The position numbers were made by a program, and so were the translations under genes. This document shows, piece after piece, positions 1 through 45,389 of a DNA stretch of 45,389 nucleotides. The notes beneath the pieces are model-generated. The model was not told where the DNA came from, did no database searches, and worked only from the letters and a program-made list of their open reading frames with translations. Numbering within the stretch: the stretch's first letter is position 1; every line of letters starts with the position of its first letter. Source of the DNA: a virus; the IMG/VR virus record IMGVR_UViG_3300042923_001252, positions 1-45,389 of that record, one strand, 5' to 3'.

Positions 1-30
1 CGCTCGTGCACCCGCTAGGGAGGCATGTTC
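1..30. repeat. 30-bp direct terminal repeat (second copy 45360..45389); circular closure point of the assembly
   Basis: cgctcgtgcacccgctagggaggcatgttc occurs identically as the first and last 30 bases. Gene order is continuous across the junction (late regulator genes then terS). Confidence 0.9.
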
Positions 31-306
31 TGAAAGTACCTTTTTTCTTTCTGGTGACTTTCATCGAAATCAAGCACCAATACCTTGATAAACCTCTGCT
101 TTCATGCCATTTTATGTACTTCATGCCCTCATATCGGGCAATTCATAGAGTCATTTAAGTGTGAAATCATTCTCTCAAATAACCCCTTCACTAATAGCTG
201 CAGATCGTATGACGAACACACCATATTACTAATTCTGTTGCGTTCGCCAAGCAGCTATAACACCAGTCATATCAAGGGATAAAAAATATTTAAGAACCAA
301 CACACG

Positions 307-891
307 CTATTCTTTTTTATGTTGTGTTGTGGGTAGTTTTGAATCGTCAATCATTTTAACTTTTTCCATCGCATGATCTAATTTATCCTGAGTAATTCCG
401 ATGTATCTGAGGGTTACATCTTCTCTTGAATGATTGAATAATGTCTGCAATGTTGCAATGTCTTTTGTGTTTTTATAAAAATGATAACCAAAAGTCTTCC
501 GAAGAGTATGGGTACCGATGTGTCTTATTCCAACTTCTTTAGCTGCGTCATTTAGAATACGGTACGCCCATGATCGATCTATCGGTTGGTTTCTACCATT
601 CCGACTCTTAAATAAATAATCGCCGTCATTAAGCGTTCTCGCGTACGGAACAAGATATTTTTTTATATACGGTGGGATCTTAAATTGTTTTGCTTTCTTC
701 GTCTTTATTTCATGGATGGAAATATATTGTTCAAACGCAATCTCCTTTTTCAGTTTGAGTAAATCAGATATTCTAAGTCCCGTAGAAACACCAAGAAGGA
801 ATAGTATAAAGTCTCGCTCACTATTCCTTCTAAGTACTACGTACATTTTGTTGATTTTCTCCCAATCACGAATTGGTTGAACAAAATTCAT
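307..891 (-). CDS. Small tyrosine recombinase (phage integrase family, catalytic domain only)
   Basis: 194 aa with TGLRISDLL (Arg box), HTLRKTF (HxxR) and NHSREDVTLRYI (His and Tyr nucleophile) in canonical order. AAAGGAGA RBS lies 9 nt before ATG 891. Overlaps the upstream sigma-like gene by 26 nt. Confidence 0.85.
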   Translation of the reverse strand: MNFVQPIRDWEKINKMYVVLRRNSERDFILFLLGVSTGLRISDLLKLKKEIAFEQYISIHEIKTKKAKQFKIPPYIKKYLVPYARTLNDGDYLFKSRNGRNQPIDRSWAYRILNDAAKEVGIRHIGTHTLRKTFGYHFYKNTKDIATLQTLFNHSREDVTLRYIGITQDKLDHAMEKVKMIDDSKLPTTQHKKE

Positions 892-1354
892 ACGAATGAT
901 TCTCCTTTGCTAAGTATTTGGACAACTTTTTTCTTGCACGATTTATCGTTGTTCCTACTGTTCCTTTGTTAACGTTGAGAAGGTCGGCGATCTCTTCAAA
1001 AGAAAGCAGTTCTGCATAATGCATGATAAAAACGTCTTCTTCCCGTTCGGTTAATTGCATCAATGCACATATAATTCTATTTTTGTCCTGGTCGCTTACT
1101 GAAGGATTGATTACGTCTAATCCATTTTCAAGAGTATCCAACCATTCCGGGTCATTAAGATAAACAGCCACACGATCAACACCACGCTTCCGATCCGGGT
1201 CACCACCATGGCGCATCCAATCGATCGCATAATGCATGTCATTGATCATGCTATTTATGATTGTTTTGTCAGTTTCTAATGTCGCTTTGTTATGCGCTTG
1301 TTTCATCACGTGAATGGACTGCTTGTACTCGTAGATTAACTTTTTTATACTCAA
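866..1354 (-). CDS. Sigma-70-like late transcription regulator (region-4 HTH; ArpU/RinA-type position just upstream of terS on the circular map)
   Basis: C-terminal LTEREEDVFIMHYAELLSFEEIADLLNVNKGTVGTTINRARKKL matches the sigma region 4 / LuxR-like HTH pattern. TTG start is preceded by GGAGAAGGTGA. Confidence 0.75.
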   Translation of the reverse strand: MSIKKLIYEYKQSIHVMKQAHNKATLETDKTIINSMINDMHYAIDWMRHGGDPDRKRGVDRVAVYLNDPEWLDTLENGLDVINPSVSDQDKNRIICALMQLTEREEDVFIMHYAELLSFEEIADLLNVNKGTVGTTINRARKKLSKYLAKENHSYEFCSTNS

Positions 1355-1358
1355 ATAA

Positions 1359-1484
1359 TCACCTTCTCCTATACGCGCCTTTATGTCTCACAAGCTTTTG
1401 TCTGAATTCACCCATCAGATAACGTAATTCGTTTGTCGGGATTTTCTTGTCTTTGAGTCTTTTAGGCTTATTTTTCTTATCCAT
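1359..1484 (-). CDS. Tiny Lys/Arg-rich protein (41 aa), unknown function
   Basis: ATG 1484 is preceded by AGAGGAGGT with 5-nt spacing. The longer 66-aa version in the ORF track would run through the terminator hairpin. Confidence 0.45.
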   Translation of the reverse strand: MDKKNKPKRLKDKKIPTNELRYLMGEFRQKLVRHKGAYRRR

Positions 1485-1500
1485 GGTTACCTCCTCTAAA

Positions 1501-1552
1501 ATAAAAAAGAGAGCACCAACCAAACGCAAACATGCGTTTAATCGGTGCCCTC
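1501..1552 (-). terminator. Rho-independent terminator between early ORFs and the late-regulator cassette
   Basis: On the minus strand, GAGGGCACCGATTAAACGCA..TGCGTTTGGTTGGTGCTCTC forms a long stem (G-U pairs allowed) followed by TTTTTTAT. Confidence 0.7.
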
Positions 1553-1585
1553 CGTTCACCCCGGCCGGGCTATTATTTTAATTGA

Positions 1586-1789
1586 TTAATCTGCAACAAT
1601 CCTATAAGCAGGATGTCCCGGTTTATAATTATTAAATCCTATCTCCATATTACCATATTTTGGGGCAGGATATTTCTTTACTTCTCCATTGCAAACAATA
1701 TAGATAGCGTTTACTTTTGTACTTATTTTCACGGTCATATCATGTAAATCAACAGGGACCAACTCTTTATTAATCTCAATGTTTTGCAA
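1586..1789 (-). CDS. Hypothetical protein
   Basis: ORF with a TTG start 5 nt after GGGAGGGA. No recognisable motif. Confidence 0.5.
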   Translation of the reverse strand: MQNIEINKELVPVDLHDMTVKISTKVNAIYIVCNGEVKKYPAPKYGNMEIGFNNYKPGHPAYRIVAD

Positions 1790-1892
1790 CTTTTTCCCTC
1801 CCACTGTTGGTCTGCTATATGTCGGGAGAGTCCCTGACTTATTAAAAAATATATATTACATTGCACTCCCCAAAAGTGGAGAATGCTAATTT

Positions 1893-2078
1893 TTAATTAA
1901 GGCCATGACGGTCAGGTATTCTATAGCGATCTTTTAATACATTGATCCGTTCTTCAGTTCTGTTCAGCAGATGCGTTTCCTTCAACAAATCACTTTCTGA
2001 TGCATTCGGTCGCCCGATATAATACATCAATGCATGCTTGATAATCTGTAGCTCTGTGTATTCGCTCATAGATGCCAT
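1893..2078 (-). CDS. Hypothetical protein
   Basis: ATG 2078 is preceded by AGAGAGGTGA. No motif. Confidence 0.5.
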   Translation of the reverse strand: MASMSEYTELQIIKHALMYYIGRPNASESDLLKETHLLNRTEERINVLKDRYRIPDRHGLN

Positions 2079-2114
2079 ATTTCTCACCTCTCTGCTTTAG
2101 TATCGGACCGTAAG

Positions 2115-2555
2115 TTAATCTTGATATGCTTTAATAAACTCAGCAAGACTCATATGATTATCAATGGCTAGGCTTGTCGCCACTGCCACTGTATTAGTAT
2201 CATTGCTTAAATTCATGATCGTCGATAGCCATTCTTGATATGAGTCAAAGTCATGCCATGATTCGGTATCATTGTCTTTTGGATCCGGATCATACAGACC
2301 TGTATATCCAAGCATCTTTTTTCCGTTTACCTTGTATTCAATAAGTCGATTACCCGTAGCCTGTGACTCAGCAATTCTCCACCAACCGTAATCCTGTTCC
2401 CAATCAGAAACTGAATCTAGCTTGTTCACTTCTTTTTCTTCCAATTCCCAAACTTGAAAATGATGTTTCGACGTTTCAACAAGTTTTTTCGCATCAACTT
2501 TAAGATCAATAATTGCTTTATCAAGGTTTTGACCCATGATTTGTATCAATGGCAT
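2115..2555 (-). CDS. Hypothetical protein (Trp/acidic-rich)
   Basis: ATG 2555 lies about 10 nt after AAGGAG. The ORF track extends to 2636, but that version overlaps the upstream gene. Confidence 0.55.
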   Translation of the reverse strand: MPLIQIMGQNLDKAIIDLKVDAKKLVETSKHHFQVWELEEKEVNKLDSVSDWEQDYGWWRIAESQATGNRLIEYKVNGKKMLGYTGLYDPDPKDNDTESWHDFDSYQEWLSTIMNLSNDTNTVAVATSLAIDNHMSLAEFIKAYQD

Positions 2556-2593
2556 ATCATGTTCACTCCTTCGTAATAGTGTCGTAATGCGAA

Positions 2594-2860
2594 TTAACTC
2601 ATTGTCGAAAATACAATGAACGGCTTTCCTTTCCAATTTTCAGTTACTATTTTTCCAACAGTTTCTCTTCCCGTTTTATTCTCATCCGTCCAAACGGAAT
2701 AGTCAGGATCAATAAGTTCAACATCTTCATCAGTATACAGTTCGTCGTCATCTTGGCCTGTTAGATTCTTGTACCACACTCGTGCTTCTTCCACTGAATG
2801 TGCGGCAACTGCATCACACTCACATATTTGAAAAACATGTACACCGTCTAAACTATTCAT
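2594..2860 (-). CDS. Hypothetical acidic protein
   Basis: ATG 2860 follows AAGGAGAGGGTG. No motif. Confidence 0.5.
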   Translation of the reverse strand: MNSLDGVHVFQICECDAVAAHSVEEARVWYKNLTGQDDDELYTDEDVELIDPDYSVWTDENKTGRETVGKIVTENWKGKPFIVFSTMS

Positions 2861-2886
2861 GTGCACCCTCTCCTTCGCATTTGCTG

Positions 2887-3087
2887 TCAACCCTTGATAT
2901 TAAATTTTCCTTCAGGTATATAAAATGGCTTGTCATTTTGTGATCTATAATCGACGCTGTTAAGTCTGTTGTCATACACATATGCCTTGCTATTTAAAGG
3001 TTTTGCTTTGCCACCATCAAGCTGATAACCTATTAATACTGATTTGTTTTTCTTTCTCAAGTACCATATTGCTAACTGTTCAAACAT
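2887..3087 (-). CDS. Hypothetical protein
   Basis: 66-aa ORF with AAGGAGGAAAT upstream of the ATG. Confidence 0.5.
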   Translation of the reverse strand: MFEQLAIWYLRKKNKSVLIGYQLDGGKAKPLNSKAYVYDNRLNSVDYRSQNDKPFYIPEGKFNIKG

Positions 3088-3130
3088 AAAATTTCCTCCT
3101 TCGTTTTAGCCGTCTACTCTGCCTTACTGA

Positions 3131-3580
3131 TTAATAGATGTTTCTGGTTGTGTCCATGTTTTCACCATAGAAACTTCCTAGATCACCTTGATCATCATCA
3201 GCACTGTATATGTCTGATGATCCTGGTACATAAGTTTGTGGATTTAAGGTCGTTAAGTAATTGCACATTGACTCAAATTGTTTTTGATCAGTTATAAAAC
3301 GCTTATGATAGTCATCCCCTTCTCTACCTGCATTTTGTATCAACATAACGGGTTTTCCTTCGAACCACACGGAAGCAATCGCCCAAAATCTCCGAGGATC
3401 GAACCAAAAATAGCGATAAAATTTTATAACTATTTTTTTATTCTTTTTGCCCATGTCGTACAATGGAGCCCAACCATTGAAATACTGATCTATCAATTCC
3501 TCCACATGATTTTGTAAGATCTCCAAGTCATTTATTTCTTCTTTTATTGGTTCCATGTTATAGAAGTCACTTATTTTCAT
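3131..3580 (-). CDS. Hypothetical protein
   Basis: 149-aa ORF in the early operon. No motif recognised. Confidence 0.55.
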   Translation of the reverse strand: MKISDFYNMEPIKEEINDLEILQNHVEELIDQYFNGWAPLYDMGKKNKKIVIKFYRYFWFDPRRFWAIASVWFEGKPVMLIQNAGREGDDYHKRFITDQKQFESMCNYLTTLNPQTYVPGSSDIYSADDDQGDLGSFYGENMDTTRNIY

Positions 3581-3730
3581 TCAGGCATTAACCTCACTAG
3601 GATCACAAAGAACATTTTCCCGATAGTTTAATAAAATCAGTTCATCTGTCATATGATCCCAATAATCACGTGTACATCCCTGACAAACCATTAACCATTC
3701 GATCATCATATCTCTGTCACTTTTTTGCAT
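3581..3730 (-). CDS. Small Cys-containing hypothetical protein
   Basis: ATG 3730 lies 7 nt after GGAGG. The stop abuts the start of the next gene. Confidence 0.45.
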   Translation of the reverse strand: MQKSDRDMMIEWLMVCQGCTRDYWDHMTDELILLNYRENVLCDPSEVNA

Positions 3731-4313
3731 TTGCATTCCTCCATTCAATCCCTTGTGCCACACTCACCATTTTTGGTGAGTGCCATTGATCAATGAAAAC
3801 TAATGCTGATTCAAGATCACTTGATCGAATATCTCGATATGAAGAAATATTAAATTTTGCTTTTAATTGAGCATATATTTGAGAGTAATATTTCCGGCGC
3901 GCAGTATCATTAATACTCGGGAACAGTCGCATAATTCTTTCTCTTACAGCCCTTTTTATCTTTATTTGCTGCTTAAAAACGAGCGTTACTTGAGGTACTT
4001 TTTGGCTCTCCAAAATCGTGCGCATCCTCTGAAATTCATTGATGTAGCGCTCCTTAAATTGCATTGCTTTTCCACCTGTATATCCCATAGCAAGGATATA
4101 AAAGCCATTCTCTGTGATAATGTACATTGGCATGGATCGATCTTGTTTATTTTTATATGTTGACTCTCCAAAATTGAGCGTTTTGAATTCCTGTGAGCAT
4201 GCGAGACTTTTAATATCTCTCAAGACCTTGTCATGTCTTTTTTGGAAAACATCAGCGATCGTTAGAGAATCAGTTACAATCGCCGTGTCTCTCTCGTATA
4301 CTAAAGAGTTCAA
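3717..4313 (-). CDS. Rha-family phage regulatory protein / antirepressor-like
   Basis: N-terminal LTIADVFQKRHDKVLRDIKSL..FGESTYKNKQDRSMPMYIITENGFYILAMGYTGGKAMQFKERYINEF fits the Rha domain pattern. TTG start follows AGGGG. Confidence 0.8.
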   Translation of the reverse strand: MNSLVYERDTAIVTDSLTIADVFQKRHDKVLRDIKSLACSQEFKTLNFGESTYKNKQDRSMPMYIITENGFYILAMGYTGGKAMQFKERYINEFQRMRTILESQKVPQVTLVFKQQIKIKRAVRERIMRLFPSINDTARRKYYSQIYAQLKAKFNISSYRDIRSSDLESALVFIDQWHSPKMVSVAQGIEWRNANAKK

Positions 4314-4397
4314 TTGTCATACCCCTAACTGATAAGAATTGAAATTAATTATTTGGAAATAGATCACTAGATCATAGCTGTTATCTTGTCATATTAA

Positions 4398-5252
4398 TTA
4401 AAGTCTAATTGCGACTTCATAAATGACATTGACAGTTACACTGTTACCAGCTTGTTTATAAAGTTGGCTATTAGAATTAACTTGTACTGCTCTATCAAAT
4501 GCCCAATCAGGAAACCCTTGCAATCTCCAGCACTCTATCGGTGTTAATCTTCTGATCAAATAATTTGAATCAACATATTTAGTTGGATGGTTTGTTGTTA
4601 ATGCATCTGCTATTCCATTTCCTTTCACAAATACATTTTCTTGAATCGTCGATCGCTTTTTGTCGTGTCCATACGCGAATATTTTATCCTCCCTTTCGAC
4701 CCATCCTTTTATCCGACGTTGATTATTAATCATTACCCCGTGTCTATCTTGACCAGTAAGAGTAAACATCGGATCGCCATTTTCTTTAAATCTACGTCCG
4801 TTTTGGCGTTTTTCAGTTCGATCAGGAGTCAATACTGGAATTGCTATCTTTTCATTTAAAATACAGACAAGATCATGGCTATGCTTTTTATCAAATGAAC
4901 TTCTTCCACTTGAACGAACAGTTTTAGCAATTGTTCCTTCAGTCGGTATACCGATATTATCTATAAGGATCTTTATAGGGTCTTTTTGAGTTGTTGTGCT
5001 GCACATTGTAGGTGCGATTCCTTTAACATCAAAAATATCTCCCGATTGAGATTTCCCCATAGATCTTATGTTTCCGACTTTTTCAATCCGTTTTCCATTA
5101 ATCGCTTTGTCATTTTCTCCGAAAGGAAATACTTTTCGGGTACGTTCTCCTCTAAGATGTCCGATAATGAACACCCTTTCCCTATTCTGTGGTACTTCGA
5201 AGTCTTTAGAGTTAAGACAATCCCATTCTGCATCGTACCCGACTTCATCCAT
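4398..5252 (-). CDS. DNA (cytosine-5)-methyltransferase, C-terminal fragment (motif VIII to X plus target-recognition domain)
   Basis: Contains QNRERVFIIG (motif VIII), a long variable TRD, RRLTPIECWRLQGFPDW (IX) and GNSVTVNV (X). The frame stays open upstream of the ATG back to the C7 tract and encodes GGDTFETILRA. Confidence 0.85.
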   Translation of the reverse strand: MDEVGYDAEWDCLNSKDFEVPQNRERVFIIGHLRGERTRKVFPFGENDKAINGKRIEKVGNIRSMGKSQSGDIFDVKGIAPTMCSTTTQKDPIKILIDNIGIPTEGTIAKTVRSSGRSSFDKKHSHDLVCILNEKIAIPVLTPDRTEKRQNGRRFKENGDPMFTLTGQDRHGVMINNQRRIKGWVEREDKIFAYGHDKKRSTIQENVFVKGNGIADALTTNHPTKYVDSNYLIRRLTPIECWRLQGFPDWAFDRAVQVNSNSQLYKQAGNSVTVNVIYEVAIRL

Positions 5253-5653
5253 CGCTCTGAGGATTGTCTCAAACGTATCCCCCCCTCGTGATTGAGAAGT
5301 CCGGGGACGTTCTCACAGAATAGATAGCGTGGTCTGAGAATAGATGCGAAGCGCATAATCTCAAAGAAGAGAGTTCCCCGAGTATCTGCGAAACCTTTCC
5401 GCTTGCCAGCAACTGAGAAAGCCTGACACGGAAATCCTCCACAGATAACGTCCACACTTCCGATTCGTCGAATAGACTCATCTGATACGTTTCTAATGTC
5501 ATGTGCTGTCCACTCTCCTTTGGTGTCAAAAATAGCTTCATAGCTTTTTCGTGCAAATTTATCTATTTCACAGTAGCCAACACACTCATGCCCGGCTTTT
5601 TCCATTCCTAACCGGAATCCTCCAATTCCGCTGAACAGGTCAATGAATTTCAT
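5066..5653 (-). CDS. DNA (cytosine-5)-methyltransferase, N-terminal fragment (motifs I-VI), out of frame after the C7/G7 tract at 5279..5285
   Basis: Contains FSGIGG (I), GGFPCQAFS (IV) and ENVPGL (VI). After HEGG the reading frame becomes non-homologous and ends at 5066. ATG 5653 follows AAGGTGA. Confidence 0.85.
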   Translation of the reverse strand: MKFIDLFSGIGGFRLGMEKAGHECVGYCEIDKFARKSYEAIFDTKGEWTAHDIRNVSDESIRRIGSVDVICGGFPCQAFSVAGKRKGFADTRGTLFFEIMRFASILRPRYLFCENVPGLLNHEGGIRLRQSSERWMKSGTMQNGIVLTLKTSKYHRIGKGCSLSDILEENVPEKYFLSEKMTKRLMENGLKKSET

Positions 5654-5664
5654 ACCGTTCACCT

Positions 5665-6063
5665 TCACCCCTGTTTGACTTCTTCAATAATTTCAATATC
5701 CGACGCTTGTAATGATAGTGATCCCGGTGGCTCATATTCTTCTGAATCCCAATCCTTTTCAAACTTCTCACGTTCGTTGACGTATGTTCCACAAAAAGGA
5801 TCTTGTTCTAGGAGATAAATAAATTCCCTAAATTTGTCGTCATCTGACTTATTCCAAATGATCAGCGTGTACGTGTCTTTACCATAAAAACTGTTAGAGA
5901 CAACAACTTCTAGACCGTCGATTAAGTTGTAGGCTTTAATTATCCCTTGAACGACTTCTTCACTTGGTAGAGGTTCACCGTAGCTTCTTAAAATCTGTTC
6001 CGGTGTTTTTCCTGCTGTATGCAGCTTCGCTCTGAATATATCAATTTGTAGTTTTTCAGACAT
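5665..6063 (-). CDS. Hypothetical acidic protein
   Basis: ATG 6063 follows GAGGGGTGA. No motif. Confidence 0.55.
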   Translation of the reverse strand: MSEKLQIDIFRAKLHTAGKTPEQILRSYGEPLPSEEVVQGIIKAYNLIDGLEVVVSNSFYGKDTYTLIIWNKSDDDKFREFIYLLEQDPFCGTYVNEREKFEKDWDSEEYEPPGSLSLQASDIEIIEEVKQG

Positions 6064-6075
6064 TGTAATCACCCC

Positions 6076-6213
6076 TCACCATTTCTTCTCCTTCACTGGC
6101 ACCCAACCATCACGAATCCGTGCGTTCAGATCATGCTTCTGTAATGGCTCAAATAAGTGAACTTTCTCACGTCCTTCAATCCGAAACAGCAATATCCACT
6201 TACGTCTGCTCAT
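6076..6213 (-). CDS. Small hypothetical protein (45 aa)
   Basis: Not in the ORF track (<60 aa). ATG 6213 follows GAGGGTGA and fills an otherwise empty 177-nt gap. Translation: MSRRKWILLFRIEGREKVHLFEPLQKHDLNARIRDGWVPVKEKKW. Confidence 0.4.
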   Translation of the reverse strand: MSRRKWILLFRIEGREKVHLFEPLQKHDLNARIRDGWVPVKEKKW

Positions 6214-6249
6214 GAGATCACCCTCTATGCTTGCAATCGCAGTTAATCA

Positions 6250-6585
6250 TCAATGCCATTCTCTTCTAAGTGCTATCGGAGCCTTTTGATCTCCGTAAAC
6301 CTTAACCAACTGTCCAGGCTTTCCATACTTCTTATGCAATTCTGAAAGTTCATCCTGAGAAAGAAAGTAGGTTTTTACAGGACCATTGGCCGGATTTTCA
6401 ATTATCGGTCTTGGCTTTCTTGGTGGCCGTTTTTCGCCCTTCTTTATGCTAACGGCTTCCTCTGGTGTCCACTTTTGATAGTGGATACGATGTTGCACGT
6501 TTGCCTTAGTCAATCCGTTCTGCTCCATCTTTTCAAGCAACTCGCCATTTATGTCATGTTCACCAACCATGAAGGGTTTAAGCAT
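6250..6585 (-). CDS. Hypothetical protein (basic Pro/Lys/Arg-rich centre)
   Basis: ATG 6585 follows AGGGGTGA. Overlaps the dut stop by 8 nt. Confidence 0.55.
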   Translation of the reverse strand: MLKPFMVGEHDINGELLEKMEQNGLTKANVQHRIHYQKWTPEEAVSIKKGEKRPPRKPRPIIENPANGPVKTYFLSQDELSELHKKYGKPGQLVKVYGDQKAPIALRREWH

Positions 6586-7063
6586 CAGCAGTCACCCCTG
6601 TACTTCCGAAACCATTTTCTCCTCGCTCACTATCTCCAAGCTCGTCCACCTCTTGAAATTCTGCATGGATGACTGGAGCAATGACAGCCTGTGCAATACG
6701 TCCACCTTTGTTGACTCGGATCGACGCATTTGGATAATGCAAACCAGATATTTCTTTTCCTTTGCGATAATAAAATGGTTCTAGTTCAGCAATAACAGAC
6801 ACTTCGCCATGATATCCACTATCAATTGTCCCAAGTATTACTCGAATTGGAGTTTTTGCAGATAATCCAGACCGTGGTCTTATCTGCATTTCATATCCTT
6901 CTGGAATATCAAAAGCTAGACCAGTAGGTACTTTGACCGTTTGACCAGGCCATATATCCACATCTTCACTTGCTGCCAAATCAAATCCAGCATCTGTACT
7001 ATGTTTATATGTTGGTATCACCACATCAGCTGATAGTTTCTTAATCTTGATTGGTAGATTCAC
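6578..7063 (-). CDS. dut: dUTP diphosphatase (trimeric dUTPase)
   Basis: Motifs AGFDLAA, RPRSGL, GTIDSGYHGE and C-terminal ERGENGFGSTG. GTG start follows GGAGCGA. Confidence 0.9.
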   Translation of the reverse strand: MNLPIKIKKLSADVVIPTYKHSTDAGFDLAASEDVDIWPGQTVKVPTGLAFDIPEGYEMQIRPRSGLSAKTPIRVILGTIDSGYHGEVSVIAELEPFYYRKGKEISGLHYPNASIRVNKGGRIAQAVIAPVIHAEFQEVDELGDSERGENGFGSTGVTADA

Positions 7064-7301
7064 TGTTTATCGCTCCTTTGATAATTGCGCCGATCATGTT
7101 ATCCAATTCTTTTTGATTTCTTGCATAGCCATCTGCATAGACCACTTTGTTTTTAAAATCTTTCAGTCGTTCATTTTCTGCTCTCAACTGTTCAATCTCG
7201 GTCACGGTCCACACACCGTCCGAATGTCTCAAAATCACAGCAGGGCTTTTCTTTTGTTCTTCAAGTTTCTGTTTGATATAGGACAAGCGATCTACAGTCA
7301 T
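7041..7301 (-). CDS. Hypothetical coiled-coil protein
   Basis: ATG 7301 follows AGAAGGTGA. The longer 114-aa version has no RBS. Confidence 0.5.
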   Translation of the reverse strand: MTVDRLSYIKQKLEEQKKSPAVILRHSDGVWTVTEIEQLRAENERLKDFKNKVVYADGYARNQKELDNMIGAIIKGAINSESTNQD

Positions 7302-7474
7302 ATATTCACCTTCTGTAAGTATTCCGTTGCAAATCCTCCCGAGAATCCATCTAACAGCACAACTTCTGATCCGCATAGATTCCAAGGCTTACTAGATACT
7401 GTCCATATCTTTCCGTCATAATGTTCAGCCTCTAGGCACGTATGCATCACTACTTTGTCGCCTCTTTTAAGCAT
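7298..7474 (-). CDS. Hypothetical protein (58 aa)
   Basis: ATG 7474 overlaps the stop of the upstream gene. The 111-aa track version would overlap that gene almost entirely. Confidence 0.45.
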   Translation of the reverse strand: MLKRGDKVVMHTCLEAEHYDGKIWTVSSKPWNLCGSEVVLLDGFSGGFATEYLQKVNI

Positions 7475-7694
7475 TGTTCTCACCTTCAAACCATTCAGGA
7501 TTACTCCATACACCTTCATCATGATCAAATCGTTCCCTGTAATAGCCGTCTCCATCTTCATCGGGGACAGGGATCGTATAGCTGTCATATGGTCCGCCAT
7601 ACGTCGGAACCCAACCAAGATCAGGATGACCAATCATCATAAAAAACGGCAAACCAGTTATCGGACAAATAGTAGGATATTCATTTTTACTCAT
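7467..7694 (-). CDS. Hypothetical protein
   Basis: 75-aa ORF co-directional with the operon. No motif. Confidence 0.5.
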   Translation of the reverse strand: MSKNEYPTICPITGLPFFMMIGHPDLGWVPTYGGPYDSYTIPVPDEDGDGYYRERFDHDEGVWSNPEWFEGENNA

Positions 7695-7708
7695 CGCTCT
7701 TGCTCCCT

Positions 7709-7936
7709 TTACACCAATCCGAACACGACATAGCCCGGTTTCTGCTCAAAGTCTGTTACAAACCCAATCTTCTTCGTGATTTCAAAGCCTGTATATTTTC
7801 CCACTGTCCATTCCTGCAGAACCACAGTGTCACCTTCGTGATAGTGGCGATCATCATAGCGTATTTCAAATGTCTTTCTTCCCTCAGCAACTGACTTGAA
7901 ATATACCGGCAGAATTTTAATTTTGTGGACGGCCAT
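7709..7936 (-). CDS. ASCH / DUF3850-like small beta-barrel protein
   Basis: HKIKILPVYFKSVAEGRKTFEIRYDDRHYHEGDTVVLQEW matches the DUF3850/ASCH pattern (KxFExR..DR.F..GD). ATG 7936 follows AAAGGAGGC. Confidence 0.65.
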   Translation of the reverse strand: MAVHKIKILPVYFKSVAEGRKTFEIRYDDRHYHEGDTVVLQEWTVGKYTGFEITKKIGFVTDFEQKPGYVVFGLV

Positions 7937-8041
7937 CACGCCATGCCTCCTTTTTCCGATCTGCCTGTCCACCGACAAGCGCGCATGTTATTGCAACGAC
8001 ACCGAACGGCAGAAGCATCACTGACGTTGCCATTGCCGCGA

Positions 8042-8194
8042 TCACGATACCTCACCAGGTCCGATCAACGTCAAGGCAAGAACAAGAATCGCTGTAAATG
8101 TGAGTGCTGGAAAAGCAAGACTGTCGCGCTTACGTTGACCTCCGAAAACACCAATTCCGGCAAGGATGATTAATACAATGCGAATTGCTAACAC
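8042..8194 (-). CDS. Small two-TM membrane protein (50 aa)
   Basis: Not in the track. GTG 8194 lies 6 nt after AGGAGGG. Translation LAIRIVLIILAGIGVFGG..ALTFTAILVLALTLIG is hydrophobic. A second 42-aa hydrophobic ORF (7917..8045) may follow. Confidence 0.4.
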   Translation of the reverse strand: MLAIRIVLIILAGIGVFGGQRKRDSLAFPALTFTAILVLALTLIGPGEVS

Positions 8195-8212
8195 AGTTAT
8201 CCCTCCTAACTC

Positions 8213-9187
8213 CTAAATGCTGTTTAGGTAATTATCCAGGTACTTAGCACGCCGTTTAACCTCTTCCGGATCCTCGGGTGGTTTATCTGTTTTGGGCTTG
8301 TCCATCCACTCCGGAACAATTTCTCGGCGCATTGATTGAGGCCCATCTCTCTGCGCACGATCACGCTGCTTTGTATCTGCTCTCGCCTGTTCCAACGTCC
8401 TTATGTTTCGATCGTTCCAGTTCTTAAGAATGCCTGCAGCATAGTTAAACTGCTTCCCACCTCGCAAAGCTATTTTCATAGCCTCAATTACAAGATCACT
8501 AGATAAGGTGTCAATCCAAATATCCATTTCTTGAGCAACCGCAGGAGCAAGAACACCAAAATTTTGTTGATAAAATTCAGAAGCATCTTTTCGTTTGTTA
8601 ATGTCTTCTTGAAATTTATCCGGTTCAGTAGAACCGACCACACCTACACCACCATCTTTTTTCTCTTCTTGATCTGGATACTGTATCTGTTTCTGGTAGT
8701 GGTTCTGGTTATTATTCTGGTTCTGGTTGTGGTTCTGGTGGGGGTTCGGTATGGATACAGGTTCTTTCTCGGTTTCTTCCTGTATCGATACTGTATTGAT
8801 AGGGTATCCATACAGTATGCATAGACGAACAACCTCGTTAAGAAACTCTATCGTTTTTACTTCCGCAAGCTCCGTGTCGACACGCTTTGCAATCTTCGGA
8901 GAAGCTGCAGAATTATATTTCAACCAGTTCATGATGAAAAGTTCCTGCTCGTCACGGTTGTATTTAATCCGTCCGTACTTCTCAAATCGTTCAATCATCT
9001 TATCTACTGTTGATATATCCCAACCAAGATCAAAAGCCATGACACGGCGATTAATACGGTATATGCCGCACTGAGACGTTCTCCCGTTCGTCATCAAGTA
9101 GATGTAAAAATATTTATCTTCCGGAGTCATTTCAGTAACCAGTTCATCTTGCCAAAAATTAATGTCTATCTTTCGGAAGATAGCCAC
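8213..9187 (-). CDS. Phage replisome organizer / DnaD-domain replication initiation protein
   Basis: The N-terminus FRKIDINFWQDE..EDKYFYIYLMTN..CGIY fits Phage_rep_org_N. The C-terminus FYQQNFG....MDIWID..L..EAMKIAL......NYAAGILKNW fits the DnaD/DnaB_2 domain. The two are joined by an N/Q/H low-complexity linker. Confidence 0.85.
   Translation of the reverse strand: MAIFRKIDINFWQDELVTEMTPEDKYFYIYLMTNGRTSQCGIYRINRRVMAFDLGWDISTVDKMIERFEKYGRIKYNRDEQELFIMNWLKYNSAASPKIAKRVDTELAEVKTIEFLNEVVRLCILYGYPINTVSIQEETEKEPVSIPNPHQNHNQNQNNNQNHYQKQIQYPDQEEKKDGGVGVVGSTEPDKFQEDINKRKDASEFYQQNFGVLAPAVAQEMDIWIDTLSSDLVIEAMKIALRGGKQFNYAAGILKNWNDRNIRTLEQARADTKQRDRAQRDGPQSMRREIVPEWMDKPKTDKPPEDPEEVKRRAKYLDNYLNSI
8675..8819. 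repeat. Iteron-like repeat cluster inside the replisome organizer gene (candidate origin of replication)
   Basis: ATACTGTAT occurs at 8678 and 8788 (direct) and at 8810 (inverted). TGGATAC occurs at 8675 and 8752 and inverted at 8804. Palindrome GTATCGATAC is at 8782. TTCTGG occurs 5 times in 8691..8738. Confidence 0.5.
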
Positions 9188-9211
9188 ATTACTTCACCTT
9201 CTCTCGACCGT

Positions 9212-9691
9212 TTAAAACGGAAAATCATCGTCACTTATGTCCAATGGCTTGCTATCTTGAGCAAACGGATCTTCAAAGGATGGAGGATTCTGCTCAGATG
9301 GCTTCGTATAGCCATTATTGACATTGCTGCTATATTGATCTTGATTTGATGATTGACCGCTTGAACGCGCACTCTTGGGCTCTAGAAACTGTACTGAATC
9401 AGCAACCACTTCCGTTACGTAAACTCGCTTTCCTTCGTTATTCTCATAACTTCGTGTTTGAATGCGACCTTCTACACCAGCCAAACTACCCTTCTGCAAG
9501 AAATTAGCTGCATTCTCTGCCTGCCGGCGCCAAACAACGACAGGTATAAAATCAGCATCACGCTCGCCCTGTTGGTTCGAGAACGGCCGGTTAACTGCGA
9601 TCGTGAAACTGGTAACCGCTACACCATTAGGCGTGTATTTTAGTTCCGGATTTTTGGTCAATCTTCCAACAAGCACTACCCTATTGATCAT
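9212..9691 (-). CDS. ssb: Single-stranded DNA-binding protein
   Basis: [37 protein letters not shown]-fold N-terminus, low-complexity linker and an acidic tail ending DDDFPF. Confidence 0.95.
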
Positions 9692-9708
9692 TCTGTTCAC
9701 CACCTTAA

Positions 9709-10455
9709 TTATTCAAATGTGACTTCCGGTTTTTTCTCCGGCTCTACTTCGTCGCTATCTTCATCTGAATCGATAATCAATTTGACTTGAGACTGACTCA
9801 AATTTAAAAGAAATACCTCGAAGTCATTCATATATCTCAGAGATCCAACGTCAAAAACACGTCTGAAATCCATATCCCAACCGGCATCTGATTGTTTATC
9901 CCATCGATATAATCTGATGCTAAAATTCATGTTGTCATCATGTTCACATTCGAAAACTAATGTGGCATGATCAAAACTGCTCCAACTTCTATCCGTATCA
10001 CGCTCGAATTCAAAGCCAACCTCAACATTTTCATATCTTGGTTCATCATCGTAATCGACACCTAATCCATCAGTGTCAACATTTTTTGATACATAGTCCA
10101 TCCATTTTCCAAATAGCTCTGTCACTTTAATTTCTTTAATGTCAGTGGGAATCGTTAACTTTTTAAAGTTCTCTAGTAACTTTTTATTTTCCAGAGCAGA
10201 ACTTTTGAGAACATCCACCAAAACACTATCCAGTTTTGTGATGTACTGCGAATAATCGTAAGATTCCAGATATGGAACCATAACAGCTTTCACTTGGTCC
10301 TCAATAATCTTTGTTACATCTCCATATGATCTGAACAAATTTTGCAAAGCCGTTTTCACTCCGGCTTCAAGTTGCTCAGAGATTAACTTTTCAACCGTTC
10401 CGTCTTCCAACTTTTTGGAAATGACATCCTTAATATTATTTTCAATCGTCATCAT
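9709..10455 (-). CDS. Strongly acidic hypothetical protein
   Basis: About 248 aa with D+E roughly double K+R by eye. C-terminus is [20 protein letters not shown]. No RecT/Erf-like motif seen despite its position next to ssb. Confidence 0.55.
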
Positions 10456-10528
10456 GATCGCTCCCTTGTCCACCCTGCATTTACATGCTAAGATAGACGT
10501 ATAGTGTATTTGATAAATTCACAGTTTC

Positions 10529-10693
10529 TTAACGAGCTTCCGTTGCCGCGGAGGCTTTCTTCATTTTTCTCAAAGCAATCTTCATTTCATAAATCTGTTG
10601 CTTCGCCCATTTTTCAGCATCCACAAAGCCTTGTTTCTTGGACGTTTTGCGAATATGTTTGAGTTCGTTAATACGTTCCTTCACTTCGTTCAT
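10529..10693 (-). CDS. Small basic coiled-coil protein (54 aa)
   Basis: Not in the track. ATG 10693 follows GAGGTGAAAA and overlaps the upstream stop (ATGA). Confidence 0.4.
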   Translation of the reverse strand: MNEVKERINELKHIRKTSKKQGFVDAEKWAKQQIYEMKIALRKMKKASAATEAR

Positions 10694-10818
10694 CGCGTTT
10701 TCACCTCGTTTTCTTTTTTTAGACGCTCATAAGAAGCAACGAATCGTTCGTAGCGTTCCGGAGAAAGTCGCGCCTTCATGGTTTCCATTAGCTTCGACAT
10801 TTTCTGATTCTCAGTCAT
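10690..10818 (-). CDS. Small hypothetical protein (42 aa)
   Basis: Not in the track. ATG 10818 overlaps the stop of gene 10815..11429 (ATGA coupling). Confidence 0.35.
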   Translation of the reverse strand: MTENQKMSKLMETMKARLSPERYERFVASYERLKKENEVKTR

Positions 10819-11429
10819 ACAAATGCCTTCTCTCTCTCGATATTGATCAACCGATCAACTGAACTGATTGCTACTTGATCAACAATTGCCTCACTTGTCC
10901 AAGCATTGATGATCTTCGTCCATGAAATTCCTAGATTCATTTCTGCCGACATCATGACGCAACTAGCAGCATGATAAACATCATCAATTTGGGAAAGATG
11001 ATCCTCATATTCAGATTGCTCAGAATTGGAAAGACCTCTTCCTGGTCGCATATCCTTATTCATTTCTGCTATGCGATCGAGTGATTTTAGAGCTTGAAGG
11101 CACTGCTCTTTCATGTTGTTTAACTGGCGATCAAGATTTTTAATTAAGCGAATGTCTGTAGGTACTCGCCCACGTCCGAATATATGGAGCACTGCTTGAC
11201 GTGCCGCATAATCCTCACAGGCATCGCACCAGTCTAAAGCATCGTTAAGACTGATTCTGCTCGTCCCACTTTCAATTGATGTTAGCGTTCCATACGTAAT
11301 TCCAAGTTTGCTTGCTAATACTGTCTTCTTTTTCATTTCCTTGTTCTTGCTGTACAGCCGTGCAGCTTCTAAAATTTCCCCGATTGAAGTTGTACGATAT
11401 ACAGGCGCGATATGAGTGCTGTTCGCCAA
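10815..11429 (-). CDS. HTH (XRE-like) DNA-binding protein, early operon
   Basis: KKTVLASKLGITYGTLTSIESGTSRISLN resembles an XRE HTH. TTG 11429 lies 6 nt after GGAGGGG. Confidence 0.55.
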   Translation of the reverse strand: MANSTHIAPVYRTTSIGEILEAARLYSKNKEMKKKTVLASKLGITYGTLTSIESGTSRISLNDALDWCDACEDYAARQAVLHIFGRGRVPTDIRLIKNLDRQLNNMKEQCLQALKSLDRIAEMNKDMRPGRGLSNSEQSEYEDHLSQIDDVYHAASCVMMSAEMNLGISWTKIINAWTSEAIVDQVAISSVDRLINIEREKAFV

Positions 11430-11526
11430 CTTGTTCCCCTCCAATATTCATTAAAGAATGTTTAAAATTAAATTAGTCGATGTTTTTGATCCGCCTCCTT
11501 TCAGGGCTTGTCTCTTCGGAGAAGGA

Positions 11527-11694
11527 TTAAACCTTCTCACCTTTGGCAGCTAAATCTTCAATGATTTTCCAGCCCACGCTATACATCGCTTTGACACGTC
11601 GCTCATTTTCCTCATCGGAAATATCTGGTTCAACGACGTGGATAACTGTATTACCAATGTGATAGGTCTCTGCATACTCTGGTTGTTTTTTCAT
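11527..11694 (-). CDS. Small hypothetical protein (55 aa)
   Basis: ATG 11694 lies about 10 nt after GGGAGG. The longer track version overlaps the cro-like gene. Confidence 0.45.
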   Translation of the reverse strand: MKKQPEYAETYHIGNTVIHVVEPDISDEENERRVKAMYSVGWKIIEDLAAKGEKV

Positions 11695-11755
11695 GATGCG
11701 CATACCTCCCACATTATCCTTATGCTTAAGGTTGGAGTGGACGGCCCTTGTTAAT

Positions 11756-12013
11756 TCAATCATTGATGGAAATATTACCTTTTGGTAATTCATCAATACA
11801 ATAAAACAATTGCTCAAATTTTAATTCAGGAAAGGCCGTGAGAATTCCCGAAATAAACTTGCTGCCTGGATTCCTTTTACCATTTAAAATACGGTTAACA
11901 GTGCTATTTGCAACACCGATAAGGTCTGCAAATTGACTATCACTAATCCTCTTCTTTTCGAGATAGTCTCGTAAGAATTCAGATCTAACAGCGATATTTG
12001 CTGTTTGTTCCAT
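11756..12013 (-). CDS. Cro-like XRE-family HTH regulator (first gene of the lytic operon)
   Basis: ISDSQFADLIGVANSTVNRILNGKRNP HTH. Divergent from the repressor gene across a 190-bp operator region. Confidence 0.8.
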   Translation of the reverse strand: MEQTANIAVRSEFLRDYLEKKRISDSQFADLIGVANSTVNRILNGKRNPGSKFISGILTAFPELKFEQLFYCIDELPKGNISIND

Positions 12014-12203
12014 TTTGTTCGCCGCCTATTCCCATTTGGTAATTTCCTTATGGGAATAATATATCACTGCATTTACCTTTTGGCAACACTTTTACATGAA
12101 CTTTTTTGATATTTATTGCCTTTTGGCAACGTCTGATATTAAATAAATATATTCGATATACAGTATTTTATATTGAATAATCGATTTTGAGAGGCTGAAT
12201 TTA
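12014..12203. promoter_or_regulatory. Genetic-switch region with three evenly spaced operator-like dyads and divergent promoters
   Basis: TTRCC-TTTT-GGYAA dyads at 12029..12042 (degenerate), 12073..12086 and 12116..12129, spaced 44 and 43 bp. The leftward promoter has -35 TTGCCA (12081..12086, minus) and -10 TATATT (12058..12063, minus) with a 17-nt spacer. Inverted repeat ATTCCCAT/ATGGGAAT lies at 12028/12050. Confidence 0.65.
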
Positions 12204-12596
12204 ATGAGCGAGTTTGGAATGTATATAAAAAAAATAAGAGAATCAAAAGGATTAACCCTTAACCAAACTGCATTGTATTCAGGGATAAGCGCTGCTCAGC
12301 TGTCACGAATCGAAAATGGAAAAAGAGGTGTTCCAAAGCCTCCTACAATTAAAGCACTATCTGAAGCATTAAAAGTTAGTTATGAAGTACTTATGGAAAA
12401 AGCAGGATATATTGAGGACATAAATAATGATAGATCTGAGCTAACGGCCGATAGTGAACTTAAAAGTCTAATGAATGATCCTGACTTTATGGTTGCCTAT
12501 AAGGAATATCCTGGTAGTCCGGAGGAAGCAAAAGAGGATTTGATAGGCTTCCTCAAACTAATCAAGGAACGTGACGAACGTAAAAGAAAGAAGTAA
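12204..12596 (+). CDS. CI-like XRE-family repressor (ImmR-type)
   Basis: IKKIRESKGLTLNQTALYSGISAAQLSRIENGKR HTH with a C-terminal extension. Heads the plus-strand lysogeny operon that ends in the integrase. Confidence 0.85.
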   Translation: MSEFGMYIKKIRESKGLTLNQTALYSGISAAQLSRIENGKRGVPKPPTIKALSEALKVSYEVLMEKAGYIEDINNDRSELTADSELKSLMNDPDFMVAYKEYPGSPEEAKEDLIGFLKLIKERDERKRKK

Positions 12597-12630
12597 AAAA
12601 TTTTATCATCGTAATAGGTATTTTGAATCA

Positions 12631-12644
12631 CGAACGGACGTTCC
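12631..12644. promoter_or_regulatory. LexA (Cheo/SOS) box upstream of the membrane-protein/ImmA unit
   Basis: CGAACGGACGTTCC fits the Bacillus consensus CGAACRNRYGTTYC at every position. Confidence 0.55.
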
Positions 12645-12778
12645 TGAAAACTATTCTATATGGCGTCCATCAATGTTTACTTCAGTAACGTTAACTTTCA
12701 CTTATAGGAAAATGTGAATCCAAAATACTCTAATTAACGTGAATCTTAAAGACTATAAAAAGGTTAGGAAGTGAATAA

Positions 12779-13138
12779 ATGTCAATTAAAGATGTTAGAG
12801 CAGGTATTTCACAGGCCCAAATGAATGAAGATTCGATCAACTATCTGCTTGGAGAAATTCTAATTATTTCAATCATTACTGGAGTTATAACCAAATCTTG
12901 GTGGGTATTTGGTGCTGTTCTTATTGGTTTATTTGTTGGTTTTATGTTTAAAAAAATTGCTATTTTCTTGATTATTTTATTCAGTATATCGTGGTCCACA
13001 ATAGGCTTTATAATTGGCTTCCATATTGGAGGATTTGGAGCTGCTTTTGTAATCGGATTTATCATTTTAGCAATTTCTGCAGGTCTTCATTTTTCTGCGC
13101 TTGAGTGGTTGGACGACATTGGATCAAATGAGGGATAA
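12779..13138 (+). CDS. Four-TM membrane protein (possible superinfection exclusion)
   Basis: 119 aa with four hydrophobic segments rich in G/I/F. RBS is AGGAAGTGA. Confidence 0.65.
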   Translation: MSIKDVRAGISQAQMNEDSINYLLGEILIISIITGVITKSWWVFGAVLIGLFVGFMFKKIAIFLIILFSISWSTIGFIIGFHIGGFGAAFVIGFIILAISAGLHFSALEWLDDIGSNEG

Positions 13139-13251
13139 AAATATCAATAATGCTTAAAATTTATTAAATGTTAAACTGGTCATTTGCCCTTTGGGGCTTT
13201 TATTTAGACTTTAAAAAGGAACATACGTTCACATCATTAAGGGGATTATTC

Positions 13252-13863
13252 ATGTACAGTAAAACTGATCTTGAAGATTATGTTGAAACTCTATATCGCT
13301 CAATCGGGATTAATCACCCGGATCACCTAATTATGAATGAGGTCGCACAGCGATTAAATATAGAAGTTATTCATTCTGAGTATAAAAGCCAAGCATTAAG
13401 AATTAAAAATCGAATGATAGTTAACTTAAACTGCAATTTAAAAAGTTATGTTGACCAGTGGGAAATATTTGGACATGAGATATTTCATGTGTTAAAGGAT
13501 ACTGGTAATCAATCTCTTATTCCCGTACTGCTAAGAGAACTACGGGAATCAAAAGCAAAAAACTTTGCCCTTCACTTCTGTATCCCGACGTTTATGCTAG
13601 AAAAAATCGACTGGAAAGAAGAAAATACAATTCCGTTCATTGCAGAAAGATTTCAGGTCACTTATGCCTTTGCCACGGAACGACTTGAACAGTATAGAAA
13701 TCGAATTATTCAAAGCCAAACAGATGATTTAGTTGCAGTCACTGAACCATCAGCGTCTTATCACATAGATAACTGTTCATACGAAACTAGACGGATCATT
13801 GAGCAATTAAGAATTCAACTTAATCGAAAGGGTGAGAAACTTGAATTCAAAAGTTTATTATGA
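13252..13863 (+). CDS. ImmA/IrrE-family zinc metalloprotease (anti-repressor protease)
   Basis: HEIFH (HExxH) within WEIFGHEIFHVL. Size and context (downstream of the XRE repressor) match ImmR/ImmA pairs. ATG 13252 follows AAGGGGA. Confidence 0.8.
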   Translation: MYSKTDLEDYVETLYRSIGINHPDHLIMNEVAQRLNIEVIHSEYKSQALRIKNRMIVNLNCNLKSYVDQWEIFGHEIFHVLKDTGNQSLIPVLLRELRESKAKNFALHFCIPTFMLEKIDWKEENTIPFIAERFQVTYAFATERLEQYRNRIIQSQTDDLVAVTEPSASYHIDNCSYETRRIIEQLRIQLNRKGEKLEFKSLL

Positions 13864-14221
13864 CAGCGATATTGAAGGAAATCTATATCCGCTCTGGTAC
13901 ACAGTTGAGGGAAATATTGATTGGGACAGCACAAGACTCTTTCTACAGATCAACACACCGTTCGAACGAATTGACAGCATCCAGTTTGATGACGAGATCA
14001 TAGGATGCTCTGTGTTCGCTCAGGAACTCATTGTGAACCAGAACAAGCCCAATCAATTAGGAATCAACCTCGAGGCTGTCAGAAGGAGAATTAGCGAGAA
14101 TATTGAGCCATACAAGGTTGAACGGCTTATTATTCAAGTAACAGATATCGAAGATCTGCTGCAAATAGGTAGAAAATTATTCGAATGGCACAGTCATGAG
14201 AACAGATTCTTAGATTTCTAA
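13832..14221 (+). CDS. Hypothetical protein
   Basis: GTG 13832 or TTG 13841 (after AAAGGGTGA). Overlaps the immA end. No motif and no internal Met. Confidence 0.5.
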   Translation: MRNLNSKVYYDSDIEGNLYPLWYTVEGNIDWDSTRLFLQINTPFERIDSIQFDDEIIGCSVFAQELIVNQNKPNQLGINLEAVRRRISENIEPYKVERLIIQVTDIEDLLQIGRKLFEWHSHENRFLDF

Positions 14222-14387
14222 CACTTGAAAAAACATCCGAATTATATCTAGGATGTCCATATTTCCATTTATACAAGGTTAAAATACATTCACACTGCTG
14301 AATTAAATCTAATGCCTTTATGAATAAACCGAATCATACTAAATAAATATTGCATTATTCCGATAAATATGTTAAGGAGATGATACT

Positions 14388-14981
14388 ATGCGACTAAAAC
14401 TTTTTAATTTAGTGAAATTGCATAAGGATATGCTAATAAACCGAGTAACCTACGATGTCTTTGATTACACAAACAATAATATCGAGTTCAGTATTTTGTT
14501 TGATATAGAGACAAAGCCTTATTTTAACCTAACAATTATTAAGAAGAAAAGCGATCTCTTTTTGACATTCGATATTGAAAATGGTTATATAATTGAAACA
14601 AACATATCTAAAGATAAATACAATCTACTAAAAAGAATGCTGGAAATTAATCCCCCAACAAGTAACCCCTTCTCAACATTCAATTTCTTCCAAGATATTA
14701 ATTCAAAAATTCCCAGTTGCATTTCTCGTAAGCCACTTTCTAAACATACGATTGCTAGAATTTATTCTGTTGAAGAACCGGATTTGGTTTATATAAAAAC
14801 TCTTATCAATTGGCAGGCACATCCTCAATCAGGAAGGCACTGCTCTCCAGAAAATAAGGAGAAAACAAAAAAATTATATCGTGAATTGTATGAACAGATC
14901 AAAGATAAAGATATTAGCGTTAAATATACAGATCAGAATATCATGGCAGAAGATGAAGCGATCACTCGTTATTTAAAATAA
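14388..14981 (+). CDS. Hypothetical protein (AT-rich cargo gene 1)
   Basis: 197 aa; ATG follows AAGGAGATGA. No recognisable motif, TM segment or signal peptide. Confidence 0.6.
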   Translation: MRLKLFNLVKLHKDMLINRVTYDVFDYTNNNIEFSILFDIETKPYFNLTIIKKKSDLFLTFDIENGYIIETNISKDKYNLLKRMLEINPPTSNPFSTFNFFQDINSKIPSCISRKPLSKHTIARIYSVEEPDLVYIKTLINWQAHPQSGRHCSPENKEKTKKLYRELYEQIKDKDISVKYTDQNIMAEDEAITRYLK

Positions 14982-14998
14982 CTTTGGGGGAAATATTA

Positions 14999-15832
14999 AT
15001 GATTCAAAGAATTATGGAGTTCTTCGCTGAAATATTTAAGCATGATAGAGAATTGGAAAGCAATCATACACCAAATTTTCAATCTGAAGATGGAAATCGT
15101 AGAAAATTATTCGAAATTGAACCATTGCCACACGGATATTCACCGACAGTTTTAAAAAGATATAGTATCCACGCGAAGTTCACAGAAACAAAAAGAAAAC
15201 GCCGCCTTACTTTGTTCGCTCTTGACGAAGAACAGGCAATACTTAAAGCAATGGAGAAAGGATTCGAAGAACCGTTTGATCTCACGGAAGAACCAGAAAT
15301 ACCCACTCCGAACCAGGTTCATTTCGCTGAAGATCTGGAAATTGACATCCCCGAAAATTGTTCCAAAATCGACCTTTCATATTTAATTACACGCAGAAAA
15401 GGAGATCCAAAACACCCAAATATTGAATTAATGGATTTTGCAGGCGGTCGTGGACTACTCTCATCAAGATACATAGGTAAGAAAAGCCTTTATAACAGTC
15501 TCTTTAGCTCACTGAAATCCGAAGATAAAGTTGCCTTTTTTATTTTTTGCATCTATAGATACCTCTCTGACGACCGGAGAGGGAATCTTGACAGTCATCC
15601 ACAAAGAGAAATATTTTATAAATTCGCCGAAGAAATGGTAAAAAATCAATCCTTTATCAAATCGATGCTTAAATATAAAGGAAAGGATCTTAGATTCTTT
15701 GGAACAATCCGAACTAATGAAATTGAAATATGTGGAGGAAGTACAAATACAATTGCCTATAAAAAAGCATCACTTTATTTAAGAGATCATTTCGATCTAC
15801 CACTCACACGTACAAAAGAGTTTGTAGACTAG
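14999..15832 (+). CDS. Hypothetical protein (AT-rich cargo gene 2)
   Basis: ATG 14999 lies 6 nt after GGGGGAA (the track starts at TTG 14984). 277 aa with no recognisable motif. Ends 84 nt before the integrase ATG. Confidence 0.6.
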   Translation: MIQRIMEFFAEIFKHDRELESNHTPNFQSEDGNRRKLFEIEPLPHGYSPTVLKRYSIHAKFTETKRKRRLTLFALDEEQAILKAMEKGFEEPFDLTEEPEIPTPNQVHFAEDLEIDIPENCSKIDLSYLITRRKGDPKHPNIELMDFAGGRGLLSSRYIGKKSLYNSLFSSLKSEDKVAFFIFCIYRYLSDDRRGNLDSHPQREIFYKFAEEMVKNQSFIKSMLKYKGKDLRFFGTIRTNEIEICGGSTNTIAYKKASLYLRDHFDLPLTRTKEFVD

Positions 15833-15916
15833 GTGTCATATCCTTATATCAAACAAGTAAATAACCACATCTCCCCTCTTTATCTGTATAATATGGATAA
15901 TGGAGGGGATTTCATT

Positions 15917-17491
15917 ATGGATCGATACGCCATTTATTTGAGGAAAAGCCGCGCTGATTTGGAAGCTGAGGCGCGCGGTGAAGGCGAAACATTGGCAAAG
16001 CATAAACGTGTGCTATTCAGGTATGCCAAAGATAATAAGCTAAATATTGTTAAGCTATATGAGGAAGTTGTCTCTGGGGAAAGTGTTATTCATCGTCCTA
16101 AGATGATTCAGCTGCTTAATGATGTAGATGATGATATGTATGATGGTGTTTTATGTATGGATATGGACCGGCTCGGGCGCGGTGATATGCAGGATCAAGG
16201 ATTGATCCTGAACACCTTTAAGAACTCGAATACGAAGATAATTACGCCTCGCAAGACTTATGACCTCAATAACGAAATTGACGAGGAATACAGTGAATTT
16301 GAGACGTTTATCGCACGACGCGAGTTAAAGATTATTACTCGTCGGTTACAAGGTGGTCGACTTGAGACAGTACAAGAAGGTTGGTACATCGGATCCTATC
16401 CACCACTAGGCTATAGTATAAAGTACCTTGACAAAGGAAAACGTACTCTAGAAGAAAACGAAAAACAATCACCTATAGTTCGATTGATTTTTGAGTTGTA
16501 TACCTCTGACGATCCAAGCAAACGACTAGGTAGCGCGCGAATCGCTAATAAATTAAATGAACTTGGGTATGAAAAATATACTGGTGGACCATTTAATAGT
16601 TGGGACGTTCTAAATATTATTAAAAACGCCGTATATGCTGGCCGTATTCAGTGGAAAAGGAAAGAGATTAAGAAGTCAACCGAACCCGGTAAGAAGAAAG
16701 ACACACGTACTCGCCCACGTTCTGAATGGATTGACGTAAAAGGGAAACACGAACCTCTAATAAGTATGGAAGTTTATCAAAAGGCGCAAGATATATTGGC
16801 TAATAGATCTCATCCCCCTTTTCACTTGAGCGGTATTAAAAATCCTTTAGCTGGTATCTTAAAGTGTGGCAATTGTGGTTCGACAATGGTACTTAGACCG
16901 TATACAACACAAAAGCCCCACCTGATGTGCGCCAAACAAAAACAGTGTCACCTAAAATCAACACAGTTTGATCTAGTCGAACAGCGATTATTAGATTCAC
17001 TTAATGAATATCTTGAAAGCTATAAAAATCAATGGCTTGAAACAAAACCAACCAAAAAAAGTGAACATACTCTAGAAATGTGGCATAACACATTGAATGG
17101 ACTGAAAAAAGAAAATGACATGATACAAACACAACAAACAAAATTATTTGATCTCTTGGAAAGAGGCATATATACCGAAGAAATATTTATAGAACGATCA
17201 AATAATCTGGCTGAACGAATTGAGACAAATACAAATGCAATAAAAAAAGCTCAAGCTGAACTTATCGATGAGGAGAAACGTCAACAAGCTCGAAATGATA
17301 TCATCCCAACTGTTGAACGAGTTCTTGACTTGTATCCAAAAACTGATGATCCTGCTCAAAAGAACATGTTGCTTAAATCTGTTCTCGAAAAAGCAGTGTA
17401 TTTTAAGTCAAAAGGCCAATTTAAGGATGATTTTAAACTTGTGATCTATCCAAACATCAAGCGTAGCAAGGGTTTTCAAGCACAGATATAA
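15917..17491 (+). CDS. Large serine recombinase (SprA/TP901-type phage integrase)
   Basis: Resolvase-type N-terminus AIYLRKSRADLE..GETL..H (catalytic Ser), recombinase domain, Cys-rich CGNCGS..C..C zinc ribbon and coiled-coil C-terminus. ATG 15917 follows GGAGGGGA. Confidence 0.9.
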   Translation: MDRYAIYLRKSRADLEAEARGEGETLAKHKRVLFRYAKDNKLNIVKLYEEVVSGESVIHRPKMIQLLNDVDDDMYDGVLCMDMDRLGRGDMQDQGLILNTFKNSNTKIITPRKTYDLNNEIDEEYSEFETFIARRELKIITRRLQGGRLETVQEGWYIGSYPPLGYSIKYLDKGKRTLEENEKQSPIVRLIFELYTSDDPSKRLGSARIANKLNELGYEKYTGGPFNSWDVLNIIKNAVYAGRIQWKRKEIKKSTEPGKKKDTRTRPRSEWIDVKGKHEPLISMEVYQKAQDILANRSHPPFHLSGIKNPLAGILKCGNCGSTMVLRPYTTQKPHLMCAKQKQCHLKSTQFDLVEQRLLDSLNEYLESYKNQWLETKPTKKSEHTLEMWHNTLNGLKKENDMIQTQQTKLFDLLERGIYTEEIFIERSNNLAERIETNTNAIKKAQAELIDEEKRQQARNDIIPTVERVLDLYPKTDDPAQKNMLLKSVLEKAVYFKSKGQFKDDFKLVIYPNIKRSKGFQAQI

Positions 17492-17530
17492 AGTGAAGGG
17501 TAACACAATACCCTTCACTTTATATCTGTG
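17481..17530. repeat. Perfect 22-bp inverted repeat with a 6-nt spacer overlapping the integrase stop codon (candidate attP and/or terminator)
   Basis: CACAGATATAAAGTGAAGGGTA-acacaa-TACCCTTCACTTTATATCTGTG. The arms are exact reverse complements. Confidence 0.85.
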
Positions 17531-17720
17531 TTTCTAGTTATCTTCATTAATGAACGTTAAAAACGTACATATGTATGGAGAAGAATGGATTGGATATGAA
17601 GCCAAATTTGAATAAAGATAATAATTGTGAAACATTAATCATAGCTTTTTAACTCGTAAACTAACCGTTAGCAAACAAGTGTTATAAATTTATATCGGGA
17701 TAAAATATCCTCTTATATTG

Positions 17721-17756
17721 AAAAAACTCATCCACGAAATCAGGATGAGTTTTTTC
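17721..17756. terminator. Bidirectional rho-independent terminator
   Basis: AAAAAACTCATCC-acgaaatca-GGATGAGTTTTTT. Sits directly after the stop of the minus-strand WYL gene and faces the integrase operon. Confidence 0.8.
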
Positions 17757-17937
17757 ATGCACTTCGGACAATGCGCCTAGCAAGAATATTACCTAATTGA
17801 AAAATACGAACTTGCCGGCGCGTGTAACAATATGCTTTTACATATGTCTCTTTTGCTTCAATCACGCGTATGTTTCGCTGAGTTATTTTTCCATTCTTCG
17901 CCTGATAAATAATTTCTATTACATCGCCATTTCTCAT
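17755..17937 (-). CDS. Stand-alone WYL-domain protein (60 aa)
   Basis: IEIIYQAKNGKITQRNIRVIEAKETYVKAYCYTRRQVRIFQLGNI follows the WYL signature (..Y....G..T.R.i.....yl.AYC..r...R.F.l..I). ATGA overlap with the upstream wHTH gene. Confidence 0.65.
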   Translation of the reverse strand: MRNGDVIEIIYQAKNGKITQRNIRVIEAKETYVKAYCYTRRQVRIFQLGNILARRIVRSA

Positions 17938-18134
17938 GATGAGATCCTCACAGTACGATTCATGTTTTCCTCAAAATCGATCCGTCCTTCTTTTTTCAAA
18001 CGATCTAAATGATGCTTGACTGTACTTGTTGATTTTAGTCCTACATATTCTCCGATTTCCTTTATAGACGGTGCGTATCCGTGTTTTATGGTTAGGAACT
18101 CTATCGCTTCTATGATTAATTCTCTTCGATTCAT
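17934..18134 (-). CDS. LexA-N-terminal-like winged-HTH protein lacking the S24 peptidase domain
   Basis: GYAPSIKEIGEYVGLKSTSTVKHHLDRLKKEGRI matches the LexA DNA-binding domain pattern. Only 66 aa. ATG 18134 follows AGAGGTGA. Confidence 0.7.
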   Translation of the reverse strand: MNRRELIIEAIEFLTIKHGYAPSIKEIGEYVGLKSTSTVKHHLDRLKKEGRIDFEENMNRTVRISS

Positions 18135-18160
18135 CTTCATCACCTCTATCTCAATTATAA

Positions 18161-18212
18161 CGAACATATGTTTTTATTTCCAGTATAAAAAGAACGTTTG
18201 TTCGTGTATAAT
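18161..18212. promoter_or_regulatory. Divergent promoter region with two LexA (Cheo) boxes and a TATAAT -10
   Basis: CGAACATATGTTTT (18161..18174) matches the ideal CGAACATATGTTCG at 12 of 14 positions. AGAACGTTTGTTCG (18191..18204) has a perfect GAAC-N4-GTTC core. Centres are 30 bp apart. TATAAT at 18207..18212 faces the polymerase gene. Confidence 0.75.
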
Positions 18213-18244
18213 AAAGACATTCTTCTTACCGGGGATGGTGAATT

Positions 18245-19471
18245 ATGGATCGAGTCATTTTCCTAGTTGATATGCAGACATTTTATGCATCTGTTGAAAA
18301 AGCAGATCATCCTGAATATCGTGATAGGCCGCTAATCGTCGCCGGAGATCCAAAACAGCGTAGCGGTATCGTATTGGCAGCATGTCCAATCGCTAAAAGC
18401 TGTGGTGTTCGAACGGCCGAGGGACTATGGGAAGCACGGAAAAAGTGTCCTCAAGCAGTTATCCGGATCCCACGTATGCAGCATTATATTGATGTCTCAA
18501 TCAAAATCACTTCAATTTTAGAGAAATTCACTGATTTGGTTGAACCATATAGCATCGATGAGCAATTTATGGATGTGACTGATAGTCAGCTTTTGTTTGG
18601 TAGTCCGTTCGAAGTTGCTCAGAAAGTACAGAAACAAATTGCAGATGAAATTGGCGTCTATGCACGTGTCGGCATTGGTTCGAGCAAGGTCATGGCAAAA
18701 ATGGCGTGTGACAACTTCGCCAAAAAGAACATCGATGGTATCTTTGAGTTGACGAAAAATAACATACAACAATATCTCTGGCCGCTCCCGATCTCAAAAA
18801 TGTTCAGCGTTGGCAATCGAATGGAAGAAAATTTAATCGGAATGGGAATCCGAACGATTGAACATTTGGCGAACAGTCCGATAAAACTACTGCAGGATCG
18901 TTGGGGAATAAATGGAACATTATTATGGATGACAGCCCACGGATTGGACTACTCTCCTGTTACGCCAAGCACATTTAAGGAACAGAAAGCCATCGGTCAT
19001 CATATGACTCTGCCGCGCGACTATGCCAATGAAAAGGATATTCGTGTGATTATACTCGAATTGAGCGAAGAGGTGGCGCACCGTGCACGAAAAAAGGGCT
19101 ATATGGGCAATGTTGTTGCTGCCGGAATAACCGGTCAATACGATCGACATACAGGATTTTATCGACAAATGAAGCTTGATACATCCACAAATTATGGATT
19201 AGACATTTACCATGCTGCCTTGCGATTATTTGCCGACAATTGGGATCGTGAGCCGGTACGTGGGGTATCCGTCACCCTCTCAGACCTCCAACCGGTATCT
19301 CCTTACCAGCTGGATATATTCGGAGAAGTTGAACGAAAAAGTCAACTAAGTGCTGCCGTTGATGCTATTTATAATAAATATGGCAAGACTGCCATTTACC
19401 GAGGAACGTCCCTATTACCAGGTTCTCAATGGGACAATCGTGCTGGAAAAATTGGAGGGCATTTTAAATGA
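18245..19471 (+). CDS. Y-family (UmuC/DinB/UvrX-like) translesion DNA polymerase
   Basis: VDMQTFYASVE and SIDEQFMDVT catalytic motifs. 408 aa, with palm/fingers/little-finger-sized architecture. Confidence 0.9.
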   Translation: MDRVIFLVDMQTFYASVEKADHPEYRDRPLIVAGDPKQRSGIVLAACPIAKSCGVRTAEGLWEARKKCPQAVIRIPRMQHYIDVSIKITSILEKFTDLVEPYSIDEQFMDVTDSQLLFGSPFEVAQKVQKQIADEIGVYARVGIGSSKVMAKMACDNFAKKNIDGIFELTKNNIQQYLWPLPISKMFSVGNRMEENLIGMGIRTIEHLANSPIKLLQDRWGINGTLLWMTAHGLDYSPVTPSTFKEQKAIGHHMTLPRDYANEKDIRVIILELSEEVAHRARKKGYMGNVVAAGITGQYDRHTGFYRQMKLDTSTNYGLDIYHAALRLFADNWDREPVRGVSVTLSDLQPVSPYQLDIFGEVERKSQLSAAVDAIYNKYGKTAIYRGTSLLPGSQWDNRAGKIGGHFK

Positions 19472-19824
19472 AGGCAAATAAGTTAACTAGAGGCGCTAAT
19501 TTACGGTGGGAATCAAGTCGAATGATGCTGCCGGAACACGTAGCAGCACTTAAAAAGCATACAATTAATAAGATGAAAATAGATTGTCCTATCCTCTCTG
19601 ATGACGAGCTAGAACAGATAGGTAATATGCTTAATGAAGCCTTACAAAGGCGCTATCCAGTTGAATTATCTTACTACAAGGACGGATTTATTAAGCAAAA
19701 GATTTGCTATATAAGCAAACTAGATCCGATCTACAAGCAATTGACGGTTAGCGATATGTACGGTCTTAAGTGGCAATATGACTTTAAAGATATTGTTGGA
19801 GTTCAGCTCAGCAATGATGTCTGA
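19468..19824 (+). CDS. YolD-like protein (UmuD-analogous accessory factor)
   Basis: LRWESSRMMLPEHVAALKKH motif typical of the YolD family. ATGA overlap with the polymerase stop. Confidence 0.75.
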   Translation: MKANKLTRGANLRWESSRMMLPEHVAALKKHTINKMKIDCPILSDDELEQIGNMLNEALQRRYPVELSYYKDGFIKQKICYISKLDPIYKQLTVSDMYGLKWQYDFKDIVGVQLSNDV

Positions 19825-20110
19825 GAAAGAAGCGATTATCGCTACAGAATATGCTCTCTTACCGCTTATTAGACGAGCATTAGAGATCTATCGTAAAGCT
19901 TTTGCTAACTCCGGACTTAAGTTCCGCAGCTCCTACATTGCACAATTAGATGAAGCGTTACACCTAGTTACGGACGACATGTGTAAAAATAAGCAAGAGA
20001 TTTTTAAGTACCACATCCGCATGGAAAAGAAAAACTGGCTTAATTATGAGGTATATGTAAGTGGTCAGTTGTTTGATTTTGCTTACCCAAAATACGTTGC
20101 CGCTGACTAG
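19814..20110 (+). CDS. Hypothetical protein, third gene of the polymerase cassette
   Basis: ATG 19814/19817 overlaps the YolD-like stop. No motif. Confidence 0.5.
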   Translation: MMSEKEAIIATEYALLPLIRRALEIYRKAFANSGLKFRSSYIAQLDEALHLVTDDMCKNKQEIFKYHIRMEKKNWLNYEVYVSGQLFDFAYPKYVAAD

Positions 20111-20245
20111 ATTAATGAATGTGCGAAGGAGTATTTTTAAATTTAATAAAATACTGACAAAAATAACAAATATCAATTGTGTATAATTTTTAATTTCCCG
20201 AAGAAAATATCAATATGATTAAAACAAATTTGAAGGGTGATTAAT

Positions 20246-20725
20246 TTGAAAAAGAGTATAAATTTAACGCAATTTATGAAGTTCGTGTCCTTTTTGGCGC
20301 TTGTAACATGTATATGGGGGATATGGGGAAGTAACTCGTTAGCTCAACATTTTAAATATGATCCTATTCGCATCGGCAGGGTAAATCAATCTGTTTCAGA
20401 TCAAGGAATTAAATTTTCGATCCAAAAATATTCTGTTGATGGGAATAGGCTAAATGTTTTCTACACTATTGACTTAATAAATAATAAGAAAAGTAATGAA
20501 CCAAGTGGTTTTTTGATGGAAGTCCCAGATATTATGGTAAATAACCAAAAAATTTCTTCCTCTAATCAAGTTCAAACTGGTAAAAAAATTAGTGCAAGAG
20601 AGTTTGCAGGTCGTGTGGAAACTAGACTTCCCATCAATATCCCCAAAAAATTTAAGGTAACGTTTAACACTGATCAAATTCTTGGTCAAGCCGGTCAATG
20701 GACAATCCCATTCTATATTAAATAA
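20246..20725 (+). CDS. Membrane-anchored/secreted hypothetical protein (moron)
   Basis: TTG 20246 lies 5 nt after GAAGGGTGA. N-terminal TM FMKFVSFLALVTCIWGIWG is followed by a beta-rich domain. TATAAT at 20182..20187 lies upstream. Confidence 0.55.
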   Translation: MKKSINLTQFMKFVSFLALVTCIWGIWGSNSLAQHFKYDPIRIGRVNQSVSDQGIKFSIQKYSVDGNRLNVFYTIDLINNKKSNEPSGFLMEVPDIMVNNQKISSSNQVQTGKKISAREFAGRVETRLPINIPKKFKVTFNTDQILGQAGQWTIPFYIK

Positions 20726-20780
20726 AAAAAGCAAGGTATCTCGTTTATAAAAATTTGGAGATACCTTGCTTTTTTTTAAC
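20724..20780. terminator. Bidirectional terminator between convergent moron genes
   Basis: AAAAAAAGCAAGGTATCTC-loop-GAGATACCTTGCTTTTTTTT. Confidence 0.85.
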
Positions 20781-20803
20781 TACTGATATACTTTTACACT
20801 TTT

Positions 20804-21310
20804 TTAATCATAGGCATGAATCGTTGCCCATTCCTCTTTAGTTGGATTCACTACTCTTAGATAGAATTCTGCTTTTCCATTATCTCCGTCACAATATTGG
20901 GATATGTTTCTCCACACAAAATCATGATCACCTATGCCATATAGAGTGTCTCCAACTGGGTCATCATCGTTAGTTTCATCTTCTTCGTAAAGGTGAACAT
21001 AATAACCATTGCTTGAAGAAAGTCCTCTAAATGTAATCTCAAAATCGCCCCCGGTTGAATAATAAACGTTTGATGTTGCACCGGAACTATATAACATTAA
21101 ATCTTGAGAACCAACGGGGTCCCAACCAGTACTTTGCGGTTCAACAGTAATTGGAGAAGATTCATTTATTTTTTGAATAGGATCATCAATTACTGTTGAT
21201 ACAGAAGTAGAGTTGTGTGCAATTTGGGATTTTCCAGAGTTTGCAAAGACGGACGTTGGAAGCAACAATGATAATGATAAAGCAATAATCATTACGCTAA
21301 ATTTCTTCAT
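20804..21310 (-). CDS. Secreted hypothetical protein (moron)
   Basis: ATG 21310 follows GGAGGGA. Sec signal MKKFSVMIIALSLSLLLPTSVFA-NS. No known domain recognised. Confidence 0.6.
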   Translation of the reverse strand: MKKFSVMIIALSLSLLLPTSVFANSGKSQIAHNSTSVSTVIDDPIQKINESSPITVEPQSTGWDPVGSQDLMLYSSGATSNVYYSTGGDFEITFRGLSSSNGYYVHLYEEDETNDDDPVGDTLYGIGDHDFVWRNISQYCDGDNGKAEFYLRVVNPTKEEWATIHAYD

Positions 21311-21525
21311 ATAAATCCCTCCATAATTCATAGTGTTTTTTATTACACAATTCAAACTATAGTATATAAATTAGATAGAATTAAATATTATCCTTTTTAA
21401 TATGTTAAATACTTTTCGTCAAACTTTGCGTAATCGATTTTTAGAAGTTCTAACTTTAACATTTCTTTATAGTCAAATAACTTGTTTTTTATGTATCCCG
21501 GCAAGGCCGGGAATGAATCATTATG

Positions 21526-21924
21526 TCATTTTGCTTTAAGCACGGCCTGCTCTATCAGTTGCGGAATCAGACATTCAATGTCGCCAATAGCTGATTTTCC
21601 GAGGGCAATCAATTCAGGTGCTTGAGCGATCACAGCTTTGACAGCTTCTTCTTTAACGCTTGCAGCAAACTCAGATGTAAATGCTCCTTTTGCTTTGGCA
21701 TCAGAAACTACACGCTGGTTAAAATCGGCTACAACTGTTTGAGCAATGGAAGATAGTCCATCAATCACCCTATTGGCGATGTCAGCCTGTGAAGTGCTCA
21801 GGTGCTTGTCCACTGCGTCTTTAATCTTTGGCATGAATGAGACAACCACAGCCCCTACTCCTGCAACCAATACAGATAGAACTGCAGTTAGTACTTGTAC
21901 TCCTAAATCTTGCACAATAATCAT
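21526..21924 (-). CDS. Single-TM membrane protein, LL-H-type holin-like
   Basis: N-terminal TM LTAVLSVLVAGVGAVVVSF followed by a hydrophilic Ala/Lys-rich tail. Last gene of the lysis cassette. The start may be GTG 21915. Confidence 0.45.
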   Translation of the reverse strand: MIIVQDLGVQVLTAVLSVLVAGVGAVVVSFMPKIKDAVDKHLSTSQADIANRVIDGLSSIAQTVVADFNQRVVSDAKAKGAFTSEFAASVKEEAVKAVIAQAPELIALGKSAIGDIECLIPQLIEQAVLKAK

Positions 21925-21928
21925 CCTT

Positions 21929-23242
21929 TCAATATTTTAATTTCATCCCTGGACGAATGAGATCCGAGCGCAGATGATTTTTGTTTTTCAAATTGCTGAC
22001 GGTCGTTTTCAAGTGCTTTGCAATAGTCCACAAGTTATCGTTTTTTTTAACGACATACGGCTTTTTTGTAGCCTTCTTGACTGCCTTTTTCGTAATCAAA
22101 ACGCTAGATACATAGTTTTTGTTTGCAGTCAGATAAAATCCGCTAGAAACTTTGAGACGTGGAGTGCTGGCTTTACTGTATTCGATACTTTTTACCGTGA
22201 ATTCTGTACCCTTTTTAAAGAAGCGAAGACGATATTTTTGATCAAATTGAATTGATCGATACAGTCCGGCTGTTTTCGTCAATTTGACGCGCTTTGCACT
22301 CGTGATATAGTGCTGCTTGATCAGGTCAATTACTTTGACTTTGGCAGGCTTAATACCAGCTTTCAACTTCGCCAAAAGTGCGATATTTTGCGCAGCTGAT
22401 CCTTTATAATCGATAATTCCATACTGTTTCGCAAGCTTCAACCGGTCTTTATACAACCACCCTTTACCCTTAGTCTTAAGGTAGTTTACTAGACTTACAC
22501 TGCCGATCTTTCCAACTTTAGAAGATACCGCTCCGGTGTATTTGCCCGCATAATCGATGCTCACATCAAAAGATTTGTTGACACCGTCGATCGTGTATAC
22601 ATAAGAGCTAGACCATTGGTGAGCACCGCGTTCATTACCTGGATCAAGTACCGTTTTGCCATCAGATGCATATCGAGCAAGCCAAGGCTGTTTATTGCTC
22701 AGCTTAGACGCTACAAGTCGATTCTCGTAAAAGCTTTTTCCTGTATAGATGTCAGTGCGATCATAACCGAGTTTATGCATTTCATCCAAAAAGGCATTGA
22801 CGTAGCTGGTCAGCTTGTCCGCGTCTTTAGTTAGCGATCGCTCCTCTATATCGAGGACTACATAACCGTCATTGGTCTTGCTAAAACCGTCTACCTGCAG
22901 ATTTTTGTCAAACCACTGGGCTTCTGCTTCAGCGTCTGAAATGCTTGTCAGCAGACCATAGTGATACACAGACACACGCAATCCAGCAGCTCGTGCATTG
23001 GCGATGTTGACAGACGCAGACGGATCACGATACGTATTACCCTGTGATACTTTAAACGCTGCGCCATCGGTACCCGCGCGCTTGATCGTTTGAAAATAGC
23101 TGATTGGTAGACCGTTGATTGATTGGTAATGACTAGCATCGATGAAGTCTACTTTTCCTGTCTCCGCACTTGCCGGTAGACAAAAAGAAAACGCCAGTGC
23201 CAGGCATAGCACCAGCGCCGAGAAATATTTGATTTTCTTCAC
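21929..23242 (-). CDS. Endolysin: signal peptide + GH25 muramidase + wall-binding region + C-terminal LysM
   Basis: MKKIKYFSALVLCLALAFSFCLPASA signal. DFIDASHYQ..FKVSQG..YRD..AAGLRVSVYHY..VLDIEE GH25 pattern. YVVKKNDNLWTIAKHL..IRPGMKLKY LysM. Confidence 0.85.
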   Translation of the reverse strand: MKKIKYFSALVLCLALAFSFCLPASAETGKVDFIDASHYQSINGLPISYFQTIKRAGTDGAAFKVSQGNTYRDPSASVNIANARAAGLRVSVYHYGLLTSISDAEAEAQWFDKNLQVDGFSKTNDGYVVLDIEERSLTKDADKLTSYVNAFLDEMHKLGYDRTDIYTGKSFYENRLVASKLSNKQPWLARYASDGKTVLDPGNERGAHQWSSSYVYTIDGVNKSFDVSIDYAGKYTGAVSSKVGKIGSVSLVNYLKTKGKGWLYKDRLKLAKQYGIIDYKGSAAQNIALLAKLKAGIKPAKVKVIDLIKQHYITSAKRVKLTKTAGLYRSIQFDQKYRLRFFKKGTEFTVKSIEYSKASTPRLKVSSGFYLTANKNYVSSVLITKKAVKKATKKPYVVKKNDNLWTIAKHLKTTVSNLKNKNHLRSDLIRPGMKLKY

Positions 23243-23658
23243 TTTTTCTTCTCTCCCTTTTCATCTTCACCCTTGAGTTGAGTAAAGGCTTGTGATATTT
23301 TTTGGGGCAATGGAACGCCCATATGCCCCAGATTCTCTGTAAAGCTAATTCCTTCAGTACCGATGAGGAACATTAACATCGCATTTCGCATGAAGGTTCC
23401 GGATCCTGTTGCCATATCAAGCGTGTGTGCGCCAACAACGGCCATGATCATTCCGAATTTCTTCATCAGCCCACGAAAGGCAATATAAGAAGATACTGTT
23501 TTCATATAGTAAGCTGCCATCACACCGCTGACGTAATCGGTTCCCATCATAATTCCAAAGGCCATGACTAAACTATCAATTCCTCCCAACAAAAAAGCGG
23601 CCGCCGAGTAGGCACCGCCGATGAAAACAGCATATAATGTATCCGTATTATGTTGCAT
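23239..23658 (-). CDS. Holin (Phage_holin_4_1 / toxin-secretion holin family)
   Basis: Three to four TM segments. GGIDSLVMAFGIMMGTDYVSGVMAAY and GLMKKFGMIMAVVGAHTLD match the family pattern. GTGA overlap with the endolysin gene. Confidence 0.8.
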   Translation of the reverse strand: MQHNTDTLYAVFIGGAYSAAAFLLGGIDSLVMAFGIMMGTDYVSGVMAAYYMKTVSSYIAFRGLMKKFGMIMAVVGAHTLDMATGSGTFMRNAMLMFLIGTEGISFTENLGHMGVPLPQKISQAFTQLKGEDEKGEKKK

Positions 23659-23696
23659 CAAGGACCTTCTTTCCAGGACATTTCCCCATTTTTGGC

Positions 23697-23728
23697 AAAA
23701 TAAAAAGACATCGATCTTTTCGACGTCT
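23697..23728 (-). terminator. Rho-independent terminator between tail-fibre module and lysis cassette
   Basis: Minus strand AGACGTCGA-aaaga-TCGATGTCT followed by TTTTTATTTT. Confidence 0.6.
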
Positions 23729-23757
23729 CCCCTCCTTTATTGAGATATGCGAATTCA

Positions 23758-23901
23758 TTACGCTGCTACATAATCATCACCGGTGATCTCTTTATAGTCA
23801 TCTGCCGTGATCCAACCAATTGAAACAAATGTTTTAATGCCCTCTGCTGTATATCCGGTCATATTGGCATCAAAATATTTCTTGATCCAAATTTTCCACA
23901 T
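23758..23901 (-). CDS. XkdX-family small protein (47 aa)
   Basis: Not in the track. MWKIWIKKYFDANMTGYTAEGIKTFVSIGWITADDYKEITGDDYVAA fits the XkdX pattern (..ITxxxYxEITG). Confidence 0.7.
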   Translation of the reverse strand: MWKIWIKKYFDANMTGYTAEGIKTFVSIGWITADDYKEITGDDYVAA

Positions 23902-24221
23902 TATGAAACACCTCCTTGTTTCAGTTGCGCAAGCTGCAGCATAATTGCCGCGTTTTGCGTCTGTAAATCGTTAAACATTTGCGCTTGCTGCGCTGATGTA
24001 AGCAAAAGTTGTGCGTTTTGCTGCTGAAGTGTTAAGACCGGATCATCTTCTGTGTCCCACTCTGCATCATCGGCAAGTGAAAATGAAGAAAAATCTGATA
24101 TCCCCTTAAAAGAGAACAATTCATTTCCCCTAGAGTCCTTACCGATTATAGAATTAATTGTTTTAATAATCTTATCAGCAGAAAGTTCACCTACTACTGG
24201 GACGATTAAAGTTTTACTCAT
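23901..24221 (-). CDS. XkdW-position protein with Gln-rich coiled-coil tail
   Basis: Synteny (fibre, then this gene, then XkdX, as in PBSX xkdV-W-X). No strong motif. Confidence 0.45.
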   Translation of the reverse strand: MSKTLIVPVVGELSADKIIKTINSIIGKDSRGNELFSFKGISDFSSFSLADDAEWDTEDDPVLTLQQQNAQLLLTSAQQAQMFNDLQTQNAAIMLQLAQLKQGGVS

Positions 24222-26926
24222 AAAATTTGACCTCCCGCAAATGCATATTCTTGCGTATTTCCTGATGGTTGTGAACCATACTTTCTTATTACCGCAGCAT
24301 TGGCAGTTAAAGCATATTGATTGTTACTCCCCGAATTGACTTGAGTAATTACATCAGAACCATGATCTGAATAAATAGCCGTTGTACAATTATCTATTTC
24401 TGTGCTAGCAACTAACACTTTGCTACAAAATGCATTTAAGCCATATCCACCTTGCCCGTATCCATCTAATTTCCCTAAATTTAAAACAACTCTTTCGCAG
24501 TTATCAACTTTCAAAGCTTCTACTGCATTTCCATCAGAAAATTTTGTTGGATTATAACTTATTTGTAAATAGTCTAACAATACGTTTCTTGAGTTGACAA
24601 TTGCTAATCTTCCTTGAAGATCAAATGCTGTAGAACCATATCCTATATGGAGCCATCCTGTCCCCTGAAAAACAATTTGCGTATTACCAATACTATCGTA
24701 CGATCCTGCAGATCCATAAATCTTGACATATACATCAGTAAATACCCAATAATACTTTATTATTTCTGAAGATAATCTTGGAAAAGTCTTAAAAGCAGAA
24801 GCTAAACTTAATCCATCATTAGCATCGTTTCCATTTTGTAAATCAACATAATATGTTAGTGAAGTATTAATAGCCTGTAGGAAATTAGAAGCATGATAAC
24901 CATCAAGTAAATCTGAATCTAAGCCACTTCCAGACCCATCATTACCTTGATGCCAAACTTTATTGGTGCCGACTTTAAATTCTCCACCTTGTACAGATAA
25001 AACATCTTCACTATCAGTTTGTAATCTTACAGAGTAATCGCCTGACCCACTTGACGTATGATGAAAATCTAAATATCTTCCAATTTCAGTTACTCCGTCT
25101 GTACTATTTTTAACTAATCCATCGTCCCAACCATTAATTCCAGATACATGTTTACCATCAACTGTATCGGCATCCAAAGCTGATCCAGAGCCATCAACTG
25201 TTTTTAGTTTTGTTAAAATATCAGTGGCTGAATCACTAATTTTTACCCAACTTGGAGACACTGTTCCGCCATTGAGGACTCTTACATAAAGATCTCCCTC
25301 ATTATGCGTTACGTCATAAAAGAAGGCATAACCCCAAGAGCCACTTTGAGATATAGAAACAATTGCATTAGCGCCTCCTGAAACGCCACTTATGCCTGCA
25401 TCTTGCACACCAACAAAATGCAATCCTGTTGGCATTGCTTTAAATCCCGTTACAAAAGCTGCATCATCTGTATATAAATATTTATATGTCCCGTTATCTG
25501 CTGTGATTTTTACATTTTGTGTAATAGCTCTTAGAGCATCAACATTATCTTTACCAGCGATTTCGCGCCATGTTGACCAACCACCAGCAGTTCTTTGACG
25601 AATTTTCATTCCATTAAATATTCCGCCTTCTGGTGTCATGGTGAAGCCGAGTTGAGTAATGTAATTAGAATCGCCAGCACAAATAACAAGAATTTTACAC
25701 CACTGAGAAATAGAACTAGAAAAAGGTGCATTTATACCATTATTAATATCATACCATCCGTTTGATATGAGGTTATTTACATCACTATTATCTGCCACCC
25801 TTTTTGCTATTCCACCCAGACCAAATCCCTTTGCCCAGTCGATTGCTGCTTGCTTTGCTGCAGCATCCGACGCCGCTTGAGCTGTACTCACTGGTTTATT
25901 TACATCAGATGTATTATCAGCATTTCCAAGTCCAACTTGTGATTTGGTCACACTATGAGGATTGTCAGTTCTGCTTGTGTGTGCAGTTAAATCATCCATA
26001 CTGGAAATATTTTTCCATGAATTCCAAGAAGAAGAACCCTGTCTAAATCTATAATATGCTCTTCCAGAATCTGAAAAGAACAATTGAGATAGATTAGACA
26101 CTCCTTTGATTACGATAACCATTCCCGCATTTTCAGAAGGTGCATTAACCATGGTTGTAGTTGTTATAGTATAAAATCCTGGAGAAACGATATTATTAAA
26201 ATCTGTTTCAGATACTGATTTTCCTTGACCATCATCTTGGGTTATTTTCATATTCTGTGTGAGTGCTTTAAGTGCATTCACTGCAGCTGTAATGGCAGCA
26301 TTTTGAGCCGTTGACACGGGTTTATTAACATCAGATGTATTGTCTGCGTTTCCTAGTCCGACCTGTGCTTTCGTTACAGCATGAGGATTGTCTGTTCGGC
26401 TGGTATGTGCGCTTAAATTGTTTTGAACAATGGCAACTGCATCTGCTATCTTTTGCTCAGCATCTTCAATCGTTTCATATACATGACTTTTATCAATAGT
26501 TGCTGTAATAGTTCCCCCAGTTCCTACAACCAGGACGACATCAACATTTTTCTCAATGACGTCGGTACTGCCTGCCCCCGCTGGAATATACTCAGCTGCA
26601 GACTGCGCGTTTCCATATGCATAGAGTAATTCTTGTTGAGTGTCCGGATCTTTCGCATATACCCCGATTTCTTTCCACCAAAATCCCGAATCAATTTCTT
26701 GATTAGAGAGGACAAAGCCAAGCGTTACTTTACCACCAGTCGCAACATTGAATTTCACGATCGGCATGCTTTTAATCTCATTAATCATTGCTGACACATT
26801 GGTCATTGGTCCTGTTAAATCGCCACTACCGATGCCAATACGAGTAAATTGCAAGGTTTTACCGCCTTGCACCTTACCTTGTATGTTGATTCCGTTTTGC
26901 GTAAGTATGAGTCCACCAAAGCTCAC
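24218..26926 (-). CDS. Tail fibre protein (tail-collar N-terminus, duplicated repeat, beta-helix-like C-terminus)
   Basis: N-terminus GGLILTQNGINIQGKVQGGKTLQFTRIGIGSGD fits the phage tail-collar fibre domain. It contains two 38-aa repeats, two LD.D..DG.H motifs, and a C-terminus with repetitive N/G/V-rich turns. Confidence 0.85.
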   Translation of the reverse strand: MSFGGLILTQNGINIQGKVQGGKTLQFTRIGIGSGDLTGPMTNVSAMINEIKSMPIVKFNVATGGKVTLGFVLSNQEIDSGFWWKEIGVYAKDPDTQQELLYAYGNAQSAAEYIPAGAGSTDVIEKNVDVVLVVGTGGTITATIDKSHVYETIEDAEQKIADAVAIVQNNLSAHTSRTDNPHAVTKAQVGLGNADNTSDVNKPVSTAQNAAITAAVNALKALTQNMKITQDDGQGKSVSETDFNNIVSPGFYTITTTTMVNAPSENAGMVIVIKGVSNLSQLFFSDSGRAYYRFRQGSSSWNSWKNISSMDDLTAHTSRTDNPHSVTKSQVGLGNADNTSDVNKPVSTAQAASDAAAKQAAIDWAKGFGLGGIAKRVADNSDVNNLISNGWYDINNGINAPFSSSISQWCKILVICAGDSNYITQLGFTMTPEGGIFNGMKIRQRTAGGWSTWREIAGKDNVDALRAITQNVKITADNGTYKYLYTDDAAFVTGFKAMPTGLHFVGVQDAGISGVSGGANAIVSISQSGSWGYAFFYDVTHNEGDLYVRVLNGGTVSPSWVKISDSATDILTKLKTVDGSGSALDADTVDGKHVSGINGWDDGLVKNSTDGVTEIGRYLDFHHTSSGSGDYSVRLQTDSEDVLSVQGGEFKVGTNKVWHQGNDGSGSGLDSDLLDGYHASNFLQAINTSLTYYVDLQNGNDANDGLSLASAFKTFPRLSSEIIKYYWVFTDVYVKIYGSAGSYDSIGNTQIVFQGTGWLHIGYGSTAFDLQGRLAIVNSRNVLLDYLQISYNPTKFSDGNAVEALKVDNCERVVLNLGKLDGYGQGGYGLNAFCSKVLVASTEIDNCTTAIYSDHGSDVITQVNSGSNNQYALTANAAVIRKYGSQPSGNTQEYAFAGGQIL

Positions 26927-26927
26927 T

Positions 26928-27482
26928 TTAGATCACCTGCTTTACTACTAATTTATCTGCAACATGAAGGAAAGCTCCGAAAGTCATCGCCACATTTTCT
27001 GTTTCAATGATTTCAACCTTTTCTAGTACAGTGCTCTTTCTTTTCACAGAATCAATAGCTCGGATAAATTGTAATGCTTTTTCGTTTGTTGCTGAGCTAT
27101 TATTTGTTCGAACTTTAAAATGAAACGGTTCCCCACTGTACTCGAACCATTCAATCACTTGACCATCACCAAAAACGGTCTGCACGAGATCTTCAACTGC
27201 CCCTTTTGTCCCCTTTTTTTGATGAAAAAAAAGAGCTTTGTTAATCAGCTCTCGTTTCGTTTCTATGGACAATGACGCATCGTAAAAATCTACATGTTTT
27301 TCCCAAGCCGTTATATCGAGAAGCCAATCTGGCAACTCATTTCGTGGATCTAGAACTTTACTTTTCTCAAATATATAGGTAAGCATAGCATTCATCGCCT
27401 GCACCATCGCCTGATCTTCAGGATGCTGTGTTAAGTGCGCCGGCATAACGTTCATTAATGATAGTGCATTGAGATCATTCAT
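26928..27482 (-). CDS. Baseplate protein, P2 gpI / XkdU-like
   Basis: W..HVDFYD..LSIETKRELI......HQKKGTKGAVEDLV matches the Tail_P2_I pattern. Synteny after the gpJ-like gene. Confidence 0.7.
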   Translation of the reverse strand: MNDLNALSLMNVMPAHLTQHPEDQAMVQAMNAMLTYIFEKSKVLDPRNELPDWLLDITAWEKHVDFYDASLSIETKRELINKALFFHQKKGTKGAVEDLVQTVFGDGQVIEWFEYSGEPFHFKVRTNNSSATNEKALQFIRAIDSVKRKSTVLEKVEIIETENVAMTFGAFLHVADKLVVKQVI

Positions 27483-28584
27483 CGATTAGACCTCCATAGG
27501 TCAGCTGAACGGTTCCTGGCCATGCAACTTGATTTTTATCGATCGGAACATATTGTTCTGAGTGAACAACGATTCGACTGACCCCTTTTTCTTTCAAACG
27601 CATGATCAATTCACTCGCATCAATGCTACGCCCAAGCTTACTTTTTTGCCAAATGATATAATCATCGCAGACTTGCTGGACAATGTCTTGCATCTCGTCT
27701 TGTGTTCCATCTTTATCACTCGTTAAGTAATAGGTCAGGTCAATAGTATAGTTAACGATTTCAGGCTTAGCTACAGTCACCATATCTGTTAATGGTCTCT
27801 TATATTTATCATTTAGGTTAGCAAGAACCGCAGCACATAAACTATCTGAAGGCAAAGACCCATTAACGAGTAATGGTACTACTGTAACTTCTCCGGGAGC
27901 TGGCGATACTGCCTGAACATCAACGATTGATTGATCAGTAGAAATTGCATGGAACTTATAAGCATCCTCTGGTCCAGCAGTTGAATAACTTTCGTTTGAC
28001 TGGCGAATACGTTCAGCATAAGAGTCGTCATCCTCCCAATCTTTTCCTCCATCTGATTTCACTGTGTTGTACACGTTAGAAACCCATGAAATGGGATCAA
28101 CCAAGTCCGTAATTTGGTTAGGTAAATAGCCGTTCCCAACGGTTCCCGCTTCCTCACAGGTTGCACCTACATCGATAAATGGTGTTCCGGGTTGAACGAC
28201 AACATCTTGATCGACTATAAAATTAAGCTCATTTACAGCCACTCGTGTTCCTTGAGGAATGGTAAATACTTCTGGATTCGACACTTCAAATCGCAATGTT
28301 GTATTAGCCGGAGAAGGTGCTAGTCTTTGAACATTTCGATCCTCTCCTTTTTGATCCAGGTAATCATCGACTGCATAGGCAAGCAAATTCTGTTTCCCTG
28401 TAAAATCGATATTATTTACAATAAGCGCAGCCAAGTAGGCTACGCTTTGAATAAATTTTCTACGAGGATCAGCATCGCTAAGAGAGGTATTCATCAGACT
28501 CTCAAATTGCCCTACGCCAATAGATTCAAGTTCTTCTACATCGACATCCACAAAATTAACATCTGGTAAATTAAACCTCGCCAT
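27475..28584 (-). CDS. Baseplate J-like protein (gpJ / XkdT-like)
   Basis: 369 aa; size, position and general Baseplate_J-like sequence character. Overlapping starts and stops with its neighbours. Confidence 0.7.
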   Translation of the reverse strand: MARFNLPDVNFVDVDVEELESIGVGQFESLMNTSLSDADPRRKFIQSVAYLAALIVNNIDFTGKQNLLAYAVDDYLDQKGEDRNVQRLAPSPANTTLRFEVSNPEVFTIPQGTRVAVNELNFIVDQDVVVQPGTPFIDVGATCEEAGTVGNGYLPNQITDLVDPISWVSNVYNTVKSDGGKDWEDDDSYAERIRQSNESYSTAGPEDAYKFHAISTDQSIVDVQAVSPAPGEVTVVPLLVNGSLPSDSLCAAVLANLNDKYKRPLTDMVTVAKPEIVNYTIDLTYYLTSDKDGTQDEMQDIVQQVCDDYIIWQKSKLGRSIDASELIMRLKEKGVSRIVVHSEQYVPIDKNQVAWPGTVQLTYGGLIDE

Positions 28585-28879
28585 CTGCCTTCACCACCTT
28601 AACCGTTGGACTGATCTTTCCAGATACGGGATCATAATCATAATCGATCGTCGAAACTTCCAGATCAGGAACCGCCGTTTCCAACCAATCAACAATTTCT
28701 GAATAGATACCTGTTTCTGCTTGATTTATTGGTGCATCTACAGGAGGAACATAACCCGCACCGCGATCGAGCGGACAGCTACCAAGAATGGTACTCAATG
28801 CTGATCTCGCATTTTGCAGGATCGCTGCATCACCTGTTGCTCCATAATCTATTTTTTCTAAAGGAGATAGCTCTGTCAT
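28571..28879 (-). CDS. Baseplate wedge protein, gpW/gp25 / XkdS-like
   Basis: 102 aa. ILQNARSALSTILGSCPLDRGAGY resembles the GPW_gp25 core. Synteny. Confidence 0.55.
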   Translation of the reverse strand: MTELSPLEKIDYGATGDAAILQNARSALSTILGSCPLDRGAGYVPPVDAPINQAETGIYSEIVDWLETAVPDLEVSTIDYDYDPVSGKISPTVKVVKADGEV

Positions 28880-28885
28880 CGACCG

Positions 28886-29557
28886 TTACCCTTTCCGATA
28901 TGTGACATACTTACGGGATGCCGAACACCATTTACTGCCGCCAAGATCATACCAGGTAATATCCGTTACTTTTTTCCCGTAGACCTTATACTTTTGATTT
29001 TTGCGAAGCACTTTTACAATGCGTGCTTTAAGTGATGGAGAAATACGACAGTTAAGCATTCCTACATTGATCGTAATTGTGCCTGTTTCTTTTCGTTTGG
29101 AAGCGCCCTGAGATGTCGATTTTTTAGGTTTTGATTTTTTACTGCTTGACTTGGCTGATTTTGGATACTCCTCTAAGATCACATCAGCACTAACAGTACA
29201 AAGTCGACCTTTTTGATCAATTTGCCGATTTGATTCCGTTATACTGGTAAGACGCCATTGATTTGAGGAAACAGTCTGTTTACCAAGGATAAACTTCCCG
29301 ACTTTACCTGAGTCACGAAACTTTCGCATCTTCTTCAGCTCATCACCGGGCTTAACACCCTGATAAACGGAAAAAACGATTGTCATTGAGAACTGTTCAA
29401 GGCCTGGTCCGATGAATTCAGGTAGGGGTTTGTGTCCGATTAAGTCATGTGATCCCCAGCGTGCGCTTCCGCTCCGTTCGCTGTCAGTAAATGTTAAGAC
29501 TTTTTTACTTTTAACTACAAAAGAGACTCCTGCAAAAGAGCCGATCTTCGTCATCAT
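28886..29557 (-). CDS. P2 GpU-like tail protein fused to a C-terminal SH3b-like domain
   Basis: The N-terminal 130 aa (F..VSF.....R.G.ARWGSHDLIGHKPLPEFIGPGLEQFSMTI...L..MR...G....ILG) fit the GpU pattern. A Ser/Lys linker follows, then LNCRISPSLKARIVKVLRKNQKYKVYGKK..WYDLGG.KW, which is SH3b-like. Confidence 0.55.
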   Translation of the reverse strand: MMTKIGSFAGVSFVVKSKKVLTFTDSERSGSARWGSHDLIGHKPLPEFIGPGLEQFSMTIVFSVYQGVKPGDELKKMRKFRDSGKVGKFILGKQTVSSNQWRLTSITESNRQIDQKGRLCTVSADVILEEYPKSAKSSSKKSKPKKSTSQGASKRKETGTITINVGMLNCRISPSLKARIVKVLRKNQKYKVYGKKVTDITWYDLGGSKWCSASRKYVTYRKG

Positions 29558-29568
29558 CTACACCCCAC

Positions 29569-29769
29569 TTAGTACTTACCCAAAACAAACCCATCATTTC
29601 CGATACACACGCAACAGACCGAATCGCCAACCGTAGGCATCCAATCATCACCCCTATCAAGGACATTAAAAGCATTTGAAACAACGTATTCTCGCTTTGA
29701 AAAGATAATGCGTGCCGTTCGGTCAGATAGCGAAACCGATGATACACGTCCAATTTCGATCATATTCAT
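29569..29769 (-). CDS. Small gpV-like baseplate spike/plug protein (XkdR position)
   Basis: IEIGRVSSVS...ARIIF......SNAFNVLDRGDDWMPTVGDSVCCVCIGNDGFVLG resembles the gpV OB-fold N-terminus. Confidence 0.5.
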   Translation of the reverse strand: MNMIEIGRVSSVSLSDRTARIIFSKREYVVSNAFNVLDRGDDWMPTVGDSVCCVCIGNDGFVLGKY

Positions 29770-29773
29770 GAAA

Positions 29774-30778
29774 TCAGTACCCCCTCAAACATTTCCGTAG
29801 TGATAAAGTTGTCGTTGTTTCTTCACCACTTGACGCACTTTGAGTTGTAACAATATATTTTCCGTTGAAATGACCGAACTCAGAAAGTGTTACCGTCATC
29901 CCGGCATAATAATTTTGATAACCATATAGAGTAAGCTCCATCGTCTGGCCATCTTTATTCGCATCACGAAGCCTTGCTTTCGCCCGCCTGAGCGCAGAGG
30001 TTTCATCCTTTACATCTTCTTGAACAGTTAAGACCCTCTTAACACCACTTGGCGCATGAGGGTCTGTAAAGGTTACATGATAGGTCTTTTTCATATCCTT
30101 TTTTTGGAAAGATACCTTGCACGATCGATAAAGGCCCGTGAAGCTACTTGTCCCTTTATAGGTCAAAACAATTGGATTACTTCGTTTAATCGTCGCCTTA
30201 CTTGCTCGTTCTTCATAGCTGCGTTCAGAAAAAATAACAAGTTGTTTACTGGATACTTTGAGCGCTAACCCCTCATTATCACAAAGTGTCATCAACACCG
30301 CGAGATCACTTTCGCCTGATTGCTCTGTCCGATCATATTTAATCGTGTCCTGTACATCATAGACTAACTTCATACGATTTCGCGAAGCGATATCTGAAGC
30401 AATTTTCCGAAGGGTTGTTTTTTCCCAAGCTTGGTGATGCCCTTCCGCACGAATAGATGATGTATTCGGAACAGAAATACCTTTGATTGCCGCAACGCTT
30501 GGTGGTCCGCTGATTTCTATTTGGTCGATTTCGAAAAGACCTTTAACGAATGTCTTTTTCTTTGTAGTGGTCTGAATGATTGATGCTTTAACGGTCGAAC
30601 CCTTTTTTGGCATCCATTTACCCATCCAAAGATGCTTTGTGTCTTCAACCGTCAATTCAAAGTCGTCTGCTTCACCACTCAGGTTGTCTGTATAGGACCA
30701 ACCTTCAACCTTTGCATCTAGCGAGGTTCCTTTATATGAGAGATCAAGACGCGTCTTCAGAGCCTCCGTCATCATCAT
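29774..30778 (-). CDS. Late control gene D-like baseplate hub protein (gpD / XkdQ-like)
   Basis: About 334 aa. Position between the LysM/gpX-like and gpV-like genes, with gpD-like N-terminal pattern LSYKG..L......WSYTDNLSGEADDFELTVED. The start is among three consecutive ATGs. Confidence 0.7.
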   Translation of the reverse strand: MMMTEALKTRLDLSYKGTSLDAKVEGWSYTDNLSGEADDFELTVEDTKHLWMGKWMPKKGSTVKASIIQTTTKKKTFVKGLFEIDQIEISGPPSVAAIKGISVPNTSSIRAEGHHQAWEKTTLRKIASDIASRNRMKLVYDVQDTIKYDRTEQSGESDLAVLMTLCDNEGLALKVSSKQLVIFSERSYEERASKATIKRSNPIVLTYKGTSSFTGLYRSCKVSFQKKDMKKTYHVTFTDPHAPSGVKRVLTVQEDVKDETSALRRAKARLRDANKDGQTMELTLYGYQNYYAGMTVTLSEFGHFNGKYIVTTQSASSGEETTTTLSLRKCLRGY

Positions 30779-31016
30779 CACTCCCATCCAGTTCCTCGTC
30801 CAATTCATCAGCATCCTCCGTCAACCACGGTGGAGCATCGTCAATGTCTTCCTCTATATCAATATCAGGGATACTTAATTCAATACCTTGATCAAAGATA
30901 ACAATTAATCGGTAAGCCTGATTTGCCGAAAGTAAAACCGGAAGCATGTACTCACTTCCGTATTGTTCATAGGCAATTTTGTCCCAGGTATCGCCGTACT
31001 TTGTGGTATAGATCAT
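30744..31016 (-). CDS. LysM-like tail protein X (gpX / XkdP-like) with acidic tail
   Basis: YTTKYGDTWDKIAYEQYG.....PVLLSAN LysM-like motif. ATGA overlap with the tape-measure stop. Confidence 0.65.
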   Translation of the reverse strand: MIYTTKYGDTWDKIAYEQYGSEYMLPVLLSANQAYRLIVIFDQGIELSIPDIDIEEDIDDAPPWLTEDADELDEELDGSDDDDGGSEDAS

Positions 31017-34000
31017 GGTTTAAACGACTTCCTTTTTCGCTCCGCCTCATATTGCTTAATCTTATTGAAAAAGTTCTCGCGCTCGCTTGCCAGAACCTTT
31101 TTTGTTTCATGACCGCCACCGTGAATAACCGGGGCATAAGTAAACGAATGTGAACTTGTATTTGTTAGTGTTTGAGATAAGCGTTGTGATTGCCCGGCAA
31201 GTTCCCTACCTTTATCCGATAATCCAAGCATTTCACCTGTTTTATGATAAATTGATAACGCGTTTGGATCTCCTGGACGAATGGGCACGATTGACTCAGG
31301 ATAACCAGCTTCAGATACCATACCTAGATGAGGTTTGTTAAAAATACCGCCCTTGGCATGCTTATGCAAAGAAATAGGGAACAAATTATGTCCTTTTCCG
31401 TTGCCTTTCTTGTTGGATTTAGCCTTTCCGGATCCTGATGACTCGGTTGGAAACTTTGCATTATTTGCACGGCTAATTAAATTGGTCATCGCATTATCCG
31501 CTGCACTGATCTTCGTATGCAGGGTATTTACCCATGTAGGTGACTGCGCCAAAACTGCATAAAGAGCTGATGCCGCTTGAGAGACACCGCCCCCAACGCT
31601 TCCCATTCCTGAAAGAGATTGTACCCCATTTGAAGCACGATCAAGCGCGCTCTTTAATTTACTGGCGCTTGCTTTAACTCCTGAAAATAAATCTTGGGGA
31701 ATATTCGGGACCTCAGAAGTCTTTCCTCGTGCTTTACTCGCAAATTGGTTTGCTCTATTTAAACTCGGATCTTGTTTTTGATAATTCGTTCCACGTACAG
31801 CATCAACTGCTTTTCCTCCAAGCCATTGACCCCCGTAATAACCTAAGGCTGATCCTATAATACCGCCAATTATCGTACCTACAACTGGAACCACTGAACC
31901 AACTGCCGCTCCTGCAGCTCCACCGGCCCATGCGCCACCTAATCCGCCTGCAGCTTTACCAGTTGCTTTTACCTTATCCTTTGCAGTTGCAATGTCGTAG
32001 GCAGATGATGCTACAGCTAAGGCTGTATTTGCCTTTCCGGCTAATTTAGCACCTGAACTTGCGAAAGAAAGTGCCTTTCCTTTTAGCACCGCTGAACGGC
32101 TTGCTTTAAGTGGTGCTGAAACGTTCTCTTTCAACGGAACAGAGCGTTTTTGTTCAACGTCTGATGCCCTTGTTTTATTTTTTGGTATCTTTGAAGTTCT
32201 TGTTGATTTAGTATTTTTCGGTTTAAGCTTATGACGCGTTCTACTTGGTACGGATTTTGGATCTAATTCGTTAGCTTTGAGCTTTTCTTTTGGAATAACT
32301 GTTGACTTTGAGAGAGCTGTTTTTGAAACATTTCCTTTCCTATTTTTGAATTTATTCCAACCCCATTTGCCAATTCCCTTAGCCGACCCTTTAAAACCTT
32401 TTCTGAGCACCCCACCAGTTAAAAGATCAGCTGCAAGTACCATACCTCCTGCTGATGCCCAGTTACCATTAAGCGCTGAATCTACAGCACCTGTTAATGC
32501 AGATTTTAGTGCTTTTGCCCATGCTTTGATTGCAATGCCGGCAAGCTTGGTGAAAATTCTTTCAACCGCTTTACCACCTGGTCCACTAACCCACTTGTCC
32601 ATTGCATCTGCTGCACGATCAAGTGACATGTTGACTTTATCGCTAAAGTCCATGTCCTGGTAATCATTGTATTTAGCCATGGCAGCCGCGTAGGCCGACC
32701 GATATTCCGGATTATTTAGACCTCTTTTGTCAAACTTGGGTTTAACTGTAATAAAAGGTTCGAGAATATGTTCAAACCCATCAGACAAACTTTTGCTGAA
32801 GTTTTGAACGTCTTTGGTATGAGCCGTGAAAGCATCTGCTAAGCCATTCGCTGCTTTTTTGACAAGAGGTAATGCAGACTCTGCACCAATAATTTGTAGC
32901 GTCTCAAAAGCGCCAGACAATTGCTCGACAGCACCGGAAGCATTGTCCATTTTCTTTCGTGCGACGTCCAAGGCAGTGACTTTGGACATCTCTTTGTACA
33001 TGTCCTGTACACCACTTGCCCCAGATTTATAAAGAATGTTGGCTGCGCGTACTGCGTCCGTTCCAAACATTTTTTTCAGCACATCAGATCGTTCTTTACG
33101 TGTTAATCCTGCAAGTTTGTCCTGAAGTACCCCGGCGATATCAGCAAGATCCTTTGCATTTCCTTTGGCATCGAAGAAAAGATTGGAACCTTTTTTCGTT
33201 ATGATACCTAAGTGCTGCATCAGAGCCGCCGCTTTGTCTGTTTGAGGAGACAGATTGAGTAGCATCGTTTTTAAACTGGTACCGGCATCTTGTCCCTGAA
33301 GAGCATTATTTGAAAATAAGGCAAGACCTGCTGCTGTTTGTTTAAGTGATAATCCTGCTCCATCTGCCACAGGACCGACTGCTCCAAGGCCATATTTAAG
33401 GTCCATCAAGTCAGCTGATGATGCGTTAGCTGCACCGGCAAGATAATTCGCTGCTTGGGCAGCAGTCATATTGTCCTTTTTGTACCCATTGAGTGCATTG
33501 GACATCAAATTTGCTGAATCGGTCAACCCCATATCGCCGGCAGTAGCGAGATTTAGTGAAGCCTCCAAACCACCGTTTTTTATGGTTTTTGTAGATAGAC
33601 CGGCTTTCGCAAGCTCTTCTTCGCCTTGCACACTTTCTAATGCGTTATATTTTGTACGTTGCCCGACATCAAGGGCCAGTTTACGCATTTGTTGCCGTTC
33701 AGAATCACTTATTCCGGTCAATGCTTGAAGCGAATCAAGCTGAGCTTGGAAAGCCATGCCTTTTTTAATTGAACTACCAGCTAGAACAGGGGCAGCCAGT
33801 GCTGCTGCAGTCATAGGGATACTAACTGCTCGTGTCGCTCTTCCTTTTGCTTCAGACAAAGCAGTGGAGGTCGACTGTTTAAGAGCCGACCTCCGCTTTT
33901 GCACACGTTCCAGACGTTGTTGCGCCGAAATGTTTTTATTCAGTTGTTCATATACATTTTGTTGCGATTTTTTGTATTCATTGACACCCAATGAACCACG

Positions 34001-34156
34001 TTTATACTGATTATCTAAGTTCCTTAGACTTCGTTTTAATTGGTTCGCTTCGCCTTTTAAATCCGACATTCTTTGGGAAGTAGACGCAAACGCACTTGTT
34101 AGCGAACTGGCCAGATGCCCGGTGATATTAAAAGCGACAGTGAACGCTTTAGCCAT
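31013..34156 (-). CDS. Tail tape measure protein
   Basis: 1047 aa, Ala/Gly/Lys-rich and helical, with Gly-rich TM-like segments. Located after the chaperone genes. Confidence 0.9.
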   Translation of the reverse strand: MAKAFTVAFNITGHLASSLTSAFASTSQRMSDLKGEANQLKRSLRNLDNQYKRGSLGVNEYKKSQQNVYEQLNKNISAQQRLERVQKRRSALKQSTSTALSEAKGRATRAVSIPMTAAALAAPVLAGSSIKKGMAFQAQLDSLQALTGISDSERQQMRKLALDVGQRTKYNALESVQGEEELAKAGLSTKTIKNGGLEASLNLATAGDMGLTDSANLMSNALNGYKKDNMTAAQAANYLAGAANASSADLMDLKYGLGAVGPVADGAGLSLKQTAAGLALFSNNALQGQDAGTSLKTMLLNLSPQTDKAAALMQHLGIITKKGSNLFFDAKGNAKDLADIAGVLQDKLAGLTRKERSDVLKKMFGTDAVRAANILYKSGASGVQDMYKEMSKVTALDVARKKMDNASGAVEQLSGAFETLQIIGAESALPLVKKAANGLADAFTAHTKDVQNFSKSLSDGFEHILEPFITVKPKFDKRGLNNPEYRSAYAAAMAKYNDYQDMDFSDKVNMSLDRAADAMDKWVSGPGGKAVERIFTKLAGIAIKAWAKALKSALTGAVDSALNGNWASAGGMVLAADLLTGGVLRKGFKGSAKGIGKWGWNKFKNRKGNVSKTALSKSTVIPKEKLKANELDPKSVPSRTRHKLKPKNTKSTRTSKIPKNKTRASDVEQKRSVPLKENVSAPLKASRSAVLKGKALSFASSGAKLAGKANTALAVASSAYDIATAKDKVKATGKAAGGLGGAWAGGAAGAAVGSVVPVVGTIIGGIIGSALGYYGGQWLGGKAVDAVRGTNYQKQDPSLNRANQFASKARGKTSEVPNIPQDLFSGVKASASKLKSALDRASNGVQSLSGMGSVGGGVSQAASALYAVLAQSPTWVNTLHTKISAADNAMTNLISRANNAKFPTESSGSGKAKSNKKGNGKGHNLFPISLHKHAKGGIFNKPHLGMVSEAGYPESIVPIRPGDPNALSIYHKTGEMLGLSDKGRELAGQSQRLSQTLTNTSSHSFTYAPVIHGGGHETKKVLASERENFFNKIKQYEAERKRKSFKP

Positions 34157-34159
34157 CGT

Positions 34160-34351
34160 TTACGCCTCCTTTGAAAACAACTCGATCGCATCCTCAAGAG
34201 TGTCAAATAACTCATCAAGAGATAGATCGAGGAAATATGGATAAGGCGTGTGTGTTCGAGATGATAGCCCGAACGTTATTTTCCTTAGTTCTTTTTGGAC
34301 GTTTCGAGTTGGCTGGCGTACTGTGTTTCGCCCAATCGTCCGGATAAAAAA
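34160..34351 (-). CDS. -1 frameshift extension of the tail assembly chaperone (G-T-like long product)
   Basis: The -1 frame is open from the in-phase slippery heptamer T TTT TTA (34351..34345) to TAA 34160..34162, three nt before the tape-measure ATG. A second slippery run AAAAAG lies at 34291..34296. Confidence 0.6.
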   Translation of the reverse strand, partial: FFIRTIGRNTVRQPTRNVQKELRKITFGLSSRTHTPYPYFLDLSLDELFDTLEDAIELFSKEA

Positions 34352-34596
34352 AGGCGAATAATGGAAATGACTTCAATAGCATCGGTTCCGGATAATTGTT
34401 CCAAGTCGTCAGGAATAATTCCCGTTGCTACTCCTGCAAGCTGAAATAAACCTGATGGGCTGTTGATCGAATCGTAAGAAGGAAGACTGAGCAGAGCTTT
34501 TCCGTTCACCTTATCCAAGTCGAATTCCAGTGTTTCCACCTTTTTATCATCAATTGTGATTGCTGTGTCCAAGTCATATTTGATTACTTTTGCCAT
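34285..34596 (-). CDS. Tail assembly chaperone (XkdN-like)
   Basis: Position between tube and tape measure, acidic about 100 aa. ATG 34596 lies 8 nt after AGGAGG. Confidence 0.7.
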   Translation of the reverse strand: MAKVIKYDLDTAITIDDKKVETLEFDLDKVNGKALLSLPSYDSINSPSGLFQLAGVATGIIPDDLEQLSGTDAIEVISIIRLFLSGRLGETQYASQLETSKKN

Positions 34597-34623
34597 TTTC
34601 ATTGCCTCCTAAGTGGTTGTATT

Positions 34624-35130
34624 TTATAAACCAAGTGATTTTCTAACGTCTTGCAAGTAATCCACGCCATCTACAATAAATTTGTAGTTGATCTTGTCCA
34701 ATTCAACAAGATCCTGATTATTAACTTGAATTTTAAGATAGACGACTTCGATATCAGTCGATCCATCGGATGGGTTCCCTTTTTGAAACTTACCCAAATC
34801 ATTCTTTACCGTGAAGCCTTGTACCACGACACGAACCGGTTCAATTTTTTGAGTACCGTTATCATTAAACTGATTAGCGCCACGGCAATCGTAGAACTGA
34901 GCATTAGGTACACTAAGTTTCGACATATCTTGATTAACAGTTTTCCAATTCATCGTAAGCTTCATTGATTGGAAGTGACCGAGAACTGGGCTGTCGTATT
35001 CACCGGCAACGCCCGCCCCTGAAACGGTCTGTGTCATTGCTTCCAGAGAAGGAAGTTGCAGATCGGCTACTCCAAGCTGTTGACCATTTTTATAGACGCG
35101 AAAATCATTGAGAAATTCTGGTAAACTCAT
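34624..35130 (-). CDS. Tail tube protein (XkdM-like)
   Basis: 168 aa directly after the sheath gene. N-terminus FRVYKNGQ..GVADLQLPSLE is typical of contractile-tail tube proteins. Confidence 0.8.
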   Translation of the reverse strand: MSLPEFLNDFRVYKNGQQLGVADLQLPSLEAMTQTVSGAGVAGEYDSPVLGHFQSMKLTMNWKTVNQDMSKLSVPNAQFYDCRGANQFNDNGTQKIEPVRVVVQGFTVKNDLGKFQKGNPSDGSTDIEVVYLKIQVNNQDLVELDKINYKFIVDGVDYLQDVRKSLGL

Positions 35131-35147
35131 GCGTCAAATCCCCCTTT

Positions 35148-36593
35148 TTATGCGAATAGCGTCGCGAAGTATGACGTATCATATTCCAACTTGAATTCAA
35201 TATCTTCTGCAGGAGTTGGCACTCCAAGTTGTACCGTAAAGACAATTTTTCCATCGAGCAAATTCGATGTTGGATTATCCTCTGGTTTAAATGAAATCTT
35301 TCCGCCCAGGAGTGCATCACCGGTAAGGCCATTCAGCCAGACATTGATACTGTCAACAAAAGAATCAATTAGCCTGCGATTCGCTGGATCGTCAACATTC
35401 TGCCAAAACGAGAGAATAATTGAGTTCCCAATCCACAGAAACATGCGTTTAACCGGGATAAATACATCTTTCACATCAGTTGACGATGGGTAAGCGCTTG
35501 TCCGATTTCCCCACAGTTTTAAGCCGCCGATAAAGTTCAGGGCAGTTACGATTCCATTGCTGTTTAGGTAGTTTGCTTGCGCAAGGTCAAGCTGTGCTTC
35601 TTCACCGTTGATAACCAGGCAGTCAGCCTGCAATGACTTATTTGACGGGCTGACAAAAGGCAAGTCACCATTTTCACTATCAACTTGAGCCATCAGAGCC
35701 GCCGCTTGAGAGGAGAATGAATAAGTTTGAGTGCCAAGTTTCAAATCAGCATAGGTCACAATTTGTTCAGGGCTGATTAAACTGTGTTCATCCTTGTATG
35801 ATGTGGCTGCTGTATAAACCTTGGCTACTGAATTATCAATGTCAGCAATACTGATTGCATTAAACACGCCGTTAATATTTTTCATTTTGGCACGCAGAAC
35901 AGCAGCAACCGTTGTATCTTTACTAAACTTCGGAGCAATCAAGATGCCAGGAACGAGTCGGAACTGAGGAAATACGGAATTGATTAATTCAAGTCCAGTG
36001 CTCTTCCCTGTTTCTGCATCGTACCCGCCGATCACATCGTTAACTGTCACTTCATCCGGATCAAGATAGTCATACGTGATGCTGAGCGATGCACTATCAC
36101 TACTTACTTGCCCGCCGGAAAGAGTTGCAATGGTTACCTTGCCATCGTCATCAAATGATGCAATATAATCCTGATTTTTCACCAAATTACCTGTAACGCC
36201 ATCTGCTGTTACCTGGATCGAATCGAGCAAGATTCCTTCTCGATCAATTAACCCGACTCTGCGCACTGTTGCAATTGATTCATGTTCAGTAACACTTTTT
36301 TTATGCTTTGACGGATCAAGCACGTTAATAAACACAACAGGCGCAACCCCATAAAGCTCAAAATGTGTGCTGATCACTTCAGATAAAGTGAATTTATCAA
36401 AATTTGATGAGATACCAAGCGCTTCCTGAGCTTCCTTTAATGAATAAGCAAGGATCGGTTTATTCACATTAGATAAATCCGTTTGATTGATTGGTGCTGT
36501 TCCGACAGCAATCGTCAATCCAGCTGTCGCTTGAACTGGGGAAAGTACGCCGGTTGGCTGCTCAGAATAGCGAATGCCATGAAAATAAGCCAT
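35148..36593 (-). CDS. Tail sheath protein (XkdK-like)
   Basis: 481 aa; size and synteny, with C-terminal sheath-like region NGIVTALNFIGGLKLWGNRT. Confidence 0.85.
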   Translation of the reverse strand: MAYFHGIRYSEQPTGVLSPVQATAGLTIAVGTAPINQTDLSNVNKPILAYSLKEAQEALGISSNFDKFTLSEVISTHFELYGVAPVVFINVLDPSKHKKSVTEHESIATVRRVGLIDREGILLDSIQVTADGVTGNLVKNQDYIASFDDDGKVTIATLSGGQVSSDSASLSITYDYLDPDEVTVNDVIGGYDAETGKSTGLELINSVFPQFRLVPGILIAPKFSKDTTVAAVLRAKMKNINGVFNAISIADIDNSVAKVYTAATSYKDEHSLISPEQIVTYADLKLGTQTYSFSSQAAALMAQVDSENGDLPFVSPSNKSLQADCLVINGEEAQLDLAQANYLNSNGIVTALNFIGGLKLWGNRTSAYPSSTDVKDVFIPVKRMFLWIGNSIILSFWQNVDDPANRRLIDSFVDSINVWLNGLTGDALLGGKISFKPEDNPTSNLLDGKIVFTVQLGVPTPAEDIEFKLEYDTSYFATLFA

Positions 36594-36599
36594 ATTTCA

Positions 36600-36905
36600 T
36601 CATCCTTTCATTTCTTTTTTTGCAGAATTAAAAAACGCTTGCTCAGCACTACCCGGCTGTGACAAACGTTTTTCAAAATCATTCAATTGATCAACAGGTA
36701 CAAATAGTGGCTTTATTGAAGGATACTTTTTAAGATCAATATGATTCGGAATACCATTGGTTAATACGGTATTCTGAAGCAATGCTCCACCCGGTAAAGA
36801 AGGACCAAGATAGATTAATGGACTTTCTTTTTGAACTGTTTTAGGTTCAAGTTTTGTAGGCGTAATTGCCGCTGTCTCAGCACTTTTTTTCACTGTATCA
36901 GGCAT
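36600..36905 (-). CDS. Hypothetical virion-associated protein
   Basis: ATG 36905 follows GAGGAGG. Lies between the neck genes and the sheath gene. Confidence 0.5.
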   Translation of the reverse strand: MPDTVKKSAETAAITPTKLEPKTVQKESPLIYLGPSLPGGALLQNTVLTNGIPNHIDLKKYPSIKPLFVPVDQLNDFEKRLSQPGSAEQAFFNSAKKEMKG

Positions 36906-37384
36906 TTTAAAACCTCCTCGTCTTGTATATCCGGAACGATATATTGTACATTCGAATAACCGATCCAAATAGGTGTATCTTGTTCTTCGGGAATGGTCGT
37001 TGAGTAAGAACCATCCTTCATCCGAAAGGCATCAATGTTTCTCTCTTTTTTAAGCGTAATCTTAATACGATTTAATATATTCAAGACATCCCGGTACCCC
37101 TGCTGCACATCCGAGCAATAGACACCTGCGATAATTCTTAATTCAACAACTGTTTCACCATCGGTCTCTCTTTCTTCCAAAAACCGAATGATAACAGAAG
37201 GGTAATCTTCTGTTTCATCCTTGGGCACATTCTTCATTCTTGAAGCTTTTTTTTCTTCAAGATATTGCATACACACTTTTGGAGAGCACTCTTCTCCGTC
37301 TTCGGTCAACAGAATAAAATCACCTATGTTGCTCGATACAAGTTTTTCAATGGCATCCATTAAGTCTAAGTTGGTAGTCAGCAA
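36890..37384 (-). CDS. Neck/tail-completion protein (unknown family)
   Basis: Synteny only. TTG start. Confidence 0.45.
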   Translation of the reverse strand: MLTTNLDLMDAIEKLVSSNIGDFILLTEDGEECSPKVCMQYLEEKKASRMKNVPKDETEDYPSVIIRFLEERETDGETVVELRIIAGVYCSDVQQGYRDVLNILNRIKITLKKERNIDAFRMKDGSYSTTIPEEQDTPIWIGYSNVQYIVPDIQDEEVLKCLIQ

Positions 37385-37386
37385 TT

Positions 37387-37953
37387 TTAATAATCACTTC
37401 CCTCAATCACCCGATTAAGTTCATGCTCAAGCCGCTGGTTTAATCGCTCTTGCGCTTTCTCTTCAACCCATTGCGATACCGATGGCTGAGCAATCATCTG
37501 TGGAATTGCAGGACCATACCGCTCATGAATCGGAAAACGCTCCTTGCCGGCACGTAAAAACACGCCAGTATGCCCACTTCCTAAATGGGCCACAAAAGCA
37601 CTTCCCAATGGTTTAAGGCCACTACCTCGCTTTACTGCAGCCTTAATCGGAACCTTCCTTAAGGGTTGAATGGTCTTTGGTGATACACGGAAGGCATAGA
37701 GAGGGATACGCTTTCCCTTTGACCTAACGGATGCACTTAAGTCCCCAGAAGTAGCCTTGATGATCCGCACAGTCTTTAAAACGTCACCGTGATTCACATA
37801 ATATTTTTCACGCGCTTTTCTGCCTGCCTCAGTCCGGGCAGTTGTTGCTGCTCGATTAATTGCTCTTGAAGCTGCCAAAGGTATTTTTTTTGGTGTATCG
37901 CTTAATAAAGTTTGGAGTCTGTCAAAATGTTCAATAGTTAACTGAATGGGCAT
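37387..37953 (-). CDS. Minor tail protein Z-like / tail completion protein
   Basis: LAASRAINRAATTARTEAGRKAREKY pattern resembles the GPZ family. ATG follows AAGGAGG. Confidence 0.5.
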   Translation of the reverse strand: MPIQLTIEHFDRLQTLLSDTPKKIPLAASRAINRAATTARTEAGRKAREKYYVNHGDVLKTVRIIKATSGDLSASVRSKGKRIPLYAFRVSPKTIQPLRKVPIKAAVKRGSGLKPLGSAFVAHLGSGHTGVFLRAGKERFPIHERYGPAIPQMIAQPSVSQWVEEKAQERLNQRLEHELNRVIEGSDY

Positions 37954-37965
37954 GACATGACCTCC

Positions 37966-38295
37966 TTACGCGCGATTCGCCGTTATTTTTACGGTGATCA
38001 ATCCATTTTCCTCAGTGGCTGCACTTACCCGGTAATCTTTGCCGTCTAGATTGACCTGTTCTCCCGGTTCAGGCTTTTCCATATCGGATGATCGAATATA
38101 AAACGTCTTATTCTCGACATAAACACCTTGGTTCATGACATATAGATCCGTTGGAAAGCGATCACGACCAGTAAATTGATCATCGTCTACAACGATTTCA
38201 ACTTCGACACCATTAACTATGTGCAATTCAGCAAACTCGTCCAGATTCACAAATGTGCTCAAATCGTCTGTGAGACAATCTTTGAACGATTTCAT
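37966..38295 (-). CDS. Head-tail connector-region protein (unknown family)
   Basis: Synteny only. ATGA coupling to the upstream gene. Confidence 0.45.
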   Translation of the reverse strand: MKSFKDCLTDDLSTFVNLDEFAELHIVNGVEVEIVVDDDQFTGRDRFPTDLYVMNQGVYVENKTFYIRSSDMEKPEPGEQVNLDGKDYRVSAATEENGLITVKITANRA

Positions 38296-38510
38296 AGATT
38301 TATTCCAGTGTCTGGACCATCTTGCTCTCCATCATCGGGGGGCGTACCATCGCTTTGCCCCCCAGTAGCTTTTTTTGATGCAATAGCTTCACAGTAACCA
38401 CTTTCGATTAGCCGCTTTTCTTCTGCTTTAGTTAATGTATCGATCGTTTCACCGACCTTGTACTTCTTTCCTTTTGTACGTACGTTAAACTTTTTAACAA
38501 GTACACTCAT
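38292..38510 (-). CDS. Small hypothetical head-associated protein
   Basis: ATG 38510 follows GGGGAGGAAAA. Confidence 0.45.
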   Translation of the reverse strand: MSVLVKKFNVRTKGKKYKVGETIDTLTKAEEKRLIESGYCEAIASKKATGGQSDGTPPDDGEQDGPDTGINL

Positions 38511-38529
38511 GATAAGTTTTCCTCCCCTA

Positions 38530-39579
38530 TTAGATAACTTCAAGAACAGCCCAACCGTCGATGTTGCAAGGGCAAGGAAGCGGACGGCTAGACACTTTGA
38601 TCATCTTAATTTCGTTGATTTCATCGGCCCAATGTTTCGGAACGCGAGTACCTTCATAAGTGTAGAAATTGCCATTCTCAAGCTGAGTCACGGCTCCATA
38701 CATGAACTTACCATCACCAGGTAAAGCCATTAATACTTGATTTGTAGGAACGAACGGATTTGTATTGCCATCATCATCTTCATACCAGTCGTTGTACGTG
38801 TAAATGTCCAAACCAAGTTCATTAAGACGACCAATATAGGTTACGGCATCTGATTTTATTGTCGGATTATAGCTACCAAAGTACATATTCCGAACATCAA
38901 GCAATTCCTTAATCTTGGCATTGCTTCTGAATGCTTTTAAAGCAGATGTTCCCATAACAAGAACCGTAGGAGCTCGTCCGGATTTTTCAATAACATCCAG
39001 CCGTTGATCTTCAAGCTGACCGTAAATATCTGCATCCGCCTGATCCCATTTATCGGTTCCGGCTAGTACCGTCTTGTTTGTAAGCCCGTAATCAAGCTCA
39101 TCCTCAATAATATTTTTTGATGAGCTATCTGCATAGCCTTTTGCAATGACCTTACCTGTAAAAAGAAGCTGCGCTGCCATCCATTCTTCACGTCTCGCAA
39201 TTGCTTCATCGAGTTCTTGAAGGTCTTTCGCCAATAGCTCAGCTTCACGATCGGCAGGTGTACGATTGCTAATCAGATTTTCTCCATAGGCACGACTTGA
39301 AAGATCATCAATTGTGAGCGCACGTTGTGGCGCAAGTCGAGGTGCCGCGTATTCAAATGTCTTGAAACCTTGTCGATCAAGGGTAATACCGCCGACTCTA
39401 GGAGCGACAAATGGTGCCATTTTGCGCTTGCCCTTGCGATAGTCAAGAAGAACCTTTTCGGTTACAAATGTCTCCGGCTGCATTGAAAAAAAGGTATCCT
39501 TTAGAAAGGTATGAACCGGTACAAGAAGATCCATAACACATTTCATTGTTGTTGTCTTATAAAGATTGATGTTGGCCAT
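38530..39579 (-). CDS. Major capsid protein, lambda gpE-like
   Basis: 349 aa. N-terminal pattern (..LKDTFF......F..EKVLLDYRKGKRKMAPFVAPRVGG) fits Phage_cap_E. Follows a gpD-like decoration gene. Confidence 0.85.
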   Translation of the reverse strand: MANINLYKTTTMKCVMDLLVPVHTFLKDTFFSMQPETFVTEKVLLDYRKGKRKMAPFVAPRVGGITLDRQGFKTFEYAAPRLAPQRALTIDDLSSRAYGENLISNRTPADREAELLAKDLQELDEAIARREEWMAAQLLFTGKVIAKGYADSSSKNIIEDELDYGLTNKTVLAGTDKWDQADADIYGQLEDQRLDVIEKSGRAPTVLVMGTSALKAFRSNAKIKELLDVRNMYFGSYNPTIKSDAVTYIGRLNELGLDIYTYNDWYEDDDGNTNPFVPTNQVLMALPGDGKFMYGAVTQLENGNFYTYEGTRVPKHWADEINEIKMIKVSSRPLPCPCNIDGWAVLEVI

Positions 39580-39595
39580 AGTCTGTGATTCCTCC

Positions 39596-39976
39596 TCAAT
39601 AACTCAGATTATCTTTCAAGAAAATACCTTTAGTACGTAGTGTTTCTTCATGTAGATCTGCAGTGTCCGTCCCACCAAAAGTCAAAGCATTGCGATTAAA
39701 TAGTCCTGAAATATAAGCTGTTGAAACAAGTGGAGTATCGCCAACAGTCACATCGTCAGTCAATATCGCATACGCCACCTGCGTGCCATCAGTCAGTGTG
39801 CTGTTTACCGGTGCAGATTGTTTTGTATCCGTAGTAATACCCAATACAGTTCCACGCTTCAAATCTCCTAAACCTGCTTTAAGCGTGACACCTTTTGTCA
39901 GAATAGGAACAGATAGGTCGGCAATCAAATGATCCGGAACATATTCTCCGAAATTCTGATTCGTCAAATCAGCCAT
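39596..39976 (-). CDS. Head decoration protein (lambda gpD-like)
   Basis: 126 aa between the protease and capsid genes. G.L.RGTVLG and the overall pattern are gpD-like. Confidence 0.7.
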   Translation of the reverse strand: MADLTNQNFGEYVPDHLIADLSVPILTKGVTLKAGLGDLKRGTVLGITTDTKQSAPVNSTLTDGTQVAYAILTDDVTVGDTPLVSTAYISGLFNRNALTFGGTDTADLHEETLRTKGIFLKDNLSY

Positions 39977-39977
39977 A

Positions 39978-41063
39978 TTAGTTCGCTTCCTTTCTTCTCG
40001 CTGGTTTCATATGATTCAAGATTGATTGAATGGCAATGTTTTCTTCATTTTTTTGATCGTCAGGATTTCCACCGCCAATTGATTGTGTTTGATGAAGTTC
40101 TTCCTGACGTTGTTGCACATAGTTTTCAGACAAATGTGCATCATTTTTCATTGCCTGAAATGCAAGCTCTTGCGCAGTCATGGGTTCATCAAATTTGGCT
40201 TTGTTCAGCAGCTCCGGCGTAATATGTGCCGCGATTTCTTCGATGCCCTTAATTCGTTCGCGCTCATTGTTGATTGCATCCGTAACCAATTCATTGCAAA
40301 GCGTTGGATACTTCGCTTTCAGCTCTTCCTTGTTTTTAATTTCCACATCAAAAACCTCCTCTAAATTAACTTTTTGACCATTTCTATTTTGTATTGACGG
40401 TGCAGAAGGCAGTTTTTTCACATCAAACGGAATACTGTTCACGATCAGAAAGCGTCCATCATTAGACACTGCCGAATCAACTGGTTCAAACATAATTTCA
40501 TCGACAAATCCCTTTTCCTTCGCTTCACGAGCTGTCATCCAAGTGGTTTCATTCATGAGGTCGGATAATTCATCTTCTGACAAACCAGTTTTCTGCGTGT
40601 ACGCCTCCATAATTGCTGTTTTCGCCGTATCGAGCATATCTGCACGCTTTCGAAGGTCATCACCTTCGAAGTAGCCGAACAATACCGCTAACGGATTATG
40701 AATCATGATCTGTGCACCAGCAGGAGCCGTGATTTTATCCCCGGCCATCATAATAATAGTGGCCGCGCTCGCTGCAATTCCATCCACTTTCACAGTCACA
40801 AAAGCAGAATGATCTTTGAGAAGTGCATAGATCGCTGTGGCAGCAAATACATCTCCGCCTCCACTATTGATGCGAACCGTTATATTAGCGACATCACCAA
40901 TATCAGCGAGTTCATTGTAAAAAGCCTGAGGTGTAACCTCATCTTCCCACCATGATTGTTCTGAAGCGATTGTTGAGTAGATCGTCAATTCCGCCTCAGA
41001 ATCATTCTTTTGAACGAAGTTCCAAAACTTATGTGGATTGCTCGCCGCCATTGCCTTGGGCAT
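39978..41063 (-). CDS. Head maturation protease (ClpP/S14-like) with C-terminal scaffold-like region
   Basis: VRINSGGGDVFAATAIY and DGIAASAATIIMMAGDKI..P.GAQIMIHNP (Ser/His motifs). ATG 41063 follows GGAAGGAGGTGA. Confidence 0.85.
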   Translation of the reverse strand: MPKAMAASNPHKFWNFVQKNDSEAELTIYSTIASEQSWWEDEVTPQAFYNELADIGDVANITVRINSGGGDVFAATAIYALLKDHSAFVTVKVDGIAASAATIIMMAGDKITAPAGAQIMIHNPLAVLFGYFEGDDLRKRADMLDTAKTAIMEAYTQKTGLSEDELSDLMNETTWMTAREAKEKGFVDEIMFEPVDSAVSNDGRFLIVNSIPFDVKKLPSAPSIQNRNGQKVNLEEVFDVEIKNKEELKAKYPTLCNELVTDAINNERERIKGIEEIAAHITPELLNKAKFDEPMTAQELAFQAMKNDAHLSENYVQQRQEELHQTQSIGGGNPDDQKNEENIAIQSILNHMKPARRKEAN

Positions 41064-42615
41064 TTCCATCACCTCCTTCCATCGGTTGGACCTGAGCGAT
41101 CAAGTCACCCATCATTTCTTTTTCTCGCTTCAACTGAGCAACGTTTTGATCAAAGTTACTTCCAGTCATTTCAATGGATTCACGCTCACGCGTTGAAACA
41201 CCAAGACCGATGCGCAATTGAGCCGCCTTAACTTCTTTTAATGGATCGATTTGCCCTTGGCTAGAACCGTGCCACTCAGCTGAACACCATGCTTTTTTAA
41301 TTGCTGGATCGACAAAAAAACCGGGCGCATGAATGCGTCCGATTGCTACAGCTTCAGTTAGCCATTGCTCATAAATCGGCTGACAAAATTCTTTTGCCAA
41401 CCAATCTCGACTCATATTAAAAAACTTCCATGCCTCTAACAGCGCCGCACGACTTGCACTATATGAAGCGTTGAATGATTTAAGTAACAGTTCTTGTGGA
41501 ATTTCAAGAGCTGCACCAATATAGCGAGTTAGTGAAGAAACAAATGCGTCAAAGGATGTTGCCGGTCGCGTAGGATTGGCGAGTTCAATACTTTCGTTCG
41601 GTCCTAACACATTGATTGCACCAGGAGCCATTTCATAAGTATTTTCTGTCTTATCCACTTGATCTTTTTCAGTAATCATTTCACCAAGTGGATTTTCAGA
41701 AGTTGTTCCATCTGATTTCACGAAAACTGTGAACATACCGGCAATGATTGATGCCATCAATTCAGCTTCTGTATATCGAGTCAACTGTTTCAGTGTCTCA
41801 ATAACAGGCGCTAGATAAGGAACACCACGACGCTGTTCAGCGCGTTCTTGCTTGATCAAATGCAAAATATTTGGTGCGCCGGTCGTTTTTCCAAATGCAT
41901 CAACACGCTGCCAACTCTGTCTAAGCTTCTCATCAAGATTACTGATCCAGTAAGCAACAGTTTGTCCAGTGGCATTATCAACCTCAACACCAGAATAAAT
42001 GTAATTACCGTTATCCTTATTAATCCCAATGATCCCATTGCCAACCATTTTATTTGGCGTTGATACTCGATCAGCCTCAATTAAATGAAGACGAAGAGTA
42101 TAGGGCATGTACGCTGCTTTTTTATCCGATCTGAATAAACAAAAAGCATCACCGTTTAGTAAATGCCCCATGAAAGCTGTAGCTTGTAAATCGAAGAAAT
42201 CAGACATTCGGAGTTGGTCACATAACTTTGACTCACTCCAAAGTGCAAATTCCCGCTCAACTTTCCGCTCCCATTGGTCTCCTTCCTCTTCGGTCAATCC
42301 AAGGAGACCTACTTCAAGGTGGGATTTTAGTTTCAAACCAGGACCAACCACATTTGTCCTTGCTGTTTTTATTGCGCTTGTTGCCAAAGGCGCATTCATA
42401 TACAGATCACGAGACCGTGCCCACAAGGTTGGCAAATTCTGATCAATATCTGTCGTTGCCGAATTTGCACTCGCTTTCCATGCTCTCATGCTGCGTTTCG
42501 TGTGAGACGCACCACCATTTTGATAGTTCACAATGTCAAGTGCTCGTCTGGCTGCCTCCCGTTTATAAGCAGCTATTGGCGAAACGTATGCAATCATTCG
42601 ATCTAGTGCGTTCAT
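41029..42615 (-). CDS. Portal protein (lambda gpB family)
   Basis: 528 aa; position between gpW and the protease, with lambda-type portal sequence character. RBS AAGGTGGTGA. Confidence 0.85.
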   Translation of the reverse strand: MNALDRMIAYVSPIAAYKREAARRALDIVNYQNGGASHTKRSMRAWKASANSATTDIDQNLPTLWARSRDLYMNAPLATSAIKTARTNVVGPGLKLKSHLEVGLLGLTEEEGDQWERKVEREFALWSESKLCDQLRMSDFFDLQATAFMGHLLNGDAFCLFRSDKKAAYMPYTLRLHLIEADRVSTPNKMVGNGIIGINKDNGNYIYSGVEVDNATGQTVAYWISNLDEKLRQSWQRVDAFGKTTGAPNILHLIKQERAEQRRGVPYLAPVIETLKQLTRYTEAELMASIIAGMFTVFVKSDGTTSENPLGEMITEKDQVDKTENTYEMAPGAINVLGPNESIELANPTRPATSFDAFVSSLTRYIGAALEIPQELLLKSFNASYSASRAALLEAWKFFNMSRDWLAKEFCQPIYEQWLTEAVAIGRIHAPGFFVDPAIKKAWCSAEWHGSSQGQIDPLKEVKAAQLRIGLGVSTRERESIEMTGSNFDQNVAQLKREKEMMGDLIAQVQPMEGGDGNAQGNGGEQST

Positions 42616-42627
42616 GCAATCACCACC

Positions 42628-42870
42628 TTACCAATCATGTGGCATAATCCCGATCACGCGATTTCTTTTTTTGCCACTTTCCATCACATCAATTTGCTTT
42701 TCGAGATCACGTATTGTCGATCGAACCATACCAAGATCTGCACGTTTAATTTTTCGATTGTTGAGTTGATATTCCTGAGCGCCTGATAGAATTGCCTCTT
42801 CGCATGCATAGTATTGATCAAGAATAGTTTTATAGCGTTCTAATCGTTCTGGACTCACAGAAATCACCAT
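42628..42870 (-). CDS. Head-tail joining protein gpW-like
   Basis: 80 aa between terL and portal. Pattern L..Y..IL.QYY..EEAILSGAQEY......I.RADL..V...I..LE resembles gpW. Confidence 0.65.
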   Translation of the reverse strand: MVISVSPERLERYKTILDQYYACEEAILSGAQEYQLNNRKIKRADLGMVRSTIRDLEKQIDVMESGKKRNRVIGIMPHDW

Positions 42871-42873
42871 CTT

Positions 42874-44691
42874 TCATAGCGATACTTTACTAACTAATCC
42901 CTTTTTTCGTTTACTTGGTTTTGGTTTTTCTTCTTTCGTTTGCTTCTTATCGACTAGCAATTGATTCAACTCTTCTAATGGTGGGTTTAGAATCTCAAGC
43001 GCCGCAGTCGCATAATTTCTTAAGTCGAAAGGTTCATTTCGTACACCACTAGACTTTTTCTCCCAAATAATACGCGTTTGTCCATTTTGATACTTCGTTG
43101 AACGCCGTTCAGAAGTCAGTCCTTCAAAGTATTGATGATCATATCCGGATCCATTAGGAAAATGGCAGTAACCTTCTTGCTCAGTCGTTGCCTGTAACCG
43201 GGATACAATCGTGTCTTTACCAACATCAACACCGATATTGAATAGCCATGTTCCTTCATCATTCCGTCGTTTTGGGCGCATAATAAAAGGAATTCCACTT
43301 CCGCCTTTGCCTTTAATCGCCCAAACGCGTTGAAATTCCCTCTTTTTGCAGAACTTATATACAGATTCAGTGTGATGACCGCCAGAGTCAATACAGGTTG
43401 TCATGATCGGAAGCTCTACTTCATCTTTCCTTTGAAATTTCTTTTTCAAAATCAAATCAAGTAGATTCCAAACTTCACGTTGTCCTGGATCACCCATGAT
43501 CACGCCATAGGAAACGCCCCAAGACTCTTTACCAATGCCCCAACCGACAATTTCATATTCAAGGCGATTATCTTGGACATCGACACCCATCGTCAAGCAG
43601 ACAACTGGTTCTGGCAACCCATCACCGTAATCCTCAGCACGATTTTCAAGGCTCTCGCTCTTAATACCTGTTCCCTTTTCCTCCCATGTTTCTCCAAGTG
43701 ATGTATTTACCCAAACCTTGAGCGTTTCCAGTCCTTTTCTTTTCGCCTCATGAAAATCATCAATGATATCACTCCATTTTTTCCAAGGGCTAAGTAACTC
43801 GTTGAGATGAAATCCGCGAATCGGAGCATCTGGATTTTCAGCAATCCATTTCCCATGGATCATATTTTGCTTCCACTCTATTTCGCTATGAAGATACCCA
43901 CAGCATGGACACCGCATTGACTTCGTTTCAAAATCAATTTGCGGCCACAAGAACGGTTGGAGCTCGCCACAGGAAGGACACGGAATATGAAATCGCTCTT
44001 TTGTGCTCAATTCATACTCCGATTCAATCCTGCTAGCTCCTTTAATAGTCGGCGTTGAAACCATGATGATCTTCCGATTCCAAAAAGTCGTTGTTCTTTT
44101 TTCCGCCAAAGAAAGCGGATCGCCTTCACTACCGGCACTAAAAGGATAGCGATCAATTTCATCGGCTAACAAGATGCGAATTGGTCGGGATGCAAGCCCT
44201 GACGGTGCATTTGCTCCAATAAGTGCCACATACCCTCCGACAAATGTCTTTCGTAAGGTCGTATTACCGCTGTCCCTGCTTTTCACATCAGCGACTTTGT
44301 TACGTAAGGACGGAGTATCTCTGATCATTGGATCAATACGCTCTTTAGAAAAGTTTTTCGCCATCGTATCAGTCGGCTGAACCATTAGGATTGGAGCTGG
44401 ATCATAGTCAACATGATAACCAAAAGCATTTAATAGAATTTCCGTTTTACCAACCTGAGCACTCGCCATGATTACGATCTTTTCATAATGAGGATCATTA
44501 ATTGCATTGAGCATCTCGCGTTGATAGGGTGCTCGATCTGTTCGCCACTTACCAGGTTCTGCCGAACTTTCACTTGATAAGAATCGATATTCGTCAGCCC
44601 ATTCAGATACAGTCAAATCGGGTGGAGGAGCAACGGCATCTCGAATGATTTCACGAAACAGGTTTTCTGTTTTTCCTATTCTTTCGGGCAT
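42874..44691 (-). CDS. Terminase large subunit (lambda GpA family)
   Basis: 605 aa. Walker A-like MASAQVGKTE, LLADEID Walker B, and a Cys cluster CPSCG..CPCCG typical of GpA-type terminases. Confidence 0.9.
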   Translation of the reverse strand: MPERIGKTENLFREIIRDAVAPPPDLTVSEWADEYRFLSSESSAEPGKWRTDRAPYQREMLNAINDPHYEKIVIMASAQVGKTEILLNAFGYHVDYDPAPILMVQPTDTMAKNFSKERIDPMIRDTPSLRNKVADVKSRDSGNTTLRKTFVGGYVALIGANAPSGLASRPIRILLADEIDRYPFSAGSEGDPLSLAEKRTTTFWNRKIIMVSTPTIKGASRIESEYELSTKERFHIPCPSCGELQPFLWPQIDFETKSMRCPCCGYLHSEIEWKQNMIHGKWIAENPDAPIRGFHLNELLSPWKKWSDIIDDFHEAKRKGLETLKVWVNTSLGETWEEKGTGIKSESLENRAEDYGDGLPEPVVCLTMGVDVQDNRLEYEIVGWGIGKESWGVSYGVIMGDPGQREVWNLLDLILKKKFQRKDEVELPIMTTCIDSGGHHTESVYKFCKKREFQRVWAIKGKGGSGIPFIMRPKRRNDEGTWLFNIGVDVGKDTIVSRLQATTEQEGYCHFPNGSGYDHQYFEGLTSERRSTKYQNGQTRIIWEKKSSGVRNEPFDLRNYATAALEILNPPLEELNQLLVDKKQTKEEKPKPSKRKKGLVSKVSL

Positions 44692-45277
44692 TCTGTTTCA
44701 CCTTCTCGGTCTCAGCAACCGGATCAGCAGCTAAAGCATCGTCCTCATCCTCCTCGATTGAGAGCTTATCTTTACTTTCTGCATAAAAGACATTCGGATC
44801 GTAATCCTTTAATTCATTTAATGCCTCATGCAGCACTTTTTTTAATTTGTCCTGCACTAATGCTATATCTTGCTGACCAATTAACTGACTGGACACACGT
44901 GTGGGTATGGCTAAGATACGTGTTCGAAATCCAGTTAACATATTATTCATAACACGTTTCACATCTTGCGATCGATGAACCTCGCCTTTTAAGATGTTGA
45001 GTTCAAGTTCAGTCTTTTGCCGTCGCGCCCGTGTCCATAATGCAGTTTCCACTTTGGCATCAAGTTCATCATCTCCTCGTTCCTTTTCAAGTCGATAATC
45101 GATGTACGACTGAACCGAAGCGACTAGATCATATTTTCCGCGCTGAATTTTGGTGAGTGCACCATCCTTCTCAAGCTGTCCAATTCTTCGGGTTGAGAGA
45201 CTAAGGATTTCCGAAAGTTCACTTGTCGTTACGACTTTTAAAGATTGCTCTAATTGCCCATCTGACAAGCTTTTCAC
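44651..45277 (-). CDS. Terminase small subunit (HTH N-terminus)
   Basis: TSELSEILSLSTRRIGQLEKDGAL HTH followed by a coiled coil. Overlaps the terL start. The true start may be TTG 45268 after AAGGTGA. Confidence 0.7.
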   Translation of the reverse strand: MKSLSDGQLEQSLKVVTTSELSEILSLSTRRIGQLEKDGALTKIQRGKYDLVASVQSYIDYRLEKERGDDELDAKVETALWTRARRQKTELELNILKGEVHRSQDVKRVMNNMLTGFRTRILAIPTRVSSQLIGQQDIALVQDKLKKVLHEALNELKDYDPNVFYAESKDKLSIEEDEDDALAADPVAETEKVKQNARKNRKNRKPVS

Positions 45278-45359
45278 CTTCTTTTGAAATAATTTCCGTC
45301 ATTATTTCCCATTGAAACGGAAATCAACTTTTTGCGCTGCTAACTGGAACTTTTTTGGG

Positions 45360-45389
45360 CGCTCGTGCACCCGCTAGGGAGGCATGTTC
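45360..45389. repeat. Second copy of the 30-bp terminal repeat
   Basis: Identical to bases 1..30. Confidence 0.9.

Follow-up and report, generated by a model that had tools for sequence, protein, structure and literature searches.

Two unrelated cargo genes between an ImmR/ImmA-type switch and a serine integrase gene are candidates for lysogen-expressed defense or exclusion

The DNA analyzed here (hereafter the window) is a viral stretch of 45,389 nucleotides, corresponding to positions 1 to 45,389 of IMG/VR record IMGVR_UViG_3300042923_001252. A lysogeny operon on its plus strand extends from a repressor gene to an integrase gene and includes three open reading frames, designated ORFs A, B, and C. 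The features of the region are the following.

11756 to 12013, minus strand: Cro-like HTH gene, divergent from the XRE repressor gene
12204 to 12596, plus strand: XRE/ImmR-type repressor, gene 1 of the lysogeny operon (Pfam HTH_3, 2.2e-14)
12779 to 13138, plus strand: 4-TM protein of 119 aa (phrog_15014, 4.3e-22; four Kyte-Doolittle transmembrane segments)
13168 to 13863, plus strand: ImmA/IrrE-type M78 metalloprotease, the anti-repressor (Peptidase_M78, 4.2e-10; phrog_87, 1.4e-18)
13841 to 14221, plus strand: ORF A, about 126 aa, overlapping the ImmA stop codon (GTG 13832 is an alternative start)
14169 to 14185, plus strand: 17-nt exact direct repeat GTAGAAAATTATTCGAA, copy 1
14222 to 14387, no strand assigned: AT-rich spacer of 166 nt (27.7% GC), with the AAGGAG ribosome-binding site of B inside
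14388 to 14981, plus strand: ORF B, 197 aa, DUF6037 family (PF19503, 1.4e-20)
14999 to 15832, plus strand: ORF C, 277 aa, PHROG 20233 (1.4e-10)
15099 to 15115, plus strand: 17-nt exact direct repeat GTAGAAAATTATTCGAA, copy 2, in the non-conserved N-terminal part of C
15917 to 17491, plus strand: large serine integrase, the final gene of the operon (Resolvase, Recombinase, and Zn_ribbon_recom; phrog_95, 3.2e-95)
17482 to 17529, plus strand: hairpin with a perfect 20-bp stem over the integrase stop codon, likely the operon terminator

All three ORFs are present on the plus strand at the positions originally reported, and domain matches confirmed the gene order previously read from the sequence—XRE repressor (HTH_3), 4-TM protein, ImmA, the three ORFs, and the large serine integrase. 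An XRE HTH repressor and an M78 HExxH metalloprotease (HEIFH motif at residue 103) are encoded in one operon with the integrase, as in an ImmR/ImmA switch, and the gene for the 4-TM protein is cargo between the repressor and ImmA genes. No terminator-like site was found on the plus strand between 12005 and 17482, and the hairpin at 17482 to 17529 is predicted to be the likely terminator of the operon. An Rfam search of positions 11500 to 18500 returned nothing real, and a DNA search of positions 12000 to 17600 against the phage genome collection gave no match.

Homologue families were found for each of the three ORFs (118 representative clusters for A, 56 proteins for B, and 51 for C); A, B, and C are real, conserved genes belonging to three independent families. 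They had been described as carrying no recognizable motif, and indeed no Walker A motif, HExxH motif, or transmembrane segment was detected in any of them; they are not, however, all without recognizable kin, with B belonging to DUF6037 and C to PHROG 20233. In the family alignments, no catalytic motif of the PD-(D/E)xK, HNH, Walker A, or HEPN type is conserved, and the loose regular-expression matches that were obtained fall at non-conserved positions. NCBIfam gave no match for A, B, or C. Regarding the proposed DefenseFinder and PADLOC scans, the PADLOC part, run against PADLOC-DB v2, gave no match for the three proteins at E ≤ 1; nor did B or C show homology to any characterized defense protein.

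Homologues of A begin at positions corresponding to its residues 4–8, and the most likely start of A is therefore TTG 13841. The 118 representative homologues are 110–130 aa in length. In 12 IMG/VR loci, the homologue of A is located at the end of the ImmA gene, which by tblastn it adjoins or overlaps in nine of the 12, and it is followed directly by an integrase gene, of either the serine or tyrosine type, in at least eight; furthermore, one protein (P0149) is a fusion of ImmA and A. No Pfam or PHROG family was found for A, a Pfam scan of 53 members of its family returned nothing consistent, and tblastn detected no homologue in 50,697 deposited phage genomes. The proposal that A belongs to the inserted cargo was not borne out—A is conserved as a partner of ImmA, with coupled translation and, in one case, fusion of the two—and, as judged from its sequence and gene context, A is probably part of the repressor-protease switch rather than cargo.

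The ImmR/ImmA module of ICEBs1 and of phages has been described as having two components (PMC8960796, PMC10233336). The window resembles this module in its XRE repressor and M78 HExxH protease, encoded in the same order upstream of the integrase gene, but differs from it, as do 12 related contigs, in having a third small gene, A, at the 3′ end of immA. The product of A, translated together with ImmA, would work with the protease, perhaps by sensing the induction signal or by controlling ImmA. If this reading is correct, A may bear on how ImmA-type anti-repressor proteases become switched on.

The distance from A to the integrase gene is 1695 nt in the window, as opposed to at most 138 nt in its relatives (at least eight of the 12 loci), and the 1.7-kb gap at this junction is made up of the AT-rich spacer, B, and C. 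At the level of sequence comparison, these distances support insertion of B and C into a normally tight junction; the idea of cargo inserted in an immR-immA-int operon thus holds for these two genes, but not for A. The base composition of the ORFs had likewise been described as AT-richer than the backbone, which is the case for B (30.5% GC, the 1st percentile of 600-nt windows, compared with 40.2% for the window as a whole) and for the spacer, but not for A (39.6%) or C (35.9%, no lower than that of its operon neighbors). The spacer hairpin noted in the original prediction (ACATCC/GGATGT, 14233 to 14256) exists, and its AT-rich setting was confirmed, but it is no better than chance, being a weak 6-bp structure without a T-run (z = −0.86; 36 of 200 shuffles fold equally well). 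A promoter-like match at 14225 to 14254 (9/12) is also not above chance, promoter-like sites in general being found at the chance level (23 found and 23.9 expected). The spacer may carry a promoter of B's own.

B matches Pfam family DUF6037 (PF19503) with a score of 74.6 bits, above the gathering cutoff of 28.8, its residues 4–188 aligning with positions 2–191 of the 200-position model; its homologues carry the DUF6037 annotation, and the start at 14388 is backed by the homologue alignment. C matches PHROG 20233, a family without an assigned function, with E = 1.4e-10, its residues 55–224 aligning with positions 17–188 of the 212-position profile. The AlphaFold2 models of B (pLDDT 92.8, pTM 0.84) and C (pLDDT 89, pTM 0.79) are both confident, suggesting that both are folded, selected proteins. 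Sequence-profile searches of the PDB gave no match for B and chance matches only for C, and Foldseek searches of the PDB gave no fold match for either (best E of 0.18 for B and 0.45 for C, with TM < 0.25 in both cases). In BFVD, one true fold match to C was found, namely an uncharacterized Caudovirales protein (E = 1.7e-8, TM 0.50/0.67). Literature searches returned nothing on DUF6037, PF19503, or phrog_20233.

No transmembrane segment, ABC ATPase motif, or nuclease motif was detected in B. Its homologues are frequently found among restriction-modification and other defense-type genes, as in the arrangements HsdR-B-AbiJ_NTD4-HsdS-AIPR in Helicobacter, HsdM...B...HsdR in Erysipelotrichaceae, Mtase-S...B-AAA_21 in Bacteroidota, B-136aa-ThsB_TIR...Fic-HsdM in Campylobacter, and B-RVT_1 in Capnocytophaga. 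In addition, a Cytobacillus homologue has a KAP NTPase neighbor, a Paenibacillus homologue lies in an island with HNH and Mrr_cat genes, and one homologue is a DUF6037-RhuM fusion. In a Tn916-like ICE (L045), B immediately precedes two ArdA anti-restriction genes; it also occurs alone on 56 plasmids, in conjugation regions in Enterococcus faecalis and Listeria; some homologues have ordinary chromosomal neighbors. A tblastn search of the phage collection with B gave a single match, in a Ralstonia phage, at 26% identity. B is a candidate defense-island gene that appears to move as an autonomous single gene.

C has a conserved globular core of about 215 aa. A transmembrane anchor is present in 43 of 51 C homologues, C-terminal in 28 and N-terminal in 15, so that members of the C family are usually membrane-anchored; the topology of the tail anchors, together with the positive-inside rule, predicts a cytoplasmic core. 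The C protein of the window has no transmembrane segment and carries instead an amphipathic N-terminal helix where most homologues have their anchor; the hydrophobic moment of residues 2–15 is 0.73, a value reached by 0.3% of shuffles. No Pfam match was found for C, and nothing consistent was found when 38 members of its family were scanned. Weak single Pfam hints of Rho_N and DUF3072 were not significant (E about 0.04), and a HEPN reading of an R-x5-H motif in C was rejected, since the position of the His is occupied by His, Ser, or Cys in homologues. A tblastn search with C gave no match in the phage collection and none among plasmids.

The gene contexts of C homologues are largely those of prophage immunity regions. 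Directly upstream of C lies an HTH_3 repressor gene in seven loci (L007, L012, L014, L015, L017, L018, and L023), a CI-like HTH+S24 repressor gene in five (L022, L026, L031, L066, and L067), and an M78 protease gene in one (L029), and serine or tyrosine integrase genes are found downstream. C homologues adjoin Abi_2, RhuM, HEPN_AbiV, HipA_2, and Fic genes; in two prophages encoding an identical C protein, the next slot is occupied by Abi_2 in one and by RhuM in the other. In two further loci (L068 and L069), C is the sole gene on its strand. The position directly behind the repressor gene is retained across Bacillota and as far as Negativicutes; the Bacteroidota homologues lie instead in islands beside defense-type genes (HEPN_AbiV, PIN, and Fic), with no repressor gene.

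B and C had been put forward as an undescribed two-gene system. The 17-nt gap between them, with its GGGGGA ribosome-binding site, was confirmed, the two genes share a strand and an insertion junction, and the gap would also be compatible with a functional coupling special to this phage. Nevertheless, the neighborhood conservation that was looked for did not appear: within about 6 kb, none of the 28 C loci holds B and none of the 17 B loci holds C (45 loci in total, by profile HMM and tblastn), and none of the 57 loci scanned with profile HMMs holds more than one of the A, B, and C families. Because no other locus held more than one of them, pairing of B with C is not conserved. Furthermore, each family has its own varied neighbors, C is found in 19 viral-contig loci compared with one distant locus for B, and the two genes differ in GC content (30.5 and 35.9%). 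A single two-gene defense system composed of B and C, such as a sensor-effector or toxin-antitoxin system, is thus very improbable.

The lysogeny modules of prophages are well established as sources of genes for superinfection exclusion and abortive infection. The original prediction of a defense or exclusion setting agrees, by guilt by association, with the contexts of the homologues—C behind repressors and near Abi_2 and HEPN_AbiV genes, and B in type I restriction-modification loci—and, since homologues of B and of C each occur without the other in prophage immunity regions or defense islands, both are plausible candidate anti-phage genes. Both are also probably made in the lysogen, being encoded on the same strand as the repressor with no predicted terminator ahead of the integrase gene's end. 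With modest confidence, we regard B and C as two stacked, unrelated single-gene cargo modules that are candidates for lysogen-expressed defense or exclusion, with A belonging to the switch. Gene context of this kind would look alike for genes serving defense, counter-defense, or some other benefit to a mobile element, and cannot tell these apart. That B, C, or both are counter-defense genes, for example anti-restriction genes, or general mobile-element fitness genes would agree with the position of B upstream of the ArdA genes in the ICE, with its solitary occurrence on plasmids and in conjugation regions, and with its carriage by a phage here. Anti-defense genes, however, normally belong to the early lytic region or to the plasmid leading region rather than to the repressor strand, B is flanked by hsd genes in type I restriction-modification operons of chromosomes, where anti-restriction would be self-defeating, and C lies behind the repressor in many prophages and beside known Abi genes. 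We therefore consider a counter-defense or general fitness role unlikely.

A role of C as a lysogeny regulator, for example a membrane-linked sensor or modulator of the adjacent repressor, is suggested by the repressor gene lying directly upstream of C in at least 12 prophage contexts, an association tighter than that of ordinary cargo. However, C occurs with plain XRE, self-cleaving HTH+S24, and ImmR/ImmA repressors and with both integrase classes, and with three kinds of repressor and both classes of integrase it has no single conserved regulatory partner. In addition, C is without a repressor in the Bacteroidota islands, is a lone gene in L068 and L069, and in the window is separated from the repressor gene by the genes for the 4-TM protein and ImmA and by A and B (an interval counted as five genes), making the regulator proposal quite improbable. 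Extremely improbable is a function of A, B, or C as the excisionase, or recombination directionality factor, of the adjacent integrase, the sole point in its favor being position beside the integrase gene: A and C are found with serine and tyrosine integrases alike, B is mostly found without any integrase, C is usually membrane-anchored, and in P0149 A forms a single protein with ImmA. From established phage biology, co-production of such a factor with the repressor would also be expected to destabilize lysogeny.

Taking B and C as independent defense or exclusion modules, either one alone would shield the lysogen from infection by other phages. The globular domain of C would operate in the cytoplasm at the inner membrane surface, held there in this phage by its amphipathic N-terminal helix and in most of its relatives by an N- or C-terminal transmembrane helix instead. 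Such a placement would suit either the blocking of incoming phage DNA or a membrane abortive response, lambda RexAB and the lactococcal Sie proteins being examples. The B protein, in this view, would be soluble and of the defense-island type encoded within type I restriction-modification loci. A bolder version, which we consider possible but tentative, is that C founds a new, widespread prophage immunity family with interchangeable anchors and a fold absent from solved structures, and that A is a third component of the ImmR/ImmA switch coupling an induction signal to the protease.

In the lambda cI-rexA-rexB arrangement, the exclusion genes lie directly downstream of the repressor gene, are carried on the same transcript, and act at the membrane. 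C homologues are similar in usually being the second gene after the repressor gene, but C is a single gene and lacks a conserved polytopic, ion-channel-like partner. PADLOC presumably includes Rex models, to which B and C gave no match at E ≤ 1. Sie genes are located between repressor and integrase genes and their products are typically membrane-associated (PMC7693887), and the ltp gene of Streptococcus thermophilus phage TP-J34 is a lysogeny-module gene with transcription from the prophage (PMC3952083); both Sie and Ltp are membrane-attached and guard against heterologous phages (PMC7693887, PMC3952083). C resembles Sie2009 and Ltp in its position between repressor and integrase genes, seen in the window and recurring in homologues, and in the membrane attachment of its family. 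It differs from them in lacking detected sequence similarity, PHROG 20233 being its only PHROG match, and in that the C protein of the window has no transmembrane segment; moreover, Ltp is an external lipoprotein, whereas the C core is predicted to be cytoplasmic. Defense genes linked to restriction-modification systems, as in the PrrC/RloC paradigm, serve as a backup defense (PMC2610378). B homologues share with the accessory genes of type I restriction-modification systems (PrrC, RloC, RhuM, Fic, and AbiJ-like) a slot near hsdR, hsdS, and hsdM, but B has no similarity to PrrC or RloC and the window has no adjacent restriction-modification system.

If the independent-module reading is correct, C would represent a well-delimited candidate family with a conserved position, a swappable anchor, and a fold without a solved relative, and B would make DUF6037 a candidate accessory gene of restriction-modification islands. 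A, B, and C are context-based candidates, of which many such families exist. Finally, the two copies of the 17-nt direct repeat are in the same codon phase, both encoding RKLFE; this is the longest internal exact repeat of the window, and repeats of at least 17 nt occurred in only 0.3% of simulated regions.

An exact 30-nt direct repeat, an assembler overlap, is present at both ends of the window (1–30 = 45360–45389); as this is the usual signature of circular assembly, the window probably represents an entire circular phage genome, about 45,359 bp long. Every gene from 12204 to 17491 lies on the plus strand, and no plus-strand terminator-like site was found between 12005 and a hairpin at 17482–17529, so that 12204–17491 reads as one lysogeny operon, of which the hairpin is probably the terminator.

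Features of the lysogeny region
11756–12013, minus strand: Cro-like HTH gene, divergent from the operon
12204–12596, plus strand: XRE repressor (HTH_3, 2.2e-14)
12779–13138, plus strand: 119-aa protein with four TM segments (phrog_15014)
13168–13863, plus strand: ImmA (Peptidase_M78, HEIFH motif)
13832/13841–14221, plus strand: ORF A, without family match
14222–14387: spacer of 166 nt, 27.7% GC
14388–14981, plus strand: ORF B (Pfam DUF6037)
14999–15832, plus strand: ORF C (PHROG 20233)
15917–17491, plus strand: large serine integrase, int (phrog_95, 3.2e-95)
17482–17529: hairpin (perfect 20-bp stem, 8-nt loop) overlapping the int stop codon

The 119-aa protein encoded between the repressor and ImmA genes, small and membrane-embedded, is the operon product most resembling the lactococcal Sie proteins.

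The original prediction, in which A, B, and C were taken as unrecognizable inserted cargo and a candidate defense/exclusion cassette, was largely correct as an observation: the ORF coordinates, the 17-nt gap between B and C, and the absence of classical motifs and TM segments from all three were confirmed. Inserted cargo, probably for defense, is a reasonable description of B and C; A was wrongly included, belonging instead to the ImmA module and being coupled to ImmA. When 1.84 billion representative proteins were scanned in full with HMMER, 118 homologs of A (110–130 aa) were recovered, none of which matches a Pfam family; the named ones, from Sporolactobacillus, Brevibacillus, and Caenibacillus, are all annotated "hypothetical protein." The homologs start at query residues 4–8, favoring TTG 13841 as the start of A. 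The homolog abuts or overlaps the 3′ end of the preceding gene in 12 of 12 IMG/VR contigs, and this gene was found by tblastn to encode an ImmA homolog in nine of them. Furthermore, P0149, a 338-aa protein from the representative search, is an ImmA-like M78 protease fused to an ORF A domain: residues 1–165, which include a HELGH motif, align with the window ImmA (32% identity, E = 1e-17), and residues 209–319 match A, suggesting that ImmA and A are functionally linked. Together with the adjacency in relatives, this fusion points to A as a conserved, translationally coupled ImmA partner, which may act together with the protease. The ImmR/ImmA module has been described as having two components (PMC8960796, PMC10233336).

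In relatives, A is followed directly, within 138 nt, by an integrase gene, of serine type in the fetched loci L036, L037, L039, and L044 and of tyrosine type in L033, L034, L040, L041, and L042, whereas the distance in the window is 1695 nt (14222–15916), occupied in order by the AT-rich spacer, B, a 17-nt gap, C, and a final 84 nt. This A|int junction is the insertion site of B and C. The AT-richness ascribed to the three ORFs was observed for B (30.5% GC, 1st percentile) and the spacer, but not for A (39.6%) or C (35.9%, like its operon neighbors), and the proposed ACATCC/GGATGT hairpin is no better than in shuffled sequence (z = −0.86). The tail of A (14169–14185) and the non-conserved head of C (15099–15115) share an exact 17-nt repeat, GTAGAAAATTATTCGAA, which thereby brackets the spacer and B. 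The two copies share codon phase, both encoding RKLFE. All other internal exact repeats in the window are shorter, and only 0.3% of simulated regions contain one at least this long; the 17-nt repeat may mark a recombination joint.

The ORFs of 57 fetched loci, each taken with about 6 kb of flanking sequence, were all searched with profile HMMs for the three families: 28 loci contained C only, 17 B only, and 12 A only, and no locus but the window held more than one family, in agreement with tblastn. A, B, and C are thus three real, independent families, and the proposal that B and C form a two-gene system was not borne out. C is common on viral contigs (19 loci), where B is nearly absent (one distant locus); B was found on 56 plasmids.

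B is a recognizable DUF6037 member (74.6 bits versus a cutoff of 28.8). An iterated search yielded 56 B-family proteins, and a genome scan placed members in Bacillota, Campylobacterota, Bacteroidota, and Pseudomonas.

Genomic contexts of B homologs
Helicobacter anseris: HsdR, B, AbiJ_NTD4/DUF7014, HsdS, AIPR
Erysipelotrichaceae MAG: HsdM ... B (disrupted) ... HsdR
Bacteroidota: N6_Mtase, Methylase_S ... B, AAA_21 ATPase
Ekhidna: Mtase/S fusion ... B ... AAA_21
Campylobacter: HipA_2 ... B, 136 aa, ThsB_TIR ... Fic, HsdM
Capnocytophaga: B, RVT_1
Cytobacillus: B adjoining a KAP NTPase
Paenibacillus: integrase-flanked island containing HNH_2 and Mrr_cat
Tn916-like ICE: Rep_trans, B, 95 aa, ArdA, ArdA, TcpE, VirB4
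Plasmids of E. faecalis and Listeria: B by itself inside conjugation regions, on the opposite strand
Other: some ordinary chromosomal locations

B is an autonomous mobile gene, often located in R-M or defense islands. One homolog from the protein searches, P0106, is DUF6037 fused to RhuM. The B model is confident (pLDDT 92.8, pTM 0.84), opening with a five-strand beta-meander at the N terminus and continuing as an alpha/beta part, and had no match in the PDB (best E-value 0.18). DUF6037 genes split into two ORFs, and thus probably pseudogenes, were noted in the Erysipelotrichaceae type I R-M locus (L051:5968–6549) and in Chryseobacterium (L057:5887–6548).

C, said to carry no recognizable motif, matches PHROG 20233, of unknown function (1.4e-10), and has 51 clusters of homologs (34–49% identity over residues about 50–277), with sources including gut Caudoviricetes, Dialister hominis, Sphingobacteriaceae, and Flavobacteriales. 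Directly upstream of C lies a plain HTH_3 repressor in L007, L012, L014, L015, L017, L018, and L023, a CI-like HTH+Peptidase_S24 repressor in L022, L026, L031, L066, and L067, and an M78 protease in L029; downstream are serine integrases (L007, L012, L018, L019, L023, L029) or tyrosine integrases (L022, L031, L066, L067). Other cargo is frequent between C and the integrase—for example, HipA_2 with DUF3037 (L012, L015) or an M78–Fic fusion (L019)—and prophages L066 and L067, whose C proteins are identical, differ at the next slot, filled by Abi_2 in one case and by Virulence_RhuM in the other; RhuM, Abi_2, and DUF6037 act as exchangeable cargo. In Bacteroidota, C adjoins HEPN_AbiV, or a DUF4011 helicase with PIN and Fic genes; in L068/L069, it falls between early and late blocks and shares its strand with no other gene; L025, where it adjoins a terminase gene, is an exception.

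A TM helix is C-terminal in 28 of the 51 C members, N-terminal in 15, and absent from eight, several of which start with MGFFxxxF-like peptides and some of which are fragments. The tail anchors, and positive residues after the N-terminal helices, suggest that the conserved core is cytoplasmic. The window C lacks a TM helix; for its residues 2–15 a helix is predicted, whose hydrophobic moment, 0.73, was attained by 0.3% of shuffled sequences. C is a repressor-adjacent family, usually membrane-anchored. Its AlphaFold2 model is confident (pLDDT 89, pTM 0.79), comprising a small beta-beta-alpha-beta unit (53–97), a helix-loop-helix (104–135), and a helical domain with a beta-hairpin; Foldseek returned no PDB match (best E-value 0.45) and one uncharacterized relative in BFVD. 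Invariant residues include G160, Y165, Y186, S222, Y226, G228, and K255, with K161 nearly invariant, and neither these nor the conserved motifs YRYLSDDRxGNL and GGSxNTIAYK match a nameable catalytic signature.

B and C would be expressed in the lysogen, and each may serve defense or exclusion. Precedents for this exist in gene position and physical properties. Lambda rexAB is located behind cI. Sie genes lie between repressor and integrase genes and their products are membrane-associated (PMC7693887), prophage transcription has been described for Ltp, a lysogeny-module gene (PMC3952083), and PrrC/RloC provide the paradigm for R-M-linked backup defense (PMC2610378). Sie, Ltp, rexAB, and PrrC/RloC have no homology to B or C, and membership in those families is therefore not claimed. 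The main rival, especially for B, is a counter-defense or other mobile-element function, with which the adjacency of B to ArdA in one ICE is consistent. An RDF role or, for C, a regulatory one is unlikely because the partners of C vary and C occurs without a repressor or integrase too. B and C are uncharacterized single-gene morons in a lysogeny module, an already known kind of arrangement; the C family and the ImmA–A coupling are the most worthwhile leads.

HipA_2 kinase-like genes followed by DUF3037 recur as lysogeny-module cargo beside C homologs (L012:7905–9591, L015:7794–9459), and a HipA_2 gene also lies near the B homolog in the Campylobacter R-M island (L048:4337–5191). The fusion in L019 (7662–9032) is a 456-aa protein joining an ImmA-type Peptidase_M78 to Fic, encoded in a lysogeny module just upstream of the serine integrase. 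Beyond the operon, window 17755–19824 carries genes for translesion synthesis together with a small regulator of their own, forming a phage-borne cassette.

Features of the translesion-synthesis cassette
17755–17937, minus strand: WYL-like ORF, 60 aa
17934–18167, minus strand: LexA_DNA_bind-only protein, 77 aa
18245–19471, divergent from the two preceding ORFs: Y-family polymerase gene (IMS)
19468–19824, likewise divergent from those two ORFs: YolD-like gene

Follow-up and report, generated by a model that had tools for sequence, protein, structure and literature searches.

The window analysed here, the whole 45,389-nt stretch of viral DNA, contains what is best explained as a cargo cassette for translesion synthesis, put under LexA control and carried by a temperate phage of Bacillales, whose host was probably Sporolactobacillus-like. 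The cassette consists of a two-gene unit read leftward and a three-gene unit read rightward from a common spacer, with the following features.

17719-17757, no strand: bidirectional terminator hairpin from a repeat search, ending the leftward two-gene operon
17755-17937, minus strand: mini-WYL gene, 60 aa, a single WYL domain (Pfam, AF2, Foldseek)
17934-18134, minus strand: LexA-DBD-only wHTH gene, 66 aa (LexA_DNA_bind match)
18135-18244, no strand: divergent control region, 110 bp (promoter scan and alignment)
18162-18173, no strand: Cheo-type LexA box of the leftward promoter, GAACATATGTTT, one mismatch
18192-18203, no strand: perfect Cheo-type LexA box at the rightward promoter, that of the polymerase, GAACGTTTGTTC
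18245-19471, plus strand: Y-family (UvrX/YqjW-type) translesion polymerase, 408 aa (IMS, IMS_C, IMS_HHH, phrog_1268)
19468-19824, plus strand: YolD-family protein, 118 aa (Pfam YolD, 80.5 bits; phrog_3352)
19814-20110, plus strand: third cassette gene, 98 aa, a recurring unnamed family

The layout described in the first-pass annotation, with its ATGA overlap, its 110-bp spacer and its two LexA boxes 30 bp apart, is present in the sequence. At its longest reading the wHTH frame spans 17934-18167 on the minus strand. The true start is the ATG at 18134 (MNRR..., 66 aa); the RBS GAGGTG (18146-18141) lies 6 nt before it and this ATG is kept in five related loci, with RBS and start both conserved in the alignment. 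The wHTH stop and the mini-WYL start share the ATGA at 17934-17937. At the far end of the operon, the mini-WYL stop codon is overlapped by the terminator hairpin, in which perfect 15-nt arms (TGAAAAAACTCATCC and GGATGAGTTTTTTCA) enclose a loop of 9 nt.

The rightward genes were initially read as a UmuC/DinB-like polymerase, a YolD-like protein and an ORF of no known family, and profile searches agree. The polymerase scores 149.6 bits against IMS, 82.3 bits against IMS_C and 618.7 bits against NCBIfam PRK03103, and both catalytic motifs, DMQTFYASVE and SIDEQFMDVT, are present in its translation. Its stop codon overlaps the YolD start in another ATGA. The third ORF most likely starts at 19814, hence its 98 aa, and gave no match in Pfam, PHROG, NCBIfam or PADLOC. 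Read-through translation places its terminating TAG where the family has a conserved Trp, so that the window copy is shortened; its single-sequence AF2 model is poor (pLDDT 63.9). Homologues lie opposite a wHTH-to-mini-WYL pair (L006, L040-42, L045, L092), opposite a mini-WYL-to-YolD operon (L030) or after YolD (L120).

Two divergent promoters occupy the control region. The leftward one comprises TGGAAA (18182-18177) and TATAAT (18159-18154) with a 17-nt spacer, and GAACATATGTTT sits between these elements. The rightward one has its -10 TATAAT at 18207-18212 and a weak -35; GAACGTTTGTTC lies between the -35 and -10 positions and ends 3 nt ahead of the TATAAT, in line with the earlier description of one box per transcription unit, the second abutting a TATAAT. 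The half-site that is imperfect in the leftward box is imperfect in homologous loci too, and the perfect rightward box is conserved in L001, L003 and L014. A 75-bp core of the region is nearly invariant across six loci, and a 19-nt imperfect inverted repeat covers both boxes. Perfect boxes occur three times in the window against 0.62 expected, a count reached by one of 100 shuffles. Related loci were gathered from sources that include a 10-sequence alignment search (6 genome loci) and a degenerate DNA pattern (20 viral loci). Of 43 non-redundant loci, 38 have one or more boxes in the 420 bp upstream, an interval for which the background rate predicts 0.02. No operator candidates besides the LexA boxes were found in the control region, and separating sites by comparison fails because the region is one large imperfect palindrome, nearly invariant in close loci.

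The 66-aa protein matches Pfam LexA_DNA_bind at 53 bits (E 3e-14), which confirms the proposed LexA-type DNA-binding domain without an S24 domain. The chain ends at residue 66, directly past the wing, and the S24 peptidase with its Ala-Gly cleavage site and Ser/Lys dyad is absent, so the protein is uncleavable. Against the lexA model TIGR00498 it scores 51.4 bits (cut-off 110.95), covering model positions 7-69 of 203, and it can be aligned to the LexA proteins of P. aeruginosa (8s7g) and of plasmid pAT1. The majority of phage proteins that consist of a LexA DBD alone have no mini-WYL partner.

Assigning the 60-aa partner to the WYL domain, as the first-pass annotation did, narrowly misses the Pfam threshold (PF13280: 21.6 bits, 0.2 under the cut-off of 21.8; E 2e-4) and is upheld by family and fold. 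An exhaustive HMMER search retrieved a family in which 41 of 80 representatives match WYL at E<=0.01 (best 9e-7), and several homologues bear precomputed PF13280 matches; querying a word index of proteins with the same 60 residues matched nothing but the query. The AF2 model (pLDDT 97.7) is a five-stranded SH3/Sm-like barrel. Its 17 leading Foldseek matches all come from the WYL domains of PafBC, CapW and BrxR (TMq 0.72-0.82, the top ones at TM 0.75-0.82), the CapW-ssDNA structure 9c5g is among the matches, Hfq comes after the WYL domains, and DriD ranks lower. Sequence and model together indicate a genuine single-domain WYL protein, one member of a so far uncharacterised family of 60-75-aa proteins in Bacillales. 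Canonical WYL regulators bear a WCX domain and dimerise through it. The mini-WYL protein is a barrel only: there is no HTH on the chain and no WCX extension, and the chain stops about two residues past strand 5.

The closest PDB sequence matches of the mini-WYL profile are the Pif1 WYL domains 8bnv and 8bns (E 8e-8). R21 and C37 are present in all 80 family members and R44 in 79; position 40 is R or K in 71, and position 47, a Q in the window protein, is K or R in 44. R21, C37, R44 and position 47 align with R464, C488, R495 and R498 of DdPif1, with identical spacing apart from an 8-residue insert in DdPif1, and the first three also align with R470, C494 and R501 of TePif1. ssDNA binding by TePif1 needs R470, C494, R501 and R504, and its isolated WYL domain bound ssDNA and not dsDNA. 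By analogy, mini-WYL is predicted to bind ssDNA through a channel formed by R21, C37, R40 and R44; fold and conserved basic channel likewise point to a nucleic-acid ligand.

Several other identities were considered for this protein. No wHTH-WYL fusion occurs among the best 150 of 236 representatives, and long WYL matches resembling natural fusions were rejected, being either TM-WYL proteins or over-extended ORF calls through the SOS box, with N-termini such as MFVYNK that are translated box and TATAAT. A standalone ImuB-C domain has been reported adjoining UmuC/YolD; neither mini-WYL nor the third ORF has a Pfam match to it, and mini-WYL lacks the conserved C-terminal Trp.

The wHTH gene adjoins mini-WYL in 19 of the 43 loci, nine in the order wHTH to WYL and ten in the order WYL to wHTH, with a start/stop overlap wherever this was checked. 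Lineages carrying the pair are only 40-50% identical and include Psychrobacillus phage PVJ1, Paenibacillus phage Fern, a B. subtilis plasmid and Robertmurraya. The pairing of the two genes and their translational coupling are conserved across distant Bacillales elements, whichever gene comes first. In a single case, plasmid pAT1, a full-length lexA precedes mini-WYL. The cargo facing the constant pair varies (polymerase, YolD and an unassigned gene; YolD alone; the unassigned gene alone), as expected of a regulator opposite the genes it regulates. At the DNA level, a search with 17500-20300 against 50,697 phage records gave no match. The pairing of a LexA head with mini-WYL, recurrent in many related mobile elements, has never been studied.

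These observations are consistent with an HTH+WYL unit made of two polypeptides, as the residues of the ligand channel are with the sensing of ssDNA. In the account tentatively preferred here, LexA gates the translesion cassette and a second layer of control is added by a non-cleavable LexA-type DBD, itself tuned by an ssDNA-sensing mini-WYL. Two divergent sigma-A-type promoters would share the 110-bp spacer, and because each has a Cheo-type operator, host LexA would hold both units off until RecA-dependent LexA cleavage. The rightward unit would then supply the UvrX/YqjW-type polymerase together with YolD, its partner, and the small conserved product of the third gene. Meanwhile, mini-WYL would associate with the LexA-type DBD and make its promoter binding dependent on the presence of ssDNA. 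As long as ssDNA persists the pair would be inactive; once it is gone, the pair would re-repress its own and the polymerase promoters ahead of the recovery of the LexA pool, providing a RecA-independent shut-off for a mutagenic enzyme. The analysis establishes which genes and domains are present, the barrel fold, that the module is conserved and that boxes are enriched; that the cassette is SOS-inducible, that mini-WYL binds ssDNA and that it partners the wHTH is inferred; the sign of regulation, by a repressor or a gp6-like activator, is with the wHTH operator the least certain part.

The idea of a split HTH+WYL regulator, put forward in the initial annotation, is therefore plausible and only partly supported: the coupled pair and the ssDNA-type channel bear it out, and an obligatory partnership does not stand, since mini-WYL has no wHTH neighbour in 24 of the 43 loci and its basic function cannot require one. 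The scheme also sits less easily with the lack of fusions among the representatives searched, with the unpartnered phage DBD-only proteins, with boxes that are unaffected by the presence of a wHTH and with the missing WCX dimerisation domain.

The wHTH-free loci bring forward an alternative that we regard as possible, if rather unlikely. Mini-WYL could be an SOS-induced ssDNA-binding effector that acts with YolD and the polymerase, for instance by bringing the mutasome to ssDNA gaps or stabilising it there, or by modulating RecA filaments in a DinI-like manner, and the wHTH would then be a separate, self-sufficient LexA-like factor sharing the operon. In these loci mini-WYL is in an operon with YolD or solitary. 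Mini-WYL-to-YolD operons without a wHTH, about a dozen (L010, L015, L016, L021, L024, L025, L030-33 and phage Mimir87), are among the commonest arrangements, and YolD lies near mini-WYL in more than half of all loci. Solitary SOS-boxed copies are found in the core chromosome (L007, beside miaA-hfq, and L011-13). The nearest sequence relatives, moreover, are accessory ssDNA-binding modules of a DNA enzyme, Pif1, and not of a regulator, and the DBD-only LexA homologue gp6 of phage GIL01 binds DNA without a partner. However, co-expression alone does not readily account for tight coupling to a wHTH in both orders, and once to a full-length lexA, and the pair is also found with neither YolD nor polymerase nearby (L003, bar a truncated polymerase, L017, L026, L098 and L121). 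Published work places YolD in a WYL-like superfamily, at a remote level only; comparison of the mini-WYL and YolD profiles gave an hhalign probability of just 8%, with no sign of a paralogous hetero-oligomer, and mini-WYL is not claimed as a YolD paralogue.

The cassette points to a free-standing WYL family inside the Bacillales LexA regulon, genetically tied to LexA-type heads and to YolD. A wider and distinctly speculative reading makes this family an unrecognised core part of the Bacillales SOS circuit. Mini-WYL would be an SOS-induced ssDNA sensor docking on LexA-type DBDs, either host LexA in trans or, in cis, DBD-only copies on mobile elements, and would feed ssDNA persistence into operator occupancy independently of RecA-mediated cleavage. 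In that case the wHTH and mini-WYL would relate to LexA as YolD is proposed to relate to UmuD, and would form a parallel of the classical LexA/UmuD pair that lacks S24, is based on the WYL superfamily and serves phages to time a mutagenic polymerase.

Improbable is the suggestion of the first-pass annotation that the uncleavable LexA-like DBD competes with host LexA on the same Cheo boxes, a reading under which it would stand in for LexA or rival it, at this locus and possibly across the genome, and so damp the SOS response or extend it. In its favour, the recognition helix, STSTVKHHL, resembles the SSSTVHGHL of Bacillales LexA, the lexA equivalog gives 51 bits over the DBD, and the wHTH gene itself lies behind a LexA box, which would amount to a feedback loop. 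Yet two of the helix positions that align with base-contacting residues of E. coli LexA in the LexA-operator structure are unlike those of LexA and change from one family member to another (K/Q/A/H/S/F and H/S/G/A/D). Lacking the LexA dimerisation domain, the protein would also be a monomeric DBD. Boxes are equally present and identical in loci without any wHTH, and the Fern homologue, whose recognition helix is diverged and unrelated, retains canonical boxes; host LexA alone thus explains the boxes, which do not point to the wHTH binding or competing there. The nearest studied DBD-only homologue, GIL01 gp6, is an activator rather than a LexA competitor and evolved an operator palindrome of its own. 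The weakest alternative, that the small SOS-boxed proteins are LexA-controlled antirepressors of the Tum, Ant or Sar type tying prophage induction to DNA damage, has in its favour that small prophage proteins lie behind LexA boxes, as Sar of SPbeta-like phages does, but is rejected as highly improbable given that mini-WYL has plasmid and core-chromosomal copies too, which lie apart from any prophage switch, that it is conserved across elements with unrelated repressors, that this phage has its own XRE repressor and ImmA-like M78 peptidase module with LexA boxes, and that its WYL fold and basic channel suggest a nucleic-acid ligand.

If, as preferred here, the wHTH/mini-WYL pair controls whether or when a mutagenic polymerase carried by a phage acts, it would add a new layer of control to the mutation rates of lysogens and offer a minimal two-piece model for the passing of a signal from a WYL domain to a DBD. 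Components of 60-70 aa are convenient for biochemistry and structural work. The damage response of Firmicutes is thought to run via LexA alone, and YolD is a poorly understood partner of Gram-positive error-prone polymerases.

Among known systems, the Bacillus cassettes (SPbeta yolD-uvrX, yqjX-yqjW, yozL-yozK) share the polymerase subfamily, YolD, prophage carriage and a LexA box ahead of the genes. In contrast, the divergent wHTH/mini-WYL pair and the third small gene go unmentioned in the literature found on them. GIL01 offers a parallel for the leftward unit: gp6, a 66-aa truncated LexA homologue that activates late genes from its palindrome, is like the window wHTH a phage DBD-only protein of the same length encoded directly upstream of a very small regulatory protein, and it works at promoters also subject to host LexA repression through tandem boxes. 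Unlike the present pair, gp6 is 25% identical to the window wHTH and has the helix SHKTAHRYL; gp7, a 50-aa LexA-binding co-repressor, has no detectable sequence similarity to mini-WYL, and the cargo consists of virion and lysis genes rather than a polymerase. Acinetobacter UmuDAb and DdrR are similarly described as a LexA-family repressor and a very small co-regulator that together govern error-prone polymerase genes from a divergent locus. However, UmuDAb keeps the S24 cleavage domain that the wHTH lacks, the operator is atypical, the phylum is another, and DdrR is not known to be a WYL protein.

The C-terminal WYL domains of TePif1, DdPif1 and SsPif1 share the R...C...R..R channel of mini-WYL with the same spacing, and their N-terminal helix is also present in family members of 70-75 aa. 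They are helicase-fused and monomeric, whereas mini-WYL is free-standing and encoded by an SOS-boxed gene, with Q in the window protein in place of the fourth basic residue. DriD, PafBC and CapW are described as ssDNA-sensing WYL regulators in damage response or defence.

More generally, HTH-WYL-WCX factors make transcription respond to ssDNA or a different ligand during DNA damage or in defence, and the ssDNA-sensing members are SOS-independent damage regulators in Actinobacteria and Proteobacteria. Here, by contrast, HTH and WYL each reside on a minimal polypeptide of their own, a LexA-type DBD replaces the usual DeoR/HTH_11 type of HTH, no WCX dimerisation domain is present, the pair lies behind LexA boxes, and mini-WYL also occurs without an HTH partner. 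What the cassette has in common with PafBC, DriD, SiwR, CapW and BrxR is the WYL barrel, the basic channel and a winged-helix partner.

The locus is a LexA-boxed translesion cassette, in which a UvrX/YqjW-type polymerase is combined with YolD as known from Bacillus prophages, and to which two small, conserved and uncharacterised genes are attached as a pair. The pair encodes a winged-helix protein (wHTH) and a single-domain WYL protein (mini-WYL), and the features are arranged as follows.

15833-17491, serine recombinase, on one flank of the cassette
17719-17757, bidirectional terminator with a perfect 15-bp stem, closing the wHTH/mini-WYL unit
17755-17937, minus strand, mini-WYL gene, a 60-aa ORF (Pfam WYL, 21.6 bits)
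17934-18134 (longest ORF 17934-18167), minus strand, wHTH gene, 66 aa beginning MNRR (Pfam LexA_DNA_bind, 53 bits)
18135-18244, divergent spacer of exactly 110 bp
18162-18173, LexA box 1, leftward, wHTH/mini-WYL side, GAACATATGTTT
18192-18203, LexA box 2, rightward, polymerase side, GAACGTTTGTTC
18245-19471, plus strand, Y-family polymerase, 408 aa (Pfam IMS, IMS_C and IMS_HHH)
19468-19824, plus strand, YolD protein (Pfam YolD, 80.5 bits), with an ATGA overlap with the polymerase gene
19814-20110, plus strand, third ORF, 98 aa from the most likely start at 19814
21526-21924, 132-aa ORF without a family match, neighbour of the endolysin
21929-23242, endolysin, among the lysis genes on the cassette's other flank

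The first-pass annotation had described this gene arrangement, and all of its features are present in the sequence: the ORFs, the ATGA overlap joining the wHTH and mini-WYL genes (17934-17937) and the divergent cassette, whose polymerase and YolD are recognized by the expected profiles and whose unknown ORF has the proposed 98 residues. The polymerase is a PRK03103 member (NCBIfam, 618.7 bits). The true start of wHTH is the ATG at 18134, which lies 6 nt downstream of the ribosome-binding site GAGGTG (18146-18141) and is conserved in five related loci; the earlier ATG abuts that site. As had been claimed, wHTH is a LexA DNA-binding domain (DBD), ending just past the wing, and Pfam finds no S24 domain in it. 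It is thus not a LexA; against the NCBIfam LexA equivalog it scores 51.4 bits, with a cut-off of 110.95, over model positions 7-69 only.

On the Pfam WYL profile the 60-aa partner falls 0.2 bits below the gathering cut-off. Its proposed WYL identity is borne out by an AlphaFold2 model built with the family alignment, a five-strand barrel (pLDDT 97.7) for which the best structural counterparts in the PDB are WYL domains, those of PafBC, CapW and BrxR (TM 0.75-0.82); DriD ranks lower, and Hfq comes after the WYL domains. By sequence, the solved structures nearest to it are two Pif1 helicases, DdPif1 and SsPif1, and the match lies in their C-terminal WYL domain (E 8e-8). The isolated WYL domain of TePif1 binds ssDNA and not dsDNA, and binding is lost in the quadruple mutant R470A/C494A/R501A/R504A. 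The DdPif1 equivalents of these residues, R464, C488, R495 and R498, align with R21, C37, R44 and position 47 of mini-WYL, with matching spacing; within the family R21 and C37 are conserved at 100%, R44 at 99% and a basic residue at position 47 at 55%. By these comparisons mini-WYL is a genuine WYL domain whose ligand channel is intact, and the conserved channel and the nearest characterised relative suggest that it binds ssDNA. It consists of the WYL domain only and, lacking both the HTH and the WCX extension, falls outside the HTH-WYL-WCX regulator family.

An exhaustive HMMER search recovered 236 cluster representatives of the family (E ≤ 1e-3), nearly all of which stand alone and measure 60-80 aa. 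The family consensus reads EIIYxxxxGxxTQRxIxV...AYCYxRxxxRxFxxxNIL, in which R21, C37 and F46 are invariant, and 41 of 80 members match Pfam WYL at E ≤ 0.01. Public labels are "hypothetical protein", "WYL domain-containing protein" or "YafY-like". Hosts include Neobacillus, Niallia, Robertmurraya, Pontibacillus, Virgibacillus, Sutcliffiella, Heyndrickxia and Sporolactobacillus, and Bacillales plasmids also carry members. Two larger proteins place WYL domains behind a hydrophobic N-terminal segment: a 175-aa protein at comparison locus L019 (756-1283), where the segment is a putative membrane segment and the WYL domain is C-terminal, and the 221-aa protein P0088, with two WYL repeats. Among 80 mini-WYL representatives, 57 have A, S or G as their last residue (e.g. 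...RSA, ...KGA, ...RVS), and the C-termini of wHTH proteins read ...ISS, ...VVS or ...IVS; such termini could be ClpXP-type degrons that shorten protein lifetime after SOS.

The two LexA boxes anticipated at first pass are found in the spacer, 30 bp apart. Box 1 lies within the 17 nt that separate TGGAAA from TATAAT in a good leftward promoter, and a TATAAT (18207-18212) begins 3 nt past the end of box 2. A 75-bp promoter/operator core is almost invariant over six loci whose mini-WYLs are 57-68% identical to that of the window. Perfect boxes of the Cheo type number three in the window, against 0.62 expected. In the lysogeny module, one perfect box (12632-12643) separates an XRE-type repressor gene (12204-12596) from the ORF that follows it, and another (13219-13230) falls at the 5' end of the gene for an ImmA/IrrE-like M78 peptidase (13168-13863), which suggests that the phage's own induction switch is also under LexA control.

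Related loci (L numbers) were gathered from close wHTH homologues, a genome scan, exact-protein look-ups, a degenerate DNA pattern run on viral contigs, phage and plasmid records, and a wHTH-seeded viral scan. They were annotated with HMMs built from these families and include 43 non-redundant mini-WYL loci. At least one Cheo-type box lies within 420 bp upstream in 38 of them, where the background rate predicts 0.02 boxes per locus, and many over-extended mini-WYL ORF calls begin with a translated box and TATAAT (e.g. MFVYNK). A LexA-DBD-type wHTH directly adjoins the mini-WYL gene in 19 of the 43 (11 of 35 where only mini-WYL served as the seed). Both gene orders occur: wHTH-WYL in nine (the window, L001, L003, L004, L006, L014, L040, L042 and L083) and WYL-wHTH in ten, including L009 (Robertmurraya), L017, L026, L044, L047, L048, L052, L098, Psychrobacillus phage PVJ1 and Paenibacillus phage Fern. 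The start and stop codons overlap in the pairs checked. PVJ1 and L048 carry a single WYL-wHTH-PolY-YolD operon (PolY, the polymerase), and the B. subtilis plasmid pNIB353_1, outside the 43, also has the WYL-wHTH order. About a dozen of the 43 have mini-WYL followed by YolD without wHTH (e.g. Virgibacillus necropolis, phage Mimir87), and several have a solitary mini-WYL, as in a core chromosome beside miaA-hfq (L007) and in Neobacillus (L011-13). On the Aneurinibacillus thermoaerophilus plasmid pAT1 (L122; NZ_CP080765, 1842-2683), a full-length lexA (LexA_DNA_bind plus Peptidase_S24, 207 aa) has a Cheo box upstream and, 11 bp downstream, a mini-WYL gene for 68 aa. The viral contig L031 bears two mini-WYL genes (1-228 and 3356-3583) about 3 kb apart, each preceded by its own Cheo box and one followed by YolD.

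The cargo facing the wHTH-WYL pair is PolY-YolD-third ORF in the window and L014, the same without the third gene in L001, YolD alone in L004, and the third-ORF family only in L006, L040-42, L045 and L092. This family is recurring, unnamed and 100-135 aa long; its homologues (L006 3334-3717; L040-42, L045, L092; L030 4133-4501; L120 493-864) face the wHTH-WYL pair, face a mini-WYL-YolD operon (L030) or follow YolD. The third ORF matches nothing in any profile library searched, and its single-sequence AF2 model, two long helices and a three-strand sheet, is of low confidence (pLDDT 63.9). Its TAG stop (20108-20110) falls at the site of a Trp conserved in seven homologues (...A(A/V)DWI..ER.K.Y...), and the frame beyond reads INECAKEYF up to a TAA. 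It seems that a TGG-to-TAG nonsense change or a sequencing error has removed the last ~9 residues.

The recognition helix of wHTH, STSTVKHHL, is near the SSSTVHGHL of Bacillales LexA (as in pAT1 LexA), and the two positions that differ vary among family members too. In the homologue from Fern the helix is unrelated, yet the locus keeps two canonical boxes. Viral contigs are rich in LexA-DBD-only ORFs of 68-145 aa (about 50 short ones among the 80 best relatives, L040-L119), only 10-12 of which have a mini-WYL neighbour. In Bacillus phage 11143 (L037, 2486-2957), a DBD with a helix identical to that of Bacillales LexA is followed by an overlapping 82-aa ORF without a match to the mini-WYL profile, and this pair likewise lies between recombinase and lysis genes. 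The one studied DBD-only example, the 66-aa gp6 of GIL01, activates transcription, has a palindrome of its own and acts at a promoter where LexA is also a repressor; its gene lies just upstream of that of gp7, a small LexA-binding protein.

Mini-WYL may work with LexA-type DBDs, given that the coupling survives inversion of gene order and that a lexA-mini-WYL operon exists. In the preferred model wHTH and mini-WYL would form a two-polypeptide HTH+WYL regulator, adding an ssDNA-dependent, RecA-independent layer to the translesion cassette. This layer would most likely act as negative feedback, in which the pair re-locks the polymerase promoter once ssDNA is gone. Three points favour this direction: the single operon of PVJ1 and L048 speaks for autorepression, ligand relieves repression by CapW and BrxR, and the pair's own LexA box is the weaker of the two, which should allow the pair earlier or leaky expression.

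The many mini-WYL loci without wHTH support the main rival explanation, that mini-WYL is an SOS-induced ssDNA-binding effector acting with YolD and the polymerase, with wHTH as an independent regulator. A gp6-like activating role at the polymerase promoter, which has a weak -35, is possible. Competition of wHTH with LexA on the same boxes, as originally envisaged, is conceivable but less likely; the boxes look alike with or without wHTH. An antirepressor role is unlikely, as chromosomes and plasmids also carry mini-WYL and the phage has its own XRE/ImmA-like switch.

In full-text searches of the literature, no account turned up of WYL proteins that stand alone, of a LexA DBD paired with WYL, or of YolD/polymerase operons containing genes like these. 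The pair is widespread, SOS-linked and easily tested, and bears on the role of YolD. The module is a variation on three known kinds of system: regulators of the damage response with WYL domains, truncated homologues of LexA, and the YolD/UvrX cassettes of prophages.
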